From Stegostoma tigrinum (lineage: Eukaryota): 64,000 bases of DNA. Position 1 is the stretch's first letter. The number at the start of each line of letters is the position of its first letter. The notes under the pieces are model-generated. The model saw only the letters and a program-made list of their open reading frames with translations. It did no database searches and had not been told where the DNA came from. The stretch covers positions 14,807,861-14,871,860 of the forward strand of contig NC_081361.1 of the NCBI RefSeq assembly GCF_030684315.1, written 5' to 3'. This document shows, piece after piece, positions 1 through 64,000 of the stretch. Made by a program: the position numbers and the translations under genes.

Positions 1-1074
1 AATGATCAAATCTTTTACTTTCTGGGCATCTGAAAATGGATGTCAGATCGCATCCTTACAAAACAGCAGAAATTTAAACCTTGCCAACGGTTGGTAACCT
101 ATTTCCCAGACATGTGTTTACTGGATAAATAAGTCACCGTGTAAACAACACACGAGAGACTACGCAGACGAGTAAATACAGTTAGTGAGCAGCAGCGAAT
201 GGAAATATATGTGCCTTCTTCACTCCAAGAGATACATCACACAGATGCGAAGGGAGAATAGAGCAAGTGAGACAGTGCATTGCAATTTCCAACTGCCTGT
301 TTCACATCTGCAGCGAGTACGGCTGCAGGAGCACAGATTATGCCTTCTAGGAGCTAGCGAGCCCATCAGGACAAATTCATCTGGCTTAGGACCCAGAGGC
401 TGAGGAGCCTTTGGCACAGTGCAGCAATCATGTTGGGCAATTACCATATAGTTAATTATTAAGACCTCACTGTCAACACCAAAACATGCTCCTATCTATG
501 TTTCAAAATTCAATTTATTGCAGACATAAATCCATTTCTAGTGCTTGGTATAACTTTACATCATTGAAAGTCGTACAGGCTACCTGGCCTGATACTTCCA
601 ATGAATATTATTCTTTAAAGTATGCCACGTATTCATGACCTCCAACAAAAATGAAAGTACAACTTCTTCAATGCAATCATCTTTTACACCTCATTCCAAC
701 AGCAATGTGCATTGTGATTTATTCATTTTTGTTTTGCAGACCCAGCTAAAGTATTATTGCCACCAGCTGATAGCTCTTTGCATCGAGGTCTGTGCTGAGG
801 ATTTTAAATATCAGATAAAGTTTGGTGTTCTCAGCTAAATAAAGCAGGTCAATGGAAAAAATCAACTTTTATTTATAATTAGTACTCCTCTCCTTGAGGC
901 TTTTGCTGTAATATCAACTATGAGAACACTAATTAAGCACAGGACAGGCTTGTGTTTAGGACTAGGATGTTGAGGAAAGTCTGAAGAAAGAAATTGCTGT
1001 GCAAATGACCAGATAGATGTTCTCGCAGGTCTGGTCTTTTGGTCGATATTATTGTTACAATTTTCACCCAAGCC

Positions 1075-1845
1075 CACCAGACAGAGTACAGGAAGGTGTT
1101 AGACAGCTTAGTGGCATAGTGTAAAGACAACAATATCTCCCTCAATGCTAGCAAAATGCACAAGTTGGTCATGGGCTTCAGGGAGCAGAGGAGGACATAC
1201 CCCTGTCTGTACCAAATGGCATAGAGGTGGAGGCAGTCAAGAACATCTAGTTCCTAAAAGTAAATACCACCAATAATCCATCATGGCACATCCACGTCGA
1301 TGTTACAGTCCTTAGAAGACAAAGGAAATTCTGCATGTCTGCAATGACTCATCAATTTTTATAGTTGTACCACAGAAAGCATCCTGTCCGGATGCATCAC
1401 AGCTTGGTATGATAGCTGCTCTGCCCAAGACCCCAAGTAATTATAGAGAGATGAAAACGTCCATCAGGAAAACCAGCCTTCCTTCCATTGACTCCGTCTA
1501 CACTTCCTGCTCCCTTGAGAAAATAACCAATGTTATCAAAGACCCTTCCGGTAATACTCTTTTCCACCCACTTCCATCGGGCATAAGACACAAAAAAGTT
1601 TGAAAACACACACCAACAGATTCAAGAACAGCTTCTTCCCCACTGTTATCAGACATATGAATGGACCTCTCATATGTTAGATTTGATCCTTCTCAGTATC
1701 TTCTCTGTAGTTGTAATACTATATTATGCACTCTGTTTTATTACACTGATGTCATTTCTTAAGGCATGGTCAGCACAAAAAACAATACTTTTCATGCATC
1801 TCTGTACATGTGATGATAATCAAATCAAATCAAATCAAATCAAAT
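1075..1845 (+). mobile_element. Rex1/Babar-type LINE 3' fragment, degenerate
   Basis: Broken RT C-terminus (CKDNNISLNASK..LVMGFR; TESILSGCITAW; IKDPS..LFHPLPSG; RFKNSFFPTVIR) ending in an (AAATC)n tail at ~1819-1845. Confidence 0.75.
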
Positions 1846-2044
1846 CCCCACCCCTGCTCCCAGAAAGACAAACCAATCCAGACAAACTTATCTCTCTTAG
1901 TTATTATGCTTAGGCTAACAATTTCAGATCGCTCAAGGAACTTGGTCATCATTACTGGCTATAGATTAGGTCCTTTGGTGAGCTGTCTTCCCCACTAGAA
2001 GTTTTCAGACTAACAAAATTATCGCAGGATACATTCTATCTACA

Positions 2045-2915
2045 GAACTTGCTGGAAAAGCTCAGATGTTGCTGAACCAGCTGAAGACAGAAATTAGAAT
2101 TAATATTTTGAATCTACTGACCTTTCCTCAGACTGATGTTAGCTTTAAATGATTTTTTTTAATAATGCAGAGGAAAGGTTTTGGTTGGGGCTGGTGGGTG
2201 GTGGTGGGGTAAGGAGTAAACGATAGGTGGGGATAGAGCCCAATGAGAGAGAAGAACAGTTGGACAGACAGAGGAATGGATAATGATCAGCCTAGGAGAA
2301 TAAATAGCTATTCATGGGACTATTAGTGATTAACAATGGGTTGTGTAGAATAGCAGACCATGTAGTAACAAGGCCTGGTGTGTGGCTGTTGGGTTAAAGA
2401 CATGTGAGAAGGTGCCTCTAGCCCTAACAACTGTTGAACTCGACATTGAGTCCAGAAGGCTATAGAGTTTCTTAGTGGAAAATGAAGTGCTGTTCTTCCA
2501 GCTTGCACTGAGATTTGCTGGAGCACTGCAGCAAACCTGAGACAGAGATGTTGGACGGGGTTCCTTGAAGAAGGTCTGCTATTACACACGATCCATTGTT
2601 AGCCATTAATAGCCCATATATGTAGCTATTTATCCTCCTAGGCTGATCGTTATCTCCTCCTTCACTTGTTCAACTGTACTTCTCTATCTTTGGGCTCTGT
2701 GTCTACCTACGTTTACTATTTATCCCCTTCTCCCATCCTACCTTCTGGATTGAAACTACCTTTTTCCTGTCTACCATCAATTCCGAGGAAGAGTCACCAG
2801 ACCCAAAACGTTAAACTTTGATTTTTCTTTACACATGCTCCCAGACCTGCTGAGCTTTTCCAGCAATTTCTGGTTTTGTTTCTGATTTCCAGCACCTGCA
2901 GTTTTTTCAACTTTT
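2045..2915. mobile_element. Penelope-like (Neptune-type) fold-back element
   Basis: Arms ~2045-2400 and ~2590-2915 are inverted copies (gctggaaaagctcag... / ...ctgagcttttccagc). Minus strand ~2430-2555 encodes a PLE endonuclease C-terminus (SGLLQCSS..CKLEEQHFIF..PSGLNVEFN). Confidence 0.7.
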
Positions 2916-3020
2916 ATACATTATATTTACATGTATATTAATCGCAGAAACAATTGATCTAAATTATGGTATTAGCACATAGAACCCAAACTTGACAAAC
3001 TTAACAGCCATCAGATATTG

Positions 3021-3235
3021 GTGAGTGATAATGGGAACTGCAGACGCTGGAGAATCCAAGACAACAAAATGTGAGGCTGGATGAACACAGCAGGCCCAGC
3101 AGCATCTCAGGAGCACAAAAGCTGACGTTTTCGGGCCTAGACCCTTCATCAGAGAGGGTCTAGGCCCGAAACGTCAGCTTTTGTGCCCCTGAGATGCTGC
3201 TGGGCCTGCTGTGTTCATTCAGCCTCACATTTCGT
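3021..3235. mobile_element. Short PLE-derived hairpin element with target-site duplication
   Basis: Inverted arms are centred at ~3150. A 16-bp direct repeat cagccatca(g/a)atattg flanks it at 3005-3020 and 3236-3251. Confidence 0.8.
3124..3152 (-). ncRNA. Minimal hammerhead ribozyme-like motif (one extra A in GAAA)
   Basis: Minus strand CTGATGA-A-GGGT(CTAG)GCCC-GAAAA-CG-TC. Confidence 0.4.
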
Positions 3236-3256
3236 CAGCCATCAAATATTGTTATC

Positions 3257-3366
3257 TGAACAAAGAACAACACAGCACAGAAACAGGCCCTTTGGCCTTC
3301 CAAGCCTGTGCTGACATATTTTGCACTTCCATACTAAAACTACACATTTTGCCCTTCCGTACTAAA
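3257..3366 (-). mobile_element. CR1-type 3' tail fragment with local 28-bp tandem duplication
   Basis: gaacaaagaacaacacagcacagaaacaggccc tail signature (same as 24251); acatattttgcacttccatactaaaact followed by acacattttgcccttccgtactaaacct. Confidence 0.55.
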
Positions 3367-3505
3367 CCTCTGCTTGTGAATTCTTGAGGAACTAAGTGTG
3401 AGACCACAACATTTTAACACTTATTTTAGAAGAGTCATTTCGGGATTATATGCTGACATGGTACTCATTACTATAGAGTATATGGTCAATTAAAACTATC
3501 TTGGG

Positions 3506-3665
3506 ACAAAAACAGAAGTTGCTGGAAAAGCTCAGCAGGTCACCGGACCCAAAATGTTAACTCTGATCTTTTCTCCACAGATGCTGCCAGAGTTGTGGAA
3601 CTTTTTCCACCGACTTCTGCTTTTGTTCCTGATTTACAGAGACTGCAGTTCTTTTGGTTTTTATT
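3506..3665. mobile_element. Collapsed PLE-derived fold-back element
   Basis: Same terminal motifs as 2045-2915 in both orientations, with the centre deleted. Confidence 0.65.
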
Positions 3666-4503
3666 CTGGGAAAGTGCTACTTTAGGCAGATGTGAAGATT
3701 ATGTTTAAGTTTAAAGAACACAATGGATATTCAAGAAAATACATCAAGGGGTTTATACTCACAGCGATGTGTAATATCTTCATCATATGGGGTGTCTCTA
3801 TTTTAAACATGGCAGAAGTCTTTTAGCAAGACTTTGACCCAATGTGAAGACAAAACATGGACCCTCTGGTCTGCCTTCGCTGACCCACAAACAAAATGTT
3901 TTAAAGCAACAGCGATCGGTGGGTCTAGAAAAGAGCTGCTATTGGTTATTGTTACATTTTGTGAAAGACAAAATTCTTGGTGGAGCACCATAATCCCTTT
4001 TCAAAATATCCTGTAAACAACCGGTGCAGGCCCATTCACATCTGTTGGATAGCACTGCTATTTAAGAGCTTATCCCTAAAATGACTGCAGGTTCTTATGC
4101 TGCTTAGCTCCACTTTACATTTGACATAGTCCAGCAGGTTAATTTGGTAATTTTCTTTGCAGGGTACTTCACGATCCTGTTTGGCGAAAGAGAGGTGCAC
4201 ACGTGAGTGGATGGAGGAGGGAATGAGCCAAGTTTTCTACCTCAAGGGCGACAAGGAAAATATTAGGAATGGTACTTTATGAATGGTTATGCCCGAGGTG
4301 CAGTGTATTAACACCCGGTAATGCTTAAATAAATTAATGTCTGTTTCAAATATGGAGTCACTTTCAAACTACAAACTTAGAGTTCAAAGGGACTTCAGAT
4401 ATTATTACAACAATATAAACTATAGATCTAATCCAGGCAAAATTAGATTGAGGTACAATGACAGAGACCCAATGGGCCATGCTTTCCCTCTTTGACCACT
4501 TAC

Positions 4504-4641
4504 CTGACTTCAACTGCGTCCTCCATCACTGTCATGTCTGTCTTGCATTTGGCTGATGGGTTAATGGCAAGTTCTGCTGGGGGAATGACGAAGCTTTTAC
4601 TCAGAGGTAGCCACATTCCTTCCCCAAGCGTGTAGGTGAAC
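4504..4641 (-). CDS. astn1: Astrotactin-1 internal coding exon (138 bp, phase 2/phase 2)
   Basis: Minus strand reads tttcctttctctcatAG|[48 protein letters not shown]|GTAAGT. The polypyrimidine/AG acceptor and GTAAGT donor are canonical. The peptide matches the vertebrate ASTN1 segment as I recall it; ASTN2 differs here (WLPVSKSFVVPPVELSINP). Confidence 0.93.
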
Positions 4642-5619
4642 CTATGAGAGAAAGGAAAACACTTGTGCTTAGGAAGTGCAATTGTGACTGAGAACAGCAG
4701 GTCGAGTAAACATGGATGTCACATTAGAGGCTGAGGGTTACACTAGGGAAACAGGCCCACTCAACAGCTAAACATTTCTCGGGTCGTGGAAACTATGGAC
4801 ACATAGTCTTATGTCTGCTGTCTTCTCATCATGTTATCAATCTGCACAATACTTACCACTTGCTATCAGAACCTGGTTCCTTCATTCATGTCATTGTTAC
4901 CAAATTGTTAAATTCAAGCCCTAAAGCCAAAGTTTGACCTAAAAAAATTTCCTAAGACATCGAGAAAGATTAATCATCACTTAATGGAATTACGCTTTTC
5001 TTTTGAAGTGCAGAATCTCTTGGCTGAATGAGTTCCTGCCATCCTTTTTGACATTGTACAGCAAACTCAGTAGATACCTCTCAACCTTCATTCCTTGGTC
5101 AATCTACTGAATCAGCCCTGCTGTCAATCTGCCCATTTCCTTCACTCCAGCTGCAATCTGTCAGCAGGGTCTTGCTCATAACATGTACCTCACTGTTGTC
5201 CATTATTAAGCCTTCTATCAATCTCCCTGGGCTACTTTGGGAGATGTTTATCAGACCTATGATTGTCACCTGAACACTGAATTAATGGCATTTAATAATT
5301 TTCAAATACCTTTCCTGGTATCCTGACGATGTCATGTTGTAACTTCCAGCAAATGTTGTTTGCATTAACAGAATAGCTCACTCATCCTGCTGTCAAATTC
5401 AATGATACCCATCCGAAGTCTTTTAGGATACTTCACCAACTCAAACACATTTCTAGCTAGTCCCTGTTAACCTCTGATAACGTTTTGAGTCAACTCATTG
5501 GGTTCTTTAATTTATCTGATGCCAAACTGTAGATAATGCGGCATGCCCGGTATCCATTTCTTTTCCCAAAGCACCTTCTCATCATACCTGGCCCCTATAC
5601 CCTCTCTCCTCAACATCTA

Positions 5620-5890
5620 AGGCCCCAACTTCTGCCAGGTGACACAACAATTTATGAGCATTTCTTTCAATCTAACCTGCTGTACTCATTGTGAGCAATG
5701 TGGTCACCTCTACATCTGGGAGACCAACCTCAGATTGGGCAATCACCTTGCAGGCCACCATTGTTGGCACTATAAGCTAGAACATCAGTTTCTGGTGGCA
5801 TGTCATTTTATTGCTCCACCTTGCTCTGTCCTTGCCGACTGAAGAACAATGCTTCATCCATCAATTAGGTACTTGATTGCTGCCCAGACT
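5620..5890 (+). pseudogene. Penelope-like (Neptune) GIY-YIG endonuclease remnant
   Basis: SFNLTCCTHCEQCGHLYIWETNLRLGNHLAGH resembles SxNxxYxIxCxxCGLxYIGETKRRLxDRFxEH; followed by VACHF and EEQ motifs. Confidence 0.7.
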
Positions 5891-7324
5891 CATCACTTAG
5901 CTCTGCAATTTCTGCTCCCGTTTTGTTGCCTAGTCTTCGTTTTTGTTTTGGTTTGCTCCCCTCCTTGCTTTCAGTCAGTAGTACACCTGCTAATGGTCTT
6001 TGATGCGAGGTTAGCACAGAAGGTTGACATCAGACAGACACTATCCTTGTGGCACATCTCTCATGACTTACTCAGAATACGTTTCTCCACTTTAATGCTG
6101 CATTTTGGGGTACTTGGGCCCCTTTCATTATAAAGCTGCTGCCCTAGATGTTTTGTGCAAAGGAACAAAAATCCACCTAATGGATTGAACCAAGGTTTTT
6201 CTTTGTGGTCTTAGCACGCACTTGGACTCTTGCAGCATCTCCACACTGGCTTGCCTTTTTGCACTATCCTGCCTCATCCAGAACATGGAGGTTCTCAAAA
6301 CCTTTGCCTTGCCTTGTTTCTGAATGATGACACAGAGCCAGGCAGCTTGTTCGGGTTATGAGCAGCAATCAGACAAAAGGATGCACATGTTGCTACATCA
6401 GTATCACACCTGCCCCAGGTATCAGCAGCAAATACAGTAAATACACTGCACTTGCTTCAACCAAATGGCCATTGCTCCAAGTGTAAGGGGAGTAAGCCTC
6501 AGTGAAGATAAGTGGTCCTGCACAAATCAGTTAAATACAACATCCAATCCCACTTCAAGGGCACGAGCCCATCAGTCGGCCACTTAACGGTGGTTGGAAT
6601 CAGGGACTCGGTATCACTGCAGTCAGAGAGTGGACCATAGTCAGTCCTGCAGGTCCAATGCATCCTGCAGTGAGGATTCAGGGTCAGTTGGTCAGGGAGT
6701 TGTTCTGAGATCGTTCAGGGGTTTGCTCACTCATTAGTTGGTCTACCTTTCCAAATCAGTCAGAAGTTAGCCGTGGTCAGTCTAGGGAATCTGCTCACAA
6801 TAGATAAAAAGGAGGTTAGCAGGGACCACCACTGTGGTAGGGTTGCTGAGTAAGTCAGTTGTGGTGATTGGAGGTAGCATGTTGGGTGAAGTGGAGACAT
6901 TTCACCATACAAGAGTGGGGAGACACAAAGGAGGGTATTAGAGGAAATGGGTTGTGCCATCAATGACCACAACCACCCTTGTTTCAGGAACAGTGCATCA
7001 TGATTGCTAATGACAGTCATTTGGGAACACATAAAAGCTCAGAACAGATGGGGGTCAACAGGGAGTGCAAGAAAGGAAGGAATGTGGAGTTTTGGTGGAG
7101 AGGAGTGGATGGTCTTTGATTACCTGGCTGAGCCAGTAACTTTGAGTGTGAAACGCAACCTGCATTACCTTCCAGTCCCATGCAAATTGTAACTGTGTAT
7201 TGGAAGTAAGGAATGGCTGTGACCACAGCCTCAGGGTGACATTTTTCCATGTCTGTGCACATGGGCTTGGTGTGTGGATCAAGTGTGAACCGGGGTAATC
7301 ACGTTAATTAGACACTTACACAGG

Positions 7325-7570
7325 AAAAGCAAAATACTGCAGATGATGGAAACCTGAAACAAACTTGGGCAATGCAGAAGAAACTTCTGCACCTGTGCAG
7401 AAAGTTAACATTTCAAATCTGGTCTGCCTCACCTGCCGAAGAGATGTATTTTATCAAGAAGATAATTCGGAAGTTGAGTCATACTGGACACAAAACGTTA
7501 CCTCTGTTTCTCTCTCCATAGATGCTGCCAGACCTGCTGAATTTCTCCAGCACTCCTTGAGTTTGTTACT
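7325..7570. mobile_element. Degenerate PLE-derived fold-back element
   Basis: aaaagcaaaatactgcagatg... and ...gatgctgccagacctgctgaatttctccagca family ends in inverted orientation. Confidence 0.6.
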
Positions 7571-7999
7571 TCCACAATACAGTGTGAACTAATCTATAAT
7601 CACCGAACCTAGCATGTGAAATGCATGCAGCACCCAACTGTGTGAGATATAAACCATGGACACAATAATCTTGACCATATCATTGATCATTGTGAATTAA
7701 TCATGGTCATCACTGTGAAGCAGAAGTAATTGCAGGCAATTTTAAAAGGTTATCTGTGGGCCACTATTCATAAAAGCAACCCAACATCTCATAGTCTGCA
7801 CAGAGGCAAGGAGCTGATGTGTTCTTATCCTGAACTGGAAATATTCACTAACATGTCTTGTATACAATTCTGCCTTTCTTGGGTGATAAGGGGTTGGGGG
7901 TTGATGGCGGCAGGGGAGAGATATAAATACTCGTACAACACTTAGAATTATCTACTCTATCTGTGCAGCATGGCTGGTGCTGCTTTTATTGGAGTAAGC

Positions 8000-8308
8000 A
8001 TAGAATGGTACAGAATCCCTACAGTGCAGAAACAGGCCCTTCGGCCCAACAAATCCATACAAACCCTCGGAGCATCCTACCCAGACCCATTCCCCTATAA
8101 CCCACCGAATCCACACATCCCTGAACACCACAGGCAATTTAGCATGGCCAATCCACCTAACTGGCACATCTTTGGACTGAAGGAGGAAACCCACTCATGG
8201 GAAGAACATGCAAACTTCACACAGACAGTCGCCTGAGGGTGGAACTGAACCTGGGTCTCTGGCACTGTGAGACAGCAATGCTAACCACTGAGCCACTGAG
8301 TCACCCCA
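8000..8308 (-). mobile_element. HE1/V-SINE (tRNA-derived SINE)
   Basis: Minus strand has a tRNA-like head (gtggctcagtggttagca...gggttcagttcc), the V-domain tgtgtgaagtttgcatgttct, and a CR1-like tail. Confidence 0.8.
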
Positions 8309-9299
8309 AGGGTGTCAAGGTAAAATGTACACCTACAGCCCTTCTTATCTGAGGCCCCCATGTCCAACAGTATTGACAACTATGCTACACCATCATTTCT
8401 GCAAATGCAAACTGCTTACATTAAACAGAACCTCTCCACTTTGCAATGCTCCCCACACAGGTTCATTGCAACTGTGACCAATGGATCCACGAACAGCCGG
8501 GCTCATTGTCATTGTGGTTGCAGAGAAATGGAGGAGGAACAGATGCACCAGCCAGCCCAAGGCCCTTGCAGCAACTTCTGTTTCATGTCAATTTGACTCC
8601 ATCTGAAGAGGTGACAGCTGAAGGTCCCCTCAGGTGCAGGAGCTACAGCAGACTCAGATTTTGTTGCCCTCGATGCCAGACAAGCGAGGAACAGTATCAC
8701 TGTGGACTCAGGATGCCCTGGGACACTGTCACAAACTGGAACAACTGCTGGTGTGGGACCTGCAAACTGAAGGGGTGCATGGCCCTCCCATCCTAGTGGT
8801 CTCCAAGGTGACAACTATGCTAAAACTTTATGCACTTGGTCTAACTATTCCCGAGTAGCTACTTGCTCAATTTTATTGGAATTCTCCACATTAAATGAAG
8901 ACATGCAGCGGGTTCCAAGTGTAGTGGAGTTGCCTGGTGGAAAATTCAATTTTCTGAGCAATTTCTACACAGACTCCTACAATGGGGGTTTTGTAGCATC
9001 TCCATGGAGAAATCCCACCTTCATGAGAATGAAAGCCATCAGGCCAATGGAAAATCTGGGTCATTGTTTATCATATCTTCCAAATTTAATTGTATATGTT
9101 TTGCTTTCTCAAGATACGTTTATCTCTAAGTGATAGCAGTTCTGCAGCAGTTCATGCTGTCTTGGAGACTTTTCCTTCATTTGCAGCTGAAATGGAGGGT
9201 TCACCCTTTCACGGGTAAAATGCCTTTATCCCAGCTTTTATGAACAATCAACTGCCTTTTCATTAGCTTGAATGACGACTCCCTTAATTTCTTCAGGAC

Positions 9300-9520
9300 A
9301 GTAAGAACCACAGATGCTGGAGTCAGACATAACACTGTGTGGAGCTGGAAGAGCACTGCAGGCCAGGCTGCATCAGAGGAGCAGGAAAGCTGACATTTTG
9401 GGTTGGGACCCTTCTTCAGAAAATTTCTAAAGAAGGGTCCCAAACGGAAATGCCAACCTTCCCTCTCCTCTGATGCTGCCTGGCCTGCTGTGTTCCTCCA
9501 GCTCCACACTGTGTTATCTC
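9300..9520. mobile_element. PLE-derived hairpin element
   Basis: Inverted arms ~9330-9420 and ~9425-9517, with decayed hammerhead-like cores at the centre (ctgaagaagggtcccaacccaaaatgtc on minus). Confidence 0.75.
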
Positions 9521-10194
9521 CTACTTTCTTTCTTTGTTAGTACAGGTCTGCTTATGCTTTGAAAGTTAACAGTTTATTTACTGGCACCTTGATGCCTCTG
9601 TGTCTGCGGCCTCAGATTGATAATTCTTTTGTGGCACTTTACTTCTATTTCGGGAACCTTGTGATGCCCGCTTGCATGGGACGCAATGCTTGAGCTGACT
9701 TTTATGGATTTTTTTTAACTCCTCCCTTTTCCAGCCTGCATTTCTGAGCCATTTTATCATTTCCACCAGGAGCTTTAAGCTTTGCTCATGGATCCTTCTC
9801 CACTCAATTTTGAATTTCCACTAGAACTCTTGATCCTTCCCAGCAGCCTGGATCTCCTTGTGGAGATAGTAACTCTCCTTCTCCAGACAGCTGCTAACTC
9901 TCCCATCATAGCGGGTTGGAAATGCTGTTACCATTCACTGAAGTGCTCTTGCTCAGTGAGGATTGTTAGAAGGGACCTCTTACGTAGGGATCTTAAGTCT
10001 TCAGCTCTTTCATGCCTTGCTGTAGAAGGTGGTGACTTTAAACTGAGTCTGCAAATCTCACGTTGCTGCTCACTATGAACTCTGTGGGCAACTAAAATCA
10101 AAACCACACTTGTTTATTGCCAGGTTGTATGAGCATCACAGTTCACCATGTGATATGAGCTGCTGCAGGTGATAAAGATTGTCACTACCATTGT

Positions 10195-10541
10195 CTTATT
10201 TATACATGGGATGAGGGCATCACTGGCTAGGCCAGCATTTATTGCTCATTCTTAATTGCCCAGAGTCAACCACCTTGCTGTGGGTCTGGAGTCACATGCA
10301 GGCGAGACCAGGTGAGGAGAGCAGTGTTCTTCCCTGAAGGACATGAGTGAGACAGATGGGTTTTATCTCCCCACAGTCGACAATGGATTCTTGGTCATCA
10401 TTAGACTCTTAATTCCAGGCATTTTATTGGATTCAAATTCCATCATCTGCTGTGGAGAGATTTGAACCCAGGTCCCTTAAGCATTACCCGGGTCTCTGGA
10501 GTAACGTTCTTGTCATAATACCACTAGGTTGTTGTCTCCCC
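10195..10541 (-). mobile_element. tRNA-derived SINE sharing its 3' tail with a LINE
   Basis: Minus strand has A/B-box-like ctagtggtatt...gggttcaaatc. The tail gcaataaatgctggcctagccagtgatgccc is shared with the LINE copies at 55100 and 63378. Confidence 0.7.
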
Positions 10542-11099
10542 TTCAAGTGTAAAGAACTATAGATCCAGTGGTGGGAAAGGAAAACCACTTGCGTTAGCAG
10601 CCGGTGCTTATGGCATGCCTCAATAATAACCCTTTCAGAATGCTATACAATGTATATCATGCACTGAATTTATTTTGAGTGTTTTACTTCTCAATATAAA
10701 TATATATGCTTTTTGTTTTTCAAAACAATAGTCTCTTTTGTGACCGTTGCTGAAACTTAATGCTTATTCATTATGAAATGTTATTAAATACTGAATTTAT
10801 ATAATTCGAAGACATATTAAATTGTACAATGGAGAATTGTCTCTTCTAAAGCTCAGCTTGATATACTTGATTGTAGATCATTTGAAATGAATACTTCAGG
10901 GCAGGCTGATTAAATAGATTACAAGAATACACCAAACAGACTTCAGTGGAGCAAAGAGAATTAATTGAGAGAGGACAGTTATACCTGGCACCTGTAATTG
11001 TGATTTACAGTCCAATCTCTGACAATATTACTTTCATCTTTCATTCTCATTGATTTTCCCTGTCTAAGAGGACAGCGAGCTTTCATGCTGACTGGAAAG

Positions 11100-11103
<4 letters not shown>

Positions 11104-11144
<41 letters not shown>
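11104..11144. repeat. (AG)n microsatellite
   Basis: About 20 perfect AG units. Confidence 0.97.
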
Positions 11145-11147
<3 letters not shown>

Positions 11148-13621
11148 TGGGGGTGGGTAGAGAGGGAGAAACGCACTAACAAAGACAGTGTGGAAATGCA
11201 GATAGGCAGAATAGGAGAAAGAGACAGTAAAAGAGATTGACTCTGTGGTAATAAACCAATTGAGGAAAGCCACGCACACACTGTGGTTAGTTTAACCCAT
11301 TATGACTTTTCTCACTATGTGGAATTGCAGGTTTGCCTGTCTATATGTGTATAATAGATTCCATCCAAAATAACAAAAATAAATAAGGCAGACACATTTG
11401 CATACAGTAAAACTGGGCCTCACGTACCCAAATTATATTGATCTTATGCAGGCTCAGGAATACTGGCATAATTTATCCTTCTCCACAAATGAATCTCAGA
11501 GATGCCCTTTGATCCAGTCTCCTTTTCAATCTGGATACTACAAGCAAAACGGTTCTAACATTCAATATCCACAGCTGCAGAATGGACTAAGGCAGGGTTT
11601 GTTACCATGACAAAGGTGGAAGGAAACTGTCCCCGACCTCAGCTGGACCCATGAATGAGGAGAGTCTCATTTCTAACCAGGCTTCCAGAGCAATGCATCA
11701 GGATGTTGAAATAATGGTAGCACCCCCTCCTTAGCCTTTAGGCTATAGTTATGCTGAACCTGAACTTTGTGCTGGCGTAACTTCACTTTAACACTCCTGA
11801 AAAGAAGTTGCAAAATCACAAGCGAAACAACCAAAGATTTGTCCACCTCATTCCCCTAATCCTCAACCCAGAACAAATAGTCATTCTGTGGTGGCACCTT
11901 CCCTTGCTCTCGAATCCGATTTTGGAAAAGTGCACAGACCAAATTTCAAGATTGATTAATGACTAATTTTCCCTTAGCCAGACCAAAGAAGTAAAAATTA
12001 TTGTACTGTTTGTAATGCTACACCGGAATAGATCCTGGACTTGCTTAGAGCCATCAGAACTGCAGCAGAGTGGATATCATTTTCTTGTTTACTCATTTTC
12101 CTGAACTTGCCTCTCGCTGCAGATGGATAACAGATTTAAAGTAGGCTTTCCCTTCTGGTTGAAATTCTAATATGCTGCAAAGCAGTCACCATGTAGCTGA
12201 AGCAAGGACCAAACAGCTGCAAGGACCCACTCACTCCACTCCAACACCCACACTGAGATCTGTTCACCATAAACAAATGGAGTGTTCAAATCAATAGATA
12301 AACCAACTGCTGGAGCATTAAGTAGTGAAACAAAGGGCACATAACAAGGAAACTACTGAACATCAGATGATAGCAAGAACTGGGAAGGGTTAAGGAGAAA
12401 CCAGCCAGTGGATTTGGGAAGAGGCAGGAGATGAGGGGGTATAGAGATGGGTGGGGGTTGTTGGTAATTCCTGCTTTCGGTCGAAGGCCCCAAACCAAAC
12501 AGGCCTCTTGATGCAAAGCATGTTATTCCGAGAGCATTAACCTCACATGCAGACTTGGGATCAATGGCCTTTCTTGCTGGAAATGTGGCATGAAATTAAG
12601 GAAGGCATCAACTCACAGCTGCAACACAATGCCTGAAGCACATTTACATAGGACATCCTGATGAAGGTGGGCAGTCCACAGACACCCTGCAACAGCAATC
12701 ATATTGTTAGGAGAAGGTTCAGAGGGCTGTTGTTCCCTCCTGAATGGCAGAGATGTATATTTTCTACCAACCAAACCAATGAAAACCTCAGGGACTTAAC
12801 TGAAAATGATTGATCCTCTTAACCTGACTGAGCTTGAAGCTATGCAGCACCAATGCCTGTCAAAAATGGCTGCAGATGTCACTGTTCGTCAATCTCGCTT
12901 CCTGAAATGCTGGCACAGGACAAAGTGTCTAGTCACTACAAATTATTCAGTTTGCGTCAGTGCTCAATGTTTTTTCAACCTTTTAGCTTTGGCAATAATG
13001 AGTGTTCTGTCAGTCTCAGCAGTTGCTGGTAACAGGTATGCTTCAGCTAACCCACCTCCATTTATCTCTGCCTCACTGCAAGCTTAACGTCCAAGTTTAT
13101 GGCATGGCAATATCAGGGGCCTCACTCGGATCGATTTGAATAACCACCATCGGAGAAACTGGAAGGCAGATGATGGAAAAGTAATTTTAAACTGACTGCC
13201 ACCACTATAGAGTGGAAACGCATCCTGCTCAACTGAACGAAGCTTAGAAAACAAAAAAGTGGTCCAGTGAAATGGTGCCTCAGCAATGCCAAGAAATTCA
13301 GTTTATCTTATGGTAGTGGTTCTTAACTATATTTAACTATTCTTTTCATGACTGTAGAGGTACTTTGGGACTTACAGACATGAATGATATCACAATCATC
13401 AGATCTAAAGATCTGGTCATCCACTGAATTTGAGAGTATTAACTGCTGGCATTGCACATGCAGTTAGTATCCGAAATCCTATTCACATTTTATTGGCTTT
13501 ATAGAGGAAATATGAAAAGACAAAGCTTCACAATCTGCTCAACTTATTTTGACTATGCCCTAGTAAAATATCTATAAGAAACACCTATTGCTACAGCACT
13601 TAGGTATCCAACCATTCTCAC

Positions 13622-15845
13622 AATAAACAATAGGTACAGGAGTAGGCCATTCGGCCCTTTGAGCCAGCACCGCCATTCATTATGGTCATGGCTGATCATC
13701 CACAATCAGTATCCTGTTCCTGCCTTATCCCCATAACCCTTGATTCCACTATCTTTAAGAGCACTATCCATCTCTTTCTTGAAAGTATCCAGAGACTTGG
13801 CCTCCACTGCCTTCTGGGGCTGAGCATTCCATATATCCACCACTCTCCGGGTGAAGACGATTCTCCTCAACTCTGTTCTAAATGGCCTACCCCGTATTTT
13901 TAAGCTGTGTCCTCTGGTTCTGGACTCCCCCATCAGCGGAAACATGCTTCCTGCTTCCAAAGTGTCCAATCCCTTAATAATCTTATACGGCTCAATCAGA
14001 TCCCCTCTCATCCTTCTAAACTCAAGTGTATAGAAGACCAGTCACTCCAATCTTTCAACATATGATATTCCTGCCATTCCGGGAATTGACCTCGTGAACC
14101 TACGCTGCACTCCCTCAATAGCCAGAATGTCATTCCTCAAATTTGGAGACCAAAATTGCACACAATACTCCAGGTGCAGTCTCACTAGGGCCCTGTACAG
14201 CTGCAGAAGGACCTCTTTGCTCCTATACTCAATCCCTCTTGTTATGAAGGCCAGCAACCCATTAGCTTTCTTCACCGCCTGCTGTACCTGCAAGCTTGCT
14301 TTCATTGACTGATGTACAAGAACACCCAGATCTCGTTGTACTTCCCTTTTACCTAACTTGACTCCATTTAGATAGCAATTTGCCTTCCTGTTCTTGCTAC
14401 CAAAGTGGATAACCACACATTTATCCACATTAAACTGCACCTGCCATGCATCTGTCCACTCACCTAGCCTGTCCAAGTCACCCTCATAACGTCTTCCTCA
14501 CATTTCACCCTGCCACCCAGCTTTGTGTCATCAGCAAATTTGCGAATATTACTTTTAATGCCTTCATCTATATCATTAATGTATATTGTAAATACCTGCG
14601 GTCCCAGCACCAAACCTTATGGAACCCCACTGGCACCGCCTGCCATTCTGAAAGGGACCCGTTTATCACTACTTTTTGCTTCCTGTCAGCCAGCCAATTT
14701 TCAATCCAAGCCAGTAGTTTTCCCCCAATACCATGCACCCTAATTTTGCTCAATAATCTCCTATGCGGGACTTTATCAAAGGCTTTCTGAAAGTCCAGGT
14801 ATACCGCATCCACTGGCTCTCCCTTGTCCATCTTCATAGTTACATCCTCAAAAAATTCCAGAAGATTCGTCAAGCACGATTTTCCCCTCGTAAATCCGTG
14901 CTGACTCTGACCTATCCTGTTACTGCTATCCAAATGATTCGTAATTTCATCTTTTATAATTGACTCCAGCATCTTTCCCACCACTGACGTCAGGCTAACC
15001 GGTCTATAATTCACTGTTTTCTCTCTCCCTCCTTTCTTCAAAAGTGGGACAACATTAGCCACCCTCCAATCCACAGGAACTGATCCTGAATCTATAGAAC
15101 ATTGGAAAATAATTACTAATACATCCACGATTTCTACAGCTACCTCCTTAAGTACCCTGGGATGCAGACCATCAGGTCCCGGGGACCTATCAGCCTTCAG
15201 ACCTAACAATCTATCCAACACCATTTCCTGCCTAATATAAATTCCCTTCAGTTCATCCATTACCCTAGGTCCTTCAGTCCTATTATACCTGGGAGATTAC
15301 TTGTGTCTTCCCTAGTGAAGACAGATCCAAAGTACCTACTCAACTCTTCTGCCATTTCCTTGTTCCCCATAATAAATTTACCCATTTCTGTCTTCAAGGG
15401 CCCAATTTTAGTCTGAACCATTTTTTTTTCCTTTTCACATACCCTAAAAAAAAGCTTTTATTATCCTCCTTTATATTTTTGGCCAGTTTGCCTTCATACG
15501 TCATTTTTTCTCCACGTATTGCCTTTCTGGTCATCCTCTGTTGCTCTTTAAAAGTTTCCCAGTCCTCCGGCTTCCCGCTCATCTTTGCTATGTTATACTT
15601 CTTCTTCTTCATCTTTATACAGTCCTTAACTTCGCTTATCAGGCACGGCCGCCCCTGCCTCCCCTTAGGATCTTTCTTCCACTTTGGAATGAACTGATCC
15701 TGCACCTTCTGCATTATATCCAGAAATACCTGCCGTTGTTGTTCCAATGCCATACCTGATAGGGTATTGAACCACTGAACTTTGGCCAGCTCCTCCCTCA
15801 TAGCTCCATAGTTTCCTTTGTTCAACTGCAATACTGACACTTCCG
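13622..15845 (-). mobile_element. CR1 LINE, 5'-truncated, frameshifted RT
   Basis: ORF pieces 15394-15840, 14568-15260, 14042-14476 and 13706-14011 carry KSPGPDG-like, NYRPVSLTS, QHGF, YLDFQKAFDKVPH, KFADDT, LEYCVQFWSP and RGDLIE motifs; the CR1 3' tail is at ~13622. Confidence 0.95.
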
Positions 15846-16473
15846 ATCACTTATCTGATGTGCTGCATTGTAAATCAGTGCTGACTAAAAGTGTGACCAT
15901 TAAGTCTTATCCAAGTATTAAAGATCCCAATGACCACACCATAATGCCATGAACTTAAGTCATAGAAAACAAGAAATCAAAAAAATTTGCTCCAGCAAAA
16001 TTAATGTCACTGCAGATAAGGCAGGGACATACCTTTGGCAGCACTTTCCACAATTATTTGTAATTGCAATGACTTGTACGATTCATCAAATGTTAATATA
16101 GGGTCCTAGAATTTACAATATAGATGGAGGCTATACAACCCATCCTGAAGACGTACCAGTTTCCAGAATAGCTACCCAGCTAGTCCCATGCTTCAGTTCT
16201 ATCTCCGTTGCCTTTGATATTCAAATGACTAATCTCACTGCCCTTCTGCTGCTGCTGGCTAAGCAAGAAGTAACTTTGTGAGGGATCTTAACCAGGGATG
16301 TGGGAGGGTGAGAGTTGATGCTCTTACTCATTTCAGTGACTATCCAGTGTGAGGATGGACCATCTGCACTGCATGACGCTTGAGTGCTGGATCACAATTT
16401 GTGCACTAACTTAACCTGCCTGACATTTTCACTTTGCAGTCTGTTTCAAAGCAGGTAGTGGTGACTGAGAAGT

Positions 16474-16700
16474 GTGGACTCGGACTCACGGGCCTCAGCG
16501 TGGACTCGGACTCCCGGTCCTCAGCGTGGACTCGGACTCCCGGGCCTCAGCGTGGACTCGGACTCCCGGGCCTCAGCGTGGACTCAGACTCCCGGGCCTC
16601 AGCATTGTCTCGGACTCCCTGGCCTCAGCGTTGTCTCAGACTCCCGGGCCTCAGCGTTGCCTCGGACTCCCAGGCCTCAGCGTGGTCTCAGACTCTCAGC
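16474..16700. repeat. 26-bp GC/CpG-rich minisatellite (8 full copies plus one partial)
   Basis: Unit gtggactcggactcccgggcctcagc, diverging toward the right end. Confidence 0.95.
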
Positions 16701-16799
16701 ACTATCAACCTCTGAGGTGAAGTCCGGTACAGCGTGGGTTGAAAGGACTGTCATTCCAAACTCTTATTTCTCAATTTTTCTAATTTATTGCGAGACATT

Positions 16800-16960
16800 T
16801 TATTTCTTTGTTTTTCTATTTTTCCCCACCATGCATTTGTACTTAAAAAGCTGTACCTAGATATATTGGCACCTAAGATCACGCCATAAGTGGTGACTTG
16901 TAAACTTTTCACTGTACTCACATAAATACATGTGACAATAAGCCTAATTCTAATTCTACA
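16800..16960 (+). mobile_element. LINE/SINE 3' tail resembling the Rex1/Babar ends
   Basis: cttttcactgtac...tacatgtgacaataa followed by ctaattctaattcta; similar ends at ~1790-1845 and ~46085-46125. Confidence 0.5.
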
Positions 16961-17044
16961 AAAGTCAACCACAGCTATTTCAAGGGCTTTCATAACCATA
17001 TCCAGAGACATTTCATTCAGTGTAAAATGCTGTGCTTGTCAAAT

Positions 17045-17250
17045 GGGACACGGTCTATGTGGAGAGCAAGTAGGGACGGGAGAGAGGGAGTGGACGGGAT
17101 GTATGTGGAGAGTGAGGAGAGACGGGGGGAGAGGAAGTTGATGGGGTATGGACGTGGAAGAGGGAGTGGACAGGGTGTATGTGGAGAGCGAGTAAGTAGG
17201 GGGGAGGGAGTGGATGGGGTGTATGTGGAGACTGAGTGAGTAGGGGAGAG
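17045..17250. repeat. Degenerate purine/G-rich tandem repeat
   Basis: gtatgtggagag...gggagagggagtgga recurs about four times. Confidence 0.8.
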
Positions 17251-17344
17251 ACAAACAGTTATTTTAACAACTAGGCTGCATCAGCACTCAGGCAGAAAGG
17301 AAATTGAATGTTGGACTTGAGAATTTGGGAGTAAACTTAGATCA

Positions 17345-19215
17345 TAAGTGAGCCACGAAGAGCTGGCCAAATGGATACAAAACTGGCTTGATGGTAGGAG
17401 ACAGAGGGTGGTGGTGGGGAGTTGCTTTTCAGGCTGGAGAGTTGTGACCAGTGGTGCTCCACAGGGATCAGTGGTGGGTCCACTGATGTTTGTCATTTAT
17501 GTTTGAATGAGAATATAGGAAGGATGGTTGTCGCATTTTATAAATACCAACAAGGGTACGACTTACACAGGTTACGGTAGGGCCCTGTGTTGTTGATCAG
17601 GATCTGTGGAGAGAAATCAGATTTAATGTTTTGGATCAATTGACCCTTCCTCAGAACGAAGGTGTGGTGAAGAAGGTGTTTTGCACATTTACCTTTGTTG
17701 CTCAAAACAATGTGTACAAGGGTTGGAACATCATATTGTAGTTGCACAGGACACTGGTGAGACTATTCTTGGAGTTCTGTGGGCAGTTCTGGTCACCCTG
17801 CTACAGGAAGGATATTATTAAATTGGAAAGGGTGCAGAAAAGATTACAAGGAGTGACTAGGACTGGAGGGTTTGAGTTATAAGGAGAGTTTGGATAGACT
17901 GGGCCATTTTTTTCCCTTATTGCATTTGAGATTGAGGCGTAATCTTACAGAGGTTTATAAAATCATGAGGAGCATAGATAAAGTGAATAAGCAAGGCATC
18001 TTCCCTGAGTAGGGGAGTTCAAAACTAGAGGGCACAATTCGAAAAGGACCATAAGATCATAAGACCATAAGACCATAGGACATAGGAGTGGAAGTAAGGC
18101 CATTCGGCCCATCAAATCCACTTTGCCATTTAAATCATGGCTGATGGGCATTTCAACTCCACTTCCCTGCACTCTCCCTGTAGCCCTTCATTCCTTGTGA
18201 GATCAAGAATGTGTCAATCCCTGCCTTGAAGGCATCTTACGTCCTGGCCTCCACTGCACTCCGTGGCAATGAATTCCACAAGTCCACCACTCTCTGCCTG
18301 AGGAAATGTGGTCTCATTTCCGCTTTAAATTAACTCCCTCTAATTTTAAGGCTGTGCCCACAGGTCCTACTTTCCCCACCTAACGGAAACAACTTCCTCG
18401 CATCCACCCCTTCTAAGCCATACATTATCTTGTAAGTTTCTATTAGATCTCCCCTCAACCTTCTAAACTCTAATGAGTGCAATCCCAGGATCCTTAGCGG
18501 TTCATCATACTTTTAAACCTACCATTCCAGAGATCATCCATGTGAATCTCCGCTGGACACGCTCCAGGGCTAGTATGTCCATCCTGAGGTGTGGGACCCA
18601 AAATTGGACACAGTATTCCAAATGGGGCCTAACTAGAGCTTTATAAAATCTCAGAAGCACATCGCTGCTTTATATTCCAAACCCCTTGAGATAAACGACA
18701 ACATTACATTCGCTTTCTTAATCACGGACTCTACCTGCAAGTTAACTTTTAGAGAATCTTGGACCACACTCCCAGATCCCTTTGTACTTCTGCTTTACAA
18801 ATTTTCTCACCATTTAGAAAATAGTTCATGCCTGTATTCTTTTTCCAAAGTGCAAAACCTCACATTTACTCACATTGAATTTCATCAGCCATTTCCTGGA
18901 CCGCTCTCCTAAACTGTCTAAATCTTTCTGCAGCTTCCCCACCTCCTCAGTACTACCTGCCTATCCACCTATCTTCATATCAAAGGAGAGAGGGTAAAGG
19001 TTTAAAAGGGACCTGAGGGCCATCTTTTTACACAGAGGGTGGCCCATATGTGCTATGAACTGTCAGAGGAAGTGGTAGATGTCGGCACAGTTACCACATT
19101 TCAAAGGCACTTGGAGAGGTACATGAATAGGAACACAGGGCAATGGGACAAGGTTAGTCTGGGAAACCTGGTTGGCATGCATAATTTGGACCAGAAGTTT
19201 TATTTCTATGCTGTA
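17345..19215 (+). mobile_element. Old CR1 fragment interrupted by younger insertions
   Basis: WIQNWLDGRRQRVVV..SGAPQGSVVGPL at ~17370-17500; QFWSP region at ~17780; resumes at 18982 (FKRDLRAIFFTQRV). Contains a PLE fragment (~17590-17660) and an antisense CR1. Confidence 0.8.
18049..18981 (-). mobile_element. CR1 3' fragment nested in the previous CR1
   Basis: (ccataag)n-like tail at 18049-18080 and degenerate LEYCVQFW region at ~18600; flanked by aaagga at 18043-18048 and 18982-18987 (candidate TSD). Confidence 0.85.
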
Positions 19216-19849
19216 TGACTACGGCTAGGTACATTTTTGGCAAGTTTCATGGAAGTTTCTCTCTGCAAAGTCTGGTGAGTTTTTTTCACATTCTCTTCCC
19301 AAAAGCAATACCTATACAGCTCGTCCCAATGCTCAATCTATTTCTCCCAATCGCCTTTGGTGGAAGTTCTCATCCAGATATTCCAGGATCCCTGGTGACC
19401 AGCACCATCTTTGAAGACCTGATATGAACCTTGTCAAGCATCAGCAATCTTGAGTTTCTCCTTTCCGTGCACATGTAAGGGAGAACATCCACAAACCAAT
19501 GCACCTCTGGGCGCACAGGTGGCATTGCTAACACTGCATTGCATATATAGGTGTACACTTTTACATCCATCGTTACTGAAGAACGAAACCACCACAGTTT
19601 GTTTGTCCTTAGGTACCTGCTACCCTACTGTCTAAGTTAGCACCACTCTTTTCCCTCATACCCAGTGCAACGCAGTAGCTTCTCATTGTTCATTGTGGGA
19701 CCAGCACCTTCAAAGGGCTGAAGATGTTCACTTATATTCAACAGCAGCAATAGGAAAGAAGTTGCATTTGCCTCTTGGAACAGCAACAGTCTACTTCCCC
19801 CTACAGCGCTACATATTGGCAGTGAATGAACGATCACTGCACTCAGAGT

Positions 19850-19960
19850 TGGTGGGAACTGCAGATGCTGGAGAATCCAAGATAACAAAGTGTGGGGCTG
19901 GATGAACACAGCAGGCCAAGCAGCATCTTAGGAGCACAAAAGCTGATGTTTCAGGCCTCT
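19850..19960. mobile_element. Single-arm copy of the PLE-derived short element
   Basis: gggaactgcagatgctggagaatccaagataacaaagtgtg...gcacaaaagctgatgtttcaggcct, same family as 3021. Confidence 0.8.
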
Positions 19961-21077
19961 GGCAGCGTACGTCTAATAAGTTCTGGCCTGGCTTGTTGCA
20001 CTTGGCACTGCTGAGATCTATCACACAGAAGATAAGGGGCACCCTGCTCAATGTCCTCATCTTTCACATCAGAAGACTGTTGCTGCCTTTCAAACTCTTT
20101 GGAGTCAGTCATGTGTCATGACTCACTGGGTCGTGCACTGGAAATCAAGCCTGCCTTTCCCGGGCTTGTCACAAAATTTAAAAATTTTAATGTGAGTGCT
20201 CAAAACTGCTCCATTTTCACTCTCAAGTTACTTTTCAAGAGACATTATTTGTTGCAAGTAATTAGACTCACATAAAGGGAGAATTATAAACCCTATAATT
20301 CAGCATATAAATAGTACAAATTAAAACTCCATTCCCCCTTACAAACTCACTCACGTATAAATACAAACATATGCAAACACAGGGAAAATATGGGCAGAGG
20401 AAAACTGGGAGGCAGTTTAGTGATTCCTAATCACTGGTTGCGAGTTGGTCCTCATGATTCTTACACTGGTCAGAATGTTGCTTCTCAGTCAATTTTCTCT
20501 GAATGCTTCAACTGGTTTGCAAAGAACCACAGTGTACCCCCTGAGTTGCAACGGCAGTGTATGCAGCCAGAAGAGAAGCTATAACAAGCAGACAGAGTCA
20601 TCTCTCCCAAAAAGAACTTGATTTGGCATGCACAGCACTGTCAAAGGAACTGGGATCTTCAGGTCTTTGAAGAGAGCTTGTATTTTGAAAAGGTGACATG
20701 CGTGAAGAAATGAAACAAAGTCAGGCCCAGAGATGAACAACTCTCATTTGTAACAAACAAGATGGGTTAAGGTTAGGCCTCAACAATCTCTCAGGTCATG
20801 CTGCTATGCCATTATATTGTGATATTAACCACTGTCCGACTGATAAACTTATTAGTCTGCTGAAAGAAATGCAAAATTGAAATAACAAGGATGCCTGCTG
20901 AGAAAATACAGTTAAAAACTGAAAGAACCGTGGATGCTGTAAATCAGGAACAAAAACAAAGTTGCTAGAAAAGCTCAGAGATAATGGGAACTGCAGATGC
21001 TGGAGAATTCCAAGATAATAAAATGTGAGGCTGGATGAACACAGCAGGCCAAGCAGCATCTCAGGAGCACAAAAGCT

Positions 21078-21105
21078 GACGTTTCGGGCCTAGACCCTTC
21101 ATCAG
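21078..21105 (-). ncRNA. Minimal hammerhead ribozyme-like motif
   Basis: CTGATGA-A-GGGT(CTAG)GCCC-GAAA-CG-TC. Catalytic core intact, ACGT palindrome in place of helix III, helix I weak. Confidence 0.55.
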
Positions 21106-21149
21106 AAAAGCTCAGCAGGTCTGGCAGCATCTGTGAAGGAAAAAAACAG

Positions 21150-21187
21150 AGTTAACATTTCGGGTCAGGTGACCCTTCCTCAGAACT
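21150..21187 (-). ncRNA. Minimal hammerhead ribozyme-like motif
   Basis: AGTT-CTGAGGA-A-GGGTCA(CC)TGACCC-GAAA-TG-TT-AACT: 4-bp helix I, 5-6-bp helix II, core intact. Confidence 0.55.
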
Positions 21188-21384
21188 GCTGAGATCTATC
21201 ACACAGACGATGAGGGACACCCTGCTCGATTTCCTTTATGAGGAAAGCATGGAAGAATCAAGTTTGGAAGCAACAAGAACATGGAAAAGACTTACAACAA
21301 GTAACTGTTGAAAGCAGGAGAAAAAGCAACATTACAGAATTGTGCAGAAAGTACAGTTGCTGTGCACATTGGAAGACATTTTCA

Positions 21385-22400
21385 GTGACAACTTGCATTT
21401 ATATACATCTTTAACCTTATGAAGTACAACAAGATATCTTACAGGACTGTAGTCAGATGTTATTTATCACCAAAACAATAAAAGAACACAATTAAAACGT
21501 GGTGAAAGTTGTTTCTTTGTGAGCGTTTTAACGGTATGGGAGAAATAGAGAAGTGTAGTGGTTTCAGGAGTGAAGTCCTGAGTTTAGGGTCTTGACAGAG
21601 AGAGAGACACACAGACAGCGGGAGCACCAAAAATAAAGGAACCGCAAGAGGTCTAATTTGGACGAATAATGAACTCTTGAAGGATTGGAGATTTGAAGGA
21701 GTAGTGAGGTCTTAATTAATGAAGGGATTTGAACTTGAGAGTAAACATGATCTGGGCAAGATGTTGATAAATGAGGAGTTAATGCAGCCCATCAAAGAAA
21801 AGAGTGATAGATAAATGTAATTTTATGTGAATCAGGATTCGGACAGCAGGCCTTTGGTTCAGATTTATGAGGAAAGCATGGAAGAATCAAGTTTGGAAGC
21901 AAAAAATATATGGATAAGATTTACAGCAAGTAACTAGAAGTAGGGGGAAAAAGAGCAACGTATCAGAGGTGTATGCAAATGGCCTTTGTGATGCCGAGGA
22001 TATAAGATTAAAAGCTCAGTTTAGCGGCAAATAGAACGCAGGCTGCAAACCATCAGTTGTGCTTGAAAGAGCGGTCAAGAGAAGGGAATGGAAATGCTAA
22101 CAAGGGGACAGTCTGTATGGTAGAGCTGGAGACTGTGGCTGTGGGGTCCCCAATATTCAGCAATGAAATTATATCTCATCCAAAGATGGATGTCTGAAAA
22201 GCCGCCTTACAACACATGGGCAGAGGAGGGATTGCGTGATGGTGATTTACAGGCAGAACTGATCGGTACATATGGGTATTACAGACAGGTCTTTGTATGA
22301 TACTGCCAAAGGAGCAGCACATAAATGAGAAGAGAAAGGGACTGATAATAGGGAAAGATCTTCAACAGTACCCAGCCACAATTCACCAAATACAGTATAT
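21385..22400 (-). mobile_element. Ancient L2 LINE remnant
   Basis: L2-type 3' end (caacttgcatttatata) at ~21388 and patchy RT-like similarity at ~22170-22340. Confidence 0.45.
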
Positions 22401-22874
22401 TATCCACTCAGAAATGTTGACCTCAGGAGATGTACTCAGACTGATGAAGGTTACATGGCAATGTTTGTAGAGAGAATGATAAGGAGAAGAAGCCTGGAGT
22501 GAGAGATCAGAAAGCTGTTATTCCTGTGATGCCAAGTCGGCAGAGACGTTTTCCAATCCAGATATCAAGGCTCCAATATTCAAAGAAACATTGCAGGCAA
22601 TGTATTGTGAACATTTACAAAAAAATCCAGGATACCGGGGTATAAGTTGGACATGTTCAAGAATCATACTGCAGCATCATCATATTTGAAAAGCCATTCA
22701 GCAAGCTCTTAAGTTATCGGTTTATTGGAGTCTGTGAATGAAATACTGTAGTTGGTAAATTAGAGCCTACAGTGAGCAATCTGTTGATTGGTCATCAGAG
22801 ACGCCTATTTCTCTGAAAACCATGGACAACAGGCGTCTGCTCCTCTACTGCTGTTTTCACTCACTTTCAGCAGA

Positions 22875-23400
22875 GGTTTTGGCATTGTAATCTGGAGGCG
22901 CAGGTTAATGCTCTGGGCATATGGTTTAAAATTCCACATTGGCACCTGATGGAATTTAAATTCAATTCATAAATCTTGAATATAAAGCCAGTTTCAGTAA
23001 TGGTCACCATACATGACAGGCAATGGCCTAATGGTATCATGAATGGACTGTTAATCCAGAGACTCAAGTAATATGCTAGGAACTTGCATTTAAATCCCTT
23101 CATTGGCGGATGGTGGAACTTGAAGTCAATAAACATCTGGGATGGGAGTTGAATGATGCCCATGAACCCATGGTCAATTGTTAAGAAAATCTCAGCTGGT
23201 TCACAAATGCCCTTTAGGTGTGGGAAATCTGCCTCCTTACCTGGCCTGGGCTATATTTGATTTGAGACCCATAGCAAAGTGGTTGACTCATAACTGCCAC
23301 CTTCAATGACCAAGCCAACGACTCAGTCTAAGAGCAATTAGAGATAAGTAAAAAACTCCTGGTCTTACCAATGAAGCTCACAGCCCATCAAAGAATAAAG
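22875..23400 (+). mobile_element. Two adjacent or nested tRNA-derived SINEs (family of 10195)
   Basis: Two heads (ggtttaaaattccac..gatggaattt; gcatttaaatccc..ggtggaacttgaa), then body ggaaatctgcctccttacctggcctgg and tail. Confidence 0.6.
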
Positions 23401-23784
23401 AAAATACGCTCATCTCTGATCCGGCTGTTTGCAGACACTGCTTTCTTCTTTGTTTGGCATGAAAATTAGCAGTCCTGCACAAATTATGGAAGTGCCTCCA
23501 GCAGATTTACACTGGAGTACGACCACACATCAAGTGAGACATTGGAAAGTTGTCCTAAAAATTTCTGTTGATAGCTCAGCAAAAATTCGGGTGTCCCATG
23601 AGCTTGGCTGTAACTGCTTCATTTTAGTAGTCCTCAAGTTTCAAACAGGGGTCATCAGCGACTGCTTCAGACTTGGTCACCAACTTAGCCAGTCAGATAC
23701 ATACCTTTGACTAGCCAGAATCAGTGAGATTGTGCATCATCTTGTAGGAAGAAGAGGAGTTGTATATGATTTAAATAGAGAAAA

Positions 23785-23945
23785 GCTTCAGAGGTTGAGG
23801 GGTGACATGATAGGTGATTATAAAATCATCAGAGGCCTGGATAGGGTGAATAGCCAAGGTCTTTTTCCTTGGGTAGGGGAGAACAAAACTAGAGGGCATA
23901 GGCTTAAGGTGAGAGGGCAAGGATTTAAAAGGGACCTGAGGTAGG
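23785..23945 (+). mobile_element. CR1 RT C-terminal fragment
   Basis: RLRGDMIGDYKIIRGLDRVNSQGLFP..TRGHRLKV. Confidence 0.85.
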
Positions 23946-24250
23946 CTCCTTCTACCAATGTCTGGAAACTTACTGAAATTACTACAAAATGGGTGATACG
24001 CACATAAACAGAATAGTGACCGGAATATCAGAGACCCTGTCCCACAAGTCGGACTTTCCCATCGGACTGGGGTCCATGAGATGCAGACATTCCCCATCGG
24101 TCCACATTCATGAGACCGGGGCCAGGGACTTTCCCAATTGGACTGGAGTTCGAGGATTGGTGCCATGGAAACTGTGAGAGAGTTCAGAGTGCTAGCATTA
24201 CCCAGGTGACAGGGAGCGAGACTCCCTCGTTGAGTAGGTCTAATGTAGTA

Positions 24251-25530
24251 GAACACAGAACATAGAACATTACAGCACAGTACAGGCCCTTCGGCCCTCG
24301 ATGTTGTGCCGACCTGCCATACGGATCTCAAGCCCATCTAACCGACACTATTCCATGCACGTCCATATGCTTGTCCAATGACGACTTAAATGTACCTAAA
24401 GTTGGCAAATCTACTATGTTGCAGGCAAAGCGTTCCATTCCCTTACTACTCTCTGAGTAAAGAAACTGCCTCTGACATCTGTCCTATATCTTTCACCCCT
24501 CAATTCAAAGCTATGCCCCCTCGTGCTCGCCGTCACCATCCTAGGAAAAAGGCTCTCCCTATCCACCCTATCTAACCCTCTGATTATTTTATATGTTTCA
24601 ATTAAGTCACCTCTCAACCTTCTTCTCTCTCATGAAAATAGCCTCAAGTCCCTCAGCCTTTCCTCGTAAGACCTTCCCTCCATACCAGGCAACATCCTAG
24701 TTAATCTCCTCTGCACCCTTTCCAAAGCTTCCACATCCTTCTTATAATGCGGTGACCAGAACTGTACACAATACTCCAAGTGCGGCCGCACCAGAGTTTT
24801 GTACAGCTGCAGCATAACCTCATGGTTCTGGAACTCGATCCCTCTATTAATAAAAGCTAAAACACTGTATGCCTTCTTAACAGCCCTGTCAACCTGGGTG
24901 GCAACTTTCAAGGATCTGTGTACATGGACACCGAGATCTCTCTGCTCATCTACACTACCAAGAATCTTACCATTAGCCCTGTACTTTGCATTCCGGTTAC
25001 TCCTACCAGAGTGCATCACCTCACACTTATCAGCATTAAACTCCATTTGCCACCTCTCAGCCCAGCTCTGCAGCTTATCTATGTCTCTCTGTAACCTACA
25101 GCATCCATCGTCGCTATCCACAACTCCACCGACCTTAATGTCGTCTGCAAATTTACTAACCCATCCTTCTACGCCCTCATCCAGGTAATTTATAAAAATG
25201 ACAAACAGCAGTGGACCCAACACCAACCCTTGTGGTACACCATTAGTGACTGGTCTCTAAGATGAACATTTCCCATCAACTACCACCCTCTGTCTTCTTT
25301 CAGCAAGCCAATTTCTGATCCAAACTGCTATATCTCCCACAATTCCATTCCTCCGCATTTTGTACAATAGCCTAATGTGGGGAACCTCATCGAACGTCTT
25401 GCTGAAATCCATATACACCACATCAACTGGTTTACTCTCATCTACCTGTTTGGTCACCTTCTCAAAGAACTCAATAAGGTTTGTGAGGCACGACCTTCCC
25501 TTCACAAAACCGTGCTGACTATCCCTAATC
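24251..25530 (-). mobile_element. CR1 LINE, 5'-truncated, relatively young
   Basis: ORFs 25257-25505, 24630-25226 and 24414-24617: GRSCLTNLIEFF, YMDFSKTFD, KFADD, LEYCVQFWSPHY, RGDLIETYK; gaacacagaacatagaaca tail. Confidence 0.95.
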
Positions 25531-25684
25531 TAGTAGTAGTGTAAGCTAATAGATTTGGTGATTGGTTTACAAATATCTAGAGCAGACTAAGATAATAAAT
25601 TTGCTTTCTATCAAAGCACGTGTCTTCTGTATTCATTTGCAACAGGCTTCAAAGAATGTGTTCGGCACTTTCAGCCTAACAATA

Positions 25685-26035
25685 CAGGAGCTTGACAGAG
25701 TAGATGCAGAGAGATTGGAGCCCCTTTGTGGGAGAGTCTAGAATCAGACAGCATAACTTCAGTGAAAGGTGCCACCCAGTTAAGGCCAAGATGGAGAGGA
25801 GTTCTGCTTCTCAGAAGGTGGTCAATGTATCGACCAGGGTTATAGAGGCTGGGTCATTAAGTGTATTTAAAACTGAGATGGACAGATTTTTATTCAAGAA
25901 TGGGATCAAGGATAATGGGGAAAAGGCAGGAATGTGGTGTAGAGGATTATAAGACCATTCATGATCTTATTGAGTAGTGGGCGAGGCTCAATGGGCTGAA
26001 TGGTCTATTTCTGCTCCTGAGTCTTATGGTTTTCT
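25685..26035 (+). mobile_element. CR1 3' fragment
   Basis: PFVGESRIRQH..SQKVVNV..VFKTEMDRFL and a tail ending gggctgaatggtctatttctgctcct. Confidence 0.75.
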
Positions 26036-26399
26036 GTTAAAACAGAATAATTGGGAGGTCTTGTACAAATAGAATGAATTTTGATGCAGAATACATGGTT
26101 CTGAATTATACATCAGTGACAGACTCAGGAAAAGAAACCCTTCATTATTGACAAAATCAACTAAACTATTCGAAAGGCCATGTGTCAATACCAATTCTGT
26201 CAATGTAACCACATTCCTGTGGAAATCCAGGCTTCTTTCAAGTACAGTTCTTTCTCGTGAGCAAGGTGTGGAGGGAATGAAATGAAATAAGCTGTTCAGA
26301 CAAATAAGGCTTTATTAATTTGTCTAATGCAGCAGAAGGCAGGCAGCTGGGCATGTGACAAATACAGGCTGATGGTCTGGGATATTCCACACTCCAACA

Positions 26400-27870
26400 T
26401 AACCATCAAGCCATGACACTAACCCTGCTTCAATGGAAAGTGCAGAACGGCATGCTAAGGAATGCATCAGACATGCCGAAAGGATCAAGCTGTCAACCTG
26501 AGGAAGGTACAGTACAGGACTCCTTCAGCGCCAAACAGGCAAAGCAACATGTTAGAGGTTTGCACAATCAGCTGATCAGATCAGAACTCTGCAACCCTGC
26601 CACATTCAGCCATGAATGAACGGAAGGAGAAGCCTCCAGTACAACTACAACACGGTACATCCAATCTAGATAAGGAAGGAAACGTCCAATCTGGCCACTT
26701 ACTGCTCCATCAGCCTTTTCTGAATATTTAGCACAGTGTTGGACTGTATAATCAACATTGCTTTCAAGCAAGACATACATGTTAACAACTTGCTCACTAG
26801 TGCTCTGTTTAAATTCAGCCAGGGCCTCTCAACATCTGACCTTATTCTCATCAAAGAGCTGAACTCAAGACAGAAGACAAGACTGACCACTTTTGACACC
26901 ATAACAAATTTTGATCAAGCATAGCATCCAGTAGTTAAACATTCAGACCACACTGATGTCAGGCAGTGACTATCTCCAAGGTGAGAAGATTATGCAATTT
27001 CCCCTGCTGTCATTCAAGGACATTATCATTGGAGCAACTCACCCTCACAATATGCTGGGGCATGACATTGACCAGAAATGGATATGAATCAGTGGTATAA
27101 ATACAGTGACAATGACAGCCAAGCCTCCTGACTACCTAAAGTCTCTTCATCTTCTACAAATCACAAGTCAAGTTGTGGTGGAGTATTCCTCACTTGCCTG
27201 GATAAGCGTGACTTCAACAACACTCATGAAGCTTGACAGTATCCAGGACAAAGAAATCTGCTGATTGACATGCCATTCACCAACATAACAGAGCAAGTGA
27301 ATGTTCATCAGCAGAAAGTCATAATCGAGTGCACCATCTATGAGATTGACCAAAACTTCTTTTTCAGCACCTTCTGAACTTGCAATCTCTACCACCTAGA
27401 AGGACAAGGGGAATGACAAGGGGAACAAGCCCCCCACCCCCACTCTCCCTTCTGACTGGGAACTATATTGACGTTCCTTCACTGTCACACAATCAAATTA
27501 TTGGAACTCCTTTCCCAGCAGTCCTCTGGGTTTTCCTGCCACAGATGATTGCAGCATGTAGAGGAAAGGGTTAACTGTACCAAAATTCTAACAATGGTCA
27601 CTGATCAGCTATGTATGGAGCTACATATGATGACATCACATAACATAAGCCTGAGGATGGATGGAGGGAGGCCCTATTGAAGCCCTGCACTTCCAAATAC
27701 ATAGTTAATAAATGTTAATAGTTTTTATTTGCATTGTATTCAGTCCGCTCTACCCAAGCTTCTAGAAGCTGCTATTTACATACAACAGTTCAAGAAGGCA
27801 GGTCACCACAACCTTCTCAAGGACTATTAGCGTTTACCAACAAACGTTGGCCTTGCTGACTACTCATTTA
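26400..27870 (+). mobile_element. Degenerate non-LTR LINE (CR1/L2-group, subclade uncertain)
   Basis: Patchy RT similarity (FSQGLSTSDLI; YKSQV..VEYSSLAW..TTLMKLDSIQDK) and tail ttcaagaaggcaggtcaccacaaccttctcaagg. Confidence 0.6.
27557..27787 (+). mobile_element. Probable solo LTR inserted in a LINE tail
   Basis: Interrupts the LINE motif tgcagca|gttcaagaaggcag; starts TGTAGAGGAAAGGGTTAA, contains AATAAA, ends ...TACA/ACA. Confidence 0.55.
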
Positions 27871-27879
27871 TATATATGT

Positions 27880-27880
<1 letters not shown>

Positions 27881-27933
<53 letters not shown>

Positions 27934-27936
27934 ACA
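27881..27936. repeat. (CA)n microsatellite
   Basis: 24 perfect CA units plus a short imperfect extension. Confidence 0.97.
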
Positions 27937-28229
27937 GGTCTTGTAAATCAAATGCTGAGTGCTCCGACTTGTTAAACTGTCAATCTAAATGCAACGCTCC
28001 TTGAAGAGAATAACTCTTAAGCAACTGTGTATTCGACAGAACAGTACCTGTGCTCCTCTACATAATGGTTGATATAATGCACCAATACTTCAAAGAGTAG
28101 TCACACAGACTACAAGATACTCTGCATTAAGACCTGTTCAAGACACATTGCTTCTAAGTAAAACCTTTAGCTCCAGAAGTCTGTGAGATGAATAAAACCA
28201 GTCCTTGGTTAGATCAGAGACTATTTTTC

Positions 28230-29470
28230 ACTTGTTCATGGAATGTGAGGCATCACTGGCTAGACCATCATTCTGATTGCCCTTGAAGAAGTCATTGTAA
28301 GCTGCCTACTTGAACTGCTACTGTCTTTGAGGTGTAAGAACGTTCACAGTGACCTTAGGAGGGGAGTTCCCAGGATTTTGAATCAATGCCTCTGTAGAAT
28401 GACAACATATTTCAAGTCAGAATGGTAACTGGCTTGAAAAGGAAACTTGCAAGTGGTGGTGCTTCCATTCACCTGCTGCCCTTGTCCTATAAGGAGGCAT
28501 CAGTCATGTGTTTGGAAGGTGCTATTGGCAAAGCCTCAGTGAGTTGTTGCAGTGGATCTCATGGATGACACACCACTGACAGTGTGTATGTTGGTGGTGA
28601 AGGAGTGAATGGTAAAAGTGATGGATAAACTGCCAAACAAATGCGCTGCTTTGTCCTCGAGTGTTGTTCGAGCTGCACTCACCCAGGCAAGTAGGAAGCA
28701 ATTGATCATAATCATGACTTGTGCCTTGTTGATGATGCACAGACATCAGAGATTGGGTGAGTTACTCCCAACAGAATTTCTAGCCCCTGGTCTCATCTGG
28801 TGGTCTCAATATTTATGTGGCTGATCTAGTTTTGCTTTCTTAATCAATGGTAAATCCCAGAATGTTGATCAAGGCAGGTTCAGCAATTATTGAGCATTGA
28901 GCATCAAAGATCAATGGTTAAATTCTCTCTTGTTCAAGATGGTCATTGCTGAGCATTTGATTGGTTTGAATTTATTTGTCACTTATCAATTCAAGCTTGA
29001 ATGGTGCCTGGGTCTTTATGTATTTGGACACAGGCTTTTTCATTATTTGAGGAATCATAAATGGTGCTGGACATTGTTCAATCATCAGTGAACATTCCCA
29101 CATTGACTTTACAGTGGAGGAAAGGTGAAGATGAAACAGCTGAAGATGGTTGAGTCGACATTGAACCATCTTGGTTCCATGGTGTGTGATTTGGAGGGGA
29201 TTTGCAAATGGTGGAGTCCCCCTGAATCTTCTGCCATTGTCCTTCAAATTGTTAGAGGTCACATGCTGTGAAGGTGTCGTCAACTGAGGTCTTGGAGGAT
29301 GGTACACGCAGCTGCTGCTGTGTATCGCAAGATGGGCGGAGTGAACATTGAAGGTGTTCAATGGGGCATCAATCAAGTGGACTGGCTTTGTCCATTGTTG
29401 GAGCTGCACTCGTCCAGGCAGGTAGAGAATATTCCATCACATTCCTGACTTGTGCCTTGCGGATGGCGAG
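28230..29470 (-). mobile_element. Degenerate LINE copies (family of 26400/63378)
   Basis: Tail gtgaggcatcactggctag at 28245; two partial body copies (HKSGM*WNILYLPGR-type and aagatgaaacagctgaagatggttg segments). Confidence 0.65.
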
Positions 29471-31659
29471 TGCTTCCCCAATGCTAAAGATGGTCCTCCT
29501 CATCTCACCTTTGGAATTCAGCACTTTTTTCATATTTGCAGGAGATCAGGAGTTGAGAGGCCTTGACAGGAGTCAAGCTACGTATCAGGGAGCAATTTAT
29601 TCTTCTGCATGCGTCACTTGGTAGCACGATCAACTATCCTTTCAAACACCTTGCCTAAGGTCAAGCACTCTCCGGACATTAATTGCCCAGGTTTGAATGC
29701 CAAATTGCAAAGTTCCAAACCTGCTGTCAGATCCTTCCACATCTTGGCCTGCTCGTCTCTCAGTAACCTTTTCCAACCCAATGACCAGCATTCTTCTCCT
29801 CCTTTTGTTGTGAACATTAATATTCTAATTACTCTTGCAGTAGCAGCCATATCTTCAAGTGTCAAGGTTTGCAGCATTAGAATTCCCTCACAAAACCTTT
29901 CTATTTATCTCTGTCCCTTTTAAGTTTTCCTTTGAGGGATACTGTACAAATTCTGCATATAAATGTCAACAGTCCTGCCCAGAATGCTAAAAACAGCTGT
30001 CATGTCAATCAGTGGGTGCCTGCAGACCAAAATGTTCGATAAAGTAGTTTTTTTTTTACATTCCAATCAAATGACACTGCTCTTGAATCCTGTATGTGGG
30101 AGATCCAAGGTGAGTAAGAATCTAAATGACCTTTATAGCCAACTATCTTCTTATTCATATCCATTGGAATGCTTGTTTATCTTGGATTTGGAGCGCATAA
30201 GACATACTGATTGACATTGTCAGTGACTCCTAGTCTGGGCATTCTGGTTGATTTGTCAAGTTGATTGTTGAGATATTACCAATGGCTTCCTAGCTCTGTT
30301 TTTCAACTCATCAATAAGATGAGCTGATAGACATGAGTAGATTCTTGCCTGCACTTCAGGGCCCATCAATAAGAAACTGCTGACAGACATGACAGTGGCT
30401 GCTATTTTGAGCTTAAGTGCCCATCAATAGATTGACTGACATATGGTACATATCGCCTCAAGGCTTAACTGAAGACCCAGCATATCCATGGAATCCTTGC
30501 CAAAGATTGTTATTTAACACTTTTGGGTCAAGTATCGAAATCGGCCAATAGATCCTGTGAATGACTGCTAATCCGTGCCACATGGTGCATCACTGAAGTG
30601 CAACAAGGAAGTACAGGGGGATTGGACTAGCTTTGAGTTCCTCTGGGAAATCATACATGTGATTGGCCAAATGGATCCCGTCAATTCTGTAAAGTCCCAT
30701 AACCAGCACCTGACTGGGGCAAGTCACTGATAAGTCATTACAGACATTTGATAAAAGGTTTAGTGGCTTGAAAATAAACACTTGGCTTCAATCATTGATA
30801 TACACCAATCATTTCTAATCACTGCCAGAAATTTAATCAGTCACATTTGACAACTGGCTAAAATATTCAACAGCACAGTGCTATGCCAAGTCACCTGCCC
30901 TATAGCCGATGAAGGCTAGAAATATGAAATGATAGAAGTGCTCAGTATCTCTGGAGACGAAACCAACTTAATATTTAAGGTTGGTGGCATTTCATGCCAA
31001 CTCTTTGAAGATGATGCTTTACCTGTGGAATACTTCCATCATTTCATTTTGCTATTTCAGATTTTTAACCTTTGAAGAGTATTAGCACACGAGAAGTGAG
31101 GCACCCCCAATTTTGTTGTGCTGACAATATCCTTTCGATGGAGGGGTGCTTAGCAAAAATGGTAGCAATGCAGGTCAAACAAACGTATCTGAGCTTTTCT
31201 GGTTGGATTTAGTCAATGCCATATTGCACTTATATTATAAATGCTACCAGCCACTTGTTCACCCAAATCCAGGTCTAGCAGAAAGCTATCAGACGATATT
31301 CATGCAAATATCTCTACCACAAGGCAGTTGTATTGGCCTGAAACTGTGACCTTTATAGTCTTCAATTATAATACCAACATTACCCATCACTCCAGTGGTC
31401 CTTTGATCCCACAATATCCTTGATCTCACAAAACCAAGTTAGGTATGACATGAATAGACACAAAGAAGGTACCACATGCTTTTCCCCGAGCAGGGATAGC
31501 TCAACACCAAACCTTCCAAATGAACCAATGTCATTTTTACCCTTTCACTGAGCAATGTTTTTGTGATTCACCGAGTGAAAATTAGTTTGGCAATTTGGTA
31601 TCCAAGAGTTCAGGGTTCCTGCCAGTTTGGTGCTGTGAGTTAGCTTGTTTGTATTGTTA

Positions 31660-31892
31660 GAGACAAAAAAAACTGCAGATGCTGGAATCCAAGGTAGACA
31701 AACAGGAGTCTGGAAAAAAAACACAGCAAGCCAGGAAGCATCGGGAGGAAAGGATGAGTCAACATTTTGGGTATTAGCCTTCTTCAGGACTGAAGACGGT
31801 CATAAGGAAGGATAATACCTGAAATACTGACTGCTCCTTTCCTCCAGAGGATGCCTGGCTTGCTGTGTTCTTCCAGCCTCCAGTTTATCTAC
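31660..31892. mobile_element. PLE-derived hairpin element
   Basis: aactgcagatgctggaatcc end; inverted acacagcaagccagg / cctggcttgctgtgt arms; decayed hammerhead-like cores. Confidence 0.7.
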
Positions 31893-32349
31893 CAATTTAT
31901 GTTGTGCCTTTACTGAAATAGGCCCTTCACAGGAATGTTATAAATTAAAGATTGGCATTAAATCACCTAAAAGGAGGTATAAGACCAGAACACCAAAAAA
32001 CCTTAATGTAATCTGCAGGATTTGAGGAGTATCTTAAAGATGTAAAGAGTGTGTGTAGGGAAGGAAAGGCAGGTGCGAGGGATTACATTTCCCAATGTTA
32101 ACTACTGCATAGAACCACTTCATATCAGTGTCTGTGTTTTCCTAATTTACACTTCAGGTAAACAGGACTAGGAGCATGCATTTATAAGATTTCCTCATTT
32201 CTCAAATCAGGAGCAGTGATAAAGATTTGCGAAATATTAACTCATCAAGTAAAGATTTTGCACATATACTTTGTATATGTATCTTTTTGTTCCCTCCAGT
32301 GTTCTCCCATCCTGATTTAATAAACTTTCAATAATCATTCCATTAAGAC

Positions 32350-33300
32350 AATGGAATAGAACATGGGAAATTGTAAGGCCGTGCATTTTGGAAGTTGGAA
32401 GAGAAGAGATAGGTATTATTTAAATTGGGAAATGCTGCAGAAAGTGAAGCACTGATAGATTTGCGATTTTTGGTGCATTAATTAAAAAAAGCTAGCACAG
32501 TTAAAATATCGAATTGAGGGCACAGAAAATCTGAAACAGACAGAAATTGCCAAGTATGCTCAGCAGGGTCTGGCAACATTTCTGGAGAGAGGAAGAAAGT
32601 TATTATTGAGTTCTGTGATCCTTCTTCAGAACGGCACAAAAATGGCCAGATCTCCTAAGTTTCTTCAGCAAGTTCTATACTTAGCAGCATTCAAATTTGG
32701 CAAGGTAATTGGGAAGGAAAATGGACTGTTGGCCTTTATTTCAAAGGGAATAGAGTTTAAAAATGCCATAGTCTTGCTACAATTATACAAGGCATGAGTC
32801 AGACCACAGTCGGCATACTGTGAACAGTTTTTGTTCTCTTATCCAGGCAAAAATATATTGGTATTGGAAAGTATTCAGAAAGGTTCACTAGGTTGATCCT
32901 GGTTATCAATGAATTATCTTACAAGGAAAGATTGAGTAGATTAAGCCTATACTCATTGAAGTTGAGAAGAATGAAAGGTGACCTTAATAAAATGCACTAG
33001 AATTTTAGGGGGTATAACAGGTCAGAAATTCTTCCCTTGTGGGAGGCTCGAGGACCAGAAGGTATGATCTCAGAGTAAATCCACTTAAGACAGAAATGAG
33101 TAGTCGTCAGTCTTGAAATTCTTCACCATGGAGGGCTGTCAGGGATGAGTTAATAGTTTAGCCTGAGACAGATAGATTTAATTAGTAAGGGGATCAAGGG
33201 TGATGACGATAAGGCAAGGAAGTGAAGTTGAGGATTATCAAAGCAGTCACTTTCTTATTGAAAGGACTTGATGGGTTGAATGGCCAATTTTATTTCTATG
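32350..33300 (+). mobile_element. Old CR1 fragment with PLE insertion (~32520-32670)
   Basis: NGLLAFISKGIEFKN..LLQLYKA; RRMKGDL; CR1 tail near 33270. Confidence 0.75.
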
Positions 33301-33796
33301 TCTCATCATTTAATGGTCTTACATTCATCACAGCGTAGTTACGGAGATTCACTCTGCAGTATTCTGTCTGACATTGTGTAACATTTGTCCTGAATGTGTG
33401 GTTCTTGTCTGGCCTTATGTCTTCAATACCCAATTTGCCACCATCTGCAGTCAGTGTTTGATGATATAAACTTTGGACAACACACTGTTCCTTCACAGGA
33501 CTCGACCATTGCTCATCGTAAACTTACATGATGAGGGTTAAACAGAATGATACAGCACCTTTCCACACTTCGTGTCCTTATAGCAGTTTAAAACAAATGT
33601 TTTGTCCCTGCTCAATTTGGGATAACTGCCTGCCTGTTTAATAAAAATCATCTACCTTTTTGACCCTTCTTTCCAAAAACAAGTTGTGCATGCATGAATA
33701 CATTGTGAGAGTGTGCAAGGGAAGAACTGTGCAGCTATGTTCCAATCCTGGGAAATGTAGGTGAGGTAGGCCACTCCCTTCAGTAGCAGCACATAG

Positions 33797-34100
33797 GGCA
33801 GCACAGTGGCTCAGAGGTTAGCACCGCTGCTTCATGGCATTGGTGACTTGGGTTCAATTCTCCTCTCAGGTGACTGTCTATGTGGAGTTTGCATATTCTC
33901 CCTGTGTCTGTGTGGGCTTCCTCCAAGTGCTTTGGTTTTGTCCCACAGTCCAAAAATGTACAGGTTAGGTGGATTAACCATGGGAAATGCAGGGTTACAG
34001 GGATAGGGGTATGGGTCTCAGAGGGGTAGTCTTTGGCGGGCTGGTGTAGACTCGATGGGCTGAATGGCCCACTTTCACACTGCAGGGCTTCTACGATTCA
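33797..34100 (+). mobile_element. HE1/V-SINE
   Basis: ggcagcacagtggctcagaggttagca (A box), gggttcaattc (B box), V-domain tgtggagtttgcatattctccctgtgtctgtgtggg, CR1-like tail gatgggctgaatggcc. Confidence 0.85.
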
Positions 34101-37099
34101 GGATAGCTACGCAAAGGTTTTAGCAGGTCTCTTTATACTTGATTCTGTGGATTTTATTGTACAAACAGTGTGATCTGTGAACCCATTCAACTAAGAGTAG
34201 ACAGGAGTAGAGATAACACAGTGGACACGACATTTCCTCGGCATATTTTAAAAGGGTGCACTGTGTACTGAGGGTCAATGTCAGAAGCAGTTTGTTAAGG
34301 AACATCGAATGTAATCAATAATGCAGACAATGTGTTGACAAACTGTGCGCTTGTGGCAATTTTGACTTGTTGCACAAAGGTAATTATTGAAGTGATTCTT
34401 CTCCAAGGTAATCACATCCTCGGATAAGCAAAGAATCTCTGGCACTCTTGTACCCTGACTTGTGTAGAATGAGAGAATCAATCAATTGTTGAAATTGATA
34501 GAGTTGACATGCTTCACACAGCATAAGCAGTTGATCAATGCTCTCATTGATGCTGGGCCAATATTCGGATTTAAATGTCCATCTCTTATTCCTTTCTCGG
34601 TGTATGTGGGCTTTTTTGTGTATGATGTAAGATGTCTTGTCATCAAACTGTAAATTATCACTTCTTTGTCTTTGTGGCCCAATAGCCTCTACAGTCCAAA
34701 ATATTCCATGCGAAGGTTCTTATTACAGCCTGTACTCCATGACAAAAGGTCCTCCTAGGTTTGAGGAAAGAGTATAAGGTATAATCATCAAAACTGTTTA
34801 CTTACATTGTTCAAGCAATCTATCTGCACTTACATCTGTAATGCCTTGGCCTTGATTTACACTTGTTGGAAAGTGATCTTTAAAAATTAAAAATGTCTTC
34901 ATGTGGACTGAAGTATACTGAACCAATGTACTGCCAAAATCTCAATGCTCACAAAAATTTCATTTCCATCTAATTCCTCCACCCCAAAACCAACATTATG
35001 CATTTGGAATGGCCAGTTAAATCAATATTTATGTTTGGGCATAGAATTGAAAGTGGGAGAGGAAATCCTGAGACAAGGGGCTTGAAGGATGATGTTTCAG
35101 GTGGAAGACAGCAGGGCGATACATCCCCTCTCTTGGATTTAGACAGATTTCTTTGTTCTGCCTCAGGCAAATGAGTTCCAGGGGAAACTAGGTGCTGATC
35201 TTAATCACAACTGAAATCAGCATAAATATGGGATCATTTTGATGGAAGTGAGATCAAGGAGCATAAGGTCAATGTTAAACCATGTTAACAACTGCAGTGT
35301 TAGCTGGTATTCTGAAGTAAAACTGCATAACAAGAAGAGAGACATGTGTCCTTCTCTGTGATTAACATGCCAACGTTGAACTTGTAAGTAGAGGTAGTAT
35401 TACAAATGGGACTTGTTTCCACTGCAGCTACTTGACCTCCTAGATGGGAGAAACCTTCCAACTGTAGGGAAGTCTAAACCTGATTTACACCAAGAGGAAA
35501 ATTCATCTTTGAAAGAACACTGGCCAGATCATATCATCCAAATTGGTCTACAGAATATCTTCTGCAAACAACCTGCCAAAATTCTCTCTCATCATTTCTG
35601 TGATGTCAAATCTTCTATTATAGTGTTTTATCTGCTTCTTTGGGCCAAGGGCTAAAAATTGAGCATAAGGAGTACACTCCCTGTGGCAGAGCCTATCCTG
35701 TTTCCCCCCATCTTTGCGTTAGTTGGAAGAAAAATTAAGTGGGATCATTTACAGGCATGCCATTCTACCTGGTCAATTTCCCCTTCCATTTGAGCCCAGG
35801 CATTAAGTCATGCCAAGAAGACTGCAAGTCCTTAGCCAAGGAAGGGAAATGAGCTCATGTTCCTTTTCATTGATGCTTCCCAGGCTGATTGTGGTTACTG
35901 GGGCGTCAAGTATGCAGTACCCTTTTTCAATTTCTACAATTGACTAATTCTTCGATTCCTACCAAGTGCAAGGTTGCCCTTTTTTTCTGGCATTGAGGGA
36001 CATTAACTGTTTGTGAAACAGTTTCAACCAGAAAGGAAACAATCAGACAGGAAATTATAATACATCAGTTGTAAGTGCAGCATAGGGACAAGCTCACATT
36101 AATGCATCCAATTTTCCAGTTCACTGAAGCCAGTCATAGAGTGAGCAGAGGGAAAGTACAAGAAAATAGAAGAGACTTTGCTTTTGCTGTTGTTGTAATT
36201 ACTGATTTTCCCACCATATCAGTCTTGTTTTTAATGTTTAGAAATATTCATTAGAGATTTTAAAAGTCGTGCTAAATAGCTTCATGACAAGTGGCCTGCC
36301 TGCTATATCAGACAATTCAGCCAGGACTTATTTAATAATGAAATGATGATTCATTATCATGGTGTCTTCAGTCTCAGAAGGGAAAGCAAATGCCTGAATT
36401 ATTGCAGACATCAGTAAAGCGGAAGGTATTTATGATAAGATCCATTGAGTATCGTGCTAACAAAGCAGGTGAACAAAAGGCAAGAAGTTGTTCTTGCTGT
36501 TTCATGCTGATGATTCTGTGCTGAGTTGCTCCAGATCTAATTTGGCTGTTGACAAGGGCTAAATGAAAAATGTCACATGCTCTGCTTTGGTGCTTCAGTC
36601 ATTCATTTAGAAGCACAATCATACAGCCCAGCACAGTGTTTTATTGAAGTGACAGGCTGCATTTAAGTTGATTATTTCATCCTATGGCTTGGCATCACTG
36701 CCCTTTGCAGAAAGTCAGTGACTTGCAATAGCCTTGCAAACGGTCTGGTACCTTAGGTAAGTGTTTATTTTCTATTTAACAGTCCAGATAATGACATTTC
36801 CTGAGTCTGTTCAATTTGTTGACTGGCATTAAACCTTTCTCCATCCATTCTGGCATCCATTGGATTCAGGATGAACTGATGCTTTTGTCTTCCATAACCC
36901 TCTGAACCACTGTATCTGCAATCCAACTAATGTTAGTGAGCAGGGATCTGACCAATAATCTTTCTGCTTTTTTGGAGAGAATACAAGTTCCTTACCCCCC
37001 GCCCCGCGCCCCCCACCCCAATCGATCCTGTTTGAGCCCTTTCAATTTGATAACCTTTCAAAACCCAAGCGCTAAACTGCTGTCAAGTGATAACATACA

Positions 37100-37620
37100 A
37101 TCATAGAGATGTCCAGCACAACAACAGACCCTTTGGTTCATCCATCCTGACCAGATATCCTAAATTAATCTAGTCCCGTTTGCCAGCATTTGGTCCAAGT
37201 CCTTCTAAACCTGTCCTATTCATGTACCCTTCCAAATGCTTTTTAAATGCTGTAATTGTACAAGCCTCCACCACTTCTGCTGGCAGCTCATTCCATGCAC
37301 ACATCACTCTCTGCATGAAAAAGTTGGCCCTTAGGTTCTTTCTGTATTTTTCCTGTCTCACCTTGAACCTATGATCTCCAGTTTTGGGCTCGCCTGCTTT
37401 GGGAAAAAGGCATTGGCTATTCATCCTATCCATACCCCCTATGATTTTATAAACTTCTAAGGTCACCCTTCAGTCTCTGATGCTCCAGATCCAGCCTATT
37501 CAACTTCTCCCTATAGCTCAAGCCCTCAACCCTGGCAACATCCTTGTAAATCTTTTCTGAACACTTTCAAGTTTCACAACATCCTTCCTATAGCAGGAAG
37601 ATCAGAATTGAATACAATAT
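37100..37620 (-). mobile_element. CR1 3' fragment
   Basis: EVYKIIGGMDR..FKVRQEKYRKNLRANFFMQRV..WNELP. Confidence 0.85.
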
Positions 37621-38411
37621 TATGAATTTTATCCTATTTTCCACTTTCTGTATGCCTTGATCCCATCAGATGAGTTCTGGGGGATGGTTAAAATTATCAT
37701 AAAATTTCCAATAATTAACAAACGTTACATGGAAACAGGCCCTGTGCTCCTCAACAATGGTAGACTTAACTGAATTTTCTCAGCAAATGAATCAAACTCT
37801 TGCTTGAAATGCATTTTGTCCTCCTTGACCCTGCGTAAGCTATTATAGTGAGTGCTTTTTGCCTTGAGAATAATATTCCATAAGGTCAGTATTGTGAACT
37901 GTACATTTAAAATATCATTCTAAGGACCTTGCTTAAAAGGTGCTTTAATTGCCAGTTATCACAGAGTTGAAAATGATCCTTCCCTCTCTTCTGAAATTCA
38001 ACCACATTGAAAAGGGGTTAATAGTGACAGAGGCTTTGGATGTTTTAGCAATTCCACAATTATCAACACACAATGTAAATACTGCAACTTTCATAGCTGT
38101 AATCTTTAACTTTTTGACAGTTGTTCAAATTAAAAACAACCCATTCGTTACTTGGGAAATATTAAACAATTGCTATAACTGATACTTCTGTGACTGCATC
38201 CTGCTTCTCATATCCTGCCAAAATAAATCACTTTCAGGTGTACGTCTCAAAATCCTGCATTCCTGCACTTTCCTAAGGCATTACAAATTTCATAGAAAAT
38301 GTATTCCATTTTCTCCAAGTAGCTCTAATTTCTTAATCGAATTAGTAACCACCAGCGTATTTGTGATCAAACCAATTTTTTGTTTTGCATTTCTGGAACG
38401 AGCTTGAGCTT

Positions 38412-39240
38412 CAAAAATAGAAGTTGGTGGAAAAGTGTAGCAGGTCTGGCAGCACTTGTGGAGAGAATCAGAGCTAACATTTCTGGTCAAATAACTTCCT
38501 CAGGAATGATGGGAGCTCGGAAAATGCTGGTTCATATGCAGAAGATAGAGTGGGGGGAGGGGGAAAGGAAGAAACAATAGGTGGGGATAGAGCCCACAGA
38601 GGCAGAAGAACAGTTGGACAGACAAAGGAGTTGGTAACAATCTGACTAAGAGGGTGAAAAGCAATTAGTGGAGACAGTTAGCAGTTAAAAATAGGTTGTG
38701 TGTAAAAGCAGACTATGTGATGAAAGGCTAAGTGTGTGGGGCTTGGAGTAAGGTCATGGGAGAGCGCAAGTCCTAAAGTTATTGAACTTGTGAGGATCTG
38801 GAGGCTGCAGGGTCCCCCAGAGTGAAATGAGGTGCTGTTCTTCCAGCTTGCACTGAGCTTTGCTGGAGCACTGCAGCAAGACTGAGACCATATTGTGAGC
38901 AGCAACTGCAGAAGACTAGATTGTGTAAAGTAACATATTCTTCAGAGATGGGCCCCGACCTAAAACATCAGCTTTCCTGCTCTTCTGGTGCTGCCTGGCC
39001 TGCTGTGTTCCTCCAGCTCCACACTGTGTCATCTCAGACTCGAGCATGGGCAGTTTTTACTATCTCTAAATTGTGTGAAGTGCTGCGTCACCTGGAAGGT
39101 GTGTTTGGTTCCTTGGGTACTGAGGAGGGAGGAAATAAACAGACAGATGTTACACTTGCGTTGTGTCTCTGGTTTCTCTCCCCAAATGCTGCCAGCCCTT
39201 GGCTGAGTTTTTCCCAGTAATTTCTATTTTAGTTTCAGCT
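38412..39240. mobile_element. Penelope-like fold-back element with nested short element (~38940-39065)
   Basis: Similar to 2045-2560 (ggtggggatagagccc..gaagaacagttggacagac; gtgctgttcttccagcttgcactgag), with the inverted end at ~39170-39240. Confidence 0.7.
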
Positions 39241-40372
39241 TTATTGTTATCTTTTTCCATTGAACTACAGATTTTCTGGAATAACATACATTGGCAGCAG
39301 TCTTGAATTTTCTTGGAACAGTTCATTACACCTCCCGCAACATCTATTTTCTTAAATATGCAGTGATGGTACAGTGATGTTAACTGATGACAGAATCGTA
39401 CAGGATAGCACAGGCTACAGTCAATGCAACATGTTTGAAGCTCAATGCCAGGAATGCTCAGAATAATGTTAATTGGTTCCAAAATTGCTATTGATTCAAT
39501 GCATTTAAAACATTTTCTCAAAAATCTCTTTTTTTCTCTTTGTTATGTACACTGATGTTGTTAAAAAGACCCAGCACAAAGAGAATAGAATCCTGCAGAC
39601 TGTAAACTTTACTTTGCAAAAAACAAAGCAGGGTTTCAACATTTGTGAAAAAGCAAACTCAGTTCAAATGTACTGAGAATTATAATAACACTTCTTGATA
39701 ATTATTAATGTGGCTCCCCAGAAAGACACCTACATTTAACAAATAAGTTATTTACACCTTTATGTAGGTGCGTGCCTATATGAGACACGGTTCATTGGGT
39801 TGAATTGTATGGTTATGTTTTTCATAACAATGCTTTTTCTTCTCTTTAATGGATTGACTGTTAAATATTAATGCAGGAAAAGGCTGCTGGAAGTAAATAT
39901 GAAAAAGGTGAATGCAATACACTTTGTACTTGAGTAGCTATTAATATAGATAAAGGACAAAGTTAAAAACAATCACACAAACACACAGGAATTATGATGG
40001 TCCAGAAGGAGGCCATTTGACCGATCATGTCTGTACTGACTCATTGGATAAGCATTGTCACAGTGCAATTCTCCTACTACTCCTGTCTTTTTCCATCACA
40101 GATTGTTCTGTCATTGTTAAGGATGTAGAAATTCCTGGAGCCTCCTCCTCATGTTAGCTGTCTAATTGACCGAATATAACATGACTGAAGATCTTTGAAT
40201 GATCCCTTGGTTGTGGAACACACTTAGCGCTATCTTCCTGTGCTGTTGCTCACTAGATAAAATCCCATTTTTAGGTATTGAGTACTGCTCCTCCTATGCT
40301 ATTCTACCCTGTTGGGTGAACTAGGGACAGCTGCTTGAATTAATAGGCATGATGGAGGGTAAGCCAAGATGC

Positions 40373-40476
40373 AACACTGTGGATCTTCAACAACAGAATT
40401 TATATTTCACTACTGTCTGTAAACATATACAGACAGTAGTGAAATATAAATTCTATTGTTGAAGATCCACAGTGTT
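40373..40476. repeat. Near-perfect inverted repeat (49-bp arms, 6-nt loop)
   Basis: 40373-40421 is the reverse complement of 40428-40476 with one mismatch; loop aacata. Confidence 0.97.
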
Positions 40477-41154
40477 CCATTTTGACTCCTAGATGTTTAA
40501 TTTGTCTTAATGCTCTTCAATGTGAAGGCAAACTTATCTCCATGAAGACAGTGTGATGGTCACTTTTATCGATACTTTATTATGGAGGTGTCTGATATTC
40601 TCAGAATAAGTATGGGCATTAATAATCAAATATTCTATTGAACAATGTAAGGTTGATTTTCAATTTGCCATCTGGCTATGTAACTGGTGATGCAGATTAG
40701 GTGCCTGTTCCAGAACCTTCTGTTGAGATTTCCACTGAAAATATTGCCTAGCAGGAACATCCATCCTCTTAATGAGTATAAAGGAGACATTCAGAGATAG
40801 AATCTTCACTAACAAAGACATTAACGATAATAGCTCAGTCTAATTAAATTCTCTTATTCGAAATACATAAACTGTAGCCTCAGAACATTGATACTAATAC
40901 AGTGTGACACAGTGCAGGAACAGGCCCTTTGAACCACCAAGTCTGTTTCGTTTCCCAGTCCCAATTTAGACCTGCTGCTTTGTTCAATTTCTATATTTAT
41001 GCTATTCACTTCAAACAATGTAGATTAATTTTGACACAAAATAACAGAATTCAAACTTTATTACAGCAATAATTGGAACAACTTCCAAAGAAGATAAAAA
41101 CGTAGATCTACAATCAGTTCATCAATCTTTTATAGTACACTATGAATAAGAAAT

Positions 41155-42080
41155 TTCATTTGTTTGTTCACGGGTTTTGGTATTGCTGGCTAAGCCAGCA
41201 TTTACTGCCTGACCAAAAACTGCCTTTAAGAAGGTGAATCGGAGCTAAACCAATCTGAATTATGATTATGGACGTGGGATAAGTACACTCCCAGTGTTGT
41301 TAATGAAGTGAGTTTCAGGGTTTTGACCAGCGACAGCGAACAAATGTGTGAAAAGGAGGTTAACTGCAGGGCATGCATGTTGTTGAGGGAAGCATGGTGA
41401 GTTGCTACAGTGCATCTTGTGAATAGTACACACTGTTCAGCAGTGTTGGAAACGGTCAATGTTGATGTCGTGGATAGGGTGTCAATCTTTTATTCTAAGC
41501 GGCGTCAAGCTTGAAGAATTTTGTGGCAGCTACACTCATCCAGGCAAGTGGAGAGTATTCCATTAGGCTCCTGACTTGTGAGCTGTAGATGGATGGCACA
41601 TTTGAGGAATGAGGTGGTGAATTACTCAGCATGGAATTCCTTGTCTTTGATTCAGTCTAGTAGCCAAAGCAGCTATGTAGCTATTCCAGTGGCTGCTTGA
41701 TTACTCTGAGACAGCTCTCCCAATTTTGACATTAGCCACCAAATGTTAGTAAGGAGGATACTGTATGATTGTTGTTTGTCCTGATGCCAATGTTGATTCC
41801 CTTCTTTAAACTTTGTAATGGGTGACTTGTTAGGCCATTTTAGAGACTAAAGAGTGAACCACATTGCTGAGAGTCTGGAGTTACATGTAGGCCAGACCAA
41901 TCAAGAACAGTAGATTTTCTTCCCTAAAGAGCAGTCATGAACAAGCTGGGATTTTGAAGTCAATTGTCTAATGGTCACCACTTGACTAATTACAATTCCA
42001 GATTCATTAGTTGAATTTAAAATTCCACCGGCTGCTGTGGTATTCCCTGTACAGTAGCGGTAATGTCCAGGGGCATTAGT
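41155..42080 (-). mobile_element. Degenerate LINE fragment plus associated SINE
   Basis: Tail ctggctaagccagcatttactgcc, body actcatccaggcaagtggagagtattcc, and SINE-like segment ~41820-42080. Confidence 0.6.
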
Positions 42081-42139
42081 ACTGCACTTTCTTGTGCATT
42101 AATAAGTTAATAAACACGGGTTGTGAGACATATACCAAT

Positions 42140-42845
42140 TCTATCCATCGTCAGTCTTCCCAATGTACTCGCAGTCATTAACACCATTAACCTTCCCTTT
42201 TTCCTCCAGCACCTCTCCATTGACATCCAGCTGGATAGAGCTGCTTTGTCCAGATTCAATTATCATAGCCAAGGTCATTCCCACTTGCAGTGGCTTCTCT
42301 TCTGGCTTCTGCATCACTGCCTCTGGTGTTCACCAAGGGTCTATCCCTGCCCAATCCATTTTGTTATCTCCATTCTGCTCTCAGTGATACAATTCAAAGC
42401 CACAGCTTTAGTCTTCATGCATACATTGATGGCACACAACTCTACCTCACAACCCCGATTACCCCCTCTGGCCTCTTTGGTTGTAGTGAATTATCAGATT
42501 GCCTGACTGATATGTCCTGCAGGTAATTATCCAGAGAGACTGAGGCCACTGTTTGTGGTCCTTGCTTCAAACTCTGTTCCTTGGCTGTATCTCCCTGGCA
42601 ACTCGTCTGGGTCTAACCAGACCTTTTTAGAACCTTGGTGCCATTTTTGTCTCCTAGATGAATTTCTGACCACATATTAGCACCATCAGTAAGGTGGCTT
42701 GTTTCCAATTCTGTTACGTTACTTGACTTCACACCTATCTCAGCCAACCTGAATACTATTCCTACACCTCTCCTTCTCTCTGTCACTTTCTGGCTTTAAG
42801 ACAATGTTTTAAACCTAGCTCTTTGCCCAAGCTATTGGCCATTTT
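42140..42845 (+). mobile_element. L2 LINE RT remnant
   Basis: SGVHQGSI...SDTIQSHSFSLHAYIDGTQLYL (degenerate GVPQGS / YADDTQLY); RNLGAIF-like segment. Confidence 0.75.
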
Positions 42846-45414
42846 GCATGGCCCGAGGCCTGATGCACTCTGTGCGTAATAGTAACTTTGCTATTACCTC
42901 CCTCACTACCTCGTTCCAATGCAAAGTTTCATTATACCTCTGACATTGTGACATGTATGGCCTTTAGCACCTCTCTGGACTTCAACTGAGATGCTGCTCT
43001 GCAATATGAGAGAGTAGTCAAGGCCAGGAAAAGTGAAATGGTTCATTCACACCTAACACACAACAGACATAACAAGCAAAGAACACAAATGGAACATGGC
43101 AATTAGTGAGACTGGGGGATATAATGACTTGGGGTCTTTGACCATCTGACTCCTTCTCGTTTTCCAGTGAAATTAAATTCTCACGTGCTTTTTTATGGTA
43201 AACTGTTTGTGCTTTAAGCAGACTCTCAGCTTTACATGCTTGTCTTTACCTCTAGTACGAGATGTTGTCCCAATTTTCTATTTCCTATCCTGAAGGACCC
43301 CGAAGAAACATGGGCCAAGAGGTCAGCAACAACTATTATCCATTGAAGCACCCTCTCAGAGACCAGCACCAGTTATCGTTCCGAGTCACAGAAAGGAAAC
43401 TGAACTGGGATATGTACCAGCACTCAAGCACAAAGAAATGGGACAAATACACAGGATAGTCCAATAAATTAAGATGAGATCACATGCTATGAGGAGGCAT
43501 AAGTGAAGAATTTGTGGACAGAGCTTACAGAAGGTTATTGATTTCAATAAAGAATCTTCTAGGAATGTTGTCATTCCTCACAATGAGCTGATTAACAATG
43601 TTGGGGGAAATGGAGGAGTCCAGCTTGAAATTGAATGGAGTTAACCATGGTTTCAATTTTTTCAACAACTGCAAGATGTCCAACAGCGATGGAGCCTCTG
43701 AAGAGAGTCCTTGGTGATTCAAATATAGCACAGACTGCTACCATCTTGGTCTTGGCATCCAACAGCTCCTCAAGTTTAAACAAAAACTTGTAGAATGGTG
43801 AGAATACGGGCATTTCATCACCTCACTGTGTCATAGAAAAGGAAATAAAATGTGCATATCTTTTAGGAAATGATTGCAAAGCTCAAAATTTAAGACCACT
43901 GCTTCCTTAATATGTCCCGACTATCACTTGCATATAATGGCTGCTCCACACAATACTTCCTTTCATAGGCACACTCTGACCTGTTACGATACGTCCCACA
44001 GTCTACAAAGTGAATATCAACTATGACACTTATTTCCTTAGCACCAACAAAGACTGTCATTAATGCAATCCTTTTCTTCTTGCAGAAGATTTGGCATTGA
44101 ACCTTTGCCAGGAGATTACCATCAGATGAGGCAGAATCTGTCTCACTTACCCCTCCAAGATATAAAACGTACTCAACACCCACAACCCAAGCTACAAATC
44201 TATTCCAAAACCTTTGTACTTGGTCTCACAAACAGGCCGAGTGTTAGAGCACAACGAACAGGAGTAGAAAGTGTTGTAAGGGTATGTTCAGAATCTAGCC
44301 TCTTCTCTACCACGTCTTACTTTAATTTCACCCGAGACAAGACAGTGTTGCTGTCTGACCTGCTGTGCTTTTGCAGCTTCTCATCTATTGACACTGATAC
44401 CTGCTACACACATCTAAATGATACCTTTATTAAATGTTACAGACTCTTAAAATAACCCATCTGTGGTTTGGTGTATCAGTAAGCCAGTATGGTTTTATTT
44501 TATTTCACATTTATTGTGACAGTGCTGTCTAACATTATTTATGTAAACATCTGTCATGCTGATATGTATCGTGATGTACACCATTTCTCAAGAGAGGCAC
44601 TTCCATTTGAAGTGCACTTCAATGAAGTTTCAAGAAATATCTCCTGTAAACAGCAGTGCATTATTTCCTGATGCAAACCATTGACATCCTTTCTCAACCA
44701 AAGCCAGATCAGTTCTTTAATACTGTGCATTCCTCCTACCAATGTGGGAGTCTAATCACAATGCTTCACTAATAACAAACGTATACTGTACTCTGTGTAC
44801 GTGTAAATATTTTTGGTTTCTGGTATCGTCACTGATATACTTTATACGTATTTCATTTCGGAATAGAAAAGAACTGTCAAATTTCTTGAATAAATAAAAC
44901 TTTTGATTTACTGCAACTTATTGAGCAAAGATACAAAGCTGACAGACAGCTTGAAATCTAAAACTTTTGCCTTCTTAATGATGATTGGTTTAATATAATG
45001 AAGGAAATTTGTGCAAAGATCAACTTTCAAAAAAGGGGGAACAAAGAATCTTTGGCTAAATAATTGTTAATTCTTGTATAATAAAGATGAAAAACATTCC
45101 GGGTGCCACAAGCCACATGCAGTTGTCAAAGGAATCTATTCAAAAGGAGTTCAGACAGGAGCGGTCACAAGGAAGTCTTTCAGAAGTTTTTCAGCAGAAT
45201 GCATGCATCCATTCTTCCAGTACTTACACTGGACTATGAGAAAGGGTTTTCTCAAAAAAGATGAGAAAGGATGAGTTGGATGAATTCTTTTCTGAGCAAT
45301 ACCTGCAAACCCAAAAGTTCTAACAGCCATAAACCCAGGCAAGTGATTCCTCTATACACAAATCCGAGCAGTTTGAGAGTCTCTAAGCTGTAGCTGTTTA
45401 ACTAGCTTCATTGT

Positions 45415-46125
45415 CTCATCCAATAATGAAGGAGTTGGTCATGGACTCCAGGAAGCGGAGTGAAGGGCACACCTCTGTCTGCATCGGTGATGCTGAGGTG
45501 GAGATGGTCGACAGCGTCAAGTTCCTGGGAGCGATGACCACCAACAATCTGTCCGGGTCCACCCATGTCGATGTGGTGGTCAAGAAAGCACTACAACGTC
45601 TCCTCAGGTGTCTAAGGGAATTCAGCATGTCCACAAGGACTCTAACCAATTTTTTTTCATAGATGCACTGTAGAAAGTATCCTATCCGGATCCACCACAG
45701 CTTGGGTATGGTAACTGCTCTGCCTAAGACAGCAAGAAATTACAGGGAGTCATGAACGCAGCAGTCTTCTAGCCATGGACTCCATCTATCCTCCTCACTG
45801 CCTTGGGAAAGCAACCACGTAATCAAAGACCCCTCACGTCCCCATTATAACTTCTGCCCGAAGCAATGGTGTTTAAAAGTTTGAATGCATGTGCGACTGG
45901 ATTCAAGAACAGCTCTTCCCCATTGTTATTAGACTTTCGAACGGACCTCTCAAAATGTTAATACTGATTTCTCTTGCTCTCTCTGCATTTTCTTTGCGGC
46001 TGCAACACTGTATTCTGTACTAGGTTCTCCTACCCTGACAGACTTTGTGTGGTATGAACTGCCTATATGGCACACAAAACAACACTTTTCACAGCATATC
46101 GGTACATGTGACAACAATAAATCAT
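45415..46125 (+). mobile_element. Rex1/Babar-type LINE 3' fragment
   Basis: KELVMDSRK..EVEMVDSVKFLG..NNLSGSTHVDVVVKKALQRL..LREFSMSTRTLTNF; tail tacatgtgacaacaataaatca. Confidence 0.8.
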
Positions 46126-46139
46126 CTCAAACTCAGAGT

Positions 46140-46405
46140 AATCAGTCATAGAGTCATACACCATGGAAACAGCCCCATCAATCCAACCAATCCCATCTGC
46201 CTGCGTTTGGCCCATATCCTTCCAAACATTTCTTAAGTGTGTACTTATCCAAATGTCTTTTAAACGTTGTAACTGCACTCACACTCTCCACTTCCTCGCT
46301 TCACACAAACCGTTCTGCGTAAAATAGTTGTCCCTCACGTCCTTCTTAAATCTTTCTCTTCTCACCTTAAAAATACACCCCCTAGCTTTGAACACTCCCA
46401 CCCTA
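46140..46405 (-). mobile_element. CR1 3' fragment
   Basis: gtcatagagtcataca tail; FKVRRERFKKDVRDNYFTQ on minus. Confidence 0.7.
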
Positions 46406-47679
46406 GCAGTGAAGCTTTTTGAAACAGAAGCCCAAAGTAACTATTTCTAAAATAATCAGGTCCAGGTATCTACAGAGTCTTTCAAGTTAACCAATTTCCA
46501 CAAATCATTTAAGCATAAATCCTCAGCATTATTGGCAACAGAAGCAGCTTTGTAAGAAACGTCAAAATCAATGCCCAATGAGATAACCGGAATATAGTGG
46601 GCGGCATTTGCATACTTTGAAGGTTGAAACACCAAGGGGTACTACGGCCACGATATCATTGACTGGGAGAGCAGACTCAAGGGACAAAATGTCTAGTTCC
46701 TGGTTTTACATTCCTATTGAGGGATATGGTTTTCTCTTTTCTTGATGGCTGTTTAACACTAACCGTACCCCTAACCCAACCTGGCACACATCATGCCACT
46801 TGTCAGACCCAACACACTCCAGGCCCATCCCGAGTCTGCAACCCCACCCCTGTCTAGACGCTGACTGACATATCCCCTTATCAATGTATCACACGACCCA
46901 ACCAAACCACCTGGTACCTGAAACCGCACTTGTCCACTGTCCCATGCACAGAATTTAAACATGGCTGTCAGACTGCTGAGCAAGGCCATGGTTTCTCCAT
47001 CTATTCTTTCGGTGACTGGATTCCTGCACAGGTCTGTAAAAGGCGACTTATAACTCCTTTAAGGTGGATCTTTTAATTTGATCAGGGTCGGAAGTAGGAC
47101 ATCTCTTTGTTGACGGATCTTGTTTGAAACTGTGAGAAAAAATGTTGAAGTGGAAATTCCTGTCAATTCAATTGATTTTCATTAATTAACGTCTGGTGCT
47201 GCCTCAACAGGGAATTCGCAGGAGAGGCATTAACTAACCAATGGCAACTTCTGGATTCCCATGTTGATTGTCACCTGCATGGGATGAATTTTCAATCGGA
47301 CAGGATTGTGGAGTTGGGGCTGTTTCCGGGTCCTCAGCCCCTGAACTGTTGGGAGTACAAAGACAGGCAGGTGGTTTTGTTAGCTGACCGACCGACGTCA
47401 AATTGGTGCAGACGCAGGACTCCTGTCTAATCAACTGTAGAACTAACCCAGTTTGAGACACGTGAAGGTAAAGTAACTGAGGGCCTCAATACAAAGGTGC
47501 TCCTACCTCAGCAACATCTCGCAAAATTCTAATAAAATTCCGAAAAGAATGTGGGAGCAGGTTTCTGGGAATTGGGAGTGGCGAAAGCTAACTACAAAGC
47601 AGTGTTCAGCAGCATCCACATCCAGGCAAGCTACCCTTGCAAATTGCACCAGGCTTACTGCTCCCATCAGTAATTAATC

Positions 47680-47930
47680 AAAAAGGGTTGAGTTCCCAAT
47701 ACTGACCTCTGGGGAACGCCATCACATATCATCTTAAAAGTAACTATGCACTTATTATTTCCTGCTTTCTGTCCCTTAATGAATTTAATATTCATTCTGT
47801 TGTCTCTTTCATCCCATGGGATTCAGTTTTGCAAACAGATCTATTATTTGGTAGTTTAACAAACGTCCTTTGAAAGTCAACAAATATTTCTGCCACCCTA
47901 CATATACCAATCTTTGTAACTTCATCACAG
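47680..47930 (-). mobile_element. Ancient CR1 RT remnant
   Basis: VDFQRTFVKLP..ESHGMK and GVPQRSVLG on minus. Confidence 0.55.
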
Positions 47931-48034
47931 TAAGGGGAAAAAAAAGTCTTGCACTTGCGTAGAACTTTTCCCAACCACTGGATACCTAAACGTGCTTTCA
48001 TAGAAGCACAGTGCTGTTAATGTTTGGAGGTTCT

Positions 48035-48245
48035 GAAATAAAAATAAAAAGTGCTGGAGAAAGTCAACAAGTCTGTTTTGCTCCAAAGGTGTAACCAGAG
48101 TTAAGATTCCGAGTTCACTGTGACTTTTTTTCAGAACTTGTTCTTCATTCAGAAGAAGTCACTTTGGAATCAAAATATTATCTCCGTTTCTCTTCACAGA
48201 TACACCAAACCTACAATGCTTCCCCAGCACTTCCTGTTTTTAATC
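48035..48245. mobile_element. Degenerate PLE-derived fold-back element
   Basis: aagtgctggagaaagtcaacaagtctg ... cttccccagcacttcctgttttt inverted ends. Confidence 0.55.
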
Positions 48246-48254
48246 TTAAAGCAC

Positions 48255-48650
48255 TTTGCAACTACTGAAGTAATGAAGTTCTTAAGTAGTTTTTAATTGT
48301 AATGTTAAAAAAAAGAGAACAGTTAATTTACACTCAACAAACTCCCACAAACAGAAATGTGATATAACGACCAGGTAAAATGTTTGTTTTCGTAACATTG
48401 ATTGAGGGATGAATACTGCACTTGCTTCAAGTAGTAATAACATGGGACCTTTTACACGTGCTTGTGCATGCAGATGAAGACTCGGGTAAATGTCTCAGCC
48501 AAAAGACTGCACCATTGACAATGCAGGGATCCTCTGTACTGGAGTGTTAATCTTGATTTCTGAGTCTAAGCCTTGAAGTGGGTGCTTGAAACCCGTAAGC
48601 TCAAGAATCATGCGCAGCAGTGCCACCAACAGAACCACAGTTGACACACA
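48255..48650 (-). mobile_element. DeuSINE-family SINE (SacSINE1/AmnSINE-like)
   Basis: Deu-domain-like catgggaccttttacac...gactcgggtaaatgtctcagccaaaagactgcacc; tRNA-like head at ~48570-48650. Confidence 0.6.
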
Positions 48651-50854
48651 CAATCAGCAATTAATGAGACCAATCTAACAAGACTAACTGTGAACAAATT
48701 CCCAATTACATAGCTTTTCAAATGATAAATATCTTGACCAAGATTATTTAACAGATTATGGTCTCCATGTTTCTGAATGGCAGCAACACATCCAGTCTTT
48801 TCAGACAGACAGTCAATAATCTGGCTGGCCTACAGTGGCTGAGTTTATCTCACATTTTCTGAACAAGGGTACAACAGCAGCAATCTTGTAGTCCTCGAGC
48901 ATCACCCTCATGTCTAAAGGTGGATTAAAAGATCATGACCAGAACTCTACGGTTTGCACTCATAGGTCTCTTCAAAATTGAAAATATATCCCTTCTAGGC
49001 CAGGTGCTCTTTGACTTTTCAGCACCACAAAACCATTCAATATCACATTTTTATCCGTTTGTATACCATCCAATAAAACGCTGACCTTCATCTGTACCAT
49101 TGTATTTTCTTCCAAAGTCCATTTTTTTTACAGCTTCAAAACGTGAAAGTGATTGCTTATAAAACAGAGAAGCAATCACAACACCAAGTACAGCTCCCAC
49201 AAATGTTGCCCGAGGACCTTTCTCAGCTCCAGAGGCACCAGTTTATCACTGATCTGGTTTCTATACTTTACCTTTCCGAGGGGCTCTAGGGGTTAGTGGT
49301 AATGTCCTTAGCACTGGACCAGCAGCCTTGGATTCAAATCCCACCTGCCCAGGAGATCTGCAATAACACCTGGGAACTGGTTGATTTTAAAAAAGTGTCT
49401 ATTTTATGCGTTTTGATCACCACTGCTTCTGACCCGCTTGTAGGATATGGAGACCCAAGTCCGATAAAGGAAACTATCTGATGGTCTGAAGTCTACACTC
49501 ATGTCTCAATCATGTGCATTTCCCTGCAGGGCCACTGAGCAAACACTTTATGAGGTAAGGCTTGATCTTAAACTAATGAACCGCTTTTCTTCCCTGAAGA
49601 TAAAGTCAGGTTTGGAATCAACTAATTCATTCAGCACTATTTACTATTGTGGAGCAAGACAAAATAAAAAGCTTCCGGCTTAAACAAAACATCTAAAGAT
49701 CTTCTAGTATTTATAACCACTTTCTCTTGGATAAACCCATTGCAATTTCTTATTAAAAAGAAACTTGACTGTCTATCTTTGAGTCATCTTTGAGAAAAAT
49801 ACATCCTATTGCTCACAAGAACTAAAAGCCTTCCAATAGTTAGAACATGTCCACTCTGTCCAATTTGAAAGCACTACTCAAAACAAAAGATTTATGGCAT
49901 TTCGAATAGTGGATTTCACAAGCAGAATTAGAGTCAATTCCAATGCAACTGTTATTCAAATCACCAAAACTGAAGAAGACTTATGTACAACTTAAATACC
50001 AGTCAGTGGTTTTGTGCTATTAATTTTGAAAACAGTTTGAGAGGCAAACATGGGCCATGCATGTTGGCTGTGACTTCATGTTAGTTGGGCATAGATCCAG
50101 ATTAATCGAACGCTTGCTGATAGCATTTTATCAACCCCCAACACCACCCTTACAAATATCTTACTTTTCAACATAAAACCTGTTGGCTGATTTTACACAA
50201 TTTGGATCTGAAAGCTCGTGAATGAAATATGATTAGGCAAAAGTTGGGGAGGGGGGAGGAAGTGTTCTGGACAAAACCACTTTCTTTCTCTCTGGTGATA
50301 GTACTCAAGGTTCCACAAGACTGCCCAGATTTTTGGGGCATTGATCTGATGCCAGAGATCATTAGGATGGCGCGTGGGACCCGATTCTGGGATTCATGCC
50401 TCCAATCCCACAACCAGCAACTGAAGAGTGGGAGGGTGGGTTTACCACCTGCACCTCTATTCCTGCCTCCAGTTGGAACTCATAGATACAGTTACCAGAT
50501 AAAGTAATTCAGGTATCCTGGCTTCTGGAGGACAATTGCATCTTGGAAGGGGCTTCTGAATAACACAGGAGACCCTGCCATCAGTCCCCACTGTGCAGGT
50601 TATCAGGCCAGGTGATCTACAAAGAACTCTATTAGTTAATGCCCAGTAGAGATAGGATGATTCCTTACATGGGCATTAAATGCCAAGCAAGTAGCTCATG
50701 ATGGTCTTCCCTCAGAGGTTTAACATCAAGTGTTACAGGGGTACTGGCCAACTGAAATGTCTTTGTGAGATGAGCAGGGAAGATTGTTGTCAGTTTAGAT
50801 GCAGCACTCTTAATTATTCAATGAAAATGGGTAAGTTAGTTATTTTGATCTCAC

Positions 50855-51160
50855 GGCACATTGGAAGTGGGCATCATTAGCTGGGCTAGCATTTATTGCC
50901 CATCACTAATTGCCCAGAGGGCAGTTAAGAGTCAACCACATTGCTGTGGCTCTGGAGTAAATATTGACCAGAGCAGGTGAGGGTGGCAGATTTGCTTCCC
51001 TGAAGGATATTACTGAGCGAGATGGCTTTTTCTGATTATCGACAACAAATTCCTGGTCATCATTAGACTTCCAGATATTTATTGAATTTAAATTCCACCA
51101 TCTGCTGTGCTGTGATTCGAACCCAGATCCCAAGTGTGTTATTCGTGCCTCTGGACTAAC
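50855..51160 (-). mobile_element. tRNA-derived SINE (family of 10195)
   Basis: Colinear with 10200-10500 (agagtcaaccacattgctgtgg; ttccaccatctgctgtg; ttcgaacccag). Confidence 0.75.
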
Positions 51161-51689
51161 ATCGACAGTAGTTCACTGATGTAGATCCCCTTCCATGCTA
51201 CATTATTTCCCTGTCCTTCTCATCATGTCAGGCTTCTGCTTGCTTCTTTCCTCTGGGCTGACGTTATCACCTCTCTCCTCTTTGGCTTGCTGTACAGTGT
51301 CTCTTGTTATGTTGCAACTGGTGTAAAGCCTCTCCTCTGCCATTATGAAGATTTCTAACATCTTCAATGTTCATGTTCATTGGTATGTTCAATGAAGCTA
51401 GCACTTGTCATCCAGGATCTAGTCCTTGTCTCCAGGCCTTGACAACAAACAAGTGCCACAATTATGAGCATCACATCATATGGATGTCAGGGCTGCTGAC
51501 TGGATAGTGAGTACAGACTTGTCTGAACAGCCTCCTGTATTCACAGTGTAGCTGAACAGTGAGGAAACAGAAGCCTTCTCTGTTAATAAACACAGCCGCG
51601 ACTGCAGATGGTGCCTTAAAGGCAACGTGGATGCCATTTTTCCCCACAATGAGCAAGTTAATAGTCAACAACTGCTATGAATCTCACTG

Positions 51690-52615
51690 CCCTATCCACT
51701 TAGCTAGCCCAGTCTGCCGAGGATACTATGAATGCTCCAGCTATCCCATACAAGCCACTTGTCACCTCCTTGATTCACACTGAGTGACTGCTTGAGTGAC
51801 AGTCCATGATTCACCCACAACCTCCTGGAAAGAGCCAGTCACATACGCCCACATCCCATGAACGAATAAAACAAAAAAATTTAAGAGCTGTAGTAACCTG
51901 GACAAATCAAGTCTTGGGTTATTTAGTAAGTTTGCACCACAGAAGAAATAGGCAATACCACATCCAATATGAGAGAATCTATCCATCACCCCACGACATT
52001 TAGTGGCATTGTCATCACTGAATACTCCATTATCAACATCTCGCGGATTACCACCGACTAATGTATAATACAATGGCTACAAGATTAGGTCAGAGGCTTG
52101 GAATTCTGCGCAAACAAATCACTTCCCTACTTTCCAAAGACTGCCCACCATCTACAAGACACAAGGAATGTGATGGATTACTCCATTTGTCCAGATGGGT
52201 ACAGTTTCAACGACGCTCAAGAAAATCAGCACCATCCAGGATCAAGAAGCCAACTTGATGGGCACCCAATCACAGGCTTAATCATTCCTTCCAACAACGA
52301 CTGGTGTGCAGTAGCAGTAGTGTGTACCATTGAGAAGATGCACTGCAGCAACTCACTATGGTTCCTTTGACATCACCTTCTAAACCTGCGCTCTGTCACC
52401 TGGATTTACAAGAGCTACAGATGCCCATGGCTTGCAAGTTACCTGCCAAGTGACAGACCATCTTGGCTTGGAACTACAGCAATGTTCCCTCACTGTTGCT
52501 GAATTGAAATCCTGGAATTCCCTTCCTAGCAGCGCTCCAGATGTACCTATGCTACACAGGCTACAACAGTTGAAGAAGGCAGGCTTAGCCAAGGATGCCA
52601 TATCCCATGAACATA
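51690..52615 (+). mobile_element. Degenerate LINE (family of 63378)
   Basis: NTMATRLGQRLGILR; IYKTQG..; ctggaattcccttcctagcagc; tail gttgaagaaggcag. Confidence 0.7.
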
Positions 52616-53364
52616 CACAAAAGCTATCAATGTCACGTTATCCCTGTGGATGCAGATTGTCCTGCATTTGTGTGCGGGTCTCTGTAATGGTCTCCCTGAC
52701 GTGGCATAGCCTCTTTAGGCCATTGTCTATTCAATACTTATCGATATGTCATTCTGATTCGGTCAAGGCATGGGAAACTTACGTCAGTTTCATTTTACCA
52801 GGAAGGCTGGTGAACCATGTTTGGATTGAATGCAAGTGACTGGCTTTTAATATTTAAGGTTCGCGCTGATAATTAGCACAGTAGCTGATTGGTTATCCTC
52901 TTGTGCTAACATTAGACATATGCCCCAGATTGGTAGAGCAAGGCATTTCGTAGCTTACCTCGAGTTAGACTTTACTCCTCAGTCTTCTCCTCAGAGTTTA
53001 ATGTTCTATCCAAAGATGATATGGAGACAACAACAACATATCAGTAGCCTTGGTGAATGTCCAATGTGTTTAATGGATACTCATTCTAAAGTGAAGCAAC
53101 ACTTTAAAAGTATCTTCATAACAATTCATGACCTTGAGGAATGAGTCTCCACAGTTGGAATTCTTCCTTTCTGGGCTGGATAGTTTTAATTGGATTGCAG
53201 GAACAGAAATGATAGGCAGGATCTTCCAATGCCCCCATGATATTAAGAATGGCAAGCGGATAAACATCGGCTAATAATGAACTTCCTACCATCAAGATAA
53301 AACATAATTTCCACACCCTGTTCCGTCAGATGGGAGCAGGTGGCAGGAAGCCTTTCAATGCAGT

Positions 53365-55035
53365 TGTGAACTTACTCACCGAGCTGGTGTGTTTGGTTGC
53401 AGATGTTTTTTCACCCTGCTAGATAATATTGTCAGTACACCTCTGGTGAGGCGTTGGTGTCCTGTCTTGCTTGTTATTTATTTGCCTCACTTAGCTGGGT
53501 GGGTGGTACTACTTCCGGTTTTGTTTCTCAGTGGTTTGTACATCGGGTCCAGTTCAAAGGGTTGGTTGATGGAGTTCCGGTTGAAATGTCAGGCTTCCAG
53601 GAATTCCCTGGCATGTCTTTGTTTAGCTTGTGCTATGATGGATGTGTTGTTCCAGTTGAAGTTGTGTCTACATGTTGGCGTGCCTGGTAGTGAGACAATG
53701 GGCCTGAAGGAGACCCCTGGCTTGTGTACCTTTTGGGGTCCACACCGCTGGACAAATCAGGAAGGCAGGATCCCCATGACATCAACAACGTCAACAAGAA
53801 CAGCACCCTGAAACTGCTGGACCTGTGCCTCAAAACCCACTTTACCTTCAATGACTGCATATTCAAACAAATCAATGGAACACCAATGGGATCCCCAATA
53901 TCAGGACTGATTGCAGTAGCGGTAATGCAAAGGTTAGAACATACAGCGTTCCCTACCATACAATCCAAACTCTGGGTCCACGATGGAGATGACACCTTTG
54001 TGATTATCAAACGCACAAGATTAGAAGAAACCAACCGATGCATAAATGACATCCTCACCGAAATAAAATTCACAAAAGAAGAAGAGAACAATAACTAACC
54101 ACCATTCCTAGGCATAATGGTAGAACATAAAAACTATGGGGAATTCCAGACTAGCAGCTATAGAACGACCACACATATGGGCCAGATACTGAATTACACC
54201 AGCAACCAGCTCAACACCCATAAACAGACTTGCATCAGGACATTATTCAAACTGATCACATCACACTGCAGCAATCCGGAATTGTGTAAAGCAGAACATG
54301 TGCACTTAGATGGAGTTTCTAAAAGGACTGGATACCCAAAAAGCACAATCTGCCATTACCTCCACGACTGACTGCAACAAGAAGACACAACACGGCCAGA
54401 TATGCTGGTCACCCTTCCGTACATCAGGGACATATCAGAGATGACCACAAGACTACTCAGAGCCCTGGGTATCAATGTAGCCCACAAGTCAACAGCTACC
54501 TGCAACAGCTACTAACAAACATAAAGATCCCATACCCACAACCAGTAAAATGAAAGCAATATTTAAAATACCATGCAAGGACTGTGAGAAACATACTGGA
54601 GGAAAATTGACAATGAGAGTGCACAAACACCAACTAGCCACCAAGAGACATGACCAGTTCTCACTAGTCTCAATATGCATCTACAAAGAAGGAAGCAAAT
54701 TCATCTGGGACAATCCATCCACAAGAGCATAAGCCAAACAGAGACATGCCATGGAATTGTGAAGGCCTGGCATTCCAACCAGAAATCCATTAACAAACAC
54801 ATTGAACTGTACCCCATATATAAACCATCGAAAAACAGGAGTGGAAGTGATGCCAACCACCCCAGCAAACCAAGGCATATAAATAACAAAATGGGACAGA
54901 ACACCAATGCTTCACCAGAGGCACACTGACCATGTTACCTAGCAGGGTGACGAACCATCTGCAATCAAACACACCAGTTCAGCGAGCAATGCTTCAACCT
55001 CATCCACAACCTGAGCTATAGTTCTTCTCAAAAAC
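53365..55035 (+). mobile_element. Penelope-like element (Penelope/Poseidon-type), 5'-truncated, with inverted 3' duplicate
   Basis: RT and GIY-YIG remnants at 53724-54860. 53365-53680 is a diverged inverted copy of ~54690-55000. Confidence 0.88.
53724..54860 (+). pseudogene. PLE reverse transcriptase / GIY-YIG endonuclease, disrupted
   Basis: LLDLCLKTHFTFND..KQINGTPMGSPISG..LWVHDGDDTF (decayed YVDD)..IKFTKEEE; LNYTSN..HKQTCIRTLF; IFKIPCKDCEKH..TG..L..RVHKH. Stops and frameshifts are present. Confidence 0.9.
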
Positions 55036-55099
55036 TTTAAACCTTTCAATGCGTACTGGCTGCTTATTAATAGCACAGTTCACAGGATTATTTTTTTCT

Positions 55100-55535
55100 A
55101 TTTATTTGTGGGATGCGGGCATCACTGGCTGGCCAGCATTTCTTGCCCATCCCTAGTTACCCTTGAGAAGGTGATGGTGAGCTGCCTTCTTGAACTGCTG
55201 CAGTCCTCCTGCTGTGGGTTAACCCACAATGCCATTAGGGGGGGAATTCCAAATTTTGACCCAGTGACAATTAAGGAATGGTGTTATATTTCCAAGTCAG
55301 GATGTTGAGTGGCTTGGAGGGCAACTTGGAGGTGATGGTATTCCCATGTGTCTGCTGCCCTTGTCCTTCTAGATGCAAGTGGTCATGCGTTTGGAAGGTG
55401 CTGTCTGAGGATCTTTGGTGAATTTCTGCAGCGCATCTTGTAGATAGTACGTACAGCTGCTGCCACTGAGCATTAGTGGTGGAGGGAGTGGATGCTTGTG
55501 GTTGTAGGGCCAATCAAGCGGGCTGCTTTGTCCAC
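55100..55535 (-). mobile_element. LINE 3' end (family of 63378)
   Basis: Well-preserved tail gggcatcactggctggccagcatttcttgcccatccctagttacccttgagaaggtgatggtgagctgccttcttgaac. Confidence 0.8.
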
Positions 55536-56999
55536 TTCTCAATTGAAATCTTTTGATCGAGAATCTCGACACTTTAGGCACTGACAACAAAATGCACTTC
55601 TTCATCACACCAGAGGAGGCACCTCAAGCCAGTCGGTCTGAGAGCTGGGATGCAGTCAATTTGGGAGCCGGGCCCCAGATAGTCTCTTGGGGCAGTGCTG
55701 GTTAAGCCAACATTTATTGGCCATCAAGAGTTTCTTTCAGAAGATGCTGGCAAATGTCCTTCTTGATCTGCCACAGGTCATGGGTTGTTGGTAGACTCTT
55801 AATGCTATAAGGGAGAAAATTCCACGATTATGAACCAGCAACAGTGAGGAGCAAATGACCGAACAACCCGGTGTGACTTGGAATATTTCATGCAGTACAC
55901 ACATTAAACACACAGTCATGTCCAGCCCATTATCTCATGTATCGAGTGTAACAAATGAAGCATTTACCAGGTCCAAAAGACACCTGCCAAATTGTTGTAT
56001 CAAGGGCAAACCCTGAAACAAAAGCATCTTGCAGTATAGCACTGGCACACTAACCGATAAAACAGTTCCCTGTCAAATATTAAATTGTGTCAACAGCGTT
56101 GACTTACATTGTGTTATTGGCTTTTAATATATATGTATATTAACGTGGTGCCTGGAGTTTTTTAAAGTCAGATTTGTTTCTGCAACATACTTCACAGTTA
56201 TGCAGGGAATGTACTCTTCCTCAAGTCTGAGAGGATGCCAAACAAACATACTGGCCCAAGTGTGATGTATTGCTGATTTATTGTTTCGACTTGGATGATT
56301 AGCAACATTGAGATTTCAAAGTGGTGCCATCTGTTTTGAGAACTGCTTCACAACCAGTCCTGTTAGAACCATTGCCTTTGCCATTGCCTATCTTGATATG
56401 AAATTGGTAGTAGATTTTCAGTGCATTTTGAACAGTTGCCTTTATCCACATAATTGCTCCTGACAAGGTGTAACAATGGATTCTCTCTCCACCTTGCTTC
56501 GTTACATACATCAATCACACTGACTACCGTGTAATTTAAAAAATATTAAAGTGTATTAAATAACACTCAAATTTATCAAAGATAATCATATTAAATACCT
56601 CAGATTGAACATGATATTAAGAGTAAAATTGCCTTGGTGGCCTATTCAAAAATCATATTAATTTCATATGCAAATACAGCAATTCCTTTTTAATGACTTA
56701 ACCGACTAAAAGGATAATAGTGCATTGACTCAATTCCCATCTGATAAAACATTAGTCAGATTATTTTCAAAATAAAAGCTCTTCTTTCTGCGCGTTATAA
56801 TATGTGTGCAGAACAGTGCATTCCATGCCACAGTACCTGTAAATACTTGCAAACCAAAATAAATCACATAAAAAGGAATCTCTATTCGAATTAGATAACC
56901 TCTTCCTGTCTGTTTCTTCTTGGATTATGCCTTGTGTCAAGGGATGACTTGTTTCTATTGCTGTGCAATGGTCTCTGAAATGGCTGATGATCGAATGTG

Positions 57000-58240
57000 C
57001 TATCTGCAGACTCTGCCCCATGTGGGGCTGGTGTTGCTTACTGAATCAGTTAGGTTGGGTTGTTTGGAGGCTTTTTTACTCTCTCTCCATCACCCCAACT
57101 TCACCCCTGCACATCCCTGTCAAAACCTCTTAGCTTTCGGTGCATTCCTGAATAAACGTTCTCCCGTTTTGGTCAGTCGCCATAAGTCTCCTGAGATGTG
57201 TGAACTTGAGCATGTTTCTGAAGCATTTCAGAGAAGGTAGATTGGAATGATTAATGCCTCAACGCTGGACATGTTGGTTTGTGGTGTTTTGAGATGTTGG
57301 TTGCAAAGGCTGGGAATGCAGAGATCACTGTTGCTGCATGAATTATAACGATAATCTCAGAGTTGAGAAGCTGCAACTTAAATTCACTGTAATGCAGTAA
57401 GTACTGGGCTGCCACGTCAGCAGCAGTAAGGAATAATGGCCCCTATGGCCACCTTCATCTAGAGATGGCTGTAATGCATGGAAAATGGTCTAATTTAATC
57501 ACTGGCGACACAAAGAGGTGTCTTGCTGGGAAAGCTGCTTGGGGGAGGAGTTTTGCTCTTCAGATGTTTGTAGCAAAAGGTCCATTTTCTCAAGTGCTTT
57601 CTGAATGACTGCAGGCCCAAGTGACAGACAGAGGTTCAGAGATTGAAGCTGGAGTGATTTCAGTCTCAATTTGAAAGTCAAATAGGTTGAACACCTAGGT
57701 CCAGGAGGAGGTTAAGGACTAGGCTTGTCAACAACCTTGAAAATGTATCCAAAGAAAACTGGATGGACTTATTTGGGTCATGCTCTGTAAAGATACCCAT
57801 TTCCTCTTCTCAGAGTTATAAATCTTAAGCATCGTTTGACTGACAAAAATTGGAGGGAGTTGTGTCTCTGTGCAGTCTTGCTCTTCAGCATGTTGACACG
57901 CTAGTTGCATCAAGTCTTCACTTGGTAGTCCTTTTCAGTCGGATGCAAATATTTGCAATGTGTCAGCTTCGTTAATTTCAATCTTCTAACCTCCCTTGCT
58001 ATTGTGATGTCATGTTGAACATCAGGGACATTGTCATGAGATTGAGAGATTCTCCATGGTTATTGTTACACTTGGGCCACGATTTCCACCATACGTCATT
58101 CAAACATGGTAATGTGACTCTGTCTCATGAATTAGTGATATCGTCAATGCCCTTGAGGGTGCTGGAAACACACCAATTTTCTGACTGATCGTACATTCTC
58201 ACCATCTTCATGAATTTTGCTTTCAATAGCACATTGAGAA
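57000..58240 (-). mobile_element. Possible ancient RTE LINE remnant
   Basis: Only faint motifs: AKFMKMVRMY, IFASD..SEDLMQL, TNMSSVEALI. Confidence 0.3.
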
Positions 58241-58449
58241 GTTTAATCCTCATGTTGATCTTTATAGGGAGGAAATCTCCCTACTTGTCAGCCTGCAAAG
58301 TGTATTTTATTAGTTGCAATCCATGTATTCTTGTATTGTGAAACAGAGAGTACAGCAAGTTATGTTTATGTTTCAATTTTGTTTGATAAGTGGCAATTAG
58401 CATTTATGTAAAACAACATCAGGTAATGAACATTTTCAACAGGAGCGAA

Positions 58450-59245
58450 TCTAAAACGACTCGCCTTGACATTTAGCAACATTAGCATTGCTAAATCACG
58501 AGATGCCAAACCAGAGGATTACAACTGATCAGAAACTGAACTGGACTAGGTGCAAGAAAAAGGCTGGATCAGGTCAGAAGCTGGGAATTCCATGGTGAAT
58601 GAATCACTTCCTGTTCTGCCAAAGCCTATCCACCATGTGCAAAATAGAAGCCCAGAATGTGATGGAATGCTCCCCATTTGCCCTCATGAATGTAGTCCCA
58701 ACAACATTCAAAAAGCTTGAAAGCATCCAGCTCAAAGAAGCCTGCTTGATTGGCACCCCATCCATTTCTTCTAACATTCACTCCCTTCACCATCAATACA
58801 CAGTGGCAGTAGCGTACACTCTCTACACAATGCACTGCAGTAACTCATCAAGGCTCCTCCAACATTGGCATCCTTTGTTTTGAACCATCAGTACACCATG
58901 GCAACAGCATTTACCTGCTACAAGAGGCACTGCAGCAACCCATCCGGCCTCCTTTGACAGTGCTTTCGAACCCACAACTTCTACCAGCTGGAAGGGCAAG
59001 GGGAGACGTCACATGGGAAGGTTACCTTCTAAGCTGTAACCATCCCAACTTGAGACTATGTCATTCTTCCTTCCCCGCTGCAGGTTGAAAATCCTGGAAT
59101 TCCATCCCAAAGATGATTGTGGGAGTACCTATATCCCGAGCCTGCAGCAGTCCAAGAGGCAGTTCATCGCCACCTTCTCAAGGGCAACTAGAAGGTTGGG
59201 CAATAAATGCTGTCCTGGCCAACGACATTTACGTCTCAAGCAAAT
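58450..59245 (+). mobile_element. Degenerate LINE 3' region (family of 63378)
   Basis: QSLSTMCK..NVMECSPFALM..PTTFKKLESIQLKEACLIGTP..NIHSLHH; tail caccttctcaagggcaactag..gggcaataaatgctg. Confidence 0.8.
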
Positions 59246-61019
59246 ATTAAAAGGAAGCTTCCCTGATGCTTGGCAGAACTTGTGCAGTAAATGGTTGAGC
59301 TGTGCAAACCAGTGAAATGATAGTTTTAAATGCAAGCCTGCAATAAATTGGCAAATCTTAAACATGTTCTGGGGGACAGTGTTACTTGGCTTAACCCCTC
59401 CAATGCCAGGAAAGAGAAATTGATCACAACTCTTACTCCTGATTGCTGTGTTGGCATTCCTGCTGATAAAAAAACTGAGAATTTGTTCATGTTGGCGAAA
59501 ACCAGATCAACTCTAATTTAACCCATGACTGTGGAACAGCCAGTTAACACCAGCAGTCGCACGAATAATGATGCTAGCTGAGGTTAAACAGGGTGTGTGA
59601 CACTCACATAAAACATTAGTGGCTTTAGGACAGGATAAGATAATAGAAAAGTCGAATAGGTAAAGATGTTGTATGGAATTAACCATTTTAAAATGCATAT
59701 GTTAAAAATACAGTTCGAATGGTGGATATAATCATGGAAATACAAACCTGGACCATTTGAAAATGTAAGAATATCGCAGACAAATGGAAAACAAATGACT
59801 CTTTTGAACAAATAATCACTGATCTAAAGGAGTGCCTGGAGAAACTACAAAAACTTTCAATTTTCTGAGAACCGCGTCATGAGGGATGCATATAAATGCA
59901 TTGCACTTTCCATATTCTATTTGTACAACATGCTCAGAATAACAGTTGAAGAAAATATGAATCAAAGAGGATTCCTTAGCAGCATGTACACCTAAATGTC
60001 CAAAGTGTTTCAGGAAGGCATCTCACCAGCATCTTCTCACAGGCTGTTAGGAATATGCAACCAATGCTGGTCCCATCAGCAATGCCTACTTCCCATTTTT
60101 TAAAAATGTACAATCAATTTCCAAGAAGTTGTTATTTATTTTTATAAATTGGTAGGTTAAGACTTGATGGTAGTGACATTTATTATAAGTGTGCTAATAT
60201 ATATTTTAATTCATAATATTCCACTGTGACCAATTAGCAAATCTAGGGTTTGGAATTAATTGGCCTGAAACTCTCCCCAGTTTTCACATTCATTGAGTTT
60301 CTAATTAGGATTTTCAACACTGAGCTGAGATAGACCATCAAGAAATGTAGTATTCCTTTGCCAAACAATCAATTACCATAAATTTTTGTGCAAATGTCGT
60401 AGTCTAAATATAAATCATTTACTTGCTCTTGAGTGCATTATGTAAATTGCACCACTGAATAGCGCATAATCATTTGAAGGATATCAGAGATTTTAAGTAC
60501 TGTGTAATACCTCAAATTGCTCAGTCAGCGTGTTGCTCTGACAACTTGGGAGTTCTTTTCGTTTTTTAAAAACCTTGAGTATCATCCACCCTTACTCCCA
60601 TTGTTAATATTCTTGACAATTAAAATGCAGCTCGCAATAATTCTTAATGAACTCCAAGCCAATTTCCAGTGATGGCTTTGGAGGTGACTTGTCTCATGAT
60701 ATTTAAAGGGGCTGCAGTATATCCAAAGCTGTCTTACTCCAAAGTAATGTCACAAAACTTGCATCATAAAAGCACATCTCAGCACATGGTTTAACTAACC
60801 ATTAAGTGATAATGGGCAGTCCTTTGATCTGAAATACATAAATAACAATGTTCTGCTTTAGGTAACACAGATTCCTCAAGACAGACCTTTAGGGATGTAA
60901 GAAGATGGTTTTCAGTGATTAGGACCTCAATCTTAGGTGTGTAGTCTTGGGAGAAGAAGATACTGTCGGCCTATCTTTCTTGCTGTCACATTTGGAAGAA
61001 CTTGTAAGGTCACCAGTGG

Positions 61020-61479
61020 TGGTATTTGTCCAGTGCTTTGATGTCGATCAGGTCTCCAAAGTTTATAGATGTGCCCACAGCAGTCAATGAGCTTCAGTGT
61101 GCAGATGATTCTGATGTGTGCACTCACTCAGAAATGGAGATCCAGGTCAATGTCAGCTTCTTCTCCATTACATTATCAGAAAATTGCCCTTTCCTGAACA
61201 CCCAGAAAATTTGAGTCCTCTACTAAACAGCGCACAGTAGCGCAACACTTGCCTCTGACAAAGAAGATCAACAGTGAGAACCTGGAAAATATGGACCATT
61301 TTTGCCAGCTTTGGAGTCTCTCTCAATGAAGGTAAATGTACGTGAGAAATTTCATCATCATCTCCAATGTACAGTACAGGCTATGACTGACCGAGGTAGT
61401 GCATTTGAGGACCAATACTCAAAGAGAAAGAATTTGTTTTACTGGTGGTGGCAGTGTTACTTGGCAGCCAGCACCAGAC
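61020..61479 (+). mobile_element. RTE (BovB-like) RT remnant
   Basis: VNELQCADDSDVCTHSEMEIQ (ELQYADD..AHSEEELQ), LNTQKI, ENLENMDHF. Confidence 0.65.
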
Positions 61480-61494
61480 TCACACGCAGAGAAT

Positions 61495-61797
61495 AAAATG
61501 TGAGGCTGGATGAACACAGCAGGCCCAGCAGCATCTCAGGAGCACAAAAGCTGACGTTTCGGGCCTAGACCCTTCATCAGAGAAGGGGATGGGGTGAGGG
61601 TTCTGGAATAAATAGGGAGAGAGGGGGAGGCGGACCGAAGATGGAGAGAAAAGAAGATAGGTGGAGAGGAGAGTATAAGTGGGGAGGTAGGGAGGGGATA
61701 GGTCAGTCCTGGGAAGACGGACAGGTCAAGGAGGTGGGATGCAGCCTCACATTTTATTATCTTGGATTCTCCAGCATCTGCAGTTCCAATTATCACA
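61495..61797. mobile_element. PLE-derived element with short inverted end and TSD
   Basis: A 15-bp duplication tcacac(g/t)cagagaat at 61480-61494 and 61798-61812; purine-rich body. Confidence 0.85.
61553..61580 (-). ncRNA. Minimal hammerhead ribozyme-like motif
   Basis: CTGATGA-A-GGGT(CTAG)GCCC-GAAA-CG-TC, identical to 21078-21105; only a 2-bp local helix I. Confidence 0.5.
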
Positions 61798-63377
61798 TCA
61801 CACTCAGAGAATCCCATTTTCTCTTTGTTTCATAAGTGCAGCCAGTTCTTCAGCAAGAATTTATTAAACATAGGATGACTTGACATTAATGGGTCAACAG
61901 ACTAGTACAAAGGCAGCTTGTAAACTGACAATCATCAAAGTTGTTTCAGAAATAGTAGGAATCTAGGCCCAAACCGTCAGCTTTCCTGCTCCTCTGATGC
62001 TGCCTAGCCTGATGTGTTCATCCAGCTCCACGCCTAATCACCAAAATTGACCAGGTTTAGTATCTCGGGAATTTTTAAGATTATTCTGAGACACAGCACA
62101 ATTGGTTAACAGCGTGCAGATATTAACTTAAGAAATAGCTGGTGCAAATAGACCGAGTAATGTGTTTGCTACCCACAGCAAAATAAACAATTGAAAAAGT
62201 ATTGGAGTCATAAAGGGTTATGATTCTGAAAGATTTTGTTTCACCTAGAGGTGTTCAGATCAGACTCTTAATTTTAGAGTATAAGAGGAAAGGTAAGGAC
62301 TCGTTATTTTCATGAGATAAGATGAAGTTTGTTCCCTTTTGTACCTTATAAAATGAAGGACCAGGACTAGGGAGTGATAAATCATTTTTTTTCCAATTTT
62401 CACCAACTATTATCAACAAAAATCTCTGGTCGGGTAGAGCGCAAGCAGTTGTTGACTACATCTGCCTGAAGTCATTCATCTAATGTCCCCCTTTCCCACA
62501 ACATTGACCTGTATCATGCCAGAGCCTTAGAACATATTTTGTGCTGATTGGACATAGTTTTATTTTACGGGTCAGTGGTGTTGGGCATTGTGTTCGGGAT
62601 GCTTGTAATCACATCACAGAATACTTGCTACTAGCAAATAGAGAACACAATGCTGGGAGATGGGAGGAGAATAACAGTTGTTTTAGCTGGATTTCAAAAT
62701 AAATCCCAGGAATAGGACCACAACATTGCTCATCCAAGACCCTGGTCTCCAGTTTTGACTCCAAGCTTTCAGAAACTTACCAGCAAAGCGCTATGCTCAA
62801 TTCAAGGTAAATTAATTACCTGTCTGTGTGACAAGTAAACTTGCAAACCTTCTGTTGACACATTTTGCTGGTTCTCGATCAATGTTTGGGATGTAACAGA
62901 TGATGACTAAAGCAGGCTCCTGGTGTTTAATAAAGAATAGCATTAATAATGATCCAAGTGGCAAGATTCAGCCCAGACATTCATCAGTCTAATGCTAGAT
63001 GACAGCAGTGATAATGACAAAGCTAATATGCTTAAAACTGGGACAAATCTACAAAATCTCAACGCTCCTTGCCAGATGGCATCATTACTATAATTAAAGT
63101 CGTTAAACACTTCTTTTTTGGAGTTTAGGGAGATATTTGTAACAGGAAACTGTTCACTGATTTCAGAAGAGTTAAACATGTCATCAATTCAGACTAGACA
63201 AGCATTATCCTTCTAGCAGGTAGTATAGACATAATCAAGGTATTAGAATAATTATGAGAGGTTATTGAACGATATAAGCTTGGAAGTAAGGTATGAAACC
63301 TTTCTGTTCCACATTGGCAAATGAGTAGTCACCTACGCTAATTCTACGTCCCTGCCTTTAGGCTTTTTTTTTTCCTC

Positions 63378-64000
63378 TATTCATTTGGCGGATGTGGGCA
63401 TTGCTGCCTGGCCAGCATTTCTTGCCCATCCCTAGCTGTCCTTGAGAAGATGGTGGTGAGCTGCCTTCTTGTAGAAGCACATCTTGTAGATAGTACACAC
63501 TGCTGCTGCTGCTGAGTGTCGATGGTGGAGGGAGTGAATGCTTGTAGATGTAGTGCCAATCAAGCAGGCTACTTTGCCCTGGATGATGTCAAGCTTTTGG
63601 AGTGTTGTTGGGACTCATCCAGGCAAGCGGGGAGTATTCCATTGCACTTCTAACTTGTGCCTTATAGATGGCAGAAAGGCTTTGAGGAGTCAGGAGTGAG
63701 TTACTCGCCACAGTATTCCTAGCTTTTGATGTGGTCTTCTAGTCAGTGTGTTAATGTGGTGAGCCCAGTTGAGTTTCTGGTCAATGATGATGCTCAGGAC
63801 GTTGATAGTGAGGGATTCAGTGATAGTAACGTTACTGAATGTCAAGGGACAGTGGTTAGATTGTCTCTTATTGATGATGGTCATAGCCTAGCATTTGTGT
63901 GGCGTGAATATCACTTGCCATTTGTTAGGTCAAGCCTGAATTATGTCCAGATCTTGTTGCATTTGAACATGGACTGCTTCCATATCTGAGCAATCATGAA
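63378..64000 (-). mobile_element. LINE 3' region (CR1/L2-group, subclade uncertain), runs off the window
   Basis: PLTFSNVTITESLTINVLSIIIDQKLNWAHHINTL..QKLGILWRVTH; shared tail at 63390-63470. Confidence 0.8.

Follow-up and report, generated by a model that had tools for sequence, protein, structure and literature searches.

Two hammerhead motifs lie in tandem within an astrotactin intron

The 64-kb stretch of DNA analyzed here, called the window throughout, lies in an astrotactin gene that occupies the minus strand of contig C10 from at least 15,471,582 to 13,973,110 and has a paralog on C37 (Pfam PF19441, PF19743). The next downstream coding exon of this ASTN1-type gene, at ~4641-4504 (minus strand) of the window, matches PF19441 with E 7.6e-29 and is found 16.4 kb past the predicted cut site described below; the upstream exon is ~53 kb before that site, beyond the window. 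Because the flanking exons cover profile positions 412-452 and 446-494 with no gap, both motifs lie within one intron of ~70 kb. The PF19441 exons run along C10 minus, making minus the sense strand for both motifs and confirming the sense orientation in astn1 given by an initial annotation of this DNA. ASTN2 was considered as the host gene and ruled out, since the same exon compared with a solved ASTN2 chain scored 63.4 bits for the C37 paralog and 34.1 bits for the C10 gene. By elimination, with the paralog the better fit to ASTN2, the C10 gene is of the ASTN1 type. Both genes are long, extending over 13.97-15.47 Mb on C10 and 14.08-15.29 Mb on C37, which is more than 1.2 Mb each and at least 1.5 Mb for the ASTN1-type gene.

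Two intact minimal hammerhead cores stand in tandem on the astn1-sense strand, as the initial annotation had read them. Unit 1, a minimal type I motif of an older host family (family A), occupies 21187-21150 (minus strand) and reads AGTT-CTGAGGA-A-GGGTC-ACCT-GACCC-GAAA-TG-TT-AACT, with a 4-bp helix I (AGUU/AACU), a 5-bp helix II, a decayed palindrome AUGU and U at position 17 (21154). Its helix II had been described as 6 bp with a 2-nt loop, which cannot close; the stem is instead 5 bp with a 4-nt loop. Unit 2, from a young family (family B), occupies 21105-21074 (minus strand) and reads CTGATGA-A-GGGT-CTAG-GCCC-GAAA-CG-TC-AGCT, with a 4-bp helix II, the palindrome ACGU, a helix I of its own of just 2 bp, as throughout family B, and a GUC site whose C sits at 21078, where cleavage had been predicted. 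The gap between the units is 44 nt and the core-to-core spacing 78 nt. Each unit carries the minimal hammerhead core (CUGANGA...GAAA-NN-UH, with helix II closed by G10.1-C11.1), and in each the palindromic 15.1-16.1 stands in place of helix III, ACGU in unit 2 and AUGU in unit 1, the latter self-pairing through G-U wobbles alone. A search of the 64-kb window against Rfam gave zero matches at the gathering score, and the eight matches at E<=10 in 20900-21300 included no hammerhead family. Rfam hammerhead models would be expected to require helix III, so the absence of a match is not evidence against a minimal hammerhead.

Unit 2 lies at the start of a nested insert, a 127-nt, 5'-truncated pLTR stub of family B (20979-21105, minus strand) that runs from the hammerhead core as far as the longer of the family's two frequent tail ends. 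The 12-bp TSD proposed earlier for this insertion is exact, its left copy (21104-21115, minus strand) and right copy (20967-20978, minus strand) being identical at 12/12 positions. The last two letters of the TSD are also the first two of the unit 2 core, and such microhomology is present at both junctions of the insert. The interrupted host is a family-A pLTR stub whose 5' piece (21116-21187, minus strand) is 84-97% identical to 30 sampled copies and whose 3' piece (20912-20966, minus strand) continues past the insert. Its own likely target duplication is 9 nt long, with a left copy at 21186-21194 and a probable right copy at 20895-20903 (both minus strand), the latter separated by 9 nt from the recognisable family tail.

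The units belong to two high-copy, Penelope-like families

We counted copies by pattern search of the genome, with the pattern read backwards as the control. The unit 2 31-mer has 89,060 exact copies in the 3.2-Gb genome, and for host family A a strict core pattern matched 2,618 times and a 13-nt tail anchor 69,850 times; the reversed control gave 0 in each family. Each motif exceeds chance as a sequence only because both are high-copy repeats. Like the minimal hammerheads of metazoan PLE pLTRs in the excerpted text of PMC4209133 (Cervera and De la Pena 2014), both units have a CUGANGA core, an extra base after position 9, G10.1-C11.1, no helix III, a palindromic 15.1-16.1, a short helix I and a pLTR location, and their families occur mostly as single truncated copies. 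They differ from that excerpt in a copy number far above the 4,000-9,000 quoted there, in the tandem of two families made by nesting and in a 4-bp helix I at just one of the two sites, where the class calls for 4-5 bp.

Among 30 sampled family-B copies, 10 start within ~8 nt of the core, often preceded by an inverted copy, and the remainder extend upstream into a pyrimidine-rich repeat, the longest reaching an RT/GIY-YIG frame. Their 3' ends fall 90-99 nt after the core in 17/30 copies and 126-127 nt after it in 10/30. For family A, clear upstream continuation was seen in just 3 of the 30 copies sampled. In both families, long copies link an RT plus GIY-YIG frame to the pLTR (L010 and L029 in family B; L059, broken, in family A). 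The L010 frame of 422 aa contains YIDD, a CX4CXXC finger and a GIY-YIG domain that scores 22.3 bits against Pfam PF01541 (E 1.6e-4), slightly below the 22.6 cut-off; the L059 frame had no match in Pfam, and its RT, finger and GIY-YIG motifs were recognised by eye. We also observed 5' truncation, inverted 5' copies and a 30-40-bp tail, which are EN+ PLE traits according to the excerpted part of PMC8557442, and the translations show a CX2-5CxxC finger between RT and endonuclease, a mark of Neptune/Nematis in that same part. The upstream frames in long copies of both families bear out the Penelope-like origin that had been proposed. We assign families A and B to Penelope-like elements, and by the CxxC-type linker they would be of the Neptune/Nematis type. 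The 3' arms of the two families are one letter apart, and this shared ancestry is the reason the units fit each other across families.

Similar to green anole Poseidon, as presented in the available portion of PMC11167929, the families have a pLTR hammerhead and two tail ends 30-40 nt apart, and their insertions would likewise stem from uncut RNA. Unlike Poseidon in that portion, they have the Neptune/Nematis CxxC-type linker.

The stubs of both families begin 4-5 nt before the hammerhead core (L001-L060). Long copies have a TATA-like word 28-30 nt ahead of this start: TATAAA, accompanied by an initiator-like TCAGTT, in family A and TATTTAT in family B. This suggests that the stubs may derive from RNA whose transcription started at the pLTR promoter, the first transcribed bases forming the 5' arm of helix I. 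Additionally, family-B 5' junctions often create AGCT right before the core (L016, L025, L028, L030), which would give a 4-7-bp helix I versus 2 bp in the native family-B repeat. A third minimal-hammerhead family was also encountered (L012:2117-2162, L020:249-294, L087:4121-4166, L102:1268-1313); its 6-bp helix II is unlike those of families A and B, its helix I has 3 bp, and relative to both families its changes are compensatory.

Genomic copies decay within families and compensate between them

Of 280 helix II cells in family B, 228 were kept, 28 were changed on one side, 1 on both sides and 23 were broken; for the 215 cells of family A these numbers were 169, 15, 4 and 27. Changes within families cluster at CpG, and the AUGU of unit 1 is a decayed ACGU, a position at which the family-A sample has CG in 19/30 copies and TG in 11/30. 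Across the three families the arms of helix I change together (U-A/C-G in B; U-A/U-A/G-C/A-U in A; A-U/C-G/U-A in the third). Covariation was read from core-anchored lists, as a MAFFT alignment of 23 motifs misplaced 4 third-family rows; the between-family list was preselected for paired helix II and is circular for helix II, not for helix I. A lack of helix II covariation across genomic copies had been set in advance as grounds for rejecting the ribozyme, and within families such covariation fails, with the three families mutually compensated. Compensation between families together with decay within them indicates that constraint acted on the motif while it was part of the parent elements and that in the stubs it is now decaying.

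The insert is identical at 127/127 positions to two of the 30 sampled family-B copies (L011, L022) and 91.6-100% identical to all 30. In a related species, contigs cover both flanks, with 24 differences in 426 nt (5.6%) and 25 in 344 nt (7.3%), and enter both ends of the host stub; no contig bridges the insert. From this we infer that the host stub predates the split from the related species, and the insert looks to postdate it, an indirect point.

The cross-unit pairings would give a single chimeric hammerhead

The initial annotation had proposed a dimeric ribozyme held together by cross-unit helices. The pairs it named are present, A-U, U-G, G-C and U-A in helix III and U-A, U-G, G-C and A-U in helix I, the latter a 4-bp helix with one wobble, against 4 bp within unit 1. 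The dimer itself does not follow, since the mirror site has a 2-bp helix I and the unit 2 core is absorbed in an extension of helix III. In the constrained fold, the linker and the unit 2 core pair as this long extension, and the sole complete site predicted combines the core and helix II of unit 1 with the GUC of unit 2. These pairings would assemble a single chimeric hammerhead with an extended helix III rather than a dimer with two sites. A symmetric dimer, in which two cores share helix III and each has its own helix I, is ruled out by the 2-bp second helix I.

According to excerpts of PMC6155905 and 10.64898/2026.07.22.740005, the dimeric type I hammerheads of the avocado viroid and newt satellite, and those of non-LTR retrozymes, likewise place two cores in one RNA with a common helix III. 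There, however, one unit is repeated head-to-tail with two equal sites, whereas the present pair joins two families through a single nested insertion with a TSD and is no tandem repeat of one hammerhead unit, as a non-LTR retrozyme would be.

The cost of the active fold depends strongly on the flanking sequence. For the trimmed RNA 21187-21074 it lies 4.8 kcal/mol above the ensemble; adding 3, 8 or 13 upstream bases gives 6.7, 12.3 and 13.0 kcal/mol, downstream bases alone give 9.5-11.3 kcal/mol, and longer native contexts give 9.9-16.0 kcal/mol, in a model that takes no account of Mg2+, tertiary contacts or proteins and was run without a minimal hammerhead of proven activity as positive control. 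The high cost in native contexts arises because an 8-bp helix between the 9-mer that is the likely target duplication of the host (21186-21194) and the host tail (21119-21112) buries helix I and the start of the unit 1 core; its probability is 0.93-0.99 in transcripts stopping short of a complete unit 2. Helix II has a pair probability of 0.97-1.0 in unit 1 and 0.0-0.93, depending on context, in unit 2. In 21060-21187 the minimum-energy fold already contains helix II and the cross-unit helix III. When nine intact same-strand pairs were scored with 12-nt flanks, the studied pair had the lowest cost (10.3 versus 12.5-23.6). The earlier expectation of activity in the pre-mRNA is not supported by these predictions, as the construct suggested for it, 21040-21220, would place the active fold 16.0 kcal/mol above the ensemble.

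Lunse et al. (RNA Biol) reportedly described dimer cleavage of PLE hammerheads. In the excerpt of PMC4209133, the minimal hammerhead monomer is uncleaved, and dimers and a helix-III-extended form cleave weakly, mostly at non-physiological Mg2+; the available text of 10.64898/2026.07.22.740005 describes cleavage of 1/9 frog dimers and places 42-44% of retrozyme copies in introns. The accessible part of PMC11167929 describes a PLE hammerhead that cleaves only with the protein of its element, cleavage being unnecessary for insertion, and no RNA reads ending at the cleavage site.

Could the two-family hammerhead nonetheless work by accident, aided by a protein or chaperone and unselected, and cut a measurable share of astn1 pre-mRNA? 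The one site has all core residues and helices, its trimmed penalty is only 4.8 kcal/mol and the lowest among the nine pairs was its own. Additionally, a PLE protein enabled cleavage in vitro (PMC11167929), and the youth of family B means that its protein may be available. Against this, the competing helix is predicted to form first, helix I and helix III each have a U-G wobble beside the core, helix I has 4 bp and there is no loop-loop contact. Published activity is weak in the excerpt of PMC4209133, and at the mammalian rate found in the excerpt of PMC10274809 the polymerase would be at the next exon in ~4-5 min. For comparison, the same excerpt gives the CPEB3 ribozyme a half-life of 2-3 min and cites earlier work in which slow intronic ribozymes were without effect on splicing. 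We consider measurable cutting improbable. That such a one-site hammerhead, with its core from one family, its cut site from the other and the linker as helix III, would act in vivo as an intronic ribozyme at its birth stage we hold to be somewhat more doubtful still.

Nested pairs recur about as often as chance predicts

To place the tandem among similar arrangements, we searched with three gap patterns and one pattern for the exact junction; they cover just part of the possible spacings and yielded 18 distinct loci, of which 15 have a host of type A and the other 3 do not. The 3' ends and target duplications differ among the nested loci, indicating independent insertions. Within a 14-position gap window, 7 nests were seen and about 5 expected, the expectation (69,850 x 14 x 89,060 x 10/30 / 6.4e9 = 4.5) being a lower bound. 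In a homology-based sample of 671.5 kb, whole motifs were intact in 4/43 cases for family A and 33/70 for family B, where the A count includes the studied locus and one cross-family match, and in a few cases both arms of an inverted pair are counted as separate rows. Accordingly few doubly intact nests are to be found: ~0.7 are expected among the 15, and we saw 1 when G10.1-C11.1 was required (the studied locus) and 3 when helix II could have G-U at its base (adding L113 and L139). A B-after-B pattern returned 19 loci, 5 of which hold intact same-strand pairs, 6 in all. The tandem is rare and the best of its class, and its arrangement is what chance yields; a special status of the pair is not supported, and the copy-number expectation accounts for the nests.

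These counts bear on whether nesting is directed, with family B targeting the tail of family A, or whether an A-B composite moves as a unit and creates dimer-competent tandems. Six of eight nests at the same anchor share nearly one junction, three nests have an exact 22-nt junction in common, and a review (PMC6765202, in the passage available) describes a tendency of PLEs to insert into or beside existing copies. The common junction, however, is explained by microhomology between a pyrimidine run and the family-B start, and the number of nests fits chance. A propagated composite is ruled out by the differing 3' ends, which, like the duplications, show that the loci are not copies of one composite. 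We regard directed nesting or a mobile composite as very unlikely.

Two further arrangements were observed in these searches. At L125/L126 (G000:C24:36,383,5xx-36,383,8xx) there is a head-to-tail array of ~five 66-nt family-B units, retrozyme-like and without helix I. At L120, L122, L127, L130, L131 and L133, an inverted copy is followed by a B copy ending 57-70 nt past its core and then by a second B starting from the core, a recurring layout that looks like a 5'-end template jump within one insertion.

Origin and consequences of the tandem

We conclude that the tandem is, with good probability, the product of a chance and unselected insertion of a family-B stub into an older related stub in an astn1 intron, and that the joined hammerheads are predicted to be inactive in the pre-mRNA. 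That the insert begins at the hammerhead core is explained by the third of family-B copies whose 5' end lies no more than a few bases from it. The insert would have been made by target-primed reverse transcription of uncut pLTR RNA, starting at the tail. In each family the motif probably worked for the parent element, either as a homodimer or as a ribozyme assisted by protein, and would now be decaying. During transcription of astn1, the 8-bp helix is predicted to form before unit 2 exists and to bury helix I first, making cleavage too slow to affect splicing.

By comparison, the domesticated intronic ribozymes described in excerpts of PMC6155905 (RECK and amniote hammerheads) and PMC10274809 (the HDV-like CPEB3 ribozyme) also lie on the sense strand of an intron or in a neural gene, but in those excerpts they are monomeric and conserved across species, whereas the present pair is lineage-young, minimal and predicted to misfold. 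That selection keeps the pair to tune astn1 splicing in the manner of CPEB3 or RECK is extremely unlikely, for although it is in sense orientation in an intron of a neural gene and has both cores intact where only 4/43 family-A copies are, the insert looks very young, unit 1 already has the common CpG decay, the nearest exon is 16 kb away and similar cores occur on both strands throughout the gene. In 464 kb of astn1 there are 19 intact cores, 11 sense and 8 antisense, a count with little statistical power that gives no sign of purging.

For now, the tandem counts as an unremarkable by-product of two very large retroelement families, with known parts in a chance arrangement. If the one-site hammerhead were active, minimal hammerheads of different families could complement each other and, with ~100,000 such cores in the genome, cross-family cleavage would be a general force on transcripts; if it cleaved in vivo, it would illustrate how conserved intronic ribozymes can arise from transposon debris. 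The trimmed RNA 21187-21074 is a natural test piece for two-family complementation, and 8 added upstream bases are predicted to abolish its activity. A full-text literature search, with most subscription journals outside it, turned up no article describing PLE hammerheads in sharks or hammerheads assembled across families through nesting.

Other repeats in the window

The unit 2 core occurs twice more in the 64-kb window, at 3129-3152, where there is an additional A after GAAA, and at 61557-61580. More family-B and older related stubs are found at 3027-3235, 9297-9525, 19853-19958 and 61488-61794, several as inverted pairs. Immediately upstream of the host stub is a 109-nt direct repeat (21235-21343 and 21864-21972), its copies 629 nt apart with 80% identity. 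Lastly, a 26-nt tandem repeat of ~11 units occupies 16445-16730.
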